A DNA stretch of 42,241 bases from a virus (lineage: Duplodnaviria > Caudoviricetes): positions 1 to 42,241 of the IMG/VR virus record IMGVR_UViG_3300016649_000263. One strand, written 5' to 3'. How positions within the stretch are numbered: position 1 is the stretch's first letter; every line of letters starts with the position of its first letter. The notes beneath the pieces were generated by a model. The model was not told where the DNA came from. It saw nothing but the letters and a program-made list of their open reading frames with translations, and searched no databases. Below are positions 1 to 42,241 of the stretch, piece after piece. The translations under genes were made by a program, and so were the position numbers.

Positions 1-95
1 ATCAGCACGATACTGACCAGCGCAGCAAGCAGCCAGGCAAGCGTGGTGAAAAAACCACCTAAAACAAAGTTAAGAATATTGAGTACGGTACGCAT
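1..95 (-). CDS. yccF: Host inner-membrane protein YccF, 5' part (runs off the left edge)
   Basis: Reverse strand from ATG at 95 reads MRTVLNILNFVLGGFFTTLAWLLAALVSIVL, the recognisable enterobacterial YccF N-terminus. Confidence 0.9.
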   Translation of the reverse strand, partial: MRTVLNILNFVLGGFFTTLAWLLAALVSIVL

Positions 96-288
96 GGCAG
101 CTCTTCCCGAAGAGGTTAAAAAGTTGATAAATTTCGTGTTCACATAACGCAAACATACCTCTTATTCTACTCTGTTTTGGAGCGTGGATCGCCTGCGCTT
201 ATCAAAGGTAAACTCTTAAATGCTCTTGCATGTAAAATGTCTATTGTAAATGATGGCATTCTAACGATTGACTGCGATTTCTAATTTC

Positions 289-326
289 AAGAGGCGCTCA
301 GTGATTCTGACGCCTCTTTTCTTTTT
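289..326 (+). terminator. Intrinsic terminator-like hairpin upstream of the integrase
   Basis: AAGAGGCG...CGCCTCTT stem followed by a T-rich tract. Confidence 0.55.
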
Positions 327-359
327 AACGATTGGAAACGATTTCAGAGAGCATCATTT

Positions 360-446
360 TACCGTCGGTTATTTTGACGGTATTTATTTTTCAGGGTAAG
401 TTTACCGCCATTATACCGACACCATTTTGGTAACCACTGACGGTAT
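360..446. repeat. Putative integrase arm-type binding sites (left att arm), plus an imperfect operator at 419-433
   Basis: Clustered TACCGTC/GACGGTA/TACCGCC/TACCGAC heptamers; similar ACGGTA repeats at ~42139-42158. Confidence 0.5.
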
Positions 447-463
447 TCACCCAGAGAACGCGC

Positions 464-1660
464 ATGCTTACTGACACAAAATTAAAAAGCCTTAAGCCGC
501 AGGCCAAGCTGTATAAGGTTTCAGACCGCGATGGCCTATACGTTGCCGTATCCCCCGGCGGTACCGTCAGCTTTCGATATGACTACCGGATAAACGGACG
601 GCGAGAAACATTGACGATCGGTAAATACGGTGCCGATGGAATATCTCTTGCTGAGGCCAGAGATAAACTCAATGCAGCCAAAAAGCTGGTTGATGCCGGT
701 GAATCACCCGCTACCAAAAAGAGAGAGGGGAAGTCAGCCACACGAAACGCAACCAGGATGAACGATTACATCATTCTCTGGAAAAAGATATGGGAAGGCG
801 CCCCGTCTACACTGGCAACACGACAGGCAATGATAAATAACCACATCAAGCCGAAGTATGGCCGGATGCTGTTGAAAGAGGTAACTCCCAGCATGCTCCG
901 GGAGCATTGTGAGAAAATAAGGGATAACGGTGCACCATCTACAGCCGTAATGGTCAGGGATATCGTCGCCAAGATATTCAGGTTTGCGCAGGCTCGGGGT
1001 TATGATGGCGACAACCCGGCTGATAAAGTCCCCTCCAGTACGATCGCCAAGTTCAAGCCGCGTGACAGGGCACTCAGTGAAAAAGAAATCGGCGTCTTCT
1101 TCAACGCGTTGCACTCCACCGCCAACGCACCTTCAATGCGCATGCTTCTCAAACTGTTATTTCTGACGATGCTCAGGAAAAACGAATTGCAGTCTGCAAC
1201 GTGGGACATGGTGGATTTTGAAAAGAGAACGCTGACCATACCGGCATCACTGATGAAGATGTCGCGGCCGCACGTCGTGTACCTGTCCAATCAGGCATAT
1301 GACATCCTGATCGGGCTGAACGGTATTTATGGAAATGCTGCCTATATTCACCCGGGCAGATTCGGCGATGACAGAACGCTATCATCACCAGCACTGAATA
1401 CGATGATCAATAAAACAATTGCGTGGATTCAAAAACAGGGTGGGAGTTTCGAGCATTTCACCGTCCACGACCTGCGCCGGACGGCGTCAACGCTACTGCA
1501 TGAGGCGGGGTTTAATACTGACTGGATAGAGAAATGTCTGGCGCATGAGCAGGGCGGTGTCCGCGCAGTCTACAACAAAGCAGAATACGCGGAGCAGCGC
1601 CGAGACATGTTGCAGCAGTGGGCGGATATGGTTGATGGGTGGATCGAGAAGGAGAGGTGA
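464..1660 (+). CDS. int: Tyrosine recombinase/integrase (P4-like, N-terminal arm-binding domain)
   Basis: N-terminal LYKVSDRDGLY..V arm-binding motif; catalytic R (MLRKNE), HDLRRT, LAH and YNKAEY. Confidence 0.95.
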   Translation: MLTDTKLKSLKPQAKLYKVSDRDGLYVAVSPGGTVSFRYDYRINGRRETLTIGKYGADGISLAEARDKLNAAKKLVDAGESPATKKREGKSATRNATRMNDYIILWKKIWEGAPSTLATRQAMINNHIKPKYGRMLLKEVTPSMLREHCEKIRDNGAPSTAVMVRDIVAKIFRFAQARGYDGDNPADKVPSSTIAKFKPRDRALSEKEIGVFFNALHSTANAPSMRMLLKLLFLTMLRKNELQSATWDMVDFEKRTLTIPASLMKMSRPHVVYLSNQAYDILIGLNGIYGNAAYIHPGRFGDDRTLSSPALNTMINKTIAWIQKQGGSFEHFTVHDLRRTASTLLHEAGFNTDWIEKCLAHEQGGVRAVYNKAEYAEQRRDMLQQWADMVDGWIEKER

Positions 1661-1664
1661 ATTT

Positions 1665-2306
1665 TCAAGTCCGGCTTAGCTCGCCGAATTTCTGTTCATA
1701 GGTATGCAGCTTCCAGCGGTCGAGCCTGTACTGTTTGATCTCTTCGTTGAGCCGGTCAACCTCGCCAGCCAGGCGGGAACGTTCTCGATGTGCGCCGCGC
1801 ACCAGCTCCTTGGTTTCCTCAGGATCCCCGAACCGAACCAGCGCGTGTGCAAGCATGTCCAGCTCGAAACGCTGGTCTGCCGGATGCTGCCAGAACGGTG
1901 CGAGTTCGTGGCCGCGATAGCCGCAAGCGAGGTAGGCGCAGACGTGACCGGCTTTCAGCTTGATGTGTCCGCGCTTGTTCACCCACAAAAGCCCCCAGCG
2001 TTCGGGAAGGTCGTCTAGGCTGATCAAGCCCTCAGGGCAGATGTAATACCGGTATGTTCCCATGCCGCTCGATTTTCCGTTCCGGTGTGGTTTCGCCCGA
2101 TCTGCCAGAAAATCAGACCGGCTGACCTTCGACTCGACAACCACCGAACCGCCGTCAAATCCCCACCGGTACCCGAAAGCGTCAGCACGCTCGCCACCGT
2201 ACAGCCCGCCGACCTCAGACAATGCCAACTGACAGCCTGGCCCGTTCCCGCTCGATGGACGCTTAAGCCATTTCACCGCGAGCGCGTTCAATTCGTTATG
2301 TGTCAC
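1665..2306 (-). CDS. Phage protein with PD-(D/E)XK/MmcB-like nuclease motif
   Basis: ADAFG...ESKVSRSDFLAD and YYICPEGLI...LPERWGLL motifs. Confidence 0.55.
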   Translation of the reverse strand: MTHNELNALAVKWLKRPSSGNGPGCQLALSEVGGLYGGERADAFGYRWGFDGGSVVVESKVSRSDFLADRAKPHRNGKSSGMGTYRYYICPEGLISLDDLPERWGLLWVNKRGHIKLKAGHVCAYLACGYRGHELAPFWQHPADQRFELDMLAHALVRFGDPEETKELVRGAHRERSRLAGEVDRLNEEIKQYRLDRWKLHTYEQKFGELSRT

Positions 2307-2968
2307 GCTACATTCTCCTTATCGCTGGCCCAGTCGATGTGCATTACGCCACCAGGCAAAAGTCCAATATCATTTCGCGGGCACTCGTTCCCCCAGTGGT
2401 GCCAGCCATCGGCTTCACCGCGGCTGAACAGTTCAATGCGTGACACGTCACCGTAAAGAAGCTCCAGCCGGTGCCGAGCCTCCCACGGTTTCGCGCTGTG
2501 CTCACCAAGTGGCGAGTGGATCACCTGCTTCACGCTGGCGCTGAGACGTTCCAGACCGGTACCGCGCACGGCGATCAGCAGATCCTCGCTGTTGGCGCGC
2601 GTGTAATTCCCGCCGTTCATGCGCGTTTGAGTGTTCAGCAGATCCATGAAGTCGTAGAAGTCCTGAACCTCACCGGCGGCCAGCGCTTTATTGATGTGCT
2701 GCTCAGCCAGCTGGTTCAGCTTCACCCAGGTGAAACCCTTCATCGTTTTGACTTTGAAGCCCCACGCTTCGGCAAGCTTAACGGCCTCGGCGTTATGGGT
2801 GCCGGTGTACCACATCGCCAGCACAGCGCTCTCAGCGGCAATTGACCAGACTGGCAGACGCATCAGGTCAGTCAGCGACATGGTGCCGTAGTGATTACCG
2901 GCGGCACCGTTGCTTACCACGTTGTCGTAACGCCAAGGCGGATCACAATAGATAAGCTGGTACATCAT
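2303..2968 (-). CDS. MT-A70 family adenine methyltransferase
   Basis: IYCDPPW, FTWVK, YTRANSE, HSAKP, IELFSR, WGNE motifs. Confidence 0.9.
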   Translation of the reverse strand: MMYQLIYCDPPWRYDNVVSNGAAGNHYGTMSLTDLMRLPVWSIAAESAVLAMWYTGTHNAEAVKLAEAWGFKVKTMKGFTWVKLNQLAEQHINKALAAGEVQDFYDFMDLLNTQTRMNGGNYTRANSEDLLIAVRGTGLERLSASVKQVIHSPLGEHSAKPWEARHRLELLYGDVSRIELFSRGEADGWHHWGNECPRNDIGLLPGGVMHIDWASDKENVA

Positions 2969-3426
2969 TCACACTCCGGTTTAGGGGCGGCGGGTAGTGG
3001 CATCCAGTGGGTAATTTGCCTGCCTTTTATTTTGTGGTCATAATCATCATGCCAGCAGCAATTTCGGCCAGAACAATCAGGAGAAAGCCATTTACCATAA
3101 CGAATGTAATGACCATTCCATAGCAAGCATTTATCGTGAGATGACTCACTTGGAAGCTGTTCACTGCACTTAATCCAACCATCCTGCTCTGTATGGGCTG
3201 GATGTGGGGTGCCGTAGAGGCTGTCACCAATGTTGATGTTCTGCGCGTAAAACCCTTTAAGGATAAAGCGGTCAGTGCCAGTGGTTTTGCTCTCAACATA
3301 CCCGATAGCTTTGGCCTGCTTTACCGATAAGGCGATGCGGGCGAGTGCCTCAATTTCTGGCTTAGATGATTCGTGTATAAGTGCCATCAGCCTTTCTTCG
3401 CTGAACTGCTCTAAATCGTTATTCAT
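2965..3426 (-). CDS. DUF551/Eaa-like phage protein
   Basis: WIKCSEQLP...ITHWMPLPAAP. Confidence 0.75.
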   Translation of the reverse strand: MNNDLEQFSEERLMALIHESSKPEIEALARIALSVKQAKAIGYVESKTTGTDRFILKGFYAQNINIGDSLYGTPHPAHTEQDGWIKCSEQLPSESSHDKCLLWNGHYIRYGKWLSPDCSGRNCCWHDDYDHKIKGRQITHWMPLPAAPKPECE

Positions 3427-3429
3427 GGC

Positions 3430-3903
3430 TTACTCCTTCAAAAACAGGATCCAGTGAGTTTTGTCGCCTTTGCCGGTGCGCTGCCAGATTGTTGGCTTCT
3501 GGTCAGTCAGGACGACTACCTGCGCAACGGGTATCTGCGTTTCGTTCCATTTGAAAACGAGCGTTCCGTGTGGCCGCAACACTCTGAACGCTTCGCGGAA
3601 ACCGGCGGCGATATCATCACGCCACGTTGCTTTATCCAGAGCACCGTACTTCTTCCGCATCCAGCCATTCACACCAGCGCGCTCGAGGTGAGGAGGATCG
3701 AATACAACCTGGGCAAAACTGTTATCTTCGAACGGCAGTTGGCGGAAGTCTGCGATAACATCCGGGCTGATCACCAGATGGCGCCCATCGCATAGCGTGT
3801 GATTTTCGCTGCGCACGTCGCTGAATACAGCGCGCTCATCTTGTTTATCGAGCCAGAACATCCTGGAGCCGCAGCACATATCGAGGATTACTTTTTCCAT
3901 CAT
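3430..3903 (-). CDS. Small class I SAM-dependent (probable DNA amino-) methyltransferase
   Basis: ILDMCCGSRMFW SAM-binding motif, VVFDPPH motif, FRVLRPHGTLVFKW. Confidence 0.85.
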   Translation of the reverse strand: MMEKVILDMCCGSRMFWLDKQDERAVFSDVRSENHTLCDGRHLVISPDVIADFRQLPFEDNSFAQVVFDPPHLERAGVNGWMRKKYGALDKATWRDDIAAGFREAFRVLRPHGTLVFKWNETQIPVAQVVVLTDQKPTIWQRTGKGDKTHWILFLKE

Positions 3904-4034
3904 GATTGCTTCCCCTTCATCCCCAGTTTCGCTTTCAGTTCAGCCAACTTAGCCAGGTTGCGGCTTTTACCGGCCGCACGGTTGTAATCCAGCAAAGGCT
4001 GTTCGGACTTTGGTTTTTCAGATGGCTCGCTCAT
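3900..4034 (-). CDS. Small basic hypothetical protein (44 aa, MSEPSEKPKS...)
   Basis: ATG at 4034 with GGGGAGG RBS; overlaps both neighbours. Confidence 0.5.
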   Translation of the reverse strand: MSEPSEKPKSEQPLLDYNRAAGKSRNLAKLAELKAKLGMKGKQS

Positions 4035-4233
4035 GAGTAGATGCCTCCCCGGCACCGACACTGGCGCGCTTATCTGCCTTGCGGCAGAAGTCAGCGCGTT
4101 CGTCAGACCAGTAAACGTTTTTGCCATTCGCCAGCGCATTGGCTGCCGCCCAGAGTTTTGCAGCCTCGGCAAAGTCGCCGCGCTGCTCTGCGGACACTGC
4201 TTGTGCTGACAGGTTGATGTAACCAATGCTCAT
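4018..4233 (-). CDS. ANR-family (AraC negative regulator-like) small protein
   Basis: A..AEQRGDF.EAA.LW..A...A...N..W...RA.FC pattern. Confidence 0.65.
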   Translation of the reverse strand: MSIGYINLSAQAVSAEQRGDFAEAAKLWAAANALANGKNVYWSDERADFCRKADKRASVGAGEASTHERAI

Positions 4234-4865
4234 AGGTCACCTCCGATACGTTCGAATTCAATCACCCATACCCACGGGTTTTCATCCCAGTTCTGATAGA
4301 TAGAATCCCAAAGGGTGGCAAAACCGTTTATGTGTGTTGCCGGAAAGTTTGGCCCCGGAGTCAGGGTCTCCCAGTCTTCCTCTGGAACGCCATGTTTTGC
4401 GAACCAAACGGCTGTTGTTGCTCCCTCAGCCTGAGCATCATGCTCGCTGATTGAATTCAGCCGCTCAATGCGAACGCCGGTGATCAGCAGGTCGATACGT
4501 GATGCCCAGCGCGGCATGTGGATGGATGGACGCCAGCGGGCACCTTCAGGCCAATCATCCGTTTTAGTGGCTCTGTAGGCCATGTCATGGCTATCTTGGT
4601 CGATGTTGTAGCGCGCCCAAGTCTCACGCACCCAAAGCTGATCGCCACGCATCCCAAGCGGACAGGCAATTTTCATCATGTCGTTACGAACCATAGTTTT
4701 CCCAGCGTGACATGGGATCCAGTAGCCAGGGACTCCGCATTCATCTTCTGGCGGAATAACCTCAGGCTGGTCTTTCATAATCCGACGAGTCTGCGTTTTT
4801 CGACCGCTGAGAATGGCCTTAACCATCTCAGCGTTGAATAAAATAGGGCGCTCTTTCATGGTCAC
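4230..4865 (-). CDS. ASCH/PUA-like phage protein
   Basis: ERPILF...MV.AIL.GRKTQTRR, GDQLWVRETW, WRPSIHMPRWASRI, NPWVWVIEF. Confidence 0.75.
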   Translation of the reverse strand: MTMKERPILFNAEMVKAILSGRKTQTRRIMKDQPEVIPPEDECGVPGYWIPCHAGKTMVRNDMMKIACPLGMRGDQLWVRETWARYNIDQDSHDMAYRATKTDDWPEGARWRPSIHMPRWASRIDLLITGVRIERLNSISEHDAQAEGATTAVWFAKHGVPEEDWETLTPGPNFPATHINGFATLWDSIYQNWDENPWVWVIEFERIGGDL

Positions 4866-5137
4866 ACCCCTGTGCGCTGTTCTGCGCGTAATTGAGCTTT
4901 CAGGTGGTTAGGGTTGCTGGCGTTCTTCGTGGCCATCGATGGGTCACGTTCGATCAGCTCAGGGTTCTGCTTGCGCGCATCAAGCCACGCTTCAACTTCT
5001 TCCTGATCCCACGCTACAACGCGGCTGGTAAGCGGGAAGCGTTTCGGAAAGTCACCGGCTTTTTCTAACTTGTCGATGGCGTACTCAGACAGAGGCACCA
5101 TGCTCAAGAGTTTGGTTTTTCGTACTGCTGCTTTCAT
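4862..5137 (-). CDS. AlpA-family DNA-binding protein, probable excisionase
   Basis: GDFPKRFPL...VAW...EVEAW motif; ATG 5137 with GAGGA RBS (shorter than the ORF-track call). Confidence 0.75.
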   Translation of the reverse strand: MKAAVRKTKLLSMVPLSEYAIDKLEKAGDFPKRFPLTSRVVAWDQEEVEAWLDARKQNPELIERDPSMATKNASNPNHLKAQLRAEQRTGV

Positions 5138-5184
5138 AGGTTGATCCTCAAGAGGAGCGGGGCGACTGCCCCGCATAGTGGTGG

Positions 5185-6279
5185 TTACTGGAATTCAGGA
5201 CGGAGATCGTTAAGGGTGATGGTGAAGGCTTCGAACAACTCAGCGCCGAGCTTATGTTCCCGCTTTTTCAGTTCTTTCTCTACTGCGGCAAACTTGTCTG
5301 CCCGGTCTTCATCGCCGAGGTCGAGGCTGTTGATCGCTGCCTCAATAAAGTGGTGACTGTCGAGGCGCACATACTTAACTTTCGCGGCGTACAGCAGTTC
5401 GTCATAGGATGCTTTGCTAATCAGTGACTGGCTATCTTTCACCTTTTCACCGGCTGCATTAGCCTCTTCAAGTGTGGTTGCATCATTGATCAGCGCTGTT
5501 AACTCGGTGACCAGTTCTGTGTTTTCAGCTGGCGTATCTTCAACCACGCCGTTGATCAAGTTATTCAGGTCGGAAGATGAAGTGCGCGTTGGAGTGATGT
5601 CTCTTTCAACGAGTGGTCCTTCATCTAACTCGTCAGGCGTGTAGACGCCGAGAATTACCTCAGGGCAGTAGAGCCGAGACCAGTACTTAACACCGAGATA
5701 AGCGATCTGCTGTTTAGGGTTTGAAACCCAGAGCGGCGAGTTGCGAGTTACTACGCTGGAGAAATACACCGGCTCGCCCCAGGTAATTTCAGTTTCTCCG
5801 CGTAGAACAGCGCCAACACGAACCGACAGGCCTTCTTCGTCAGCATCAGACCAGCCTTTTACTCGCTCGGTCTTTCCATACGTTCCGCCACCTTTCGCGG
5901 GCCGCTGCACAGTTTCTTCCTTTGTTTTTGTGCACTTCGACCAGTCGCCTTCGTACTCATAATGGAAGCGGCCCTGTATAACGTTTGAACTGGATATCAC
6001 AGCATTTACCAGTTGCGCCTCGTAGCCGAGCACGCCGTTAATCAGGTGGGTTTTTTGTGCCACTGCGTACGGGTTCATACCCCACTGCATCGCCTGCATT
6101 ACGACGGCCATGCAATCTGCTGGCTTGCCGACGAAGTGAGCAGGGACGCTGATGCTGGATTGCGACATCATGTCTGCAAAACCTTTCAACTGCTGAAGCG
6201 CCTGCGGGTTGAATACGGCATTACTGGCCGTCATGGTTGCAGGCTGGTCCTGCACAATTATCATTTCTTGATTACTCAT
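5185..6279 (-). CDS. recT: RecT-family single-strand annealing protein
   Basis: VPAHF.GKPADC.AV.MQA.QWGMNPYAVAQKT..NG.LGYEAQL; W.SNPKQQIAYL; adjacent to a RecE-like gene; start moved to ATG 6279. Confidence 0.85.
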   Translation of the reverse strand: MSNQEMIIVQDQPATMTASNAVFNPQALQQLKGFADMMSQSSISVPAHFVGKPADCMAVVMQAMQWGMNPYAVAQKTHLINGVLGYEAQLVNAVISSSNVIQGRFHYEYEGDWSKCTKTKEETVQRPAKGGGTYGKTERVKGWSDADEEGLSVRVGAVLRGETEITWGEPVYFSSVVTRNSPLWVSNPKQQIAYLGVKYWSRLYCPEVILGVYTPDELDEGPLVERDITPTRTSSSDLNNLINGVVEDTPAENTELVTELTALINDATTLEEANAAGEKVKDSQSLISKASYDELLYAAKVKYVRLDSHHFIEAAINSLDLGDEDRADKFAAVEKELKKREHKLGAELFEAFTITLNDLRPEFQ

Positions 6280-7097
6280 TGGATCCCGTCCCGTTTTCTT
6301 GCCCACGCAGGGCGTTGGATTTTTTCAATACCGCCCCAGGCATTACTGGTTCGGCACTTATGGAAAGTATTCAGATCACGCCGGTATAGGCGGTGACCTT
6401 CTTCTAAGTCTTTTTCTTCCAGTTCGAACACGCGCACCGGGTACCGGCCGCAGTCGATCGTGTCGCTGACAGCGATGAAGACGAATAGGGGATATTCATT
6501 AAAGGTCTGGTAAAACCCGTCGCGGTACATGGCAGCCTGAACGTGGTAGCGGAACTCCTCGATGTGCCTGGCGAACCGGTCCATGTCGGCAACCTTTTTC
6601 ACGTCAGCGATAACCGGGCGGGCTTTTAGATATTTGTCAGGGCGGCAACGGCACAGCTCGCCGGTTTCATCGTCCTGCCAGTAGAATGAAGACTCTGTAT
6701 ATCCGTCTGCTTCCAGCAACCAGCGAGCCGGTGGATAGGCCATTGCGCTACCCTGCATAAGGGACAGTTTCCGGTGCTGTTCAAAATCCATAACCGTTTT
6801 GCCCGTGTCCTCACAGTCTTTGATGAACTGCTTTTCGCGCTCTTTTCCGTCGGTGGTGCGCCGGTTAAACTCTGGTGCTTTGATGAAACGCTTGCTGAAT
6901 TCATCCGGCTCCAGCAGCAGGCAGTGCAGCGCGGTACCCATGTCCAGCGCCTTCAGCTTTTCATCATCGACCGGCGCTGCTTTCTTCCAGGGGAAGATCG
7001 CTGGGTTGACAGCTACATCGTCGAGCTGGGACTTACTAACCCCAGCCCCGCTGTGATATTCCTCGTTCGAAATATCGTGATAAATTCCCGGTTCCAT
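6276..7097 (-). CDS. recE: RecE/exonuclease VIII-like PD-(D/E)XK nuclease
   Basis: GIY.DISNEEYH...SKS.LD, GTALH..LLEP, RCRPD, DVK, YHVQAAMY; ATG 7097 with RBS. Confidence 0.85.
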   Translation of the reverse strand: MEPGIYHDISNEEYHSGAGVSKSQLDDVAVNPAIFPWKKAAPVDDEKLKALDMGTALHCLLLEPDEFSKRFIKAPEFNRRTTDGKEREKQFIKDCEDTGKTVMDFEQHRKLSLMQGSAMAYPPARWLLEADGYTESSFYWQDDETGELCRCRPDKYLKARPVIADVKKVADMDRFARHIEEFRYHVQAAMYRDGFYQTFNEYPLFVFIAVSDTIDCGRYPVRVFELEEKDLEEGHRLYRRDLNTFHKCRTSNAWGGIEKIQRPAWARKRDGIQ

Positions 7098-7393
7098 TAA
7101 AGTTCCTCCCCCATTAAAAACCGGTAGTCGTATTCTTCTTTGGCCTGTTCCATGCAAATCGCCGTCACCAGTTCTTGATAGGCTTCTAAACAGACCGTTT
7201 TCGACATTGCTGAAGAGAAGTGCGACAGCTCATGAAATGGACTCAGGGATTTCCAGAACGTATCTGGAAACTCTTTTGCCAGTTCAGCGGCGCGCTCAGT
7301 CAGCATTTCTTCTTTGCGCTCGTCGGCGTAACTCTGTTCCCAGCGGTGTTCTTCCAACCGCTCATGAAAGGCTGGCGATGCCATGGTGTTCAC
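7097..7393 (-). CDS. Hypothetical protein
   Basis: ORF coupled to neighbours in the leftward operon. Confidence 0.6.
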   Translation of the reverse strand: MNTMASPAFHERLEEHRWEQSYADERKEEMLTERAAELAKEFPDTFWKSLSPFHELSHFSSAMSKTVCLEAYQELVTAICMEQAKEEYDYRFLMGEEL

Positions 7394-7396
7394 CTG

Positions 7397-8440
7397 TTAG
7401 TAATTGATCTGGGTTGAGGACACTTTCCCTGATGCGATAGCGCGGATGCATTGCACGGCACATTCTTCAGGGACTCCGGCAGCGACTAAATCAGAAACAG
7501 CCTTTTGATTAATCGACCGTTTGTGCTCGACGTTTGCAGCGCGGGCAGCAGATTCATCAGCAATACGTTTCTGCTCTGCCAAACGAGCCTGCTCAGCTTG
7601 TTGCGCTCTTAACTGCTCGGCGGCAATTGCCTGCTGCTTATCTCGTTCAGCTTTTTCCAGAGCCTCTTTCTTTTCGCGTTCAGCTTTCTGCTGTGCTGCC
7701 ACCGCGTCAGCTTCACGCCTTGCAGATGCTTCACGCTCTGCCTGAGCAGCAAGCTCGGCCTCTCGCTTAACCCGGTCAGCGATTTCTTTTTCACGTGCGG
7801 CTTCCAGATCTTTCTGGCGCTGTGCTTCCTGCTGAATTCGCAGGTTTTCCAGCTCAGTGGCCTCCGCTTCACGCTTGGTCGCCAGTTCTAGCGCCTGTTC
7901 CAGCTTCGAAACCGCCGCGTCTTTGGCGACGGCTGCTTCAGCGGTTAATTCCTGCCAGCTTTCGTCTATGGCGATTGCTTTCACCTGAGTGAGGCGGTCA
8001 GCGATTTCAGAGGAGTGGTAAGGGGATCCGAACTCATCAACAACCTGTGATGAATTGCGCAGGCAGGTAAGCCGGTTTTGCAGGTCAGCGATTCGCTGTT
8101 TTTCCGCATTTTCATACTCGGTGAGAGGTAGGCGAATCTCGTCGCGCAATGCATCACACGCATCGACAAAGCGTTTCAGCTCGCCCTCAGCTGGCTTGAC
8201 GGCTTCCTTGAGACGCTTCAGGTACTCACGCCCCGGCTTTTCAATGGCCGTTTTACTGCGGCTGACTGACGCCGCGAGAGAAGCGATACGGTCACGACCT
8301 TTCTTTGTGCTCAGGTCGGGAACCTCGTTTACTGCTTCACGGATTTCAGCCAGGAATCCGTCTAACCCCAACGGCACGTAAAGAGTCGGCGCCATGTCTT
8401 CCGTGATAACAACGGAAGGTAATTGTTTTTCTTCACTCAT
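7397..8440 (-). CDS. Coiled-coil phage protein (often mis-annotated as TolA)
   Basis: PDLSTKKGRDRIASLA N-terminal motif; long A/E/K/Q/R-rich helical region; ATG 8440 with AAGGA RBS. Confidence 0.7.
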   Translation of the reverse strand: MSEEKQLPSVVITEDMAPTLYVPLGLDGFLAEIREAVNEVPDLSTKKGRDRIASLAASVSRSKTAIEKPGREYLKRLKEAVKPAEGELKRFVDACDALRDEIRLPLTEYENAEKQRIADLQNRLTCLRNSSQVVDEFGSPYHSSEIADRLTQVKAIAIDESWQELTAEAAVAKDAAVSKLEQALELATKREAEATELENLRIQQEAQRQKDLEAAREKEIADRVKREAELAAQAEREASARREADAVAAQQKAEREKKEALEKAERDKQQAIAAEQLRAQQAEQARLAEQKRIADESAARAANVEHKRSINQKAVSDLVAAGVPEECAVQCIRAIASGKVSSTQINY

Positions 8441-8450
8441 TGCTATGTCC

Positions 8451-8585
8451 TTAAAATTCACAGGCGACTTTCATCGCCGTTTTAGTGATGTACGCCCATT
8501 CCACGCCGCTGCGGAAACTCTCAAAAGCGCGGGTCTGGCCGTTGATGGTGAAAATATGTTTACCGTTTTGGATCGTGAAACGCAT
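8451..8585 (-). CDS. Small hypothetical protein, 44 aa (MRFTIQNGKHIFTINGQTRAFESFRSGVEWAYITKTAMKVACEF); not in the ORF track
   Basis: ATG 8585 with AGGAG RBS, stop at 8451-8453; fills the operon gap. Confidence 0.6.
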   Translation of the reverse strand: MRFTIQNGKHIFTINGQTRAFESFRSGVEWAYITKTAMKVACEF

Positions 8586-8602
8586 TTGATGCTCCTAATT
8601 AG

Positions 8603-8617
8603 TTACTGTTTTGGTAA
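8603..8617. promoter_or_regulatory. Repressor operator (1 mismatch)
   Basis: TTACT-GTTTT-GGTAA. Confidence 0.55.
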
Positions 8618-8818
8618 CTATTCAAGGCGTAAAAAAGAGTGAGCCGGTGTTTCTGGCTCTTTAATTTCCTGAATTTCCGGTTTGAACGTGAATGCCAGGA
8701 ACTGGCGTTCGTCCATTGTCATGGTGCTTCGTGGGTTATCTGATATTTCAACCCGGTAGTCGCAACCACGGCGACGGACAACGAATATCTCACCGGTTAA
8801 TGTGTTTATCAGTTTCAT
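8618..8818 (-). CDS. Hypothetical protein
   Basis: ORF with GGAG RBS in the leftward operon. Confidence 0.6.
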   Translation of the reverse strand: MKLINTLTGEIFVVRRRGCDYRVEISDNPRSTMTMDERQFLAFTFKPEIQEIKEPETPAHSFLRLE

Positions 8819-8837
8819 GGTTGCGGCTCCGGGAGGG

Positions 8838-9074
8838 TTACTGTTCTGCGATTACTTCGTAGCCATTTGATTCTACGAACTCGATAATTTCACTCAATTT
8901 CATCTCGTTCAGCAGAGATTCGTTATCCATTTCTGCAACTATCTGCTCAGCAGAGAAAGAATCTACAATATTGATATCATCCATTTCTGCTTCAAGAACT
9001 GCGTTATAGCCTTGACCTCTTGAATGCTCAATGCTTCCAATTTTCTTGAAGTAAACCTTTGTGCTGATTGTCAT
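8838..9074 (-). CDS. Hypothetical acidic protein, first gene of the leftward operon
   Basis: ORF downstream of pL and boxA. Confidence 0.6.
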   Translation of the reverse strand: MTISTKVYFKKIGSIEHSRGQGYNAVLEAEMDDINIVDSFSAEQIVAEMDNESLLNEMKLSEIIEFVESNGYEVIAEQ

Positions 9075-9220
9075 ATCGGTAGTCTCAGTTAGTTATGTGA
9101 TGGTGGGTTTTGCTGCCTTACCGAAACCCACGCACGCATGGGCAGCGGTGAGACAACATTGAATTTCACATACAACTTTCCTTATAAAGGCCGCGTCTGC
9201 GGTGGTGTATGTCGTCCTGA

Positions 9221-9233
9221 TTGTTAAAGAGCG
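9221..9233 (-). promoter_or_regulatory. boxA antitermination element
   Basis: CGCTCTTTAACAA on the minus strand just downstream of pL. Confidence 0.75.
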
Positions 9234-9235
9234 GG

Positions 9236-9324
9236 TTACCATTTCGGTAACCGATATAGGTAATTTAAATTCATTTACGGGTGGTGTCAATCGTTAGCAA
9301 GAAATAAAGTTACCGAAAAGGTAA
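9236..9324 (-). promoter_or_regulatory. Leftward early promoter pL with flanking operators
   Basis: -35 TTGACA (9290-9285), 17 bp, -10 TAAATT (9267-9262); TTACC-N5-GGTAA at 9236-9250 and 9310-9324. Confidence 0.8.
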
Positions 9325-9392
9325 TTATTTGTGGCAAAAGGAAATGCTGTGGTCTGGCACCATGATGTACAGCGCAGAAATGTAGAAGGGGA

Positions 9393-9989
9393 TTACTTAG
9401 TGCTTTCGCTCATGACGAAGTCGATGAACGATTTTATCTTCGCTTTGTCTTCTGCTGGAAGTGCTGCATACCGGCTGTGGTCATACTGAATGACCGATTC
9501 ATCATGCGGTGGGATCAGCATTTCATAGGCCCTGCGATTGAACACGGCAGCGATGGCAGCCAGGTTGTTAATCGAGATGCTCGCCTCGCGTTTCAGCAGG
9601 CGGTTAATCGTGGACTGGCCGACTTCTGCTTTCTCTGCAACGGCTGCCTGCGTCCTCAGTTCCTTATTGGCCTGCATCCACGCAGTCAGGTTATTGGCGG
9701 CGATGATGCCAATCTCTGTGTTGGCGTCCACTGGCTCAACATCTGCAGCAATCGACATAGCGTGATCGGTGTCCAGCCAGAACGCCGGTCTGCGGGCAGC
9801 AGCTTCTATCTTTCTGGCTGATGCGCCACCAATATTTTTTGCACTGGCCATCTCTGGTGAAGCCATCCAACGCGATATCAAATTAGGCTGGAAACCCAAA
9901 GCTTCCGCCATGCGGATCTGCCTACCGTCAAAGTCTTTCTGAATGATAGTTCTGAGGTTTTCTCTTCTGATGTCGTGGATGCTTTTCAT
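9393..9989 (-). CDS. Prophage repressor, SPC32H Rep-like (no S24 autopeptidase domain)
   Basis: 198 aa with two HTH-like regions (RRENLR...ISRW; TQAAVAEKAEVGQSTINRLL); divergent from cro and flanked by operators. Confidence 0.85.
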   Translation of the reverse strand: MKSIHDIRRENLRTIIQKDFDGRQIRMAEALGFQPNLISRWMASPEMASAKNIGGASARKIEAAARRPAFWLDTDHAMSIAADVEPVDANTEIGIIAANNLTAWMQANKELRTQAAVAEKAEVGQSTINRLLKREASISINNLAAIAAVFNRRAYEMLIPPHDESVIQYDHSRYAALPAEDKAKIKSFIDFVMSESTK

Positions 9990-10037
9990 GGCCTTCTTAT
10001 GGGTTCGGTTTACGCGATGATGCTATTTAAATCAAAG

Positions 10038-10100
10038 TTACCAAAAAGGTAAATGCACCATTTTGGTAATCACGCTTGCAGGACGGCACCTTTTGGGTAA
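10038..10100. promoter_or_regulatory. oR-like operator cluster between rep and cro
   Basis: TTACC-AAAAA-GGTAA (10038-10052); GCACC-N5-GGTAA (10055-10069 and 10086-10100). Confidence 0.8.
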
Positions 10101-10136
10101 TCATTGACCCGATATAGCGATTTAAACGAGGATAAA

Positions 10137-10358
10137 ATGAACGATTTCGACTTCAAAAAGTTCTGGCTAAGCCTGACTCCTGAAAATCGTCTGCAAGTTG
10201 CTACCAATGCGGGTACAACGCCGGGGTACATAAAATCCCATCTCATTAATAAAAATAAGGTGCCGCGCACCGAGTTGATGAGCAACCTGCATCAGGCTTG
10301 CGTTGCGGCCGGAGCGGACGTTTCCAAAGAAAAATTCATTGGTCTTTTTTACGAATGA
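10137..10358 (+). CDS. Cro-like HTH protein
   Basis: Divergent from the repressor; VATNAGTTPGYIKSHL HTH; ATG 10137 with GAGGA RBS. Confidence 0.75.
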   Translation: MNDFDFKKFWLSLTPENRLQVATNAGTTPGYIKSHLINKNKVPRTELMSNLHQACVAAGADVSKEKFIGLFYE

Positions 10359-10386
10359 TTCATATTCAGCCTTCACCAGGTTAACC

Positions 10387-10410
10387 AAACCTCCTTCGGG
10401 AGGTTTTTTT
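10387..10410 (+). terminator. tR1-like intrinsic terminator
   Basis: AAACCTCC-TTCG-GGAGGTTT followed by a T run. Confidence 0.85.
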
Positions 10411-10525
10411 ATGCCTGAAAATCAAGGGCGCTTATCAGGGAGGTAACAAAAATCCGAATGTGGTTGATCAATTTTTCTGGTTGTGCAAAATAGGCAAGAA
10501 CAAATAACAGATTCAGGGGGCGTTT

Positions 10526-10726
10526 TTGAAAATCATTACTCAACGACAGGCTGCAGAGAAGGGCCTCAATAAATTTTATACAGGCAAAACCTGTAAACAC
10601 GGTCATTTAAGTGAGCGATGGACGATAAGTGGAGAGTGTGTTCAGTGCAATGTTGACCGGGTCTATCGTAGGCGTCGTGAAATGACCGAAATATTGAGGT
10701 CTGCACAATCCCAGGTGGTGTTATGA
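10526..10726 (+). CDS. Small Cys/His-rich hypothetical protein
   Basis: YTGKTCKHGH...CVQC putative Zn ligands; near-operator TTATC-N5-GGTAA at 10432-10446 upstream. Confidence 0.6.
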   Translation: MKIITQRQAAEKGLNKFYTGKTCKHGHLSERWTISGECVQCNVDRVYRRRREMTEILRSAQSQVVL

Positions 10727-11484
10727 GCAGAAAGCAAATTTCTAAAAAAGTTAGGTTTGAAGTTTTCAAGCGTGACGGATTCAAATGTCAATACTGCGGT
10801 AAGTCTGCACCGGAAATTGTTTTGCATGTTGATCACATTTTCCCGGTTAGCAAGGGAGGTGGTAATGATGTTTTAAATATGATCACCTCATGCGTTGATT
10901 GCAACCTTGGTAAGTCTGATGGCCTATTAAGTGACACATCAATTGTTAAAGTGCAAATTGAGCAATTACAGCAATTAAACGAGAGAAGGGAGCAGCTTGC
11001 CATGCTTATCTCTTGGCGTAATGAAATGGAAAGCATCGATAACACCTTGGCAGATTCTATTTGCGAGATCATCAATAGTTACATAGCGCCTTTGAAGCTC
11101 AATGAATCAGGCATAAGAGGTTGCTTGTTGATGGCAAAAAAACATTCACCGCAACTGATCTATAAAGCTATAGATATTTCATTTGAAAAAATCCTATCTG
11201 ATGTGAGTGTTATTGACGGAAAAACGGCAACAGCATTCTTTGACTATATTCCCCGCGTAATCAACATGCTTTCTAAGCCTGACTCTGTTAAGCGTTCCCA
11301 CTATATTCGGGGGATTCTCAGAAATAGGGTTTGTGTAAACGAAAACCTTGTTATGAGCCTTATATCTGCGTGGGTTGATTATGGTAATGATATCAATGAA
11401 TTAGAGTATATAGCCAAATGTTGCCGATCATGGACTGATTTCCGTTTAACTGTTGAGCGGAAAGTTTATGGAGGAATCGAATAA
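10723..11484 (+). CDS. HNH endonuclease with helical C-terminal extension
   Basis: RFEVFKRDGFKCQYCG...LHVDHI.PVSKGG...N..TSC.DCN.GK. Confidence 0.85.
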   Translation: MSRKQISKKVRFEVFKRDGFKCQYCGKSAPEIVLHVDHIFPVSKGGGNDVLNMITSCVDCNLGKSDGLLSDTSIVKVQIEQLQQLNERREQLAMLISWRNEMESIDNTLADSICEIINSYIAPLKLNESGIRGCLLMAKKHSPQLIYKAIDISFEKILSDVSVIDGKTATAFFDYIPRVINMLSKPDSVKRSHYIRGILRNRVCVNENLVMSLISAWVDYGNDINELEYIAKCCRSWTDFRLTVERKVYGGIE

Positions 11485-12428
11485 TGGCAAGAATCCGCAC
11501 TATAAAGCCAGAGTTCTGGACAGATGAGGATATGGCCGAGGTTTCAGAAGCAGCATGTTTGCTGGCAATTGGGTTGCTGAATTACGCGGATGATGAAGGA
11601 TTCTTTAACGCTAACCCGAAGCTAATTAAAGCTGCGGTTTTTCCCATAAGGGAGCCATCCGTGACAATTCCGGTAATGCTACGGGAGCTTTCCAACCAAG
11701 GTTATTTAACGTTGTTTTCCACTTCCGACAGCAAGCATTTTGGACTTATAAGTAATTTCGCCAGACACCAGGTGGTAAACAAGCCAAGGCCAAGCAAAAT
11801 CAAAGAGATGGAGTTACTACCGTACAGCTACGGTAGTGATACAGGAGGACTACCATTAGGAATGGATCAGGGATCAGGGAATGGAAAGGAAGACCCCTCT
11901 CTCTGCGAAAATGAAAAATCAGATATTCCAGGTCCCAACCACAACGCGATTCTTGATAACCGAATGCCTCCACCTGGCGGGTCATCACCGTTGGGAAAGT
12001 TTCAGATGTTCAGTGACTGGATGCCTGAAGCCGACTTCGTGAAGAAAGCAGCTCTTTGGGGTAAGCCGATCGGCGAAGGGTATACGTCAGCAGAGCTGGC
12101 GGAGTTTATTGATTACTGGAAGGCCGAGGGAAAGGTATTCCATCAAGCACAGTGGGAGCAAAAACTCGCAATAAGCATCAACGTCAGCCGTTCACGAACA
12201 TCAAAATCAACCAAAGGTGGTCACCATGAACAGACAGCACCAGCAGCAACCAGCAGTGGTAAATCTCGGGCACGCCAGAAAATCGAGGCAGCCTATGAAG
12301 CAAAATTTGGAAGGCCATACATGGAACCTGTGGGTGACGATGGGGGAGATCTACTCGGATCGGTGGGTGGCGAAGAACGGTCAGGAACCGTCATCACTCT
12401 GGGTGCAGGCGATTGGCAGTCTCAGTGA
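11484..12428 (+). CDS. Replication initiator (O-like) with DnaT-like C-terminal domain
   Basis: MARIRTIKPEFW N-terminus; FQMFSDW.P...ELAEFIDYW.AEG....QWEQKLA. Confidence 0.8.
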   Translation: MARIRTIKPEFWTDEDMAEVSEAACLLAIGLLNYADDEGFFNANPKLIKAAVFPIREPSVTIPVMLRELSNQGYLTLFSTSDSKHFGLISNFARHQVVNKPRPSKIKEMELLPYSYGSDTGGLPLGMDQGSGNGKEDPSLCENEKSDIPGPNHNAILDNRMPPPGGSSPLGKFQMFSDWMPEADFVKKAALWGKPIGEGYTSAELAEFIDYWKAEGKVFHQAQWEQKLAISINVSRSRTSKSTKGGHHEQTAPAATSSGKSRARQKIEAAYEAKFGRPYMEPVGDDGGDLLGSVGGEERSGTVITLGAGDWQSQ

Positions 12429-12861
12429 AGCGCAGTTGGCTCGTATTTCTCAGGCTTGCATCAAACGGTGCATTGACGGAAACCCGTGGGCGCCTGACCT
12501 GGCTGAGTTCATGTCACTGATCGGTGAGGCACACGATGTACCAGTCGGTCTGTCGTTCGAGGACGTGGCGAAAGAATTCAAACGCTACTGCCGGGAACGC
12601 GGGTATTACGACAGCGCTGAGCTGTTCCCGTGGACTAACAAGAACTGGTTGCTGTACTGGATCTGCACATCGGTTCGCCAGCGCATGGTGCGTTACAACC
12701 TGTCAGAGGCTGATGTCGATAAAGCGCTCCGCAATGAGATCCGGGACTGGGCAGCGAAGCTGGCAGCAGGTGAGCAGGTACCGACACCGGTTACCAGAAT
12801 CGAAAATAAAACGCGTCCCCGTCCTGCATGGATGGATTTACTGGATAAGAAAAAGTCCTGA
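12226..12861 (+). CDS. Replication protein P-like helicase loader (start uncertain)
   Basis: W..MGEIYSDRW..KNG, WAPDLAEF motifs; follows and overlaps the initiator. Confidence 0.7.
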   Translation: MNRQHQQQPAVVNLGHARKSRQPMKQNLEGHTWNLWVTMGEIYSDRWVAKNGQEPSSLWVQAIGSLSEAQLARISQACIKRCIDGNPWAPDLAEFMSLIGEAHDVPVGLSFEDVAKEFKRYCRERGYYDSAELFPWTNKNWLLYWICTSVRQRMVRYNLSEADVDKALRNEIRDWAAKLAAGEQVPTPVTRIENKTRPRPAWMDLLDKKKS

Positions 12862-13021
12862 ACGGGGAAAATCCTTAACCAGCACCACCAAGAATCGATT
12901 TAAAGCAGTAAAGCCACATAACGAGATGGTTTTAAATCCGTAAACGATTGTGGTGCGTTACAGAGCGTTTTAGCGATGGTGCGTTTTGTGAAAGCAAGCG
13001 CGTTTTTTATGTTGAATATAG

Positions 13022-13054
13022 TTACCAAAATGGTAATGTTTACCTTAAAGGTAA
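13022..13054. promoter_or_regulatory. Two tandem perfect operators
   Basis: TTACC-AAAAT-GGTAA (13022-13036) and TTACC-TTAAA-GGTAA (13040-13054). Confidence 0.8.
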
Positions 13055-13067
13055 TTGGAGCGACTTG

Positions 13068-13277
13068 ATGGAAATTAAATACGAATTGGTTTCGTCCTTC
13101 GGCGGCGTTCAACTGCTCACCCTGGGTGGCAAAGCAACCGGCTATCGCATTGAGCACAACCGCACGCTGGACTCGTTTCAGGTGTCAGGCGGTGGCAAAA
13201 CCCGCTTTACTCGCCGTCGCTCACAGGCCACCAAGTTGGTCGTGAAGATGTTTGAGAAAGCGGTAAGGGGTAACTGA
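13068..13277 (+). CDS. Hypothetical protein (MEIKYELV...)
   Basis: ATG 13068 with GGAG RBS after the operators; stop overlaps the next start. Confidence 0.6.
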   Translation: MEIKYELVSSFGGVQLLTLGGKATGYRIEHNRTLDSFQVSGGGKTRFTRRRSQATKLVVKMFEKAVRGN

Positions 13278-13753
13278 TGGCCAAGTTATTCGTAGGGATC
13301 GACCCCGGCTGCTCTGGCGCCATCGTCGTTATCAACGAGCACGGCGCTTACATCAGCCACCTGAGTATGCCAACTGTGAAGGTCGGGAATAAATCCCGCG
13401 TCAACGGCGCGCAGGTCGCAACGTTCCTGCTTCAGTACCGTTGGATTATCGCTCACGCATATCTGGAGCAGGTAGGAGCAATGCCGGGGCAGGGTGTCAG
13501 CTCAATGTTCACGTTCGGCCACGCAGCAGGCAACGTCGAAGGCATCCTGCAGGGCATGTTCCTGCCGTACTCACTCGTGACCCCGCAGGCGTGGAAGAAA
13601 TCAGCTGGCCTCATCGGCAGCGACAAAGACGCTGCGCGCAGTCGGGCGATTCAGCTTTACCCATCACTTCGCGCTCTCGATGCAAAAGCCAAAGGGCAGG
13701 CCATTGCCGACGCACTGCTCATCGCCCGCCACGGATTAGGAGTGAAATCCTGA
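13277..13753 (+). CDS. RuvC-like Holliday junction resolvase
   Basis: VGIDPG, LEQV...P.QGVSS.FTFG, TPQAWKK, ADALLIA. Confidence 0.85.
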   Translation: MAKLFVGIDPGCSGAIVVINEHGAYISHLSMPTVKVGNKSRVNGAQVATFLLQYRWIIAHAYLEQVGAMPGQGVSSMFTFGHAAGNVEGILQGMFLPYSLVTPQAWKKSAGLIGSDKDAARSRAIQLYPSLRALDAKAKGQAIADALLIARHGLGVKS

Positions 13754-13965
13754 TGGATCACTTAGACCACGTTAGCGAAACAGAACAGCAGATTCTGGAC
13801 ATGCGCCTGAAGGCCGTCACACAGCATTCAACCAGACCATCAGCAAGATTCTGCGCCGAGTGCGGCAACGATATACCGGAAGAACGCCGCGTTGCGCTGC
13901 CAGGTGTGCAGCTCTGCGTAGGCTGCAAAGAAGTGCAGGAAATTAAAAACCGTAATCATCGTTAA
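13753..13965 (+). CDS. TraR/DksA C4 zinc-finger protein
   Basis: MDHLDHVSE...CAECGNDIPEERRVALPGVQLCVGC; true start at ATG 13753. Confidence 0.85.
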   Translation: MDHLDHVSETEQQILDMRLKAVTQHSTRPSARFCAECGNDIPEERRVALPGVQLCVGCKEVQEIKNRNHR

Positions 13966-13987
13966 CATTTTGAATGGGATAAATATT

Positions 13988-14479
13988 ATGGAAAATAACG
14001 AGTTAACAGAAGTTAATGCCACGATTCCTTCGCTTGAAGGGCTGCCGCAAGAGGTCATTGAGTATGTGCATGGGCTGGTGGCTGAGAATGCGCGGATGCG
14101 TGAAATCATCGATGCAGTTACCGATTTAGATAATGAGCCTCAGTATCACGAGGTTGGGATGGGATGCGGTCTGGAAGATAGAGGAATTACAGACCGATAT
14201 GAAGCAATGAGACATGGATGGGATGCCGCAATGGAACGTGTTTACGGTGAAGTTATTCCATGCGATGAAGAGCTGGAATTCAAAGTCACCGACGCCGCTA
14301 TCGCTGAGATTAAGGCGCAGGGTGGAATTGACGCCCTCGAATCACTGGCCGGAGTAGCTGAAACCATGGTGGTGAGCGCAGAGAATGCAAACTGGGAGCA
14401 AGGTGCATTTGGCTGGTCACGCGTTAAGCAAGAGGCAACTAAAGCTGCCGCCAATTTGCGCGCTGGGAGGAAGGGATGA
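13988..14479 (+). CDS. Hypothetical (Ea/nin-type) phage protein
   Basis: ORF in a coupled rightward cluster; TDAAIAEIKAQG motif. Confidence 0.6.
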   Translation: MENNELTEVNATIPSLEGLPQEVIEYVHGLVAENARMREIIDAVTDLDNEPQYHEVGMGCGLEDRGITDRYEAMRHGWDAAMERVYGEVIPCDEELEFKVTDAAIAEIKAQGGIDALESLAGVAETMVVSAENANWEQGAFGWSRVKQEATKAAANLRAGRKG

Positions 14480-14679
14480 AATCAAATCGAGAAGCCCGGC
14501 GCATTCTGCTGGCTGGCAGGGCGTGTGAGTTCAAAATCAGCAACCGCAAAACTTTTTACCAGAGCAAGACGGGACGCTTCGACTGCGCATCTGACCATAA
14601 ACGTTCGGCTCGACAGGCACGCGCTCGCAAGTGGGCGCAGCGCAGTTCTCTGGCTATGAAGGAGCAACCTCATGACTGA
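14476..14679 (+). CDS. Small basic hypothetical protein
   Basis: ATGA overlap with the upstream gene. Confidence 0.5.
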   Translation: MKSNREARRILLAGRACEFKISNRKTFYQSKTGRFDCASDHKRSARQARARKWAQRSSLAMKEQPHD

Positions 14680-15310
14680 TACAACAGATATCAAGGCGCT
14701 GCGTGCTGAATCCGCCAACCTGATGATACTCCTGCATAAGGAAGAGCTTGGTGTGGAAGTTACTCTCACAGCGGCGAAGTTCTTTGACGATGTGTTCCGG
14801 CTGCTCGAAGCAGAACGCCAGCGGGCTGAGCGAGGGGAAGCGGCAGCGGGGATTATTCAGCAGATGTACAACGAGCTGAAAGGCGAGCAGGTGCCGGTGG
14901 CTTACTTTGCGGCGGCACCAGATTATGGCTGGGATATGTTCAAAAACAAAGAGGATGCAATTGCAACGTGTCAGGCAGAGATAGATGCCTACCGTGATTG
15001 TCGTGACGACGGGTGGGATGATAATGTGCAGCGCGTTTGCTGGGGCGTGGTTTTGCAAAAGGCAGAGGGTTTTGACCAACAAGGCGTCCACACCAGCAAT
15101 AGTCATCACACTTATCAGACCTGCGATTACAGCTTGCAGCCTGAGTTATTCACCGCCCCGCAAAAGCCGGTCGCGGACGAGATGCGGGAAGATATTTTGC
15201 GCTGCGTCGATGATTCCATGCACGGATGCAATAGCCTATCAGCACCTGACTATGCCGTGCGTGTTGCCGGATGGCTGGCCGCTGGCGGTGTCGTGAAGGA
15301 TGGTGAGTGA
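14672..15310 (+). CDS. Ead/Ea22-like mosaic protein
   Basis: Coiled N-terminus, QVPVAY and LFTAPQKP modules; AAGGAG RBS. Confidence 0.55.
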   Translation: MTDTTDIKALRAESANLMILLHKEELGVEVTLTAAKFFDDVFRLLEAERQRAERGEAAAGIIQQMYNELKGEQVPVAYFAAAPDYGWDMFKNKEDAIATCQAEIDAYRDCRDDGWDDNVQRVCWGVVLQKAEGFDQQGVHTSNSHHTYQTCDYSLQPELFTAPQKPVADEMREDILRCVDDSMHGCNSLSAPDYAVRVAGWLAAGGVVKDGE

Positions 15311-15438
15311 TGAAAGACTACATGATGTTCTGGTTCTCACAGTTGCTGGTTAGCCTAGGTTTCTCTGTGGGGTTATTTTTGCTGATATTCGTTATCGCCA
15401 TAATTCGATATGTTTTGGACGAAAGGAAAAAGAAATAA
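15310..15438 (+). CDS. 42-aa single-pass membrane protein (MKDYMMFWFSQLLVSLGFSVGLFLLIFVIAIIRYVLDERKKK); not in the ORF track
   Basis: TGATG and TAATG overlaps with both neighbours; hydrophobic helix with basic tail. Confidence 0.65.
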   Translation: MKDYMMFWFSQLLVSLGFSVGLFLLIFVIAIIRYVLDERKKK

Positions 15439-15761
15439 TGGCTAAATCAAAAGAACGTATCAATGCTTATGCTTTGGCAATTACAAATGCTATGCAAATT
15501 ATTGACCTGCGCAATCAAATAGGCGAGCACGAAGGAGCTATTAAAAGTCTTCTGACTTATTCAGAATTGGTTGACGGTAAGTACGATGATGAATTAGTCA
15601 ACGAAGCTTTTGAGCAAGCACAGGTGTCCTTGGTTGCTAATAACTATGTGGGTTCTAAATGCGTTCTAAACAGCGCAGAGGTCAGTCTTCACAAGGTTAT
15701 TGGCCAGCTTGGTCGTGACTCTATGAAAGAAGTAATCAGCGAAGCCAAGGTGAGAAAATAG
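15438..15761 (+). CDS. Hypothetical protein
   Basis: AT-rich ORF, translationally coupled. Confidence 0.6.
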   Translation: MAKSKERINAYALAITNAMQIIDLRNQIGEHEGAIKSLLTYSELVDGKYDDELVNEAFEQAQVSLVANNYVGSKCVLNSAEVSLHKVIGQLGRDSMKEVISEAKVRK

Positions 15762-15762
15762 A

Positions 15763-16107
15763 ATGGCTAAGTCCGCAGCAGAGCGCAAAGCCGCGCAGCG
15801 TGCCCGCCAGTTTGACGCCGGTTTGCAAAAGGTCGAGGTGGCGCTCGACCGGCAGGAAGTCGATATGCTCAGGCAGAACTGCGCACTCCGCCGCCCGCAG
15901 CGTGAGCCATATGACATGGATGAGTACATCACCATGCTGATCCGCAAAGACAACGCAGAGTTGCAGGCGCAGCTCACCGAGCAAGCCGGGCGCAAGTGCG
16001 GGAAGTGCGGCGACTCGTTACCAGGTGATAAGCAGGGCTGTGCGTTCATCGGTGAGGGTGCATGCTGGCAAACGATGGGCTGGCATGAGACAAAACTTAC
16101 GGTGTGA
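15763..16107 (+). CDS. Conserved phage protein preceding the terminase (possible regulator)
   Basis: MAKSAAERKAAQRAR N-terminus; C-terminal CGKC...C...C. Confidence 0.65.
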   Translation: MAKSAAERKAAQRARQFDAGLQKVEVALDRQEVDMLRQNCALRRPQREPYDMDEYITMLIRKDNAELQAQLTEQAGRKCGKCGDSLPGDKQGCAFIGEGACWQTMGWHETKLTV

Positions 16108-16136
16108 CATGTCACGCAGCGCCATACAGTCAGAAT

Positions 16137-16161
16137 AACCGCCGCTTGGCGGTTTTCTTTT
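16137..16161 (+). terminator. Intrinsic terminator before the terminase operon
   Basis: AACCGCC-GCTT-GGCGGTT followed by TTCTTTT. Confidence 0.75.
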
Positions 16162-16172
16162 GCGTGTTATGA

Positions 16173-16187
16173 TTACCGTGGAGGTAA
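16173..16187. promoter_or_regulatory. Operator overlapping the terS RBS
   Basis: TTACC-GTGGA-GGTAA; GGAGGT lies within it, ATG at 16193. Confidence 0.7.
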
Positions 16188-16192
16188 CTATT

Positions 16193-16753
16193 ATGGCTGA
16201 AAAGGGTAAACTTAATGCGCAAATGGAATTGTTCTGTCAGGAGATGCTGAAGGATCCGCGCAACCAGCGACAGGCAGCAATCAATGCTGGCTACTCAGTC
16301 AAGACAGCCACGCAAAAGGCTGCTGGCCTGATGAACCTGCCGAAGGTGGTCGCACGTATCGAAGAGCTGATGGAATCGCGTAATAAACGCCTGCGCGTTA
16401 GTGCCGACTACGTGCTGCTGCGTCTGGTTGAAATCGACCAGATGGACGTGATCGATATTCTCAACGACGATATGAGTATCAAACCTGTTTCGGAATGGCC
16501 TAAGGTCTGGCGCCAGTACCTTACCGGTTTCGAGCTGGCCGACATGTTCGAAGGCCGTGGCGACGATAAAGAACTGATTGGCATCCTCAAGAAAATCAAA
16601 TGGCCGGACAAAGTGAAGAACCTTGAGCTGATCGGGAAGCACGTCGATGTCATGGCGTTCAAAGAGCGCATCGAGGTGAGCGGCACCGTAACCATCGCTG
16701 ACCGCATGGCGAACGCCCGCCGCCGCGTCAAAGAGCAGAGTGAAGATAAATGA
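16193..16753 (+). CDS. terS: Terminase small subunit
   Basis: FCQE...N..QAAI.AGYS.KTA HTH; DKVKNLELIGKH; ATG 16193. Confidence 0.9.
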   Translation: MAEKGKLNAQMELFCQEMLKDPRNQRQAAINAGYSVKTATQKAAGLMNLPKVVARIEELMESRNKRLRVSADYVLLRLVEIDQMDVIDILNDDMSIKPVSEWPKVWRQYLTGFELADMFEGRGDDKELIGILKKIKWPDKVKNLELIGKHVDVMAFKERIEVSGTVTIADRMANARRRVKEQSEDK

Positions 16754-18225
16754 CTGATGCCGCCGTACTCTCCCCGGATGAACAACTGATCGAAGACATT
16801 GCCAGTTTTACGCATGACCCGCTGGGCTATGTGCATTATGCGTTCCCGTGGGGTGAACATGGCACAGAGCTGGCGCACGCCGCTGGTCCGAGGAAATGGC
16901 AGGCCGACGCTTTCCGCGAGATACGCGACCATCTTCAAAACCCGGCAACAAGGCACCAGCCGCTGATGATAGCCAGGGCATCCGGGCACGGTATCGGGAA
17001 GTCAGCATTCATCTCCATGCTGATGAACTGGGGCATGTCCACATGCGAGGATTGTAAGGTGGTGGTGACCGCCAACACCGAGAACCAGTTGCGCACCAAG
17101 ACGTGGCCGGAAATCATCAAATGGTCTAACCTCGCAATCACCAAATCGTGGTTCACGACGACTGCAACCGCGATGTACAGCAACGACAGCGGCCACGATA
17201 AACGCTGGCGCGCTGATGCTATTCCGTGGAGTGAACACAACACTGAGGCATTCGCCGGGCTGCACAACGAGCGCAAGCGCATCATCGTCGTATTCGATGA
17301 AGCGTCCAACATTGCCGATCTGGTGTGGGAGGTTGCTGAAGGGGCGCTGACCGATGAGGACACAGAAATCATCTGGGTGGCATTCGGGAACCCGACCCGT
17401 AACAGCGGACGTTTCCGCGAATGCTTCCGCAAATACAAACACCGCTGGCACTGTGCGCAGATTGACAGCCGGACAGTGGAAGGCACCAACAAAGAGCAGC
17501 TGCAAAAGTGGGTTGACGACTACGGCGAAGACAGCGACTTCGTGAAGGTGCGTGTACGTGGCATCTTCCCTGATGTGTCAGAGGCTCAGTTCATACCCAC
17601 CGGCCTGACCGATGCAGCCATGAAGCGCCAGTGGACAGCCGCAGAAGTGTCGCATGCCCCGATCATCATCGGAGTTGACCCTGCTTACTCCGGCGCGGAT
17701 TACTTCGTGATTTACCTACGTCAAGGGCTGCACAGCAAATGCCTCGGCACCTACCCGAAAACAACTGACGAACTGATATCAGCGAAGCGCATCGCCGACT
17801 TCGAAGACCAGTACAAGGCTGACCAGGTGTTTATTGACTTCGGTTACGGCACGGGCATTCATTCCATCGGGTCAAGCTGGGGCAGAACGTGGCAACTGGT
17901 GCCGTTCGGTGGTGGTTCGACTGATCCACAGATGGCGAACAAGCGCGGTGAGATGTACAACAGCTGCAAATCGTGGCTGAAGATTGGCGGTTCGCTGGAC
18001 GATCAGGAGACAGCAGATGACCTGAGTGCACCGGAGTACAAGGTTCGTCTCGACGGCAGGATTGTGCTGGAAAATAAAGAGGACATCAAAAAGCGGATAG
18101 GGCGATCACCGGGTAAGGCCGATGCTCTGGTGCTGACGTTTGCATTCCCAGTCACTAAAAGGCAGAACCTGCCGGGTGGGCTGGCTGCTAATCAGGTGGC
18201 TACAGATTATGATCCGTATAAGTAG
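16750..18225 (+). CDS. terL: Terminase large subunit
   Basis: Walker A ASGHGIGKS, Walker B VVFDEAS, GNPT, nuclease GVDPA and SPGKADAL. Confidence 0.95.
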   Translation: MTDAAVLSPDEQLIEDIASFTHDPLGYVHYAFPWGEHGTELAHAAGPRKWQADAFREIRDHLQNPATRHQPLMIARASGHGIGKSAFISMLMNWGMSTCEDCKVVVTANTENQLRTKTWPEIIKWSNLAITKSWFTTTATAMYSNDSGHDKRWRADAIPWSEHNTEAFAGLHNERKRIIVVFDEASNIADLVWEVAEGALTDEDTEIIWVAFGNPTRNSGRFRECFRKYKHRWHCAQIDSRTVEGTNKEQLQKWVDDYGEDSDFVKVRVRGIFPDVSEAQFIPTGLTDAAMKRQWTAAEVSHAPIIIGVDPAYSGADYFVIYLRQGLHSKCLGTYPKTTDELISAKRIADFEDQYKADQVFIDFGYGTGIHSIGSSWGRTWQLVPFGGGSTDPQMANKRGEMYNSCKSWLKIGGSLDDQETADDLSAPEYKVRLDGRIVLENKEDIKKRIGRSPGKADALVLTFAFPVTKRQNLPGGLAANQVATDYDPYK

Positions 18226-18271
18226 TCAGATGGCAGACAATCGAACTACTGCAAATTCTTCAGTAGTTTCC

Positions 18272-18297
18272 AATAAAAAGCCCGCACGCGGCGGGCT
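18272..18297 (-). terminator. Terminator of the antisense cassette
   Basis: AGCCCGC-CGCGT-GCGGGCT followed by TTTTATT on the minus strand. Confidence 0.8.
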
Positions 18298-18309
18298 GAT
18301 ATGATGATG

Positions 18310-18666
18310 TTACTGTTCGCTTAACTTCTGCTTCAGCAAGTAACCTTCCAGTAACCAGATTTTCTGCACGGCATTATCACGCGCAATCTTACGACCGATC
18401 TCCGCGTCAAAGTTCTCCGGGCTGGCGCAGGCTGATTCGCCGGTAACAGTGAAGCCGTTTTTCAGAACCAGAACACAGATGGTTAACAGATTCAGCGCAG
18501 GACTAACAGGGTCAGCCATTTCAGGAACAGGCCAGCCAGCACGCAAAGACGCACCAGCATTGATAAAGTGGCATTCAGAAATCACAGACTCAATGTGTTC
18601 TGGAGTAATGCGCGGTGCCGTTTTGCCTTTGGCCTGAATTTCCAACTCGATATCTTTGTCGCTCAT
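18310..18666 (-). CDS. N4 Gp49/Sf6 gp66 family protein (recalled as the family of the anti-CBASS sponge Acb4)
   Basis: APRIT...IES.I...LTICVLVLKNGFTVTGESACASPENFDAEIGRKIA..NA..KIW.LEGYLL signature; GAGGT RBS. Confidence 0.8.
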   Translation of the reverse strand: MSDKDIELEIQAKGKTAPRITPEHIESVISECHFINAGASLRAGWPVPEMADPVSPALNLLTICVLVLKNGFTVTGESACASPENFDAEIGRKIARDNAVQKIWLLEGYLLKQKLSEQ

Positions 18667-18683
18667 GGGTATACCTCGAGGTT

Positions 18684-18709
18684 AAAAAAATGCCCCCGGC
18701 GAAGGAGGC
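18684..18709 (-). terminator. Intrinsic terminator ending the RprA-seed sRNA
   Basis: GCCTCC-TTCGCC-GGGGGC-A-T7 on the minus strand. Confidence 0.75.
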
Positions 18710-18760
18710 GAAAGACTACACACAGCAATGGGATGTATCACGGTCACAGGTATTACCGGC
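18684..18760 (-). ncRNA. Putative Hfq-type sRNA carrying an RprA-like seed (5' end approximate)
   Basis: ATTGCTGTGTGTAGTCTTT (18729-18711) directly before a terminator, as in the 3' half of enterobacterial RprA. Confidence 0.6.
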
Positions 18761-19321
18761 TGAGCACTGTGGGCACCGGTGCCATCCCATACGGTGCTTA
18801 TTGGCTACTTCAATGCTCATGCGGTAACACGCTGGTTTACGTCCAGCAACGCTGAGTTCGGTGATCCGGTTCCAGTACCGGACTGCTCCAGATTTTAAAC
18901 CTTTGCAGGAAACAGGCACTGCCTGCGTTTATAAACAAACACCCATTAGTGAAACGGACTGTTGTGGTGTCCGGTGCTGATCTCCGGCTTCCGACTGTCC
19001 TGACCTTGTTCAGAGCCTGAGCCGTGGTCGTCACGCTCGTTTCCGGCTGGAAGCAATGCCGGTATGGGTGCTGGTCAGTTATTGCGCATCAGCCTGCGCA
19101 TTCACCACAACGGAAAGAGCACTGCATTTGACCACCTACGGCGCTTGCCAGTTGCATCGGTTCTCCGTCCTCATAACTAACGGTACTGGAGCAACTCGGG
19201 AGCATTCCGCATATCCGGTGCAATACTCTTACCTGTTGAGTGCCGGTTACGCTCCGGCGTCGTTTTTACGACCGTTCTTTTCACTGTGGTTTCATACCAA
19301 CTACCAATCATGATGACTCAA
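18750..19321 (-). ncRNA. Tandem structured ncRNA modules (putative processed polycistronic RNA)
   Basis: Abutting closing stems 19236-19321, 19112-19233, 18961-19111 and 18750-18830; irregular pairs are G-U on the minus strand; no credible CDS. Confidence 0.6.
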
Positions 19322-19324
19322 TAG

Positions 19325-19361
19325 TTACCATAAAGGTAACTGTACATCTAATAATTGTCAA
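19325..19361 (-). promoter_or_regulatory. Sigma70 promoter of the antisense cassette, -10 overlapped by an operator
   Basis: -35 TTGACA (19361-19356), 17 bp, -10 TACCTT (19338-19333); TTACC-ATAAA-GGTAA at 19325-19339. Confidence 0.7.
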
Positions 19362-19413
19362 TAAATATTCTAATATGGTTAAATGGTAATTATTTTCTGC
19401 GGATGAAAAAATC

Positions 19414-19620
19414 ATGTGCATCGGTAGCTCTCCAAAAACCTCCACACCACAGGTGCAATCAGCGCCGCAAGCTGAAGACGCAGCAGTTGTGAATGCCACT
19501 GACGAAGAGAAGCGCCGCCGCCGTGCAGCCGCTGGTCAGAAGTCAACTATCCTAACGTCTGCTCAGGGCGACACATCTACTCCGGCCGCTGCATCGGGCA
19601 AAACCCTGCTGGGGGCTTAA
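19414..19620 (+). CDS. Small conserved protein preceding the portal
   Basis: MC...P...RRRAAAG..STILT...KTLLG pattern typical of this podovirus group. Confidence 0.7.
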   Translation: MCIGSSPKTSTPQVQSAPQAEDAAVVNATDEEKRRRRAAAGQKSTILTSAQGDTSTPAAASGKTLLGA

Positions 19621-19623
19621 ACG

Positions 19624-21285
19624 ATGGCTGAAGAATCGCGCAAGCAGTTTTACATCAAACAGTTGGGTTCTCTGGAAACAGAGCGCTCTTCTTTTGATAC
19701 ACACTGGCGGGACCTGTCAGATTTCATTCTGCCTCGCAGCAGCCGATTCTTCACCACTGAACGCAACCAATCAAAGCGCAATACCAACATCGTTGACCCG
19801 ACAGCCTCACTGGCGAACCGCACGTTATCCAGCGGCATGCTCTCAGGCATAACCAGCCCGACGCGCCCGTGGTTCACCCTCGGAACGCCTGACCCGGACA
19901 TGATGGAATATGGTCCGGTTAAGTTCTGGCTAGAAACTGTTCAGAACCGCATGAACGATGTGATGAACAAATCGAACTGGTATCAGTCTTTACCGATCGT
20001 CTACGGGCAACTTGGCACATTCGGCACGACAGCGATGTCATTGTTGGAAGATGACGAAGATGTGATACGCACGCACCCATTCCCGATTGGCAGTTACTAC
20101 CTGTCGAACAGTGACCGCCTGCAGGTCGATACCGTTTACCGCAAGTTCTCTATGACGTGCCGTCAAATCGTCCAGCGTTTTGGTCTGGATAACGTCAGTG
20201 ACAGCGTTAAATCATCATTTGAAAGCAAGCAATACGAACAGTGGTTCGACGTTGTTCACGTCGTTGAGCCGAACATGAACCGCGACACCGGGAAGATGGA
20301 CTCGAAAAATAAGAAGTTCTCTTCGGTCTATTTCGAACACGGTGGCGGCGGTGACAAGCTGCTGAGCGAGAAAGGTTTCGATGATATGCCGATCATGGCG
20401 CCGCGCTGGGACATCAACGGCGAGGACGTTTACGGATCATCGTGTCCTGGCATGATTGCACTGGGTAGCGTTAAAGCTCTCCAACTCGAACAGCGCCGCA
20501 AGGCTCAGGCCATCGACAAACTGGTTAACCCGCCGATGGTGGGTCCAAGTGCTCTGAAGAACCAGCGCGCCAGTCTGTTGCCGGGTGAAATCACTTACGT
20601 TGACCAAGTCAGTGGCGGCACTGCATTCCAACCAGCTTACGCCATCAACCCGCGCATCAATGAGCTGGTGGCTGACATTCAGGACACCCGATCCCTCATC
20701 AACTCCAGCTACTTCGTTGATCTCTTCATGATGCTGCAAAACGTCAACACCCGCAGCATGCCGGTTGAAGCCGTGGTTGAGATGAAAGAAGAGAAGCTGC
20801 TGATGCTGGGGCCGGTGCTGGAACGTCTCAACGATGAGTTTCTCGACCCGTCAATCGACCGAATCTTCAACATCATGGCGCGCAAAAACATGTTGCCACC
20901 GGCTCCGAAAGAGTTGGCCGGCCAGTCGCTGCGCGTCGAATACATCTCTGTCATGGCTCAGGCACAGAAAGCCGTGGGTATTGGCTCCATCGAACGCTTC
21001 GTCGGCTTCGTCGGCGGTCTGGCTCAGACCAACCCATCCGCGCTGGACAAACTCAACGTCGATCAGGCGATCGATGACTACGGCAGCATGGTTGGCGTTC
21101 CGGCCACCATCATCGCGACCAGTGATCAGGTTGCTCAGGTGCGTGAAGAACGCGCCAAACAGCAGCAGCAACAGCAGGCGCTGGCGCAAAGCATGGCAGC
21201 CGTGCAGGGCGCCAAGACCCTCAGCGAAACCCAGACCGATCAGCCAAGCGCTCTGTCAGCCGTAGCCGGGGCGATGCAGCCATGA
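19624..21285 (+). CDS. Portal (head-tail connector) protein
   Basis: 553 aa; L.SGITSPTRPWF, FGT, PRW...GE.YG, EEKL.MLGPVLERL..E.L.P motifs. Confidence 0.92.
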   Translation: MAEESRKQFYIKQLGSLETERSSFDTHWRDLSDFILPRSSRFFTTERNQSKRNTNIVDPTASLANRTLSSGMLSGITSPTRPWFTLGTPDPDMMEYGPVKFWLETVQNRMNDVMNKSNWYQSLPIVYGQLGTFGTTAMSLLEDDEDVIRTHPFPIGSYYLSNSDRLQVDTVYRKFSMTCRQIVQRFGLDNVSDSVKSSFESKQYEQWFDVVHVVEPNMNRDTGKMDSKNKKFSSVYFEHGGGGDKLLSEKGFDDMPIMAPRWDINGEDVYGSSCPGMIALGSVKALQLEQRRKAQAIDKLVNPPMVGPSALKNQRASLLPGEITYVDQVSGGTAFQPAYAINPRINELVADIQDTRSLINSSYFVDLFMMLQNVNTRSMPVEAVVEMKEEKLLMLGPVLERLNDEFLDPSIDRIFNIMARKNMLPPAPKELAGQSLRVEYISVMAQAQKAVGIGSIERFVGFVGGLAQTNPSALDKLNVDQAIDDYGSMVGVPATIIATSDQVAQVREERAKQQQQQQALAQSMAAVQGAKTLSETQTDQPSALSAVAGAMQP

Positions 21286-21596
21286 GCCAAGTCTACGACC
21301 AGGAAGAGAACGAGCAGCGATTAGAAGAGGAACAGAAGAAGGCCGCAGAACTGGCAAAACGTGATGATCAGGACATTGAAAACATCATGAACACAGTTTC
21401 TGGTCGCCGGTTCGTCTGGTCACTGCTGGAAGAAACAAAGGTGTTCGCCTCCAGCTTCACCGGAGACAACAACGCAACGAATTTTAATGAAGGCCAACGT
21501 AACGCCGGTCTTCGCGTATTCAGCAACGTGATGCGCGTCTGCCCTGATATGTGGCTGGTGATGGCGAAAGAAGCGAAAGAGGAAGAAAAACAATGA
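21282..21596 (+). CDS. Bbp19-like phage protein
   Basis: GRRFVW.LL......SF......FNEGQRNAGL. Confidence 0.7.
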   Translation: MSQVYDQEENEQRLEEEQKKAAELAKRDDQDIENIMNTVSGRRFVWSLLEETKVFASSFTGDNNATNFNEGQRNAGLRVFSNVMRVCPDMWLVMAKEAKEEEKQ

Positions 21597-22342
21597 GCCT
21601 TATCGATCGACTTATTTTTAAGCGTCTGCAATCTGCTGACGCTGGTGGTGACGCGGGCGGCGCTGCCGGTACTGAAGCGCCAGCCGCGTCTGCCATCGAG
21701 TCTTCTGCTGAGAAACCTGCCGACCAATCTTCAGCGGCTGATAAGCCTGCAACCACGGAGAAACCTGCTGGTGAAACTGAGAAGCCAGCAGCAGGGGAAA
21801 AGACTCCTGAGCAACTGGCGCAGGAGAAGGATTTAGCAGACAAAGCTGCGGCGGATAAAGAGGCCAAAGACAAAGCCGACAAGGTGCCTGAAAAGTACGA
21901 GTTCAAGACACCGGTTGAAGGCCAAGAGTTGGACGCCGAGATGACAGCCGCTCTTGAGCCAGTCGCCCGCGAGCTTGGCCTGAATAACGAACAGGCGCAA
22001 AAGCTGGTGGACATCTACGGCAAAGAAATCTTGCCGAAGATTGAAGCGCGCCAGCAGGAGAACTGGGCAAAGCAAACCGAAGCCTGGGCGAATGAAGTCA
22101 AGACAGACAAAGAGATCGGCGGTGACGCGTTCGTTGCCAACGTAGGTCTGGCTCAGAAAGCTCTGGACACCTTCGCACCTGCCGGGTTGCGGGAATATTT
22201 GGAAACCACTGGGCTGGGGAATCATCCCGATCTGGTGCGTTGTTTCGTGAAAGTCGGCAAGGCCATGAGTGAAGACTCCATGATCATGCCAAACACTGGT
22301 GGCCAGCGTAGTGCGGCCGATGTTCTGTACGGAAAAAACTGA
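21593..22342 (+). CDS. Capsid scaffolding/assembly protein
   Basis: A/E/K/P-rich N-terminus, PEKYEF, TGLGNHP; directly upstream of the major capsid gene; ATG 21593. Confidence 0.75.
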   Translation: MSLIDRLIFKRLQSADAGGDAGGAAGTEAPAASAIESSAEKPADQSSAADKPATTEKPAGETEKPAAGEKTPEQLAQEKDLADKAAADKEAKDKADKVPEKYEFKTPVEGQELDAEMTAALEPVARELGLNNEQAQKLVDIYGKEILPKIEARQQENWAKQTEAWANEVKTDKEIGGDAFVANVGLAQKALDTFAPAGLREYLETTGLGNHPDLVRCFVKVGKAMSEDSMIMPNTGGQRSAADVLYGKN

Positions 22343-22353
22343 GGAATTGACAT

Positions 22354-23337
22354 ATGGCTGTTAAAAGCACCACAGCGCTTACGCTGGCCGACTGGGGTAA
22401 ACGTGTAGACCCACAAGGCAAGATCGACAAAATCACTGAACTGCTCTCTCAGACGAATGCTGTGTTGCAAGACATGCCGTTTGTCGAAGGCAATTTGCCA
22501 ACCGGCCACCGCACAACTGTTCGTTCTGGCTTGCCAAGCGCTACCTGGCGATTGCTGAACTATGGCGTACAGCCAAGCAAATCAACCACCGTCCAGATCA
22601 CTGATGCATGCGGCATGCTCGAAGCCTATTCAGAAGTCGATAAGTCTCTGGCTGACCTGAACGACAACACCGGTGAATTCCGTCTTTCCGAAGACCGGGC
22701 ATTCCTCGAGTCCATGAACCAATCAATGGCCACCACGCTGTTCTATGGTGATACCAGCGTTAACCCGCAGCAATTCATGGGCCTGTCTTCCCGTTACTCC
22801 AGCCTGTCAGCTGGCAATGCACAGAACATCATTGATGCTGGCGGCACCGGCACTGATAACGCATCCATCTGGCTTGTGGTATGGGGTGAAAACACCGTTC
22901 ACGGCATCTTCCCTAAAGGGCAGAAAGCAGGCCTGAGCCATGAAGACAAAGGCCAGCAGACCCTGTTTGATGCAAACGGCGGCAAGTACGAAGGGTACCG
23001 CTCTCATTACAAGTGGGATAACGGTTTATGCCTGCGTGACTGGCGTTATGTCGTGCGCATCGCAAACATCGACATCAGCGATCTGGATGCAACCACACCG
23101 GTTGATATCGTCAAGCTGATGATCAAGGCACTGCACCGTATCCCGAACCGTGGCATGGGTAAGCCTGTGTTTTACATGAACCGCACCCTGAACGAATACC
23201 TGGACATTCAATCGCTGAGCAAAGCCTCTCTGGCTCTGTCTGTGAAAGAAACCGAAGGCGAGTTCTGGACTACGTTCCGTAACGTGCCTATCCGCGAAAC
23301 CGATGCGCTTCTGGAAACTGAAGCCCGCGTTGTTTAA
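22354..23337 (+). CDS. Major capsid protein (epsilon15 gp7-like)
   Basis: EGNLPTGHRTTVRSGLP..TWR..N.GV, WDNGL.LRDWRYVVRIANID. Confidence 0.92.
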   Translation: MAVKSTTALTLADWGKRVDPQGKIDKITELLSQTNAVLQDMPFVEGNLPTGHRTTVRSGLPSATWRLLNYGVQPSKSTTVQITDACGMLEAYSEVDKSLADLNDNTGEFRLSEDRAFLESMNQSMATTLFYGDTSVNPQQFMGLSSRYSSLSAGNAQNIIDAGGTGTDNASIWLVVWGENTVHGIFPKGQKAGLSHEDKGQQTLFDANGGKYEGYRSHYKWDNGLCLRDWRYVVRIANIDISDLDATTPVDIVKLMIKALHRIPNRGMGKPVFYMNRTLNEYLDIQSLSKASLALSVKETEGEFWTTFRNVPIRETDALLETEARVV

Positions 23338-23392
23338 CCGCTGACCTTAACTGATGGGCTGCTGACGTAGCCCACTCATTGGAGAAAGAAAG

Positions 23393-23827
23393 ATGATCCT
23401 CGACAAACTGTTGATGTTCTCCGAAGCGCAGGCGGTTACCGCTACAGCTGCTTCAACCGATGTTATTGACCTGAGTCCGCTGAAAGGCACGCGTCGCGAT
23501 ATTGGCGTTGGTGAGCCGCTGGAATTCTGGGTAAACGTCAATACCACGGCAACTGCCGCCGGTGCTGCAACCCTCGAAGTTCAGTTGCAAACCAGTACCG
23601 ATAACGCCACCTGGGTAACGCTGTATGACAGTGGCACTTTGGCGCTGGCAGCATTAGTGGCCGGTAAGCGCATTCTGTCCACCAAGGTTCCTGCAGGAGT
23701 TCTGAAATACCTGCGCGTGAACTACGTGGTGACAACCGGCCCGCTGACTGCTGGTGCGTTTACAGCCGGTATTAACCTCGATGTCGATGCGAACACGTTC
23801 TACGCATCTGGCTTCACCGTTAAATAA
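23393..23827 (+). CDS. Bbp16-like capsid cement protein
   Basis: MILDKLLMFSEAQAVTATAAST.VIDL...KYLR.NY.V..GP.TAG. Confidence 0.75.
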   Translation: MILDKLLMFSEAQAVTATAASTDVIDLSPLKGTRRDIGVGEPLEFWVNVNTTATAAGAATLEVQLQTSTDNATWVTLYDSGTLALAALVAGKRILSTKVPAGVLKYLRVNYVVTTGPLTAGAFTAGINLDVDANTFYASGFTVK

Positions 23828-23838
23828 CAGGGGGCAAC

Positions 23839-24189
23839 ATGTCAGAAGTTGCACGTTACAAAATCCTGGCTACTTCATACATCAATAAACAGCTTTTGTT
23901 TGTTGGTGATGAAGTGGAATACGACGGTAAGCCGGGCAGCGCGCTGGAGCCGATCAACGACGCGGCGAAAGAAGCGAAGAAGAAGGCTGATAAGAACTAC
24001 GTCGAGCCAACACCGGAAGGCGAACATCTGCCAAAGCTGAAAGGCGGAGGCTCTAATCAGGCCGATGTCGATCTGGCTGCTCTGCGTGATGAATACGAAG
24101 CGTTATTCAACACTGCTCCGCATCCGGCCATGAAGGCTGAAACCATGAAGACCAAAATTGCTGAAAAGCGCGCTGAGTTAGGCGTTTAA
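23839..24189 (+). CDS. Hypothetical head-region protein
   Basis: ORF in the head operon. Confidence 0.65.
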   Translation: MSEVARYKILATSYINKQLLFVGDEVEYDGKPGSALEPINDAAKEAKKKADKNYVEPTPEGEHLPKLKGGGSNQADVDLAALRDEYEALFNTAPHPAMKAETMKTKIAEKRAELGV

Positions 24190-24202
24190 CAGTCACTTCC
24201 TG

Positions 24203-24221
24203 AAGGGGCGAAAGCCCCTTT
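24203..24221 (+). terminator. Intrinsic terminator after the head genes
   Basis: AAGGGGC-GAAA-GCCCCTTT. Confidence 0.7.
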
Positions 24222-24239
24222 ACTCCCCGGAGCATCGAC

Positions 24240-24569
24240 ATGAAACAGCCACAAATGGTCAATCTCAAACAGGGCACAGACAGCTTTCAAACCGAAGAGG
24301 GCAAAACGGTAGAGCGTGACGACTATCCGTGGGGTCTGCGCATTACCCTCAACGATGAAACGCTGAAAAAGCTGGGCATCGCGTTGCCTAAGGTCGGCAC
24401 TGAAATGATGTTGGCCGGAAAGGTTAAAGTCCTTTCTACAAGCACCCGCGAAGACGGCGAAGAAACCTATAGCAGCGTAGATATGCAGATCACCGATATC
24501 GGCCTGATGGATGGCGCATCAGAACCGCAGAAGACCGCCGCTGATACGTTATACGGGAGCGATGCGTAA
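24240..24569 (+). CDS. Capsid staple protein (epsilon15 gp10-like)
   Basis: VNLK.GTDSF...YPWGLRITL..E.L..LG...QITDIGL resembles epsilon15 gp10. Confidence 0.8.
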   Translation: MKQPQMVNLKQGTDSFQTEEGKTVERDDYPWGLRITLNDETLKKLGIALPKVGTEMMLAGKVKVLSTSTREDGEETYSSVDMQITDIGLMDGASEPQKTAADTLYGSDA

Positions 24570-25174
24570 TGGCCTCAGTTATCCAGATTTGCAACATCGC
24601 GCTGATGCGCATCGGCAGCTCACGCACGATCAACAGCCTGAGCGAGCAGAGCAAGCAGGCTGATGTCGCCAATGTGTTCTACGAGTCTTCACGCGATACC
24701 GTGCTGAGTGATTTCGACTGGAACTTCGCTTCCAAACGTGTCGCCCTTGCCGATCTGGATACTCCTTCAACTGACTGGCAATTTGCATACCGCTATCCGA
24801 CTGACTGCATGCGCATTACAGAAATCATGACGCCTGGTATCCGTTATCCGGCGCCTGGTATGCGTGTGACGTATGAGGTGGGGGCAGATGCAGCAGGCAC
24901 CGGGAAAATAATCTATACCAACCAGCCAGAAGCGCAGTTGCGTTACGTTGGCAAGATCACAGACCCGAACATGTTTGATGCGCAGTTCGCCGATGCTCTG
25001 AGCTGGAAGCTGGCAGCAGAATTTGCCATGCCTTTGGCGGCGTCTGGTGACCTTGGCAATAAAGCACTGCAGATGTACAACGCGATGGTGCTGGCAGGCG
25101 TTGCGCATTCCAATAATGAATCACAGGAACCACTGGTGCCAGAATCGGAGTTCACCATAGCGAGGTTGTCATAA
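24569..25174 (+). CDS. Tail adaptor/tubular protein A
   Basis: ICN.AL..IG, WNFA.KRV.L, Y.YP.DC, F.DALSWKLA. Confidence 0.8.
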   Translation: MASVIQICNIALMRIGSSRTINSLSEQSKQADVANVFYESSRDTVLSDFDWNFASKRVALADLDTPSTDWQFAYRYPTDCMRITEIMTPGIRYPAPGMRVTYEVGADAAGTGKIIYTNQPEAQLRYVGKITDPNMFDAQFADALSWKLAAEFAMPLAASGDLGNKALQMYNAMVLAGVAHSNNESQEPLVPESEFTIARLS

Positions 25175-27633
25175 TGGCCGTTAGCGCAATGCAGGCATCA
25201 TTTGCAGGTGGTGAAATCTCCCCAAACCTTTACGGCCGCGTTGACCTTGAGCGCTATGCCAGTTCGCTACGCCGGTGCCGCAACTTCATGGTGCGCCAGT
25301 TCGGTGGCGTCGATAACCGAGCTGGGTTTCGATTCCTGGGCGAAGCAAAAAGCTCTTCCCAGAAGTGCCGGTTAATCCCTTTCCAGTTCTCAGTTAGCCA
25401 GACCTTTGCGCTGGAGTTTGGTGCAAATTACGTTCGCATCTGGGCAAACGGCGCGCAGGTTGTTTACTCGACTGGTCCGAATGTCGGGCAGCCAGTCGAA
25501 GTTGTCACCCCATATGCAGAGGGTGATTTGTTTATGCTTAAGTTCACACAGTCCGCTGACGTGATGACTATCTGTCATGCCAATTATCCTCCAATGGAGA
25601 TCCGCAGGTATGGCAATGAAGACTGGCGCACTGCGCTAGTAAGTACCAACGATGGACCATTCCAGGACGGAAACATCGATGAGGCGGTCACCGTAACCGC
25701 ATCCGGAGAAACTGGAGCCGTAACGTTGACATCCACCAGCGCGATATTCACCGCTGAGCAGGTGGGAACGCTGTTCTTTATCGAGCAACTGAATACCGGC
25801 ACTATTGCAAAGTGGGAAACGGACAAAACTGTCACCCTCGGACAACAGATCAGGTATTCGACCAACTATTACGAATGCACCCGCGCAGGTAAAACGGGGA
25901 CAGTTGCACCAACTCATACATCTGGTAAGGCACTGGATGGTTGGTATGGCGATGACAATAGCGCCGAGTGGCTCTACATCCACAGTGGTAATGGTATCGC
26001 CAGAATTACGGCTGTCGCTGGTGATGGCCTGACAGCCACTGCAGATGTTATTAATCGACTGCCGAAAGACCTGGTCACTACGCCGAGCTATAAGTGGGCG
26101 AAGTTTGCATGGAACAGCGTCGATGGTTACCCATCTACCGTAGTTTATTTCCAGCAGCGCCTGATGTTCGCTGCCTCTAACTCATTTCCACAAACCGTTT
26201 GGACCAGTAAGAGCGGCGACTATAAAGACTTCGGGACCTCTGTTCCATCTGTCGATGATGATGCGATCAGTTATACATACGCCGGTCGCCAACTGAATAA
26301 AATCCTGCACCTCATCGATGTTGGCTCGCTGGTCGCTCTGACATCCGGTGGAGAGTACAAAGTCAACGGAGATCAGACAAACACGCTCACGCCATCGACA
26401 TTCAATTTCAGCTCTCAGGGGCAGAATGGCGCCAGCGATGTGCCGCCGATTGCAATAAGTAACGTGGCGTTGTTCGTTCAGCAGAAAGGTGGCGCAGTCC
26501 GTGATCTGGCCTACTCGTTCGACGTGGACGGGTTCCAAGGTTCTGACCTAACAATTCTGGCAAACCATTTGTTTATCGGTCACCAAATTGTGGACTGGGC
26601 TTTTGCCATCACGCCGTTCAGCATTGTCTGGTGCATCCGGGATGATGGCCTGCTCATGGGGTTGACGTATCTGCGCGACCAGCAGGTTGTAGCCTGGCAT
26701 CCGCACCCAGCAACAAACGGATATTACGAATCGGTATGCAGCATCAGTGAAGGCAATGAAGATGCTGTGTATGCCGTTGTGCGCCGCGTTATCAATGGGC
26801 AGACCAAGCGTTACGTTGAGCGACTCGACTCCCGCATGTTCGCAGACATCAGCGATTCATTCATCGTTGACAGCGGTCTGAGTTACGACGGCCGCAATAC
26901 TGACGGGGCACGAACCGTCATCCTGACTGGCGGAAGCGGCGAGTGGGATTATCGCACTGATTACACGCTTACAATCAGCGGATCCAGCTTCTTCTCCGGC
27001 GGGAATGTTGGCGATGAAATGCATCTTCCTTATACCGAAGACGCGACTGACATGATCCTGAAGCTTCTGATTGTGTCTGTGGGGAGCGGGAATGTTGTCA
27101 CAGTGCGAGCAAACCGAAACGTGCCTGCACAATTTCAGGGTGTGGCCACCGCGTCATGGAATATGGCGAAAGCTAATTTCTCCGGCCTGTCTCACCTCGA
27201 AGGCCAGACCGTCAGCATTCTTTCCGACGGTAATGTCGAGCCACAAAAGGTTGTTAGTGGCGGGGCTATTTCACTGGAAACGCCAGGGGCTGTTGTCCAT
27301 GTGGGGCTGCCGATTAATGCCGTGATTGAAACGCTGGATATCAATTTCGCCGGACAGGAAACCATTCTCGACAAGAAAAAAATCATCAACAAAGCCGACA
27401 TCATGGTGCAGGACAGTCGCGGTATTTTCGCCGGAACGCCGGGCGGGAAGATGTACGAATATCCGCAGCGTGAGTTTGAGTTTTATGATGACCCGGTCAG
27501 CAATAAAACCGGACTGGTGACCGTTGATCTCGACTCTGAGTGGGATAAATCAGGACGCGTAATCGTCAGTCAGTCGGATCCGCTTCCGCTCTCCATCCTG
27601 TCTATCATCCCGAAAATAACGGTGGGTGGCTGA
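25174..27633 (+). CDS. Tail nozzle/tubular protein B
   Basis: Q.SFAGGEISP.L.GRVDL..Y, YPS.V..FQQRL.FA, VW.SKSGDY.DF; 819 aa. Confidence 0.85.
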   Translation: MAVSAMQASFAGGEISPNLYGRVDLERYASSLRRCRNFMVRQFGGVDNRAGFRFLGEAKSSSQKCRLIPFQFSVSQTFALEFGANYVRIWANGAQVVYSTGPNVGQPVEVVTPYAEGDLFMLKFTQSADVMTICHANYPPMEIRRYGNEDWRTALVSTNDGPFQDGNIDEAVTVTASGETGAVTLTSTSAIFTAEQVGTLFFIEQLNTGTIAKWETDKTVTLGQQIRYSTNYYECTRAGKTGTVAPTHTSGKALDGWYGDDNSAEWLYIHSGNGIARITAVAGDGLTATADVINRLPKDLVTTPSYKWAKFAWNSVDGYPSTVVYFQQRLMFAASNSFPQTVWTSKSGDYKDFGTSVPSVDDDAISYTYAGRQLNKILHLIDVGSLVALTSGGEYKVNGDQTNTLTPSTFNFSSQGQNGASDVPPIAISNVALFVQQKGGAVRDLAYSFDVDGFQGSDLTILANHLFIGHQIVDWAFAITPFSIVWCIRDDGLLMGLTYLRDQQVVAWHPHPATNGYYESVCSISEGNEDAVYAVVRRVINGQTKRYVERLDSRMFADISDSFIVDSGLSYDGRNTDGARTVILTGGSGEWDYRTDYTLTISGSSFFSGGNVGDEMHLPYTEDATDMILKLLIVSVGSGNVVTVRANRNVPAQFQGVATASWNMAKANFSGLSHLEGQTVSILSDGNVEPQKVVSGGAISLETPGAVVHVGLPINAVIETLDINFAGQETILDKKKIINKADIMVQDSRGIFAGTPGGKMYEYPQREFEFYDDPVSNKTGLVTVDLDSEWDKSGRVIVSQSDPLPLSILSIIPKITVGG

Positions 27634-27634
27634 T

Positions 27635-28099
27635 ATGCGCAAAGTAGAAATCGTACCGGCCACAGAGCAGCACGCAGAAGAGATGCTGCCTTTCATTCGC
27701 CAGGCTGACATTGATGAATTTTATGCTGCTGCACTTATCAATCCTGACGAGGTGTTGCGCCGGTCGATGAACGCCTCATCAATCTGCTGGGCTGGTCTCA
27801 TCGATGGTGAGGTTGTAGGGATCTTTGGTGTCTGCCCGGCATCAATGCTGACCGGATTCGGGGTTCCCTGGCTGGTTGGTACTGACAGGCTGGAGAAAGT
27901 GCAGGTTACTTTTCTTCGTCATTGCCGCCCGGTGCTGGCACAAATGCTGACGCTGTACCCGCGTCTCGAAAACTTTGTTGATGCCCGCAATACCGCCGCG
28001 AAATCGTGGCTGCACTGGCTTGGCTTCACTCTTAATGACGCGCAACCCTATGGCGCGTTGCAATTACCTTTCCACCATTTCCATTTGAGGGCTGAATAA
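27635..28099 (+). CDS. GNAT-like virion assembly protein (T7 gp13-like)
   Basis: R.ADI.E, PWLVGT, LEN.VDARN......WL.WLGF. Confidence 0.7.
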   Translation: MRKVEIVPATEQHAEEMLPFIRQADIDEFYAAALINPDEVLRRSMNASSICWAGLIDGEVVGIFGVCPASMLTGFGVPWLVGTDRLEKVQVTFLRHCRPVLAQMLTLYPRLENFVDARNTAAKSWLHWLGFTLNDAQPYGALQLPFHHFHLRAE

Positions 28100-28677
28100 T
28101 GTGTGAGCCAACCACAGCAGTTCTGGCAATTACCGCCATTGCAGCAGCGGCATCAGCTGCCAGCGCAGTGAAACAGGGGCGCGATGCCAATAAACTGGCT
28201 AACGCTAACGCTGATAACATGGAGCAGGCAGGCAGAGATGCGATTAACGCCGGTAACTCACAAGCGCTTCAGCAGAGAAATCAGGGACGCCAATTAGCTG
28301 GCCGGCAGGCTGCCGCGTTCGGTGCCAACGGTACTGATATGACATCCGGATCGGCGCTGAATACCTTCGGTGATACCGCATCAGGCACTGAACTTGATGC
28401 GCTGACCACCATCAATAACGCATCACGGCAGGCTGCCGGTCTGGACTTCCAAGCCAGCGCCAGCCGCGCCCAGGGTAAGATTGACCAGAACGCCGGGTAT
28501 GCAAAAGCGGGTTCCACAATCTTAAACAGCACGCTCAGCGGTTTCTCTGCATATCAGACAATGGGCGGTTTCAGTAAAGCGGCTTCTACAGGCTCGAGTA
28601 CTGCTTCATCAAGCAGTATGTTCTCGAATCTATCAAAGCAGCCGTATTCCACTAAATCCCCATTCTCATTCAACTAA
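28099..28677 (+). CDS. Small internal virion/ejection protein
   Basis: MCEP N-terminus, A/G/Q/S-rich, Q.A..GANG....GS; position before the large ejection proteins. Confidence 0.75.
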   Translation: MCEPTTAVLAITAIAAAASAASAVKQGRDANKLANANADNMEQAGRDAINAGNSQALQQRNQGRQLAGRQAAAFGANGTDMTSGSALNTFGDTASGTELDALTTINNASRQAAGLDFQASASRAQGKIDQNAGYAKAGSTILNSTLSGFSAYQTMGGFSKAASTGSSTASSSSMFSNLSKQPYSTKSPFSFN

Positions 28678-28686
28678 GGTGAAATC

Positions 28687-31449
28687 ATGCCTACAGTACC
28701 GGTTCCGCAGTACGAACGTCAGAGCGTAGATCGCCCTGGTCCAGTTAACACTGCCAACATTCAGCAGCGTCCTGGTGCGTTGGATGCTATCGCTGATTTT
28801 GGGAATAACCTGTCTGGCATCATTCAGGAACAGAAGCATAAAACCGATTTGGCCTTTGCCCAGAATGCTCTGCTGGATTTCAATAAACAGGCTGATGACC
28901 TGATCAATAACCCACAGACTGGCCTGGTGACAAAGCAGGGTGCTAATGCGCTGGGGCAGAGTCAGCAGGTTGCCGGACAATTGTCAGAGATTGCTGATAA
29001 AGCCTATTCTGCGATACCGGACGGTCCTGTTAAAGATCAGTTCCGCGTCCAGTTCCAGCAGGCAGGCCAGCAAGTATCAAGCCGCGCAAAAACCTATGAG
29101 ATTGGGCAGCGGCAGCAATTCGAACAGAGTCAATTTCAGGGGCTTATTACAAACCTCCAGCAGCAGGCTGAAAACAGCTTTGATGATAATCAGGGTTTCA
29201 TCGATGCCAACCTCACGGCCAGAGACCAGATCATGGCTTACGGGCAAACGCACGGCCAAAGCCCTGAAGAGATTGAAGCCAACTGGGTTAATTTCCGTGA
29301 TAAGTCATCCAAGGCTGCTTTAACTGCTCAGCTCACAGCTGGGAGGTACGATCAGTTCATTCAGAAAAATGGTGAGCCTTCTGATCTTGGTGGCGTCACC
29401 CGCTTCACATCGCATGGCAATTCTTCTCCTGCGCGTGGACTGAGAAACAATAACCCTGGGAACATTGAAGCAAGCGACGCAAACCCATGGGAAGGGCAGA
29501 TAGGTAGTGATGGGCGATTCGCTAAGTTCGAAACGCCAGAGCACGGGATCCGTGCGTTGGGTAAAAATCTTCTCTCATACCAACGTCAGGGGGTAGACAC
29601 CGTCACAGATGTTGTAAACCGTTGGGCGCCAGCATCAGACGGGAATGATACAAATAGCTATATCAGCGCGTTGTGTAAAACCCTTGGCGTTGGTGCAAAT
29701 GATCAGTTGGATATGACTAACCCGCGTACTTTGGCGGCGCTCTGCGCTGGAATTGTCAGCCATGAAAATGGTAACCAGCCTTATACAGAAGACCAGATCA
29801 ATACCGGTGTCAGCGCGGCGCTGGGGTTGTCTGCTCTTAACTCATCGAAACGCCGCACTGGTAATGCTGCATTCGATGCTGCCAGTCCTGCAACCCAAGG
29901 GCAGTTTCTCCGCCAGGCTCAGGCCATGCAAAACGAACAGCGCGCACTTTATGCTCAGCAGATTGGTTCATCCGTTAAAGACGCTTATGCCGCACTTGAT
30001 GAGGGTTTCAGGCCAAGCCAGATGCCTACGCAGAATGATTTCATTCAAGCATATGGCCCATTAAAAGGCTCAAGGCAATGGCAGGATATGCAAGATCAGG
30101 TGAAGTATGGCGCTGTGATCGGCGCAGCCAAAGACATGTCACCATCTGGACGTCAGGATGTACTTGAGCGACTGCGCCCGAACGATCCTAACGAACCGAA
30201 TTTCGCAGCCAACCAGCAGCGCTGGGACAAAATGCAGGCGAAATTTAAACAACTTGATGCAGAGTGGGAAAAAGGCCAGGGTGTAAATCGCTTTACATCA
30301 TCTCTTCAAAATAATTTCCCATTGGATCCTAACGACAAAAATAATCAGGCCGCCGCAGACCATTACTTTGATCAGAACGTCGCTCCTAACTTTAATTTGA
30401 GAAGTGATGATAGCCTTAACCAGGTAGCAAATATCACCACTAAGTCAGGAATTCTCCCAACACAAGTCAAAACAATGCTCACTGCCGGTGCAACTTCGAA
30501 AGACCCGGCGGTTGTTGTTCCGATGGCCAGAATGTACGGCCAAATTTTTGACAACAACCCTGCCGCTGTGACCAATCTGGATAAAGGGGCGATGGCATTT
30601 TACGCCAAGGTTTACGCCTATGACCGTGCTGGAGTTCCGGCAGATAAAGCTGTTGATATGTCTTATAGCCAGGTGTACGAGCAGGATGATCGTACCAAGC
30701 AAATGATCAGCACAAAGCAGCGTGATAAAGATTATTTGAAAGGCCGGGAGTCTGCTGCACAAAGTAATATCAGCGCGCTGACATCAGCGACGTCATTCAC
30801 TCCATCAGCGAGTGACCCGTCACGCTCGAATCTTCAATATCAGCGTGACTACCAGACTATTTATGATGCCAATTTTGCGCAGACTGGCGGGGATGCCGGT
30901 CAGGCGGAAGCCATGACAAACGCCATGATCAGGAATACATGGGGTGTGTCATCAGTAAATGGCAGTCCTGAGATCATGAAGTATGCGCCGGAGGCGGTGT
31001 ATGGCGTTAATAACGGCTCAGGCAATTGGATTCAGGGGCAATGGGGGAATGAGAAAAGGGAGTTACTCGATAAATCTTTCGGTGGCCAGCGCGATGACAC
31101 GGATCTTGTTTTAGTGCCCGACGCCGTTACCCCTCGAGATCAAAGCTACAGCGTGATGGTGCGTCAGAAAAACGCCGAAGGATATGATGATGTGAGGCCA
31201 TATTATGGCGAAACTGGGATGCCTGTTCGATTCAAGCCAGACCAAAAAATATCGCCAATGTACAAAGCAACAATGGGCTTCCAGCAGCAACGTTTAGAAG
31301 CAGCCAAAGAGCAGCGCCAGCAAAGTGAAACGGTAACATCGTCTGGTTTCACCAATGACACAGGTTATCAGCCACCAGATTTCACGAAACCATTTGGCGC
31401 AGGTATTGCTAACCAGTTGCCATCAAACATTACAGCCGGGGGGAAATGA
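28687..31449 (+). CDS. Internal virion/ejection protein with embedded lysozyme-like domain
   Basis: MPTVP start; RGLRNNNPGNI...FAKF.TPEHGIRA...RWAP..D.NDT..Y...HENG. Confidence 0.75.
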   Translation: MPTVPVPQYERQSVDRPGPVNTANIQQRPGALDAIADFGNNLSGIIQEQKHKTDLAFAQNALLDFNKQADDLINNPQTGLVTKQGANALGQSQQVAGQLSEIADKAYSAIPDGPVKDQFRVQFQQAGQQVSSRAKTYEIGQRQQFEQSQFQGLITNLQQQAENSFDDNQGFIDANLTARDQIMAYGQTHGQSPEEIEANWVNFRDKSSKAALTAQLTAGRYDQFIQKNGEPSDLGGVTRFTSHGNSSPARGLRNNNPGNIEASDANPWEGQIGSDGRFAKFETPEHGIRALGKNLLSYQRQGVDTVTDVVNRWAPASDGNDTNSYISALCKTLGVGANDQLDMTNPRTLAALCAGIVSHENGNQPYTEDQINTGVSAALGLSALNSSKRRTGNAAFDAASPATQGQFLRQAQAMQNEQRALYAQQIGSSVKDAYAALDEGFRPSQMPTQNDFIQAYGPLKGSRQWQDMQDQVKYGAVIGAAKDMSPSGRQDVLERLRPNDPNEPNFAANQQRWDKMQAKFKQLDAEWEKGQGVNRFTSSLQNNFPLDPNDKNNQAAADHYFDQNVAPNFNLRSDDSLNQVANITTKSGILPTQVKTMLTAGATSKDPAVVVPMARMYGQIFDNNPAAVTNLDKGAMAFYAKVYAYDRAGVPADKAVDMSYSQVYEQDDRTKQMISTKQRDKDYLKGRESAAQSNISALTSATSFTPSASDPSRSNLQYQRDYQTIYDANFAQTGGDAGQAEAMTNAMIRNTWGVSSVNGSPEIMKYAPEAVYGVNNGSGNWIQGQWGNEKRELLDKSFGGQRDDTDLVLVPDAVTPRDQSYSVMVRQKNAEGYDDVRPYYGETGMPVRFKPDQKISPMYKATMGFQQQRLEAAKEQRQQSETVTSSGFTNDTGYQPPDFTKPFGAGIANQLPSNITAGGK

Positions 31450-34400
31450 TGCCAACTTACGAGCAAAAACCTGATGAACTTTTGTCTGCTGATGTCAGCC
31501 AGATCCCGCAGCCAGAAGACAATAGCTTTTATCAGCAAACACCTTCATTGCTTTCTGCTCTGAACCCATTCACTCAGGATCAGCAGGTGCAGCGTTCCCG
31601 CGATGCGGCTTTCCGCCTGGATAACTCTCTGGGAAGCTTTATTGCCAGTGCGCCATTTAGCCAGTTTGATAAGGTCGATGGCTATAACCCATTTGATAAT
31701 AATGCTGCCGACCTGACAGGTTATGAAGACTATGCCGATTCGTTTATCGATGCCGGATCTTCTGAAGAGACCATGGCGATAAAACACAGAATCGATAAGC
31801 AGCTGCAGGATAAAGATTTCTTAAATGAAAGCGGCGGCGCTGGGACTATAGCCAGTATGGCTATGGGGGTGATTGACCCCATTAACCTGGCCGCCATGTT
31901 TGTCCCTGCTGGCGCGGTAGTTCGTGGCGGTGATATTGCAGCCACTGCAGGGCGGTTCGCCTTAGCAAACGCGGCAGGTGGGGTGGCTTCAGAAGTTGCC
32001 TTAGGTGCGACGCAGGATACAAGAACTATCGGGGAAAGCGCTGCTAATGTAATTGTCGATGCAATGGTCGGCGGCATTCTGGGAACCGGCGCCCAACTTC
32101 TGGCTGGCGCGGGACAGCGTGCTGCAATTTCTCAGGCAGTCGCAACCAGCCTGAGAGGAAATGATTCTCCGCAGAGTATTGGTGCCGCTCAGGTGTTTAA
32201 TACAACGCTGGATCAGGAGCAACTTGCTGGCCTGGGCCTGATCAATAAAACACTTAGCGTTAACCCGGGTGGCCGCCTGGCACAGTCACCAGCGAGATCA
32301 TCACGTGCCATAAATCAGCAACTGGCTGAGAACAACTATTTCTTTGCCAAAAATGACGAGGGTCTTGCGACATTTACAGCCGCTGAGACAAAGATAAAGC
32401 AATACGACACCATGCTCTATAAGCAAATGGAATCCACTAAAGACGCCTATCAGGCTTATAGCAAAAGCATCAGCGCCAGCGGTGGTAAGCGAATGAACTT
32501 CGTAGACTTCAATGAGGCGGTAGGTGCCGCGATGCGCCGTGGTGATCAGAGCGATATACCGGAAGTCGCCCAGGCTGCAGCATCTATCCGGCCAATTTTT
32601 GAGGCCACAAAAACGCGTATGCAGGAATTAGGGATACTTCCTGAAGATGTCAGTGTATCAACCGCTCAAAGTTATCTCCCTCGCGTATACAAGTTCGACA
32701 AAATCCTATCTGACCGCACAGAGTTTCGGGGGCGCATAGCGACATGGCTGCGTGGCATCAGCTATGGCGGGGCGGAAAAGGCCACTGCACGTCTGGAGAA
32801 AATAAACGCCGGGCTGAATGATGCCGCGGAAGCTGCTCCCAAGGCAAAGGCATTGGCTGATGACATCACCGCCTCCCAGGCATGGGCGGGGAGGGAGGCT
32901 GAGTTAAAAACTGAAATTGCTGCCCGGGATAAAATCATCAAAGAAAGCGATGACGCAGCAGCGGTGACTGCGGCAAAAGCCGAGCGTGATACCTTTGCCC
33001 GCCACAGCAATATTCTGGAAAACACCAAGAAGTACCAGTCTGAGCTGCGCGCGCTGAATAAAAAGGTGAAATCAACCGACAGGCTGAACGCGAGTCGCGA
33101 GCGGAATATCAAAAATTCAGAACCACTGAGCCGTGAAGAAGCAGAGGATGCTGCAGATGAAATCGTAAATAAAATCATCGGCGCGCCGTCTGGCTTTGTT
33201 CCGGCTGATGTCATCCCTGAAAAGATCATTGGCCGAGCTGGTTTTACAAAAAGCCGTAGCCTTCTTATTCCTGATGAGCGAATCGAGGACTTTTTAGAGT
33301 CCGACATCAATCATGTTATGGAAAGCTACCTACGCCAGATAGGCCCCGAGATTGAGCTTACCGCCCGGTTCGGCAGCAAAGATATGGGTGAGCAGATCAG
33401 GCAGGTTTCTGAGGAGTACACCCAGCTTATTCGTGATGCCAAAACCCCTAAAGAGCGTGCCAAACTAGAGAAGCAACGCAGTGCCGATCTCCGGGATATC
33501 GAAGCAATGCGCGACAGATTGATCGGAACCTACGGTGCACCAAGGGATCCACGGAGCTTTTTTGTGCGTGCTGGGCGCGTGGCTCGTAACGTTAATTTTC
33601 TTCGTCTGCTTGGCGGCATGACAATTTCTGCGGCAACTGACCTTATGCGCCCGGTAATGCAACATGGCCTCAGCAAGTCTTTGCGTCCAATGGGTGTAAT
33701 GCTAAGAAACATGGCCGCTATCAAAGTTGCCACCAAGGATTTACGTGAAATGGCGGTTGGCCTCGACTATGTTTTATCGACAAGAACAAAGGCCATTGCT
33801 GATCTTACCGACCCATATAGCCGCCGCTCAGCACTGGAGAGGGGGCTTAATTGGGGTACGCAGAAGTTCGGTAACTGGACGTTAATGAATCAGTGGAACA
33901 GTGCACTGAAATCGTGGAGTGGGATGATTGTTCAATCACGCATATTGGACAACGCTCAATTGCTTGCTGCTGGAAAAGAGCTACCACAGAAGGAGATGCG
34001 CAAGCTGGCTCAGCTCGGTATTGATCAGGGAATGCTTGGCCGCATCGCCGAGCAATATTCAAAGCATGGTGAGGATATGGACGGTCTGTTGACCGGGCAT
34101 AGTCATCTGTGGGATGACCGTGTTGTTCGCGAAGCTTTTCAGTCGGCCGTACTCAAGGATGTTGACTCGACTGTTGTAACGCCAGGTGTTGGTGATACAC
34201 CATTAATGATGAGTAATGAGGTAGGGAAAACATTATTACAGTTTAAAACTTTCATCTTCGCCCAGCATAACCGCGTTATTGTCTCTGGTATTCAGCAGGG
34301 TGATGCATCATTTTATCTTGGAGCGCTTGGCACTATTGCTCTGGGTGCAATGGTTTACGTTATGAAGCAGAAACTAAGCGGAAGAGATGTTGATTACAGC

Positions 34401-34736
34401 CCGAATAACCTGGTGAAAGAGGGGATTGATAGGGCGGGTATGATTGGGTGGCTTTCTGAACCATTGAATACCGTGGAGAATGTCAGTGGTGGGCGCTTTG
34501 GGCTTGGCGCCATGTTCGGCGCACCGCCGGTATCGCGCTTCCAGAGCCGTAATGCAATCGGTGCTTTAATGGGGCCGACGTTTGATATGGCTGGCGATGG
34601 TGCGACGATCGCCAATGGCGTGTTGAATGGAGAATTTGACGACAAACAGACACATGCCGTCAGGAAGTTGCTACCATATCAAAACCTCTTTTACATTTCT
34701 CCGTTGCTTAATCGCGTAGAAGAACAACTTAAATAA
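31446..34736 (+). CDS. Large internal virion DNA-ejection protein
   Basis: 1096 aa; YLPRVY, QFKTF motifs; last gene of the ejection cluster. Confidence 0.8.
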   Translation: MMPTYEQKPDELLSADVSQIPQPEDNSFYQQTPSLLSALNPFTQDQQVQRSRDAAFRLDNSLGSFIASAPFSQFDKVDGYNPFDNNAADLTGYEDYADSFIDAGSSEETMAIKHRIDKQLQDKDFLNESGGAGTIASMAMGVIDPINLAAMFVPAGAVVRGGDIAATAGRFALANAAGGVASEVALGATQDTRTIGESAANVIVDAMVGGILGTGAQLLAGAGQRAAISQAVATSLRGNDSPQSIGAAQVFNTTLDQEQLAGLGLINKTLSVNPGGRLAQSPARSSRAINQQLAENNYFFAKNDEGLATFTAAETKIKQYDTMLYKQMESTKDAYQAYSKSISASGGKRMNFVDFNEAVGAAMRRGDQSDIPEVAQAAASIRPIFEATKTRMQELGILPEDVSVSTAQSYLPRVYKFDKILSDRTEFRGRIATWLRGISYGGAEKATARLEKINAGLNDAAEAAPKAKALADDITASQAWAGREAELKTEIAARDKIIKESDDAAAVTAAKAERDTFARHSNILENTKKYQSELRALNKKVKSTDRLNASRERNIKNSEPLSREEAEDAADEIVNKIIGAPSGFVPADVIPEKIIGRAGFTKSRSLLIPDERIEDFLESDINHVMESYLRQIGPEIELTARFGSKDMGEQIRQVSEEYTQLIRDAKTPKERAKLEKQRSADLRDIEAMRDRLIGTYGAPRDPRSFFVRAGRVARNVNFLRLLGGMTISAATDLMRPVMQHGLSKSLRPMGVMLRNMAAIKVATKDLREMAVGLDYVLSTRTKAIADLTDPYSRRSALERGLNWGTQKFGNWTLMNQWNSALKSWSGMIVQSRILDNAQLLAAGKELPQKEMRKLAQLGIDQGMLGRIAEQYSKHGEDMDGLLTGHSHLWDDRVVREAFQSAVLKDVDSTVVTPGVGDTPLMMSNEVGKTLLQFKTFIFAQHNRVIVSGIQQGDASFYLGALGTIALGAMVYVMKQKLSGRDVDYSPNNLVKEGIDRAGMIGWLSEPLNTVENVSGGRFGLGAMFGAPPVSRFQSRNAIGALMGPTFDMAGDGATIANGVLNGEFDDKQTHAVRKLLPYQNLFYISPLLNRVEEQLK

Positions 34737-34781
34737 CCAACAGGCGCCAGGTTTTTCAGTGGCAGAATAAGGAAATAAACA

Positions 34782-35420
34782 ATGCGGATATTTTTGTTAC
34801 TTTTAATAATTTTCTCCTTTAACTCTACCGCTGCCTCATGTGCTTTGTCTAAGGGGGTTGGATTTCATGTACCAATGGATAGCAAAGGAACTCTATGCCT
34901 CAATAACTCCAATTATGGTGAGGAGTTAGCCAAGTCTAAGGGATATGAATTAACAAGTTTTACGCTTCTATCAAAGGATGTAATTTTCTTTTCCGCTGGA
35001 AATGGTATTGATTCTTATATCTTCATGGGCACTCCGGTAGGAATCGGCATGCAGGTAAGAGAGTCTCCATCGGATGATGTAGAGAAGAACATCACAGGCA
35101 TTAATTCAGTTACTTATAATAAGTTTACTAATGAAGTTTTCTTCTTAACTGACGCATGGGCCACATCAGCAGCGGTTCATAAATTTGACATTGGACCGAT
35201 CAGTGAAGAAAAGAAAGTGACACCAGTATTTGTTACTAGTGGAAATTCTATTTCAGTTGTAAATAGTGGGAAATACGTTGGAAATATTATTGTTGAGAAG
35301 CATAAATATAAAGATGGTGGCGGTTCATACGACCCTTATGTACTTGTAACGCCTGATGGAAAAACAATTAAAGAGCTGGGTGAAGATCAGTCTTCGGTTA
35401 GCAATGCACTACTAAAATAG
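34782..35420 (+). CDS. Exported protein of unknown function (moron-like)
   Basis: Signal peptide MRIFLLLLIIFSFNSTAA; AT-rich; own RBS and terminator. Confidence 0.7.
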   Translation: MRIFLLLLIIFSFNSTAASCALSKGVGFHVPMDSKGTLCLNNSNYGEELAKSKGYELTSFTLLSKDVIFFSAGNGIDSYIFMGTPVGIGMQVRESPSDDVEKNITGINSVTYNKFTNEVFFLTDAWATSAAVHKFDIGPISEEKKVTPVFVTSGNSISVVNSGKYVGNIIVEKHKYKDGGGSYDPYVLVTPDGKTIKELGEDQSSVSNALLK

Positions 35421-35440
35421 CCCCATCCTTGGGGCTTTTT
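35419..35440. terminator. Probably bidirectional terminator between convergent genes
   Basis: AGCCCCA-TCCT-TGGGGCT with T run on the right and A run on the left. Confidence 0.75.
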
Positions 35441-35442
35441 CA

Positions 35443-35604
35443 TTAACGAATCCCTTTACCACCTTCGCGGGAATCCTCTGATCGTCCGCCACAAATTGAC
35501 CCATCTGATGCGGTGTCACTATCATGCTGGCAGTTACCTGCAAAAGCCTGTACAGATGTGCCGAGAGAAAGAGTAACCAGAAGCATTGCGAATAATTTTT
35601 TCAT
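35443..35604 (-). CDS. Small secreted two-Cys peptide (53 aa)
   Basis: MKKLFAMLLVTLSLGTSVQAFA signal peptide; mature GNCQHDSDTASDGSICGGRS...; ATG 35604. Confidence 0.75.
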   Translation of the reverse strand: MKKLFAMLLVTLSLGTSVQAFAGNCQHDSDTASDGSICGGRSEDSREGGKGIR

Positions 35605-35711
35605 GTAATACCTGTGTGTAGTTAAGGCCACAAATGTGGCCCATCAAAAGTATTATCTTAAGTTAAATTTTACCAGTGAATAATTGGATTTTGTGGCCAT
35701 ACCCCAGACAC

Positions 35712-35735
35712 AAAAAAGCCCGCATCGCGGGCTTT
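35712..35735 (-). terminator. Intrinsic terminator
   Basis: AAAGCCCGC-GAT-GCGGGC followed by TTTTTT on the minus strand. Confidence 0.8.
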
Positions 35736-35739
35736 ATCT

Positions 35740-36375
35740 TTATGCTGCTGGCAGCTCAACTTTAGAAATTATGGCTAACCTTGTTTCATGGTGATCCGGA
35801 TCACCCCACAACCAAGTTTCTTGAACGCCAACATCATCTTCAGAGGAAATCTTTCTAATCTCTCCGCTCATCATGTCGTAGGCGTAAACGTACATGTCGA
35901 ACGCAATGGCATCATACATCCTTGCTTGCCAGAAGGACATGCCGTCGTGAGTCTGGTTCATATCAGAAACGATCACATCATACCGTTCTAATAGATATCC
36001 GAAGAAAATCAGCCCAGCCAGCTCATGCAAAACAGAACGATGGTCGCGTTTTAATGAACGCCAAACAAGAATTTGAGTAACAGGCCTGCAACGTAAAACG
36101 GCATCGGGCTGGAAGACTACCCGGTTGTAATACGCAACATCTTCACTCACATCGTTGATTAGAGCCAACTCAAAGTGTTCCTGAGAAATCCTATCAGGCA
36201 TGCGGTTTTCAACACGCACTAAGCGATAACCAGGAGCCAGCATCATACCTTTAACTTCCGACGTGATATCAACGCCATTTGCTAAGGCTGAGTACAGGGC
36301 ACGGTTATCCTGGCCTTCGTTCAGATGAGCGAATACCTCATTAACCTTTGCGGCATTTACCAGATTTTTTGGCAT
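35740..36375 (-). CDS. Hypothetical protein, possible GNAT-like fold
   Basis: 211 aa; TQILVWR...IVSDMNQTHDGMSFW; operator upstream. Confidence 0.6.
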   Translation of the reverse strand: MPKNLVNAAKVNEVFAHLNEGQDNRALYSALANGVDITSEVKGMMLAPGYRLVRVENRMPDRISQEHFELALINDVSEDVAYYNRVVFQPDAVLRCRPVTQILVWRSLKRDHRSVLHELAGLIFFGYLLERYDVIVSDMNQTHDGMSFWQARMYDAIAFDMYVYAYDMMSGEIRKISSEDDVGVQETWLWGDPDHHETRLAIISKVELPAA

Positions 36376-36438
36376 ATGTGCACCCCATATTTATCAAAAG
36401 GTAATGGCTGGTTAGCAAGTTGCTCAACCGACATCCGG

Positions 36439-36453
36439 TTACCTTATTGGTAA
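36439..36453. promoter_or_regulatory. Repressor operator
   Basis: TTACC-TTATT-GGTAA. Confidence 0.75.
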
Positions 36454-36539
36454 TTCTACGTGAGAGCGGTAGATTTGCAAACAAAAAAGATTACTCAGAG
36501 AATACTCTACAGGCGCCGGGATCCCGACGCCTGATCAGC

Positions 36540-37289
36540 TTACTGAATCTTCGTAGCCTGCTGGATGTACGCCGCATGGGTAGCGATGTCCAACAATAAC
36601 TTCTGCTGCTGCGCCAGCATGTATCGCACGATCTCCAGTTCACGATGCGCACCTGACACGTCATGGCCGTTCTCCGCCAGCTCGCGGAGCAGGGCATGCA
36701 ACTGCGTCTTTCCTTTATCTGACAGAACCGCTGGCAGGAATTCCGCCGGGCCGACGTTCTCGTTGCTGTAGTGATACTGGTTCTGCACAGCCTTCATGAT
36801 CATCGGCACACACTCGTCGGCAATGCGCTGCGCTGCTTTGCTGGTGGTGGCAGTTTTACCCCGGCGGCCGTCGCGGATGGTCATGGTGCTGGCGTTAGAT
36901 GTGCCGACCAGATCGGCGAGAACTTCCGGCTGGCGCTGTGAGTATTGCCCAGTCTGGCGGATGGCCGGCAGCACTTCGCTGGTAACCCATTTGCGGAAAC
37001 GATAGGGGATAGTGCCAGGTGTCACCGCATCGCGGCAGCGCAGGATCAGGGTGTAGAGGCCAGACTCGGAAATAACCTGTACGTTAGGGTTGCCACGATT
37101 ACCGTCGGTTAAACCGACAGTATTTTTTTCGTCGTCATCCAGTTTCAAAAGCGCATCGCGGTTATTGCTAATGCCAATGGCATTGCACACATCAGCGGCT
37201 ACAAACCATGGTGAATTGTTAATCTGAATGGTACGGATTTTGGCCGTGGATTCAAAGCTGAATGAGGTAGTGCAAGTTTGCGTTTTCAT
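36540..37289 (-). CDS. BRO-N domain antirepressor with Ant-like C-terminus
   Basis: PWFVAADVC.A..I.N.RDAL..LDDDEK...ISESGLY.LI.R...F.KWVT.EVLP.IR.TG.Y; true start ATG 37289 with AGGAG RBS. Confidence 0.85.
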   Translation of the reverse strand: MKTQTCTTSFSFESTAKIRTIQINNSPWFVAADVCNAIGISNNRDALLKLDDDEKNTVGLTDGNRGNPNVQVISESGLYTLILRCRDAVTPGTIPYRFRKWVTSEVLPAIRQTGQYSQRQPEVLADLVGTSNASTMTIRDGRRGKTATTSKAAQRIADECVPMIMKAVQNQYHYSNENVGPAEFLPAVLSDKGKTQLHALLRELAENGHDVSGAHRELEIVRYMLAQQQKLLLDIATHAAYIQQATKIQ

Positions 37290-37340
37290 GGTGAATCTCC
37301 TGTAATTTTTGGAGTCACCACCTGAGGTTCCAATCTCGCT

Positions 37341-37420
37341 GGTGGTGAGCTGAACAGGGTTGGAACTACCGGGATACAGGAAACCGGCCAGCCCGAAGGC
37401 TGCCCCGCCCAGCCCACCAT
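37341..37420 (-). ncRNA. C4-type antisense RNA (P1 c4/P4 CI family)
   Basis: ATGGTGGGCTGGGCGGGGCAGCCTTCGGGCTGGCCGG...GGTAGTTCCAACCCTGTTCAGCTCACCACC cloverleaf; GTTCCAA complementary to TTGGAAC upstream (37490-37498) and downstream (37326-37334); TCCTGTA complementary to TACAGGA at the BRO gene RBS. Confidence 0.85.
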
Positions 37421-37558
37421 TGAGATGTAGCTGTGCCGCACAAATAAAAAACACGCTGATGCGCGTGTATGTGCGCCCATATCTTTCGGGGTTCCAATCC
37501 CGGCACCAGATTTTGCTGGTGCATAACCACTATGGCGCATTATTTGCGGTGTGTAAAC

Positions 37559-37573
37559 TTACCAAAAAGGTAA
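37559..37573. promoter_or_regulatory. Operator upstream of the C4/BRO unit
   Basis: TTACC-AAAAA-GGTAA. Confidence 0.75.
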
Positions 37574-37654
37574 CTTTTTCACAATATAAATGCGGAATGT
37601 TTACCGTTAGAGGGTGAGAGCGCCGCCTGCACAACGGCGCGGGACCGGTAACGA

Positions 37655-37924
37655 TCACATCTCGCTGCGCGCCTTCTGCAACAAGTATGTGAGGTGCGTC
37701 TCAATATCTCGCAGCGTCTCCTGATTGCTGGTGACATAGTTCAGCAGGGCTTTCAGCTCAGTCATCGCACCCGAGATGTCATAACCTTCTTCATAGAGCT
37801 GAAGCAGGAGCCTCTCAATATTTGACCCTGTCTTTAGCCCGGCAACGCCTTCTGGCGTATGTACCTGTTCTGAATAATCATCTGTGCACGGATAGTGATA
37901 TTCGTTTACTTCCCCAGCTCGCAT
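37655..37924 (-). CDS. ant: SPC32H-type antirepressor Ant
   Basis: YH.P......VHTP.GV..L...S....LL..L...GY...G...EL.AL.NYVTS.Q.T..D..THL.Y resembles SPC32H Ant; ATG 37924 with GGAGGT RBS; same position next to the tailspike. Confidence 0.8.
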   Translation of the reverse strand: MRAGEVNEYHYPCTDDYSEQVHTPEGVAGLKTGSNIERLLLQLYEEGYDISGAMTELKALLNYVTSNQETLRDIETHLTYLLQKARSEM

Positions 37925-37945
37925 AAAATTTACCTCCAATTAAAA

Positions 37946-37965
37946 TACTGTATGTTTATACATAT
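37946..37965. promoter_or_regulatory. LexA (SOS) box upstream of ant, one mismatch
   Basis: TA-CTGT-ATGTTTAT-ACAT-AT versus consensus CTGT-N8-ACAG. Confidence 0.7.
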
Positions 37966-38016
37966 ATCATAATCTGCTTTTTACGTAAGGGGGGTAAATG
38001 CACGTAAATTAGGAAA

Positions 38017-38031
38017 TTACCCATACGGTAA
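38017..38031. promoter_or_regulatory. Operator between ant and the tailspike gene
   Basis: TTACC-CATAC-GGTAA. Confidence 0.75.
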
Positions 38032-38119
38032 TGATAATTATCTTCACGGGTAATTAAAATTCATATAAGGGTAAATAGGCGGTAAGATGTGCGGATAACC
38101 ACCAACGCGGAGCCGCACC

Positions 38120-40369
38120 ATGACTGTTTCAACCGAGGTTAACCAAGCCGCATACACGGGGAACGGCGTTACCACCGTTTTCCCTTACACATTTCGCATA
38201 TTGAATTCAGCAAACTTAACTGTTACACGGATTGACCTTCTGGAAGTTGAGACAGTTCTGGTGCTTGGCACTGACTACACGGTTACCGGTGCTGGCTCAT
38301 ACAATGGCGGTTCTGTCGTGTTGCCAGAATCACTTCCGAATGGTTACTCACTGGTTATTGAACGTGACCTGGCTGCGATACAGGATACCGACCTGCGTAA
38401 TCAGGGAACCTTCTTTGCCGAGGTTCACGAAGATGCATTCGATTACCTGACAATGCTCGTTCAGCAGGTCACCAGTTGGCTTGGCTTGGCATTGAGGCGC
38501 CCGACGATTAAGTCAAAGTTCTATGATGCCAAACAATACCGCATCGCCAATCTTGCAGACCCTGCAAGCGAGCAAGACGCAGTAAATAACCGCTCCATGA
38601 AAAGCTATGTGGATCAGGCTATTTCAGGGGTGATTGGTGGTTTTGGATGGTTTATTCAGGCTGGCTCTGGTGCGGTGTATCGTACGTTCCAGGATAAGAT
38701 GAGGGACTCAGTTAGCTTATTAGATTTTGGTACTGATACAACAGCTTTGATGAGAGCAATAGCCACCGGTAAAACTGTTAGAATCCCAGCAGGTAATTAC
38801 TCTTTCACCTGTAATACTATTAATTTGCCGAGTAATACTCAGCTATTGTTCGACTCAGCCGCAGTTATTACGTGGGTAAATAACTCAGGGTCTAGCGGAA
38901 GTTCACAGGAAGCATGGTGTTTTAAGTGCACAGGCGTCAATAATATTATCATTTCCGGCGGCACCCATAACTATGCAAATGACACTATTGTGCTTGTAGC
39001 CGTGCAGAGTGCAACAAGCAATTTAATTATTGAATATATGCGCGCTATAGGTCCGCGACTTCTTAATGTGCAAGATGGAACTGGCGCATATGGAAGCAGC
39101 ACCTCATCAACCAGATCTAAAAATATAAACGTTCGCTTTATTACAGGTCAGGTTGTGACCCGTTCATCTACTGGGGCATTCATTTGCATTAGGTTCACTG
39201 ATGGCGGGGTTGTTTCTGATGTAAATGCATATGGCTATTATTATGCAGGCATGTTCTGGGGTGGGGACTCTAATTTCTCCATAGATGGAGCCATGGGTAA
39301 TGAGCGCAAGTGCACAGGGATTACCTTTAAAAATGTTGTTGCAAGCGTCGTATGGGCTGGTGTTTGGGGTTCAATGGGCCACAACATTACAATTGAGAAC
39401 TGCTCTGTAACTGCTATTGATCCTTCGCATAGCGATGTAGGAATTGATTTCGAAGGGTGTACTAACAGCAGAGCATATGGCTGTTATGCCAAGAATTTCC
39501 CTAATGGTTGCCTGGCAACTTTCTTTTATAACTCACAAGTTTCATTTATTAACTGCGACGCAGTTGTAGATAACACCTTGGGGAGACTTGCTAGATTCAA
39601 TAACTCAGGGCAGAACAATAACGCCAGAGATATATTAATCGAAGGTTGCAGGTTTAAATCAATAGGTTTTGTGTCTCTCATTAACCAGAACGGAGCAGCA
39701 CACAATTTAATATTTAAAGGTAACTCTCTGGTTAATACTATGGTTTTATTTATAGCGAATAATAACGGCTATATAGAGGTTTCTGGAAACCAGTTTTCAT
39801 TTGATGTTGTTCCGTCTAATAATTATAACACTTATGGTGTTTATGCCATGTTAGGGGTTGGTGGATTTCATGGTGGCTTAACCGGTATTGGCGCAGGTTC
39901 ATCTGCAAAATCATTGTGTAAGGATAACTGGTTCTCGTCTGAGATAACTCTACCATCTCCATCATATGCCACATTTATCCTCAACGTGAGCACAAGCAAG
40001 ACGACAAACATTGATGTTATTGGTGGTGGTACATTATCAGCAGGCGTTGATCACGATCTTGGCCTTGCAAATAATGGCGCTAATGTTGGTATATCGCTTA
40101 GATTTGATGTGAGAGATTATCAGTTCTTTAATTCAAGCTGGACAACAGAAATACTTGGTTCAGCAACGCTGTATCCTAAGGGGACAGTGAAAGGCAAAAA
40201 CAACCTCGGAGTCGTCTGGCCTAATTCCATCACAGATAATTTGAGTTATGCATCGACTTGGTATGATGTGCGCCAAGAGTTTGAGTTAATCACGCCTATC
40301 TCTACTAAGCGAGGTGACCTGGTTTACACGGCAGGGATTGGTACTTCAGCAGCAGTTCGTGACTACTAA
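38120..40369 (+). CDS. Tailspike (podoviral N-terminal anchor plus probable beta-helix depolymerase)
   Basis: YTGNGVTT.FP.TF...HEDAFD.LTM..QQ anchor; RT.QDKMRDSVS..DFG junction; G/N/S/T-rich beta-helix-like body. Confidence 0.85.
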   Translation: MTVSTEVNQAAYTGNGVTTVFPYTFRILNSANLTVTRIDLLEVETVLVLGTDYTVTGAGSYNGGSVVLPESLPNGYSLVIERDLAAIQDTDLRNQGTFFAEVHEDAFDYLTMLVQQVTSWLGLALRRPTIKSKFYDAKQYRIANLADPASEQDAVNNRSMKSYVDQAISGVIGGFGWFIQAGSGAVYRTFQDKMRDSVSLLDFGTDTTALMRAIATGKTVRIPAGNYSFTCNTINLPSNTQLLFDSAAVITWVNNSGSSGSSQEAWCFKCTGVNNIIISGGTHNYANDTIVLVAVQSATSNLIIEYMRAIGPRLLNVQDGTGAYGSSTSSTRSKNINVRFITGQVVTRSSTGAFICIRFTDGGVVSDVNAYGYYYAGMFWGGDSNFSIDGAMGNERKCTGITFKNVVASVVWAGVWGSMGHNITIENCSVTAIDPSHSDVGIDFEGCTNSRAYGCYAKNFPNGCLATFFYNSQVSFINCDAVVDNTLGRLARFNNSGQNNNARDILIEGCRFKSIGFVSLINQNGAAHNLIFKGNSLVNTMVLFIANNNGYIEVSGNQFSFDVVPSNNYNTYGVYAMLGVGGFHGGLTGIGAGSSAKSLCKDNWFSSEITLPSPSYATFILNVSTSKTTNIDVIGGGTLSAGVDHDLGLANNGANVGISLRFDVRDYQFFNSSWTTEILGSATLYPKGTVKGKNNLGVVWPNSITDNLSYASTWYDVRQEFELITPISTKRGDLVYTAGIGTSAAVRDY

Positions 40370-40378
40370 GGGCATCAT

Positions 40379-40576
40379 ATGACATGGGATGAAGCATTAA
40401 TCGCAATAAAATCAGGCGCTAAAATATCGGCCTCCAGGCTTGGTGATGGCGCATACGTTGAATTATCAACAGGTTCAGAAAGTGATATGACATTGCATAG
40501 CGAAAATGGGCAGTTAGAAGGCTGGTCGCCTGCGTTATCTGATCAGTCTTCAAACGAATGGTATGTATTAAATTAA
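40379..40576 (+). CDS. Small DUF2829/Tad2-like protein
   Basis: M.WDEAL.A.K.G.K...W.P...D....W pattern. Confidence 0.5.
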   Translation: MTWDEALIAIKSGAKISASRLGDGAYVELSTGSESDMTLHSENGQLEGWSPALSDQSSNEWYVLN

Positions 40577-40641
40577 GGTAATTTTTATCCGTATGTGAAT
40601 ATTGTGTATCATGATGGCACCTACTTAAAAGGGGCCGCATC

Positions 40642-40962
40642 ATGAACCAAGTTCAAAGCTGGATACAAAACGCATTAAATACCATCGGTAGCTGGATAAC
40701 CTATCTCTGGGCTACCGTTACCGCTGGTACTGCACTTCTCTCACTTCAGGATTACACCTTCATCATCGGTACCGTTGTCGGCGCAATCTTCACTATCAGA
40801 ACCTTTCGTGTTAACCGGGCTGAAAAGCTGGCGTCCATTGCAGATATGCAAAGGCGTACAGATTTGTATGCCGAATTCCTCAGAAATTATGACCCCGCGA
40901 AACCTCCCGCCGCAATTGAGATAGTCCACGAAGCATTGAAACGTGCGAGCAACGACGCATGA
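40642..40962 (+). CDS. Holin (putative)
   Basis: Hydrophobic segments in the N-terminal half; directly upstream of and overlapping the endolysin. Confidence 0.7.
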   Translation: MNQVQSWIQNALNTIGSWITYLWATVTAGTALLSLQDYTFIIGTVVGAIFTIRTFRVNRAEKLASIADMQRRTDLYAEFLRNYDPAKPPAAIEIVHEALKRASNDA

Positions 40963-41477
40963 GCGCCATCAGGAAGGCCGGTAAAGCCGGTGCATCTGTT
41001 TGTTCTGTCATGGCAATCATCGCCATGGTGGTGGCCAGCGGGCAGGTCAGAACCAGTGAGCCGGGGCTGGAACTGATCGGTAATGCTGAGTCTTGCCAGC
41101 GTGACCCGTACAAATGCCCGGCAGATGTCTGGACTGATGGCGTTGGCAACACGCACGGCGTCAAGCCGGGTATCCGCAAGACTGATGCGCAGATCGCCGC
41201 TGACTGGGAAAGGAACATCCTTGATGCGGAGAAGTGCGTTAACCGTTATGCCAACGGCGATAAGTTGAAGCAGGGGGCGTTTGATGCTGCCGTGAGCGTG
41301 ACGTTTAACATGGGCTGTCCGGCAATGCAGAAGTCCACGATGTTCTGGATGTTCAGGCAGGGCCGGATCACCGATGGGTGTAATCAGCTACCGCGCTGGG
41401 TGTACGCCGACGGCAAGGTGTTGCCCGGCCTGGTCACTCGGCGTAATAAGGAGAAGGTATTATGTCTAACCCCGTAA
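40959..41477 (+). CDS. SAR endolysin, P1 Lyz-type (GH24)
   Basis: N-terminal SAR with Cys15; E44-C53-T59 triad and Cys46 as in P1 Lyz (GLELIGNAE.C.RDPY.CPA.VWTDG.GNTH). Confidence 0.9.
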   Translation: MSAIRKAGKAGASVCSVMAIIAMVVASGQVRTSEPGLELIGNAESCQRDPYKCPADVWTDGVGNTHGVKPGIRKTDAQIAADWERNILDAEKCVNRYANGDKLKQGAFDAAVSVTFNMGCPAMQKSTMFWMFRQGRITDGCNQLPRWVYADGKVLPGLVTRRNKEKVLCLTP

Positions 41478-41848
41478 AAGGCATCGCCTATATCATCATC
41501 GTTCTGCTGGCGCTAAGTGCTGTTGTTGGCCTCGGTGCGTGGCTGGCCGGACGGCATTACCAGCCCACCATCGACAAGCTGAATGACTCACTTTCCAAAT
41601 GCAGCAGCCTGAAGGATCAGGCCAATGCCACCATTATCTCGCAGAACGCTGCAATAACCGCGCTGCAGCAGGCGGGAGCGGACAGGGAGAGGGCCGCTAA
41701 GGATGCCGTGGCCGCTGCCAGAGAATTAGCAAAGGATGATTACGGCAAAGCCAGTGACGTTCTGGCCGAGCGTGTAGACAGTCCTGACGTTTGCGCCGCT
41801 GCATCATCTGCGTTCGATGCTGAGCTGGCGCGGGAGCGTGCGAAATGA
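41462..41848 (+). CDS. i-spanin (Rz-like)
   Basis: N-terminal TM helix and coiled-coil periplasmic domain after the endolysin. Confidence 0.75.
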   Translation: MSNPVKGIAYIIIVLLALSAVVGLGAWLAGRHYQPTIDKLNDSLSKCSSLKDQANATIISQNAAITALQQAGADRERAAKDAVAAARELAKDDYGKASDVLAERVDSPDVCAAASSAFDAELARERAK

Positions 41849-42126
41849 AATGGCTAATGATAATTCTGGTTTTCGTCCTGACCGGTTGCTCTGGGCGCGC
41901 CGCTGTTCCGGAGCCAGTTTATGTTGAAGTGAAAGTCCCGGTGCAGGTACCATGTGATCCTGGTGTAATCGAAGCGCCAGCCTTCGCAGTGGACCGGTTG
42001 CCGATCGGTTCTTCCATCGATAAACAGATGCGGGCGTTGCGTGCTGAGCGTCACCAGCGCATCGGTTACGAGAAAGAGCTGAATGCTGCTGTCGATTCCT
42101 GCCGTGCCACTGCAAAGCCGGGTTAA
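41845..42126 (+). CDS. o-spanin lipoprotein (Rz1-like)
   Basis: Lipobox VLTGC, Pro-rich segment, C-terminal Cys; 4-nt overlap with the i-spanin. Confidence 0.8.
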   Translation: MKWLMIILVFVLTGCSGRAAVPEPVYVEVKVPVQVPCDPGVIEAPAFAVDRLPIGSSIDKQMRALRAERHQRIGYEKELNAAVDSCRATAKPG

Positions 42127-42241
42127 CTTCTTCCCCAAACGGTACCAGAGACGGTATATTGAATTTGGTTGATTTAAAAAATTAACAAAATCAATGGAAT
42201 AAAGCGCCAGTTAATAATCAAATGTCAGGAATTAAAGAAAA

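Follow-up and report, generated by a model that had tools for sequence, protein, structure and literature searches.

What does a temperate phage make from 661 nt of antisense DNA that is headed by a promoter, is filled with apparent RNA stems and holds no convincing gene? The question arises from a region in the late part of a viral sequence of 42,241 nt (IMG/VR record IMGVR_UViG_3300016649_000263; "the window" hereafter is this whole stretch, as analysed). The window encodes an integrase, a repressor, RecT, a terminase, a head-tail connector and a GP7-type capsid protein, and the phage is a temperate podophage of the epsilon15 type, the terL-portal block matching phiV10 and epsilon15 (Uetakevirus) at 71-74%. 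Its closest relatives are Rahnella prophages: two Rahnella genomes contain prophage copies of the repressor with 92% and 83% identity, and the same operator pattern is present in both, and because of these two observations Rahnella is the presumed host genus. No tRNA or tmRNA was found in the window with ARAGORN or Rfam. In one Rahnella sp. prophage (L533, 2305-4746), the large terminase, 813 aa long, contains an intein-like insertion.

Three elements bear on how the region would be switched on:

19333 to 19361, minus strand: sigma70-type promoter, TTGACA-17-TACCTT, predicted start near 19326
19325 to 19339, no strand: operator TTACC-N5-GGTAA, covering the -10 box and the predicted start
9393 to 9989: phage repressor gene, likely binder of the TTACC-N5-GGTAA operator

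The promoter boxes lie at 19361-19356 (TTGACA) and 19338-19333 (TACCTT), which reproduces the coordinates of an earlier, sequence-only reading of this DNA that had placed the -10 box inside a perfect operator, and both hexamers are invariant in 5/5 aligned cassettes, with epsilon15 having the same layout. A generic promoter scan made no call at this position, because it demands A2/T6 and 9 of 12. The operator pattern has 12 matches in the window at no more than one mismatch (10 of them perfect), while the chance mean is 0.53 and a count of 12 was reached by 0 of 100 shuffles; copies flank the repressor gene and stand at operon heads. In addition, a repressor site is annotated at this very place in the epsilon15 record, where the leader also carries an annotated RNase III site. 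The repressor control suggested earlier is backed by the genome-wide operator and by this annotation, and the cassette operator is likely bound by the phage repressor, so that the cassette would be silent in the lysogen and would probably fire on induction, when repression lifts.

Another perfect operator, at 16173-16187, extends into the sequence that likely serves as ribosome-binding site for the terminase small subunit. At 9220-9290 there is an early-left promoter with an operator, followed by CGCTCTTTAACAA, which we take to be a boxA-like motif; no N gene was identified behind this promoter. Further on, Rfam places a C4 antisense RNA and isrK at 37338-37522, preceded by an operator at 37559 and with a Bro-N antirepressor gene downstream.

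Behind the promoter the array itself can be divided as follows:

19242 to 19272, minus strand: core of module A, two abutting hairpins, a mobile unit; the outer stem to 19321 is unsupported
19106 to 19241, minus strand: module B, an RNase III-type stem, predicted cuts at 19232/19231 and 19112/19111
18961 to 19111, minus strand: module C, a tRNA-shaped frame with a 94-nt cargo, its 5' strand shared with the foot of B
18831 to 18926, minus strand: module D, a conserved hairpin group with homologues in lytic N4-like phages
18750 to 18830, minus strand: module E, a second RNase III-type stem, predicted cuts at 18822/18821 and 18757/18756
18684 to 18731, minus strand: RprA-seed small RNA, a 19-nt exact match (18729-18711) and then an intrinsic terminator

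The earlier statement that the array holds no credible coding sequence stands, as no open reading frame with a ribosome-binding site is common to six close relatives, and a coding reading was ruled out on this ground. Folding of the whole 661 nt gave z = -1.40 on the minus strand and -2.78 on the plus strand (20 shuffles each), which means that the minus-strand folding energy of the region as a whole is not above chance; in fixed 120-nt windows, only E within the cassette stands out from coding flanks. Taken singly, B (z = -3.25), E (-3.94) and C (-2.29) fold in the way that had been proposed for an array of base-paired modules, whereas neither D (-1.76) nor the sRNA piece (-0.60) exceeds chance in energy, and in module A the hairpin core recurs but the outer stem is broken in close relatives. 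Since folding energy says little, the case for the cassette rests on comparison. This holds for the strand as well: the proposed argument from G-U pairs is indecisive on one sequence (minimum-energy folds have 6/5 such pairs on the minus/plus strand in B and 2/4 in E), while comparison backs the minus strand; one B stem position is U-G in 46, U-A in 7 and C-G in 7 of 60 cases, all of which pair on the minus strand.

No internal repeat family was found among the modules. The Rfam scan that had been called for gave nothing at the gathering threshold on the cassette, the best sub-threshold results being RprA and terminator-only matches, so the modules are without a match to a described family at that threshold. 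A Hatchet match was rejected as an AT-rich artefact on the plus strand. Complementarity between cassette pieces and the phage's own genome is not above chance, and a cis-antisense role against phage genes was discarded, the longest matches being 10-12 nt, which 24-99 of 100 shuffles reached. A 10-nt complement between the B cargo and D is also taken as chance, because the B cargo varies and D does not.

By sequence comparison, the modules do not form a single RNA family; they are constant frames that hold swapped cargo. Six close-relative cassettes have in common the promoter, A, D, the arms of B and E, and the last RNA. Within these arms they carry six different B inserts (46-102 nt between motif ends) and two kinds of E insert, the E cargo being swapped in L001, while the C slot contains the full C frame in three of the six (with two different cargoes) and a mini hairpin in the other three. 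The genes downstream of the homologous arrays were compared too: Gp49 follows in 2/6 and replacements in the others, including a 273-aa protein in L160 (with the same start in L126 and L165) and a 148-aa protein in L163; PADLOC on one replacement gene returned weak coiled-coil-type matches only. Recombination in the constant arms may be the route by which cargo is swapped. The array of structured modules described earlier is borne out in large part, although that description did not contain the frame-and-cargo design or the RprA 3' seed copy.

The design is clearest in module B. A scan with its 5' arm found at least 120 loci (approx. 610 stretches estimated), and among the matches listed the 3' arm of the foot follows the 5' arm in 122 of 128 hits, with 103 distinct units whose cargoes of 27-170 nt (median 48) fall into 60 greedy clusters, a generous number, as greedy clustering splits some related inserts. 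As this set was built on the arms, these are fixed in it; in a second set, collected by means of the window's own cargo, the lower foot is free to vary. It comprises 16 sequences: the window, two Serratia replicons and 13 hits out of 25 in the scan (the other 12 were judged chance and kept out of the alignment). Here 94.7% of 320 foot cells are paired, and two-sided changes occur in 4 pairs and 14 cells, where the cell count was reached by 0 of 500 shuffles and the pair count by 30 of 500, the shuffles ignoring relatedness. Because of this pairing and these two-sided changes we regard the B foot as an RNA stem, and the covariation expected earlier among homologues is found in it and in the stems of C. 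The cargo of the window is a conserved family (13 viral loci and two Serratia replicons) with two-sided changes of its own and no Rfam match; most of the other B cargoes come from a single locus or a few.

According to the double-cleavage rule of RNase III, the substrate is a long intramolecular stem in which S-S pairs lie between the cuts and W-W pairs beyond them, and a bulge upstream of C1 is tolerated (Altuvia 2018, PMC6212723); the B stem has a GG/CC doublet, an A bulge and A-U pairs in these places. Table S3 of the same source gives rnc-dependent ends in E. coli K-12 at 1649182/1649251, upstream of dicF (Qin), and at 1418556/1418485, upstream of kilR (Rac). In our comparison both pairs of cuts fall on stems of the B type, with GUUGU at the start of the 3' product in each case. 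This register puts the cuts predicted for the window at 19232/19231 and 19112/19111, and they would release a 120-nt RNA. The idea of a precursor cut into several small RNAs is therefore backed, by analogy, by the cuts that RNase III makes in vivo in homologous stems.

Several B loci carry further peculiarities. The 170-nt B cargo of L273 starts with a hammerhead-core look-alike, with no Rfam hit at gathering, and several of the B cargoes of L197, L172, L157, L182 and L226 have one or two T-loop motifs. A tmRNA-tag-like module, composed of a pseudoknot-like stretch and a short frame AN(D/E)...AA/VA-stop, is found beside B stems in 29 matches (L177, L178, L179, L183, L192, L204-L206, L273, L283 and others), and no Rfam tmRNA hit was obtained on the seven such loci scanned.

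Module E repeats the upper box of B and has a CG/CG doublet, as in the Qin and Rac stems; it has a 2x2 internal loop beside the predicted cut and no mapped homologue, its cut register being transferred by analogy from B, Qin and Rac. Homologues of D occur in lytic Schitoviridae, in one case directly before a tRNA cluster, and compensatory changes can be seen by eye in an alignment with two informative homologues, from which the R. rivi row was left out. The 3' arm of module A overlaps the foot of B; its second hairpin also stands before the B stem in IME207-type phages, and both A hairpins sit as cargo within the C frame of L234.

Module C consists of a 9-bp closing stem, a D-like hairpin (19100-19083) and a T-like hairpin (18988-18970), with complementary loops (GCUGAU/AUCAGC). 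After the 3' cut in B, GUUGUGGUG would become the 5' end and is predicted to pair over 9 bp with CACCACAAC; in other words, this cut would free the shared GUUGUG strand and let C close with a flush 5' end. The motif set for C has 292 hits (approx. 770 viral stretches estimated), of which 177 close into a frame whose T-like loop has 9 nt. We obtained 100 distinct frames with 45 cargo clusters, 81 of the 100 directly behind a B arm, and the frame ends are matched in 671 of 5426 E. coli genomes. The script required the D-like and T-like stems, whose percentage of pairing is for this reason no evidence; evidence comes from the alternative pair types, C-G/U-A and G-C/A-U in the D-like stem and C-G/U-A/G-C and C-G/A-U in the T-like stem, and two-sided changes are present in the D-like, T-like and closing stems (with controls that ignore relatedness). 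The loop-loop contact was not imposed, and 287 of 315 cells pair against a shuffled mean of 282.4, a score reached by 39 of 5000 shuffles; covariation here is modest, namely a double swap in two frames, possibly one event, plus G-U changes. The loops would likely form a kissing-loop elbow. In a metagenome scan for C there were many chance hits, the D-like hairpin being present in 66/117, and a handful of 63 end pairs were mis-closed and left in.

C has the makeup of a tRNA-shaped frame: its closing stem stacks on the T-like arm of 5 bp, and there are a D-like arm and the loop-loop contact; in the window, the T-like stem has a G-A mismatch at its base. A true tRNA was rejected, since there is no ARAGORN or Rfam tRNA call, the T-like loop has 9 nt and CCA is absent. 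Other frames have a true D-arm together with a true T-loop, tRNA-Arg(UCU) occupies the C slot in phiV10, SPN9TCW and others, and in the unrelated siphophage IME207 the A-B-C order stands ahead of real tRNAs. Two 125-nt tRNA-like frames with an expanded arm (L542 766-890, L543 757-881; 43 bits as tRNA) are intermediates between tRNA and frame C. The RNase III stem of Qin dicF-dicB contains a sister type of the C frame, and the sister frames L547 and L147 score just over the cut-off of STnc100 (RF02076)/PasD, whereas module C itself gives no hit to STnc100 or to C4 (RF01695) at E up to 10; C4 antisense RNA is likewise a closed phage RNA with a T-like hairpin.

The last RNA has its terminator at 18709-18692. 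Positions 18729-18711 are identical to chromosomal Rahnella RprA at 19/19 (chance approx. 5e-7). As RprA after processing consists of its last 47 nt (PMC9262595), the match starts near the processed 5' end. The 18-mer seed occurs at 73 viral loci in 51 distinct contexts, followed by a terminator at 71/73 and preceded by a CCCCTGA-like stretch at 23/73, and the seed is constant while flanks and terminators vary. It is also present in 7 species-representative genomes, in one of them likely by chance. In the two Rahnella genomes, a search for exact seed complements returned only rprA and the phage copy, and 1-mismatch complements were no more frequent than in the control. Scored as RprA (RF00034), the phage RNA reaches 34.6 bits, below the gathering value of 70, and the chromosomal Rahnella copies score 79.3 and 65.2 bits. 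It shares with processed RprA the seed and a terminator of similar length, but it is without a homologous 5' half and has its own promoter under the phage operator; absent are what we take to be the 5' features of RprA, an RcsB promoter and an rpoS-pairing stretch.

KilS of E. coli K-12 (b4833, Rac prophage; 1418405-1418502, L541) carries the RprA seed at 17/18, and it has the same order of B-type stem, RprA 3' seed and terminator, although its terminator is DicF-like and it precedes kilR. It is northern-verified and present in Hfq RIL-seq data (PMC8175672), a paper with 0 occurrences of RprA in its main text. An RNase E site is also listed for KilS, at a distance of 14 nt from the RNase III cut; taken in the downstream direction, this distance leads to the base that precedes the seed. 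There is also a precedent for a phage RNA that shares a host seed, namely StxS, in that case with the rpoS seed (PMC7547250). RprA targets include csgD, dgcM, hdeD, narP, rpoS and ricI (PMC9262595 among other sources), and by analogy the last RNA of the window would likely bind Hfq and act on host RprA targets.

Taken together, we consider it probable that this epsilon15-type temperate phage carries here a modular small-RNA cassette, which would be induced and cut by RNases into host-modulating RNAs. Host RNase III is predicted to cut B and E, and RNase E would likely trim the last piece, so that the products would be two cargo RNAs, both swappable, together with a tRNA-shaped RNA and an RprA-seed RNA. 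The cargo RNAs are most likely early-lytic host-modulating RNAs under diversifying pressure; the anatomy of the sequence, the fixed frames with exchanged cargo, the covarying stems, the exact seed and the K-12 cuts are observed, whereas transcription and cutting at the window locus are predicted.

Behind the array, the cassette closes with two more features:

18310 to 18666, minus strand: Gp49/Sf6-gp66 gene (PF13876, the Acb4 family), in a swappable gene slot
18272 to 18297, minus strand: final intrinsic terminator, hairpin 18297-18279

It could be argued that the array serves this gene (and the tRNAs in relatives) as a processing or stability leader, with the inserts as neutral filler. RNase III stems in phage leaders are well established, the cargo is different in all six close relatives and tRNA-Arg and tRNA clusters come after the same frames, as such a leader would have it; the conserved B cargo with its two-sided changes speaks against filler, however, as does an RprA seed that stays fixed between varying flanks and terminators. 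Moreover, a terminator separates array and gene. Among the best 80 Gp49 loci, 24 have the operator upstream and 56 are without it within 1.1 kb upstream, and in the operator-bearing ones a terminator stands before the gene in 24/24 and a B-type stem is present in 20/24. We therefore hold the leader explanation to be unlikely.

The Gp49 gene and both terminators (18709-18692 and 18297-18279) proposed earlier are borne out (PF13876, E 1e-32), and so is membership of the family that contains Acb4 (112.6 vs 27 bits). This could make the locus a dedicated RNA-plus-Acb4 counter-defence unit, whose RNAs would be decoys for anti-phage nucleases or sensors: 8/8 tested PF13876 homologues bound 3'3'-cGAMP (10.1101/2024.12.30.630793), the B-type stem accompanies most operator-bearing Gp49 loci, several cargoes have T-loops, and rapid swapping fits an arms race. 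Set against this, several contacts of Acb4 (SPO1 gp1.3) are changed in the window protein, which is of the same Pfam family and aligns to 9E4W at E 0.003: of the 7 SPO1 contact residues in the aligned stretch, F48, F62 and I66 are kept and E49, V56, Y57 and T70 are changed, N63 (a backbone contact) is D, and K36 and K81 lie outside that stretch. No link from the RNAs to a defence system was found, and we think this explanation very unlikely. The fixed RNA-plus-protein anti-defence unit of the sequence-only reading is not supported, given Gp49 in only 2/6 relatives, 56/80 loci without the operator and the terminator in between; Acb4-family cargo is common in this slot but optional. Gp49 itself may be expressed because the sRNA terminator is read through in part. 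That A or A-B-C would act as put-like cis antiterminators, passing polymerase through this terminator into Gp49, is suggested by a gene only approx. 17 nt behind the terminator, with no room for a promoter, and by the place of A, which in the window comes immediately after the start and in IME207 precedes B, but A hairpins are also cargo inside a C frame and B and C bear the marks of RNase III and tRNA-like frames, and we think this explanation very unlikely too.

Compared with known systems, the small-RNA cassette is closest to the Qin dicBF leader of E. coli K-12 (DicF, RF00039). The window is without DicF sequence (below the Rfam score), the RprA seed replaces the ftsZ seed, and the cassette is a stand-alone antisense unit in the late region; the swapped-cargo design goes unmentioned in those parts of the dicBF literature that were consulted. 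The conserved stems may already have been described by Faubladier (1994), whose title refers to dicF-like prophage sequences as a widespread group. In the late leader of lambda pR', the same B arms lie directly behind tR' (44786-44863; L293 337-414) and are followed by a closed frame, but the cargo differs from that of the window and the unit is Q-dependent and late. We take this leader to start at 44587, and its RNase III cuts reportedly lie at +209/+270 (Daniels 1988); cuts so placed agree with the B register and would excise 61 nt. This is close to the length of LPR2, an Hfq-bound RNA of ~63 nt near 6S (10.1101/2024.10.31.621285), which may be the excised top of the lambda B stem. Swapped cargo in stems, the tRNA-shaped frame and a phage copy of the RprA seed were not found in Rfam or in the openly searchable literature (bioRxiv preprints without their supplements). 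What the cassette adds to dicBF-type processed phage leaders is a design of sockets and cargo, with cuts predicted to the nucleotide and a link to RprA.

To hypothesize more broadly, and only tentatively, temperate enterobacterial phages, lambda included, might possess a Drosha-like system in which an RNase III foot and a frame that mimics the tRNA elbow are sockets for fast-swapped tiny RNA effectors, an unrecognised RNA arm of host takeover and counter-defence, with a large effector library of host-sRNA mimics, T-loop decoys, and ribozyme- and tmRNA-derived pieces. One design of constant sockets with dozens of RNA payloads and exactly predicted cut sites would then unite the lambda and Qin RNase III sites with the orphan sRNAs KilS and LPR2. 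It predicts that LPR2 is the B cargo of lambda and that KilS and many other phage RNAs mimic processed RprA, and if such mimicry is true, phages would fire part of the envelope-stress regulon of their host without an Rcs signal.

What the first reader, a model, noticed from the sequence alone, without database searches (positions are those of the whole stretch)
35605..35622. Trans target inside the prophage: two perfect complements between the cassette sRNA and the RBS of a secreted-peptide gene 17 kb away
Seen: the mRNA leader of 35443-35604 (minus) is ACUACACACAGGUAUUAC-AUG (-18 to -1). The cassette RNA (minus) has GUAAUACCUGUG (18756-18745), perfectly complementary to CACAGGUAUUAC (-12 to -1). 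Twenty nt further it has CUGUGUGUAGU (18725-18715, within the RprA seed), perfectly complementary to ACUACACACAG (-18 to -8). Two overlapping 12- and 11-nt matches to one initiation region, both inside a ~45-nt RNA segment, look unlikely by chance. Most of the 12-mer lies in the 3' strand of stem E and would be freed by processing. Inference: the peptide gene (no full operator directly upstream) is expressed in the lysogen and silenced by the sRNA on induction, analogous to P22 sas/sieB or a trans-acting type I TA. Host RprA could also repress it.
Basis: partly seen in the sequence, partly recalled or inferred. Interest (0 to 1): 0.8.

Follow-up and report, generated by a model that had tools for sequence, protein, structure and literature searches.

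The report
Phage RprA mimic and its target
This prophage carries an exact copy of the 3' pairing segment of the host stress RNA RprA, and one of its own small secreted-peptide genes has a conserved matching site at its ribosome-binding region, so the gene is likely silenced by host RprA and, after induction, likely also by the phage's copy, a module found in hundreds of other phage sequences.

Summary
Both complements are real. The 11-nt seed match is beyond chance: 0 of 1,204 background leaders have even 10 nt, and it is the seed's best match in the window. The site is kept, in shifting registers, in 19 of 23 distinct leaders of the peptide family; the numerous E. coli-type leaders lack it.

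The two elements are not a dedicated pair. About 370 viral stretches carry the same seed, 112 of 119 read with a terminator-like hairpin. None of 50 seed-bearing phages encodes the peptide, and most peptide-bearing phages lack an intact seed. Host rprA has the identical seed. The leader is therefore most likely a host RprA site that the phage's operator-controlled mimic would also hit on induction.

The 12-nt match is rare by chance (about 1e-4 to 1e-3). However, it is half buried in stem E, adds little predicted binding energy, occurs in one narrow lineage and shows no covariation. No expression or pairing data were found. Peptide function is untested; its place between ejection and tailspike genes suggests superinfection exclusion.

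The parts
35443..35604 (-). 53-aa gene: signal-peptide-like N-terminus plus about 31-aa mature part with two invariant cysteines (PHROG 14503); lies between the ejection-protein genes and the tailspike gene
   Evidence: cleavage site inferred from sequence
35612..35622 (-). Seed-binding site ACUACACACAG (-18..-8), predicted partly unpaired, just 5' of a structured ribosome-binding site
35605..35616 (-). Site complementary to the 12-mer (-12..-1); mostly the 5' strand of a predicted hairpin with early codons, conserved in 8 aligned leaders, no compensatory change
35625..35642 (-). Short hairpin near the putative 5' end of the peptide mRNA, present in most homologues
35652..35680 (-). Putative peptide promoter (TTCACT-17-GATAAT), no phage operator; weak support (2 found, 0.8 expected)
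35715..35735 (-). Terminator-like hairpin insulating the peptide gene from the upstream operator-bearing gene; a second terminator-like hairpin at 35419-35436 follows the gene
18711..18729 (-). RprA 3' seed copy AUUGCUGUGUGUAGUCUUU, identical to host rprA
18684..18709 (-). Intrinsic terminator-like hairpin and U run closing the putative sRNA
18735..18741 (-). GUGAUAC, 3' arm of a hairpin found in 18 of 19 related cassettes; pairs -7..-1 of the leader (one G-U) in the best predicted duplex, without opening stem E
18745..18756 (-). 12-mer GUAAUACCUGUG; 7 nt in the base of stem E; found only in this narrow lineage
18750..18830 (-). Stem E, a long imperfect stem; similar stems recur in related cassettes; RNase III processing is inferred, not shown
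19325..19361 (-). Putative cassette promoter (TTGACA-17-TACCTT, read by eye; the scan did not list it) with a TTACC-N5-GGTAA palindrome over the -10; 10 perfect copies in the window, including sites flanking the repressor gene
18310..18666 (-). Phage_gp49_66 family gene behind the terminator; replaced by another gene in two close relatives

Best explanation
The peptide gene's leader carries a conserved site complementary to the 3' seed of the host sRNA RprA, so host RprA likely represses its translation, and the prophage's own copy of that seed would likely do the same once the prophage is induced. Steps. (1) Shown: the cassette ends in the exact RprA 3' seed plus a terminator-like hairpin, and the leader is its best complement in the window. 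(2) Shown: the site is conserved across enterobacterial homologues whose hosts carry rprA, whether or not the phage has a seed module. (3) Inferred: the peptide mRNA is made in the lysogen from its own operator-free promoter, while the cassette is held off by the phage repressor and switched on at induction or infection. (4) Predicted: pairing at -18..-8, extendable to -1 by GUGAUAC, covers the single-stranded entry site and half of the Shine-Dalgarno sequence and blocks initiation, probably with Hfq. (5) Inferred: the phage module is a general RprA mimic aimed mainly at host mRNAs, and the peptide is one target among several. The 12-mer is a by-product of stem E rather than a required arm. 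(6) Least supported: the peptide is a periplasmic superinfection-exclusion factor that the phage turns off when it goes lytic.
For: Seed match: 0 of 1,204 background leaders at 10 nt or more. 19 of 23 distinct homologue leaders rank in the top 2% by helix energy, in different registers: Pectobacterium 12 nt perfect at -27..-16, L535 12 bp, Pantoea 10 bp shifted 3', Enterobacter/L141/L175 13 bp with G-U pairs. Host rprA with the identical seed was found in the genomes that carry these genes. The complete Rouxiella prophage G004 keeps the perfect 11-nt site with no phage seed module found. Shuffling the seed weakens predicted binding from -17.6 to -7.3 kcal/mol, while shuffling the 12-mer leaves it at -17.7; shuffling both extensions costs 0.8-2 kcal/mol. 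Opening the 12-mer in stem E costs 10 kcal/mol versus 4 for the seed. Modules travel without the peptide. The operator palindrome occurs 10 times perfectly and overlaps the cassette -10. The peptide lies between ejection and tailspike genes in all 20 epsilon15-like records listed.
Against: No RNA evidence for either transcript or for pairing. The E. coli-type leader, 52 of the 80 loci, has lost the site, as have L536 and L537 although their hosts have rprA. In a full co-folding test with accessibility the rank is less extreme (3 to 16 of 301). Most tolerated changes in the site are C-to-U and A-to-G transitions, which are common anyway. C/A-rich stretches before Shine-Dalgarno sequences can be translation enhancers (recalled). 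The validated RprA pairings I could read (rpoS C42, narP nt 31-69, hdeD) use mainly the central region, not this 3' segment. The 12-mer's rarity is not explained away.
Confidence: 0.55

Rival explanations
1. Dedicated phage circuit: in this lineage the captured RprA copy gained a second, selected 12-nt arm against the peptide RBS, so the phage RNA shuts the gene off more strongly or specifically than host RprA after processing frees the arm.
For: 12-nt perfect match, expected 9e-5 to 1.2e-3, reached by 0 of 1,204 leaders. All 4 records with the 12-mer cassette carry the matching leader. In run X4 the seed has a 7-nt deletion while the 12-mer and an 18-nt leader are unchanged (different contigs, linkage not shown). 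The only leader with a change inside -12..-1 is in G004, which lacks the 12-mer cassette.
Against: The four records are near-identical phages (terminase large subunit 96-98% and portal about 95% identical where present): one event, no covariation. The same -12..-1 sequence is intact in lambdoid phages without the 12-mer. The arm pairs in stem E and is dispensable in predicted binding. It resembles the neighbouring conserved GUGAUAC arm, so it may be a local repeat. No cognate advantage in other clades.
Confidence: 0.2
2. Coincidence with a translation signal: the C/A-rich stretch is a conserved ribosome entry site or enhancer for a structured RBS, and complementarity to RprA and to the phage module is incidental.
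For: The site is single-stranded next to a hairpin-buried Shine-Dalgarno sequence. It was lost in three lineages whose hosts keep rprA or are E. coli-type. Modules and peptide segregate independently.
Against: 0 of 1,204 real leaders reach 10 nt, while three separate clades of the family reach 10-12 nt in different registers. Gains at one end accompany losses at the other (Pectobacterium, L535, Pantoea).
Confidence: 0.17
3. Same pairing, other outcome: seed binding opens the RBS hairpin and activates translation (as for ricI), or the short stable mRNA acts as a decoy that soaks up RprA.
For: The window RBS is predicted to be buried in a hairpin whose first pairs overlap the seed site. Several homologue promoters have a C before the -10 hexamer, a sigma-S feature (recalled), as in the RprA-RpoS-ricI loop described in PMC13501541 (passages).
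Against: The site covers part of the Shine-Dalgarno sequence, and five base pairs of the hairpin persist after seed binding. In the Pectobacterium mRNA both site and RBS are unpaired, leaving nothing to open.
Confidence: 0.08

Closest known systems
RprA sRNA (Rfam RF00034) and its processed 3' form
   Same: Identical 19-nt 3' segment followed by a terminator hairpin; the same segment would pair with the leader.
   Different: Phage-borne, at the end of a 600-nt cassette with a phage operator. It scores 34.6 bits against a cut-off of 70; the central rpoS-pairing region is not conserved.
StxS of Shiga-toxin phages (PMC7547250, passages)
   Same: Phage sRNA cut from a longer transcript, copying a host sRNA's targeting and also repressing a phage gene's RBS in trans.
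   Different: StxS comes from the late promoter, is made in lysogeny and uses the rpoS site, which RprA pairs with through its central region (C42). Here the copied part is the 3' seed and the promoter carries a repressor operator.
DicF of Qin-like prophages (PMC5069750 passages; processing reference title seen)
   Same: [quoted passage not shown] One module (L030) is a bona fide DicF with the RprA seed at its 5' end.
   Different: The window RNA has no DicF match and its predicted target is a phage gene, not ftsZ.
RprA-RpoS-ricI loop on Salmonella plasmid pSLT (review passages PMC13501541; primary paper not held)
   Same: Host RprA controlling a small horizontally acquired gene at its 5' UTR.
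   Different: ricI is activated; here repression is predicted, and the mobile element encodes its own seed copy.
P22 sas/sieB, P22 sieA and type I toxin-antitoxin pairs (all recalled, not tested by a call)
   Same: Small envelope protein with RNA control; position after the ejection genes resembles sieA.
   Different: The RNA is 17 kb away, not cis-antisense, and is not co-inherited with the gene. No sequence family link was found in Pfam, NCBIfam or PHROGs.

Membership tests
RprA (RF00034) | Covariance-model score at or above 70 bits over the full length | tested here: not met
   34.6 bits, E 0.048; host genes score 76-113
RprA (RF00034) | Invariant 3' segment AUUGCUGUGUGUAGUCUUU followed by an intrinsic terminator | tested here: met
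RprA (RF00034) | Hfq binding and RNase E processing to a 3' form of about 47 nt | not testable with these tools
   No RNA run holds the cassette
Target of an RprA-type seed | Complementarity at the initiation region beyond background | tested here: met
   0 of 1,204 leaders at 10 nt or more; 11 here
Target of an RprA-type seed | Conservation of pairing among homologues | tested here: met
   19 of 23 distinct leaders in the top 2%; lost in E. coli-type, L536, L537 and the Alcaligenes phage
Target of an RprA-type seed | Regulation lost and restored by compensatory mutations | not testable with these tools
   needs a reporter experiment
Type I toxin-antitoxin pair (trans variant) | RNA and protein gene co-inherited | tested here: not met
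   0 of 50 and 0 of 13 module carriers have the peptide; 3 of 50 peptide carriers have the seed, as in the control
Type I toxin-antitoxin pair (trans variant) | RNA present while the element is quiescent | tested here: inconclusive
   An operator over the cassette -10 argues for the opposite timing; expression not measured
Type I toxin-antitoxin pair (trans variant) | Peptide toxic to the host cell | not testable with these tools
   Sequence looks like a cleavable signal peptide plus hydrophilic two-cysteine domain
P22 sas/sieB-type control | Antisense RNA encoded in cis, overlapping the exclusion gene (recalled) | tested here: not met
   The RNA lies 16.9 kb away
StxS | Product of the late promoter-terminator unit pairing with the rpoS activation site | tested here: not met
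   Cassette lies between terminase and portal genes on the opposite strand and copies the 3', not the central, RprA region
DicF (RF00039) | Model match at or above 48 bits | tested here: not met
   No DicF hit in the window; met only by L030 among 12 phage modules scanned

The most novel reading that the evidence does not exclude
Phages have repeatedly captured the 3' half of the host's rprA gene as a plug-in small RNA, in hundreds of temperate and some lytic phage sequences. In this epsilon15-like phage the captured RNA has gained extra arms that cover the whole initiation region of the phage's own lysogeny peptide, a superinfection-exclusion factor, switching it off at induction while host RprA switches it off under envelope stress.
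Probability: 0.25. Interest if true: 0.8.

Novelty: new variant of a known kind. Interest (0 to 1): 0.6.

Why it matters
If true, it supplies a clean, testable target for the most conserved segment of RprA, and it shows that phages carry working copies of a core host stress sRNA. About 370 viral stretches hold the exact 18-nt seed. Matches also occur in Erwinia and Dickeya jumbo phages and Erwinia phage Ea9-2. I found no paper describing phage-borne RprA seed copies in nine searches of the held open-access library; subscription papers and most supplements were not searched. It would also tie a prophage envelope peptide to the Rcs/Cpx stress response and to the lysis-lysogeny switch through one RNA site. 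The narrower claim of a private two-site phage pair is weaker.

Tried and rejected
- Covariation by eye between other cassettes and their own leaders (G027, G031, BUCT711, E. coli type) looked tempting but failed the cross-pair test: cognate ranks were 127-455 of 602.
- Raw duplex energies against loosely called ORFs were confounded by G+C content and were replaced.
- A metagenome scan for the cassette found 0.
- No RNA holder was listed for the cassette; this is no evidence either way.
- The Klebsiella RIL-seq table (PMC10907235, file 4, places 2-31 of 36) lists RprA partners by locus tag; I could not map these and do not know whether that strain has the gene.
- Peptide structure: pLDDT 62, pTM 0.28, so no fold search was run. 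Pfam and NCBIfam gave nothing for the peptide, and 50 of 53 relatives had no Pfam family. Atlas neighbours are unnamed clusters.
- The idea that the site is lost where hosts lack rprA was rejected.
- The idea that the module is StxS-like in its seed was rejected.
- Papenfort 2015 and the PreS paper were not held.
- Earlier scan notes: nothing relevant.

Full report
Context. The window is a 42-kb epsilon15/phiV10-like temperate phage: integrase, RecET, repressor, terminase, podovirus-type tail, ejection proteins, antirepressor with C4 and IsrK RNAs, tailspike and lysis genes. The nearest named carrier of the peptide gene with this leader is Rouxiella aceris (90% identity), so the host is probably a relative; this is an inference.

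The observation. Both complements are exactly as described. The RNA segment is the end of a minus-strand non-coding cassette between the terminase and portal genes. It holds the 19-nt 3' segment of RprA followed by a terminator-like hairpin. The full RprA model scores only 34.6 bits against a cut-off of 70, so this is a partial copy, not an rprA gene.

Chance. I built 1,204 background leaders (563 from 800 kb of two host genomes, 641 from 15 phage records; starts chosen by a heuristic, so noisy). None has a perfect complement of 10 nt or more to the seed. The window leader has 11 and the best energy after target opening, and it is the longest seed complement on either strand of the window. For the 12-mer, none of the 1,204 reaches 12 nt and one reaches 11; the analytic expectation is 9e-5 within 45 nt of the seed and 1.2e-3 in the whole cassette. 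A full co-folding test on 301 of these leaders gives milder ranks of 3 to 16.

The seed module is common and travels alone. The exact 18-mer occurs in about 370 IMG/VR stretches (estimate; the scan stopped after 22 of 64 parts). Of 119 matches read, 112 are followed by a hairpin and T run and none has a host-rprA-like upstream context by my pattern. One is a DicF allele with the seed in front. None of 50 long seed-bearing contigs, picked from the 119, encodes the peptide; the same profile found it. A lambdoid version of the module was found in 33 of 38 pattern hits. Six contigs also carry the leader, and 0 of 13 other long carriers encode the peptide. Conversely, among 50 peptide-bearing contigs of other leader types, 3 have the seed at up to one mismatch, the same as the reversed control. 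Their cassettes have drifted seeds in the same slot, and cognate module-leader pairs rank 127-455 of 602, no better than non-cognate ones. Only the window clade ranks high (2-39 of 602).

The site in the leader is old and conserved. Of 23 distinct leaders that I chose to represent the family, 19 rank in the top 2% of background by helix energy. Registers differ: Pectobacterium has a perfect 12-mer at -27..-16, L535 12 bp, Pantoea 10 bp shifted towards the start codon, and Klebsiella/Enterobacter types 10-13 bp with G-U pairs. On the gene tree the window clade, the Pectobacterium/L535 pair and the Franconibacter/Enterobacter trio are separately supported groups. The hosts carry rprA with the identical seed. 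The complete Rouxiella prophage G004 keeps the perfect 11-mer with no phage module found. Against this, the E. coli-type leader (52 of 80 loci), L536, L537 and the Alcaligenes phage lack the site, and the hosts of L536 and L537 do have rprA.

The 12-mer. This variant cassette was found in 2 other IMG/VR contigs and one genome-bin contig, all close relatives and all with the matching leader; four further runs cover it unchanged. The same -12..-1 sequence is intact in lambdoid phages that lack the 12-mer, so the leader does not depend on it. Seven of its bases close stem E, and opening it costs 10 kcal/mol versus 4 for the seed. The best predicted duplex covers all 18 nt without it, using the seed plus GUGAUAC at 18741-18735; that segment is an arm of a hairpin motif present in 18 of 19 related cassettes. 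Shuffling the 12-mer leaves binding unchanged, shuffling both extensions costs 0.8-2 kcal/mol, and shuffling the seed costs 4.5-10. Two observations favour a role: run X4 has a broken seed but an intact 12-mer and leader (linkage not shown), and the one leader altered inside -12..-1 is in a phage without the 12-mer. I leave it unresolved at about one in five.

Timing. TTACC-N5-GGTAA occurs perfectly 10 times, including on both sides of the repressor gene (30 matches at up to two mismatches against 10.7 expected). One copy covers the cassette's putative -10; none lies within 150 nt of the peptide start in 19 records. The peptide gene is flanked by terminator-like hairpins and has a weak promoter match. 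That the palindrome is the repressor operator, and hence that the cassette is lytic and the peptide lysogenic, is inference.

Mechanism. [quoted passage not shown] This structure is conserved in 8 aligned leaders, with 0 of 20 pairs showing a compensatory change. Seed binding would take the open stretch and part of the Shine-Dalgarno sequence, so repression is predicted. The peptide has a signal-peptide-like start and two invariant cysteines. The same small domain occurs in longer proteins (219 representatives at E up to 0.001), and the function is unknown to Pfam and NCBIfam. It sits between ejection and tailspike genes in all 20 epsilon15-like records listed, and right behind the pilot-protein gene in an Alcaligenes phage. 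This is the slot of P22 sieA (recalled), which makes superinfection exclusion my best guess; it is untested.

Relation to known systems. It works most like StxS and DicF (phage RNAs cut from longer transcripts that use host machinery) and like RprA acting on the plasmid gene ricI. It fails membership of RprA, DicF, StxS, cis-antisense sas/sieB and type I TA on the features I could test. Papers seen as passages only: PMC7547250, PMC5069750, PMC9262595, PMC5861431, PMC10907235 (supplement rows 96, 100), PMC13501541, PMC6202311 and PMC7311995. Nine searches showed no report of phage-borne RprA seed copies in titles and abstract starts. Unseen supplements of interactome papers could hold the pairing.

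Verdict. It is most likely a host RprA site that a widespread phage mimic also reads (0.55), rather than a private two-site pair (0.2), a coincidence (0.17) or activation/decoy (0.08). Interest 0.6; new variant of a known kind.

Noticed in passing
L003-L121; window 18684-18729: The RprA 3' seed plus a terminator-like hairpin is a widespread phage module with many different upstream contexts (about 370 stretches estimated; 112 of 119 read have the hairpin). Its host targets are unknown.
   Followed up: partly
H83-H115; L094, L102: Seed matches also lie in Erwinia and Dickeya jumbo phages and in Erwinia phages of about 75 kb such as Ea9-2, mostly in unannotated gaps; these are probably lytic phages.
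   Followed up: no
L030:1463-1514 (-): A DicF allele above Rfam cut-off with the RprA seed at its 5' end: a possible two-seed hybrid sRNA.
   Followed up: partly
window 18680-19360; G026, G027, G033 and others: The terminase-portal gap of epsilon15-like phages holds an operator-controlled, mosaic non-coding cassette of long stems, a conserved GACCGTGAT hairpin, a variable seed slot and DicF-like terminators. Pieces recur in 249 GenBank phage records, with no Rfam family.
   Followed up: partly
window 9236, 9310, 10038, 13022, 13040, 16173, 19325, 36439, 37559, 38017: Ten perfect TTACC-N5-GGTAA palindromes, the likely repressor operators; 8-12 copies in the near-complete related records.
   Followed up: partly
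window 37286-37540 and 36540-37454 (-): IsrK and C4 RNAs overlap an Ash-family ORF upstream of a Bro-N antirepressor, with an operator at 37559.
   Followed up: no
L762 versus window 18730-18740: rprA of one genome in the Rouxiella genus set shares ATACATCCCA just upstream of the seed with the window module, hinting at capture from such a host; a single example.
   Followed up: no
L538-L553: A chromosomal family of about 100-aa secreted proteins in enterobacteria shares the two-cysteine motif of the peptide.
   Followed up: no
window 15313-15322 (+): Second-best seed complement in the window (10 nt), in the gap about 125 nt upstream of the gene at 15438.
   Followed up: no
run X4 on window 18718-18736: A close relative has a 7-nt deletion in the seed with the rest of the cassette end intact.
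   Followed up: no
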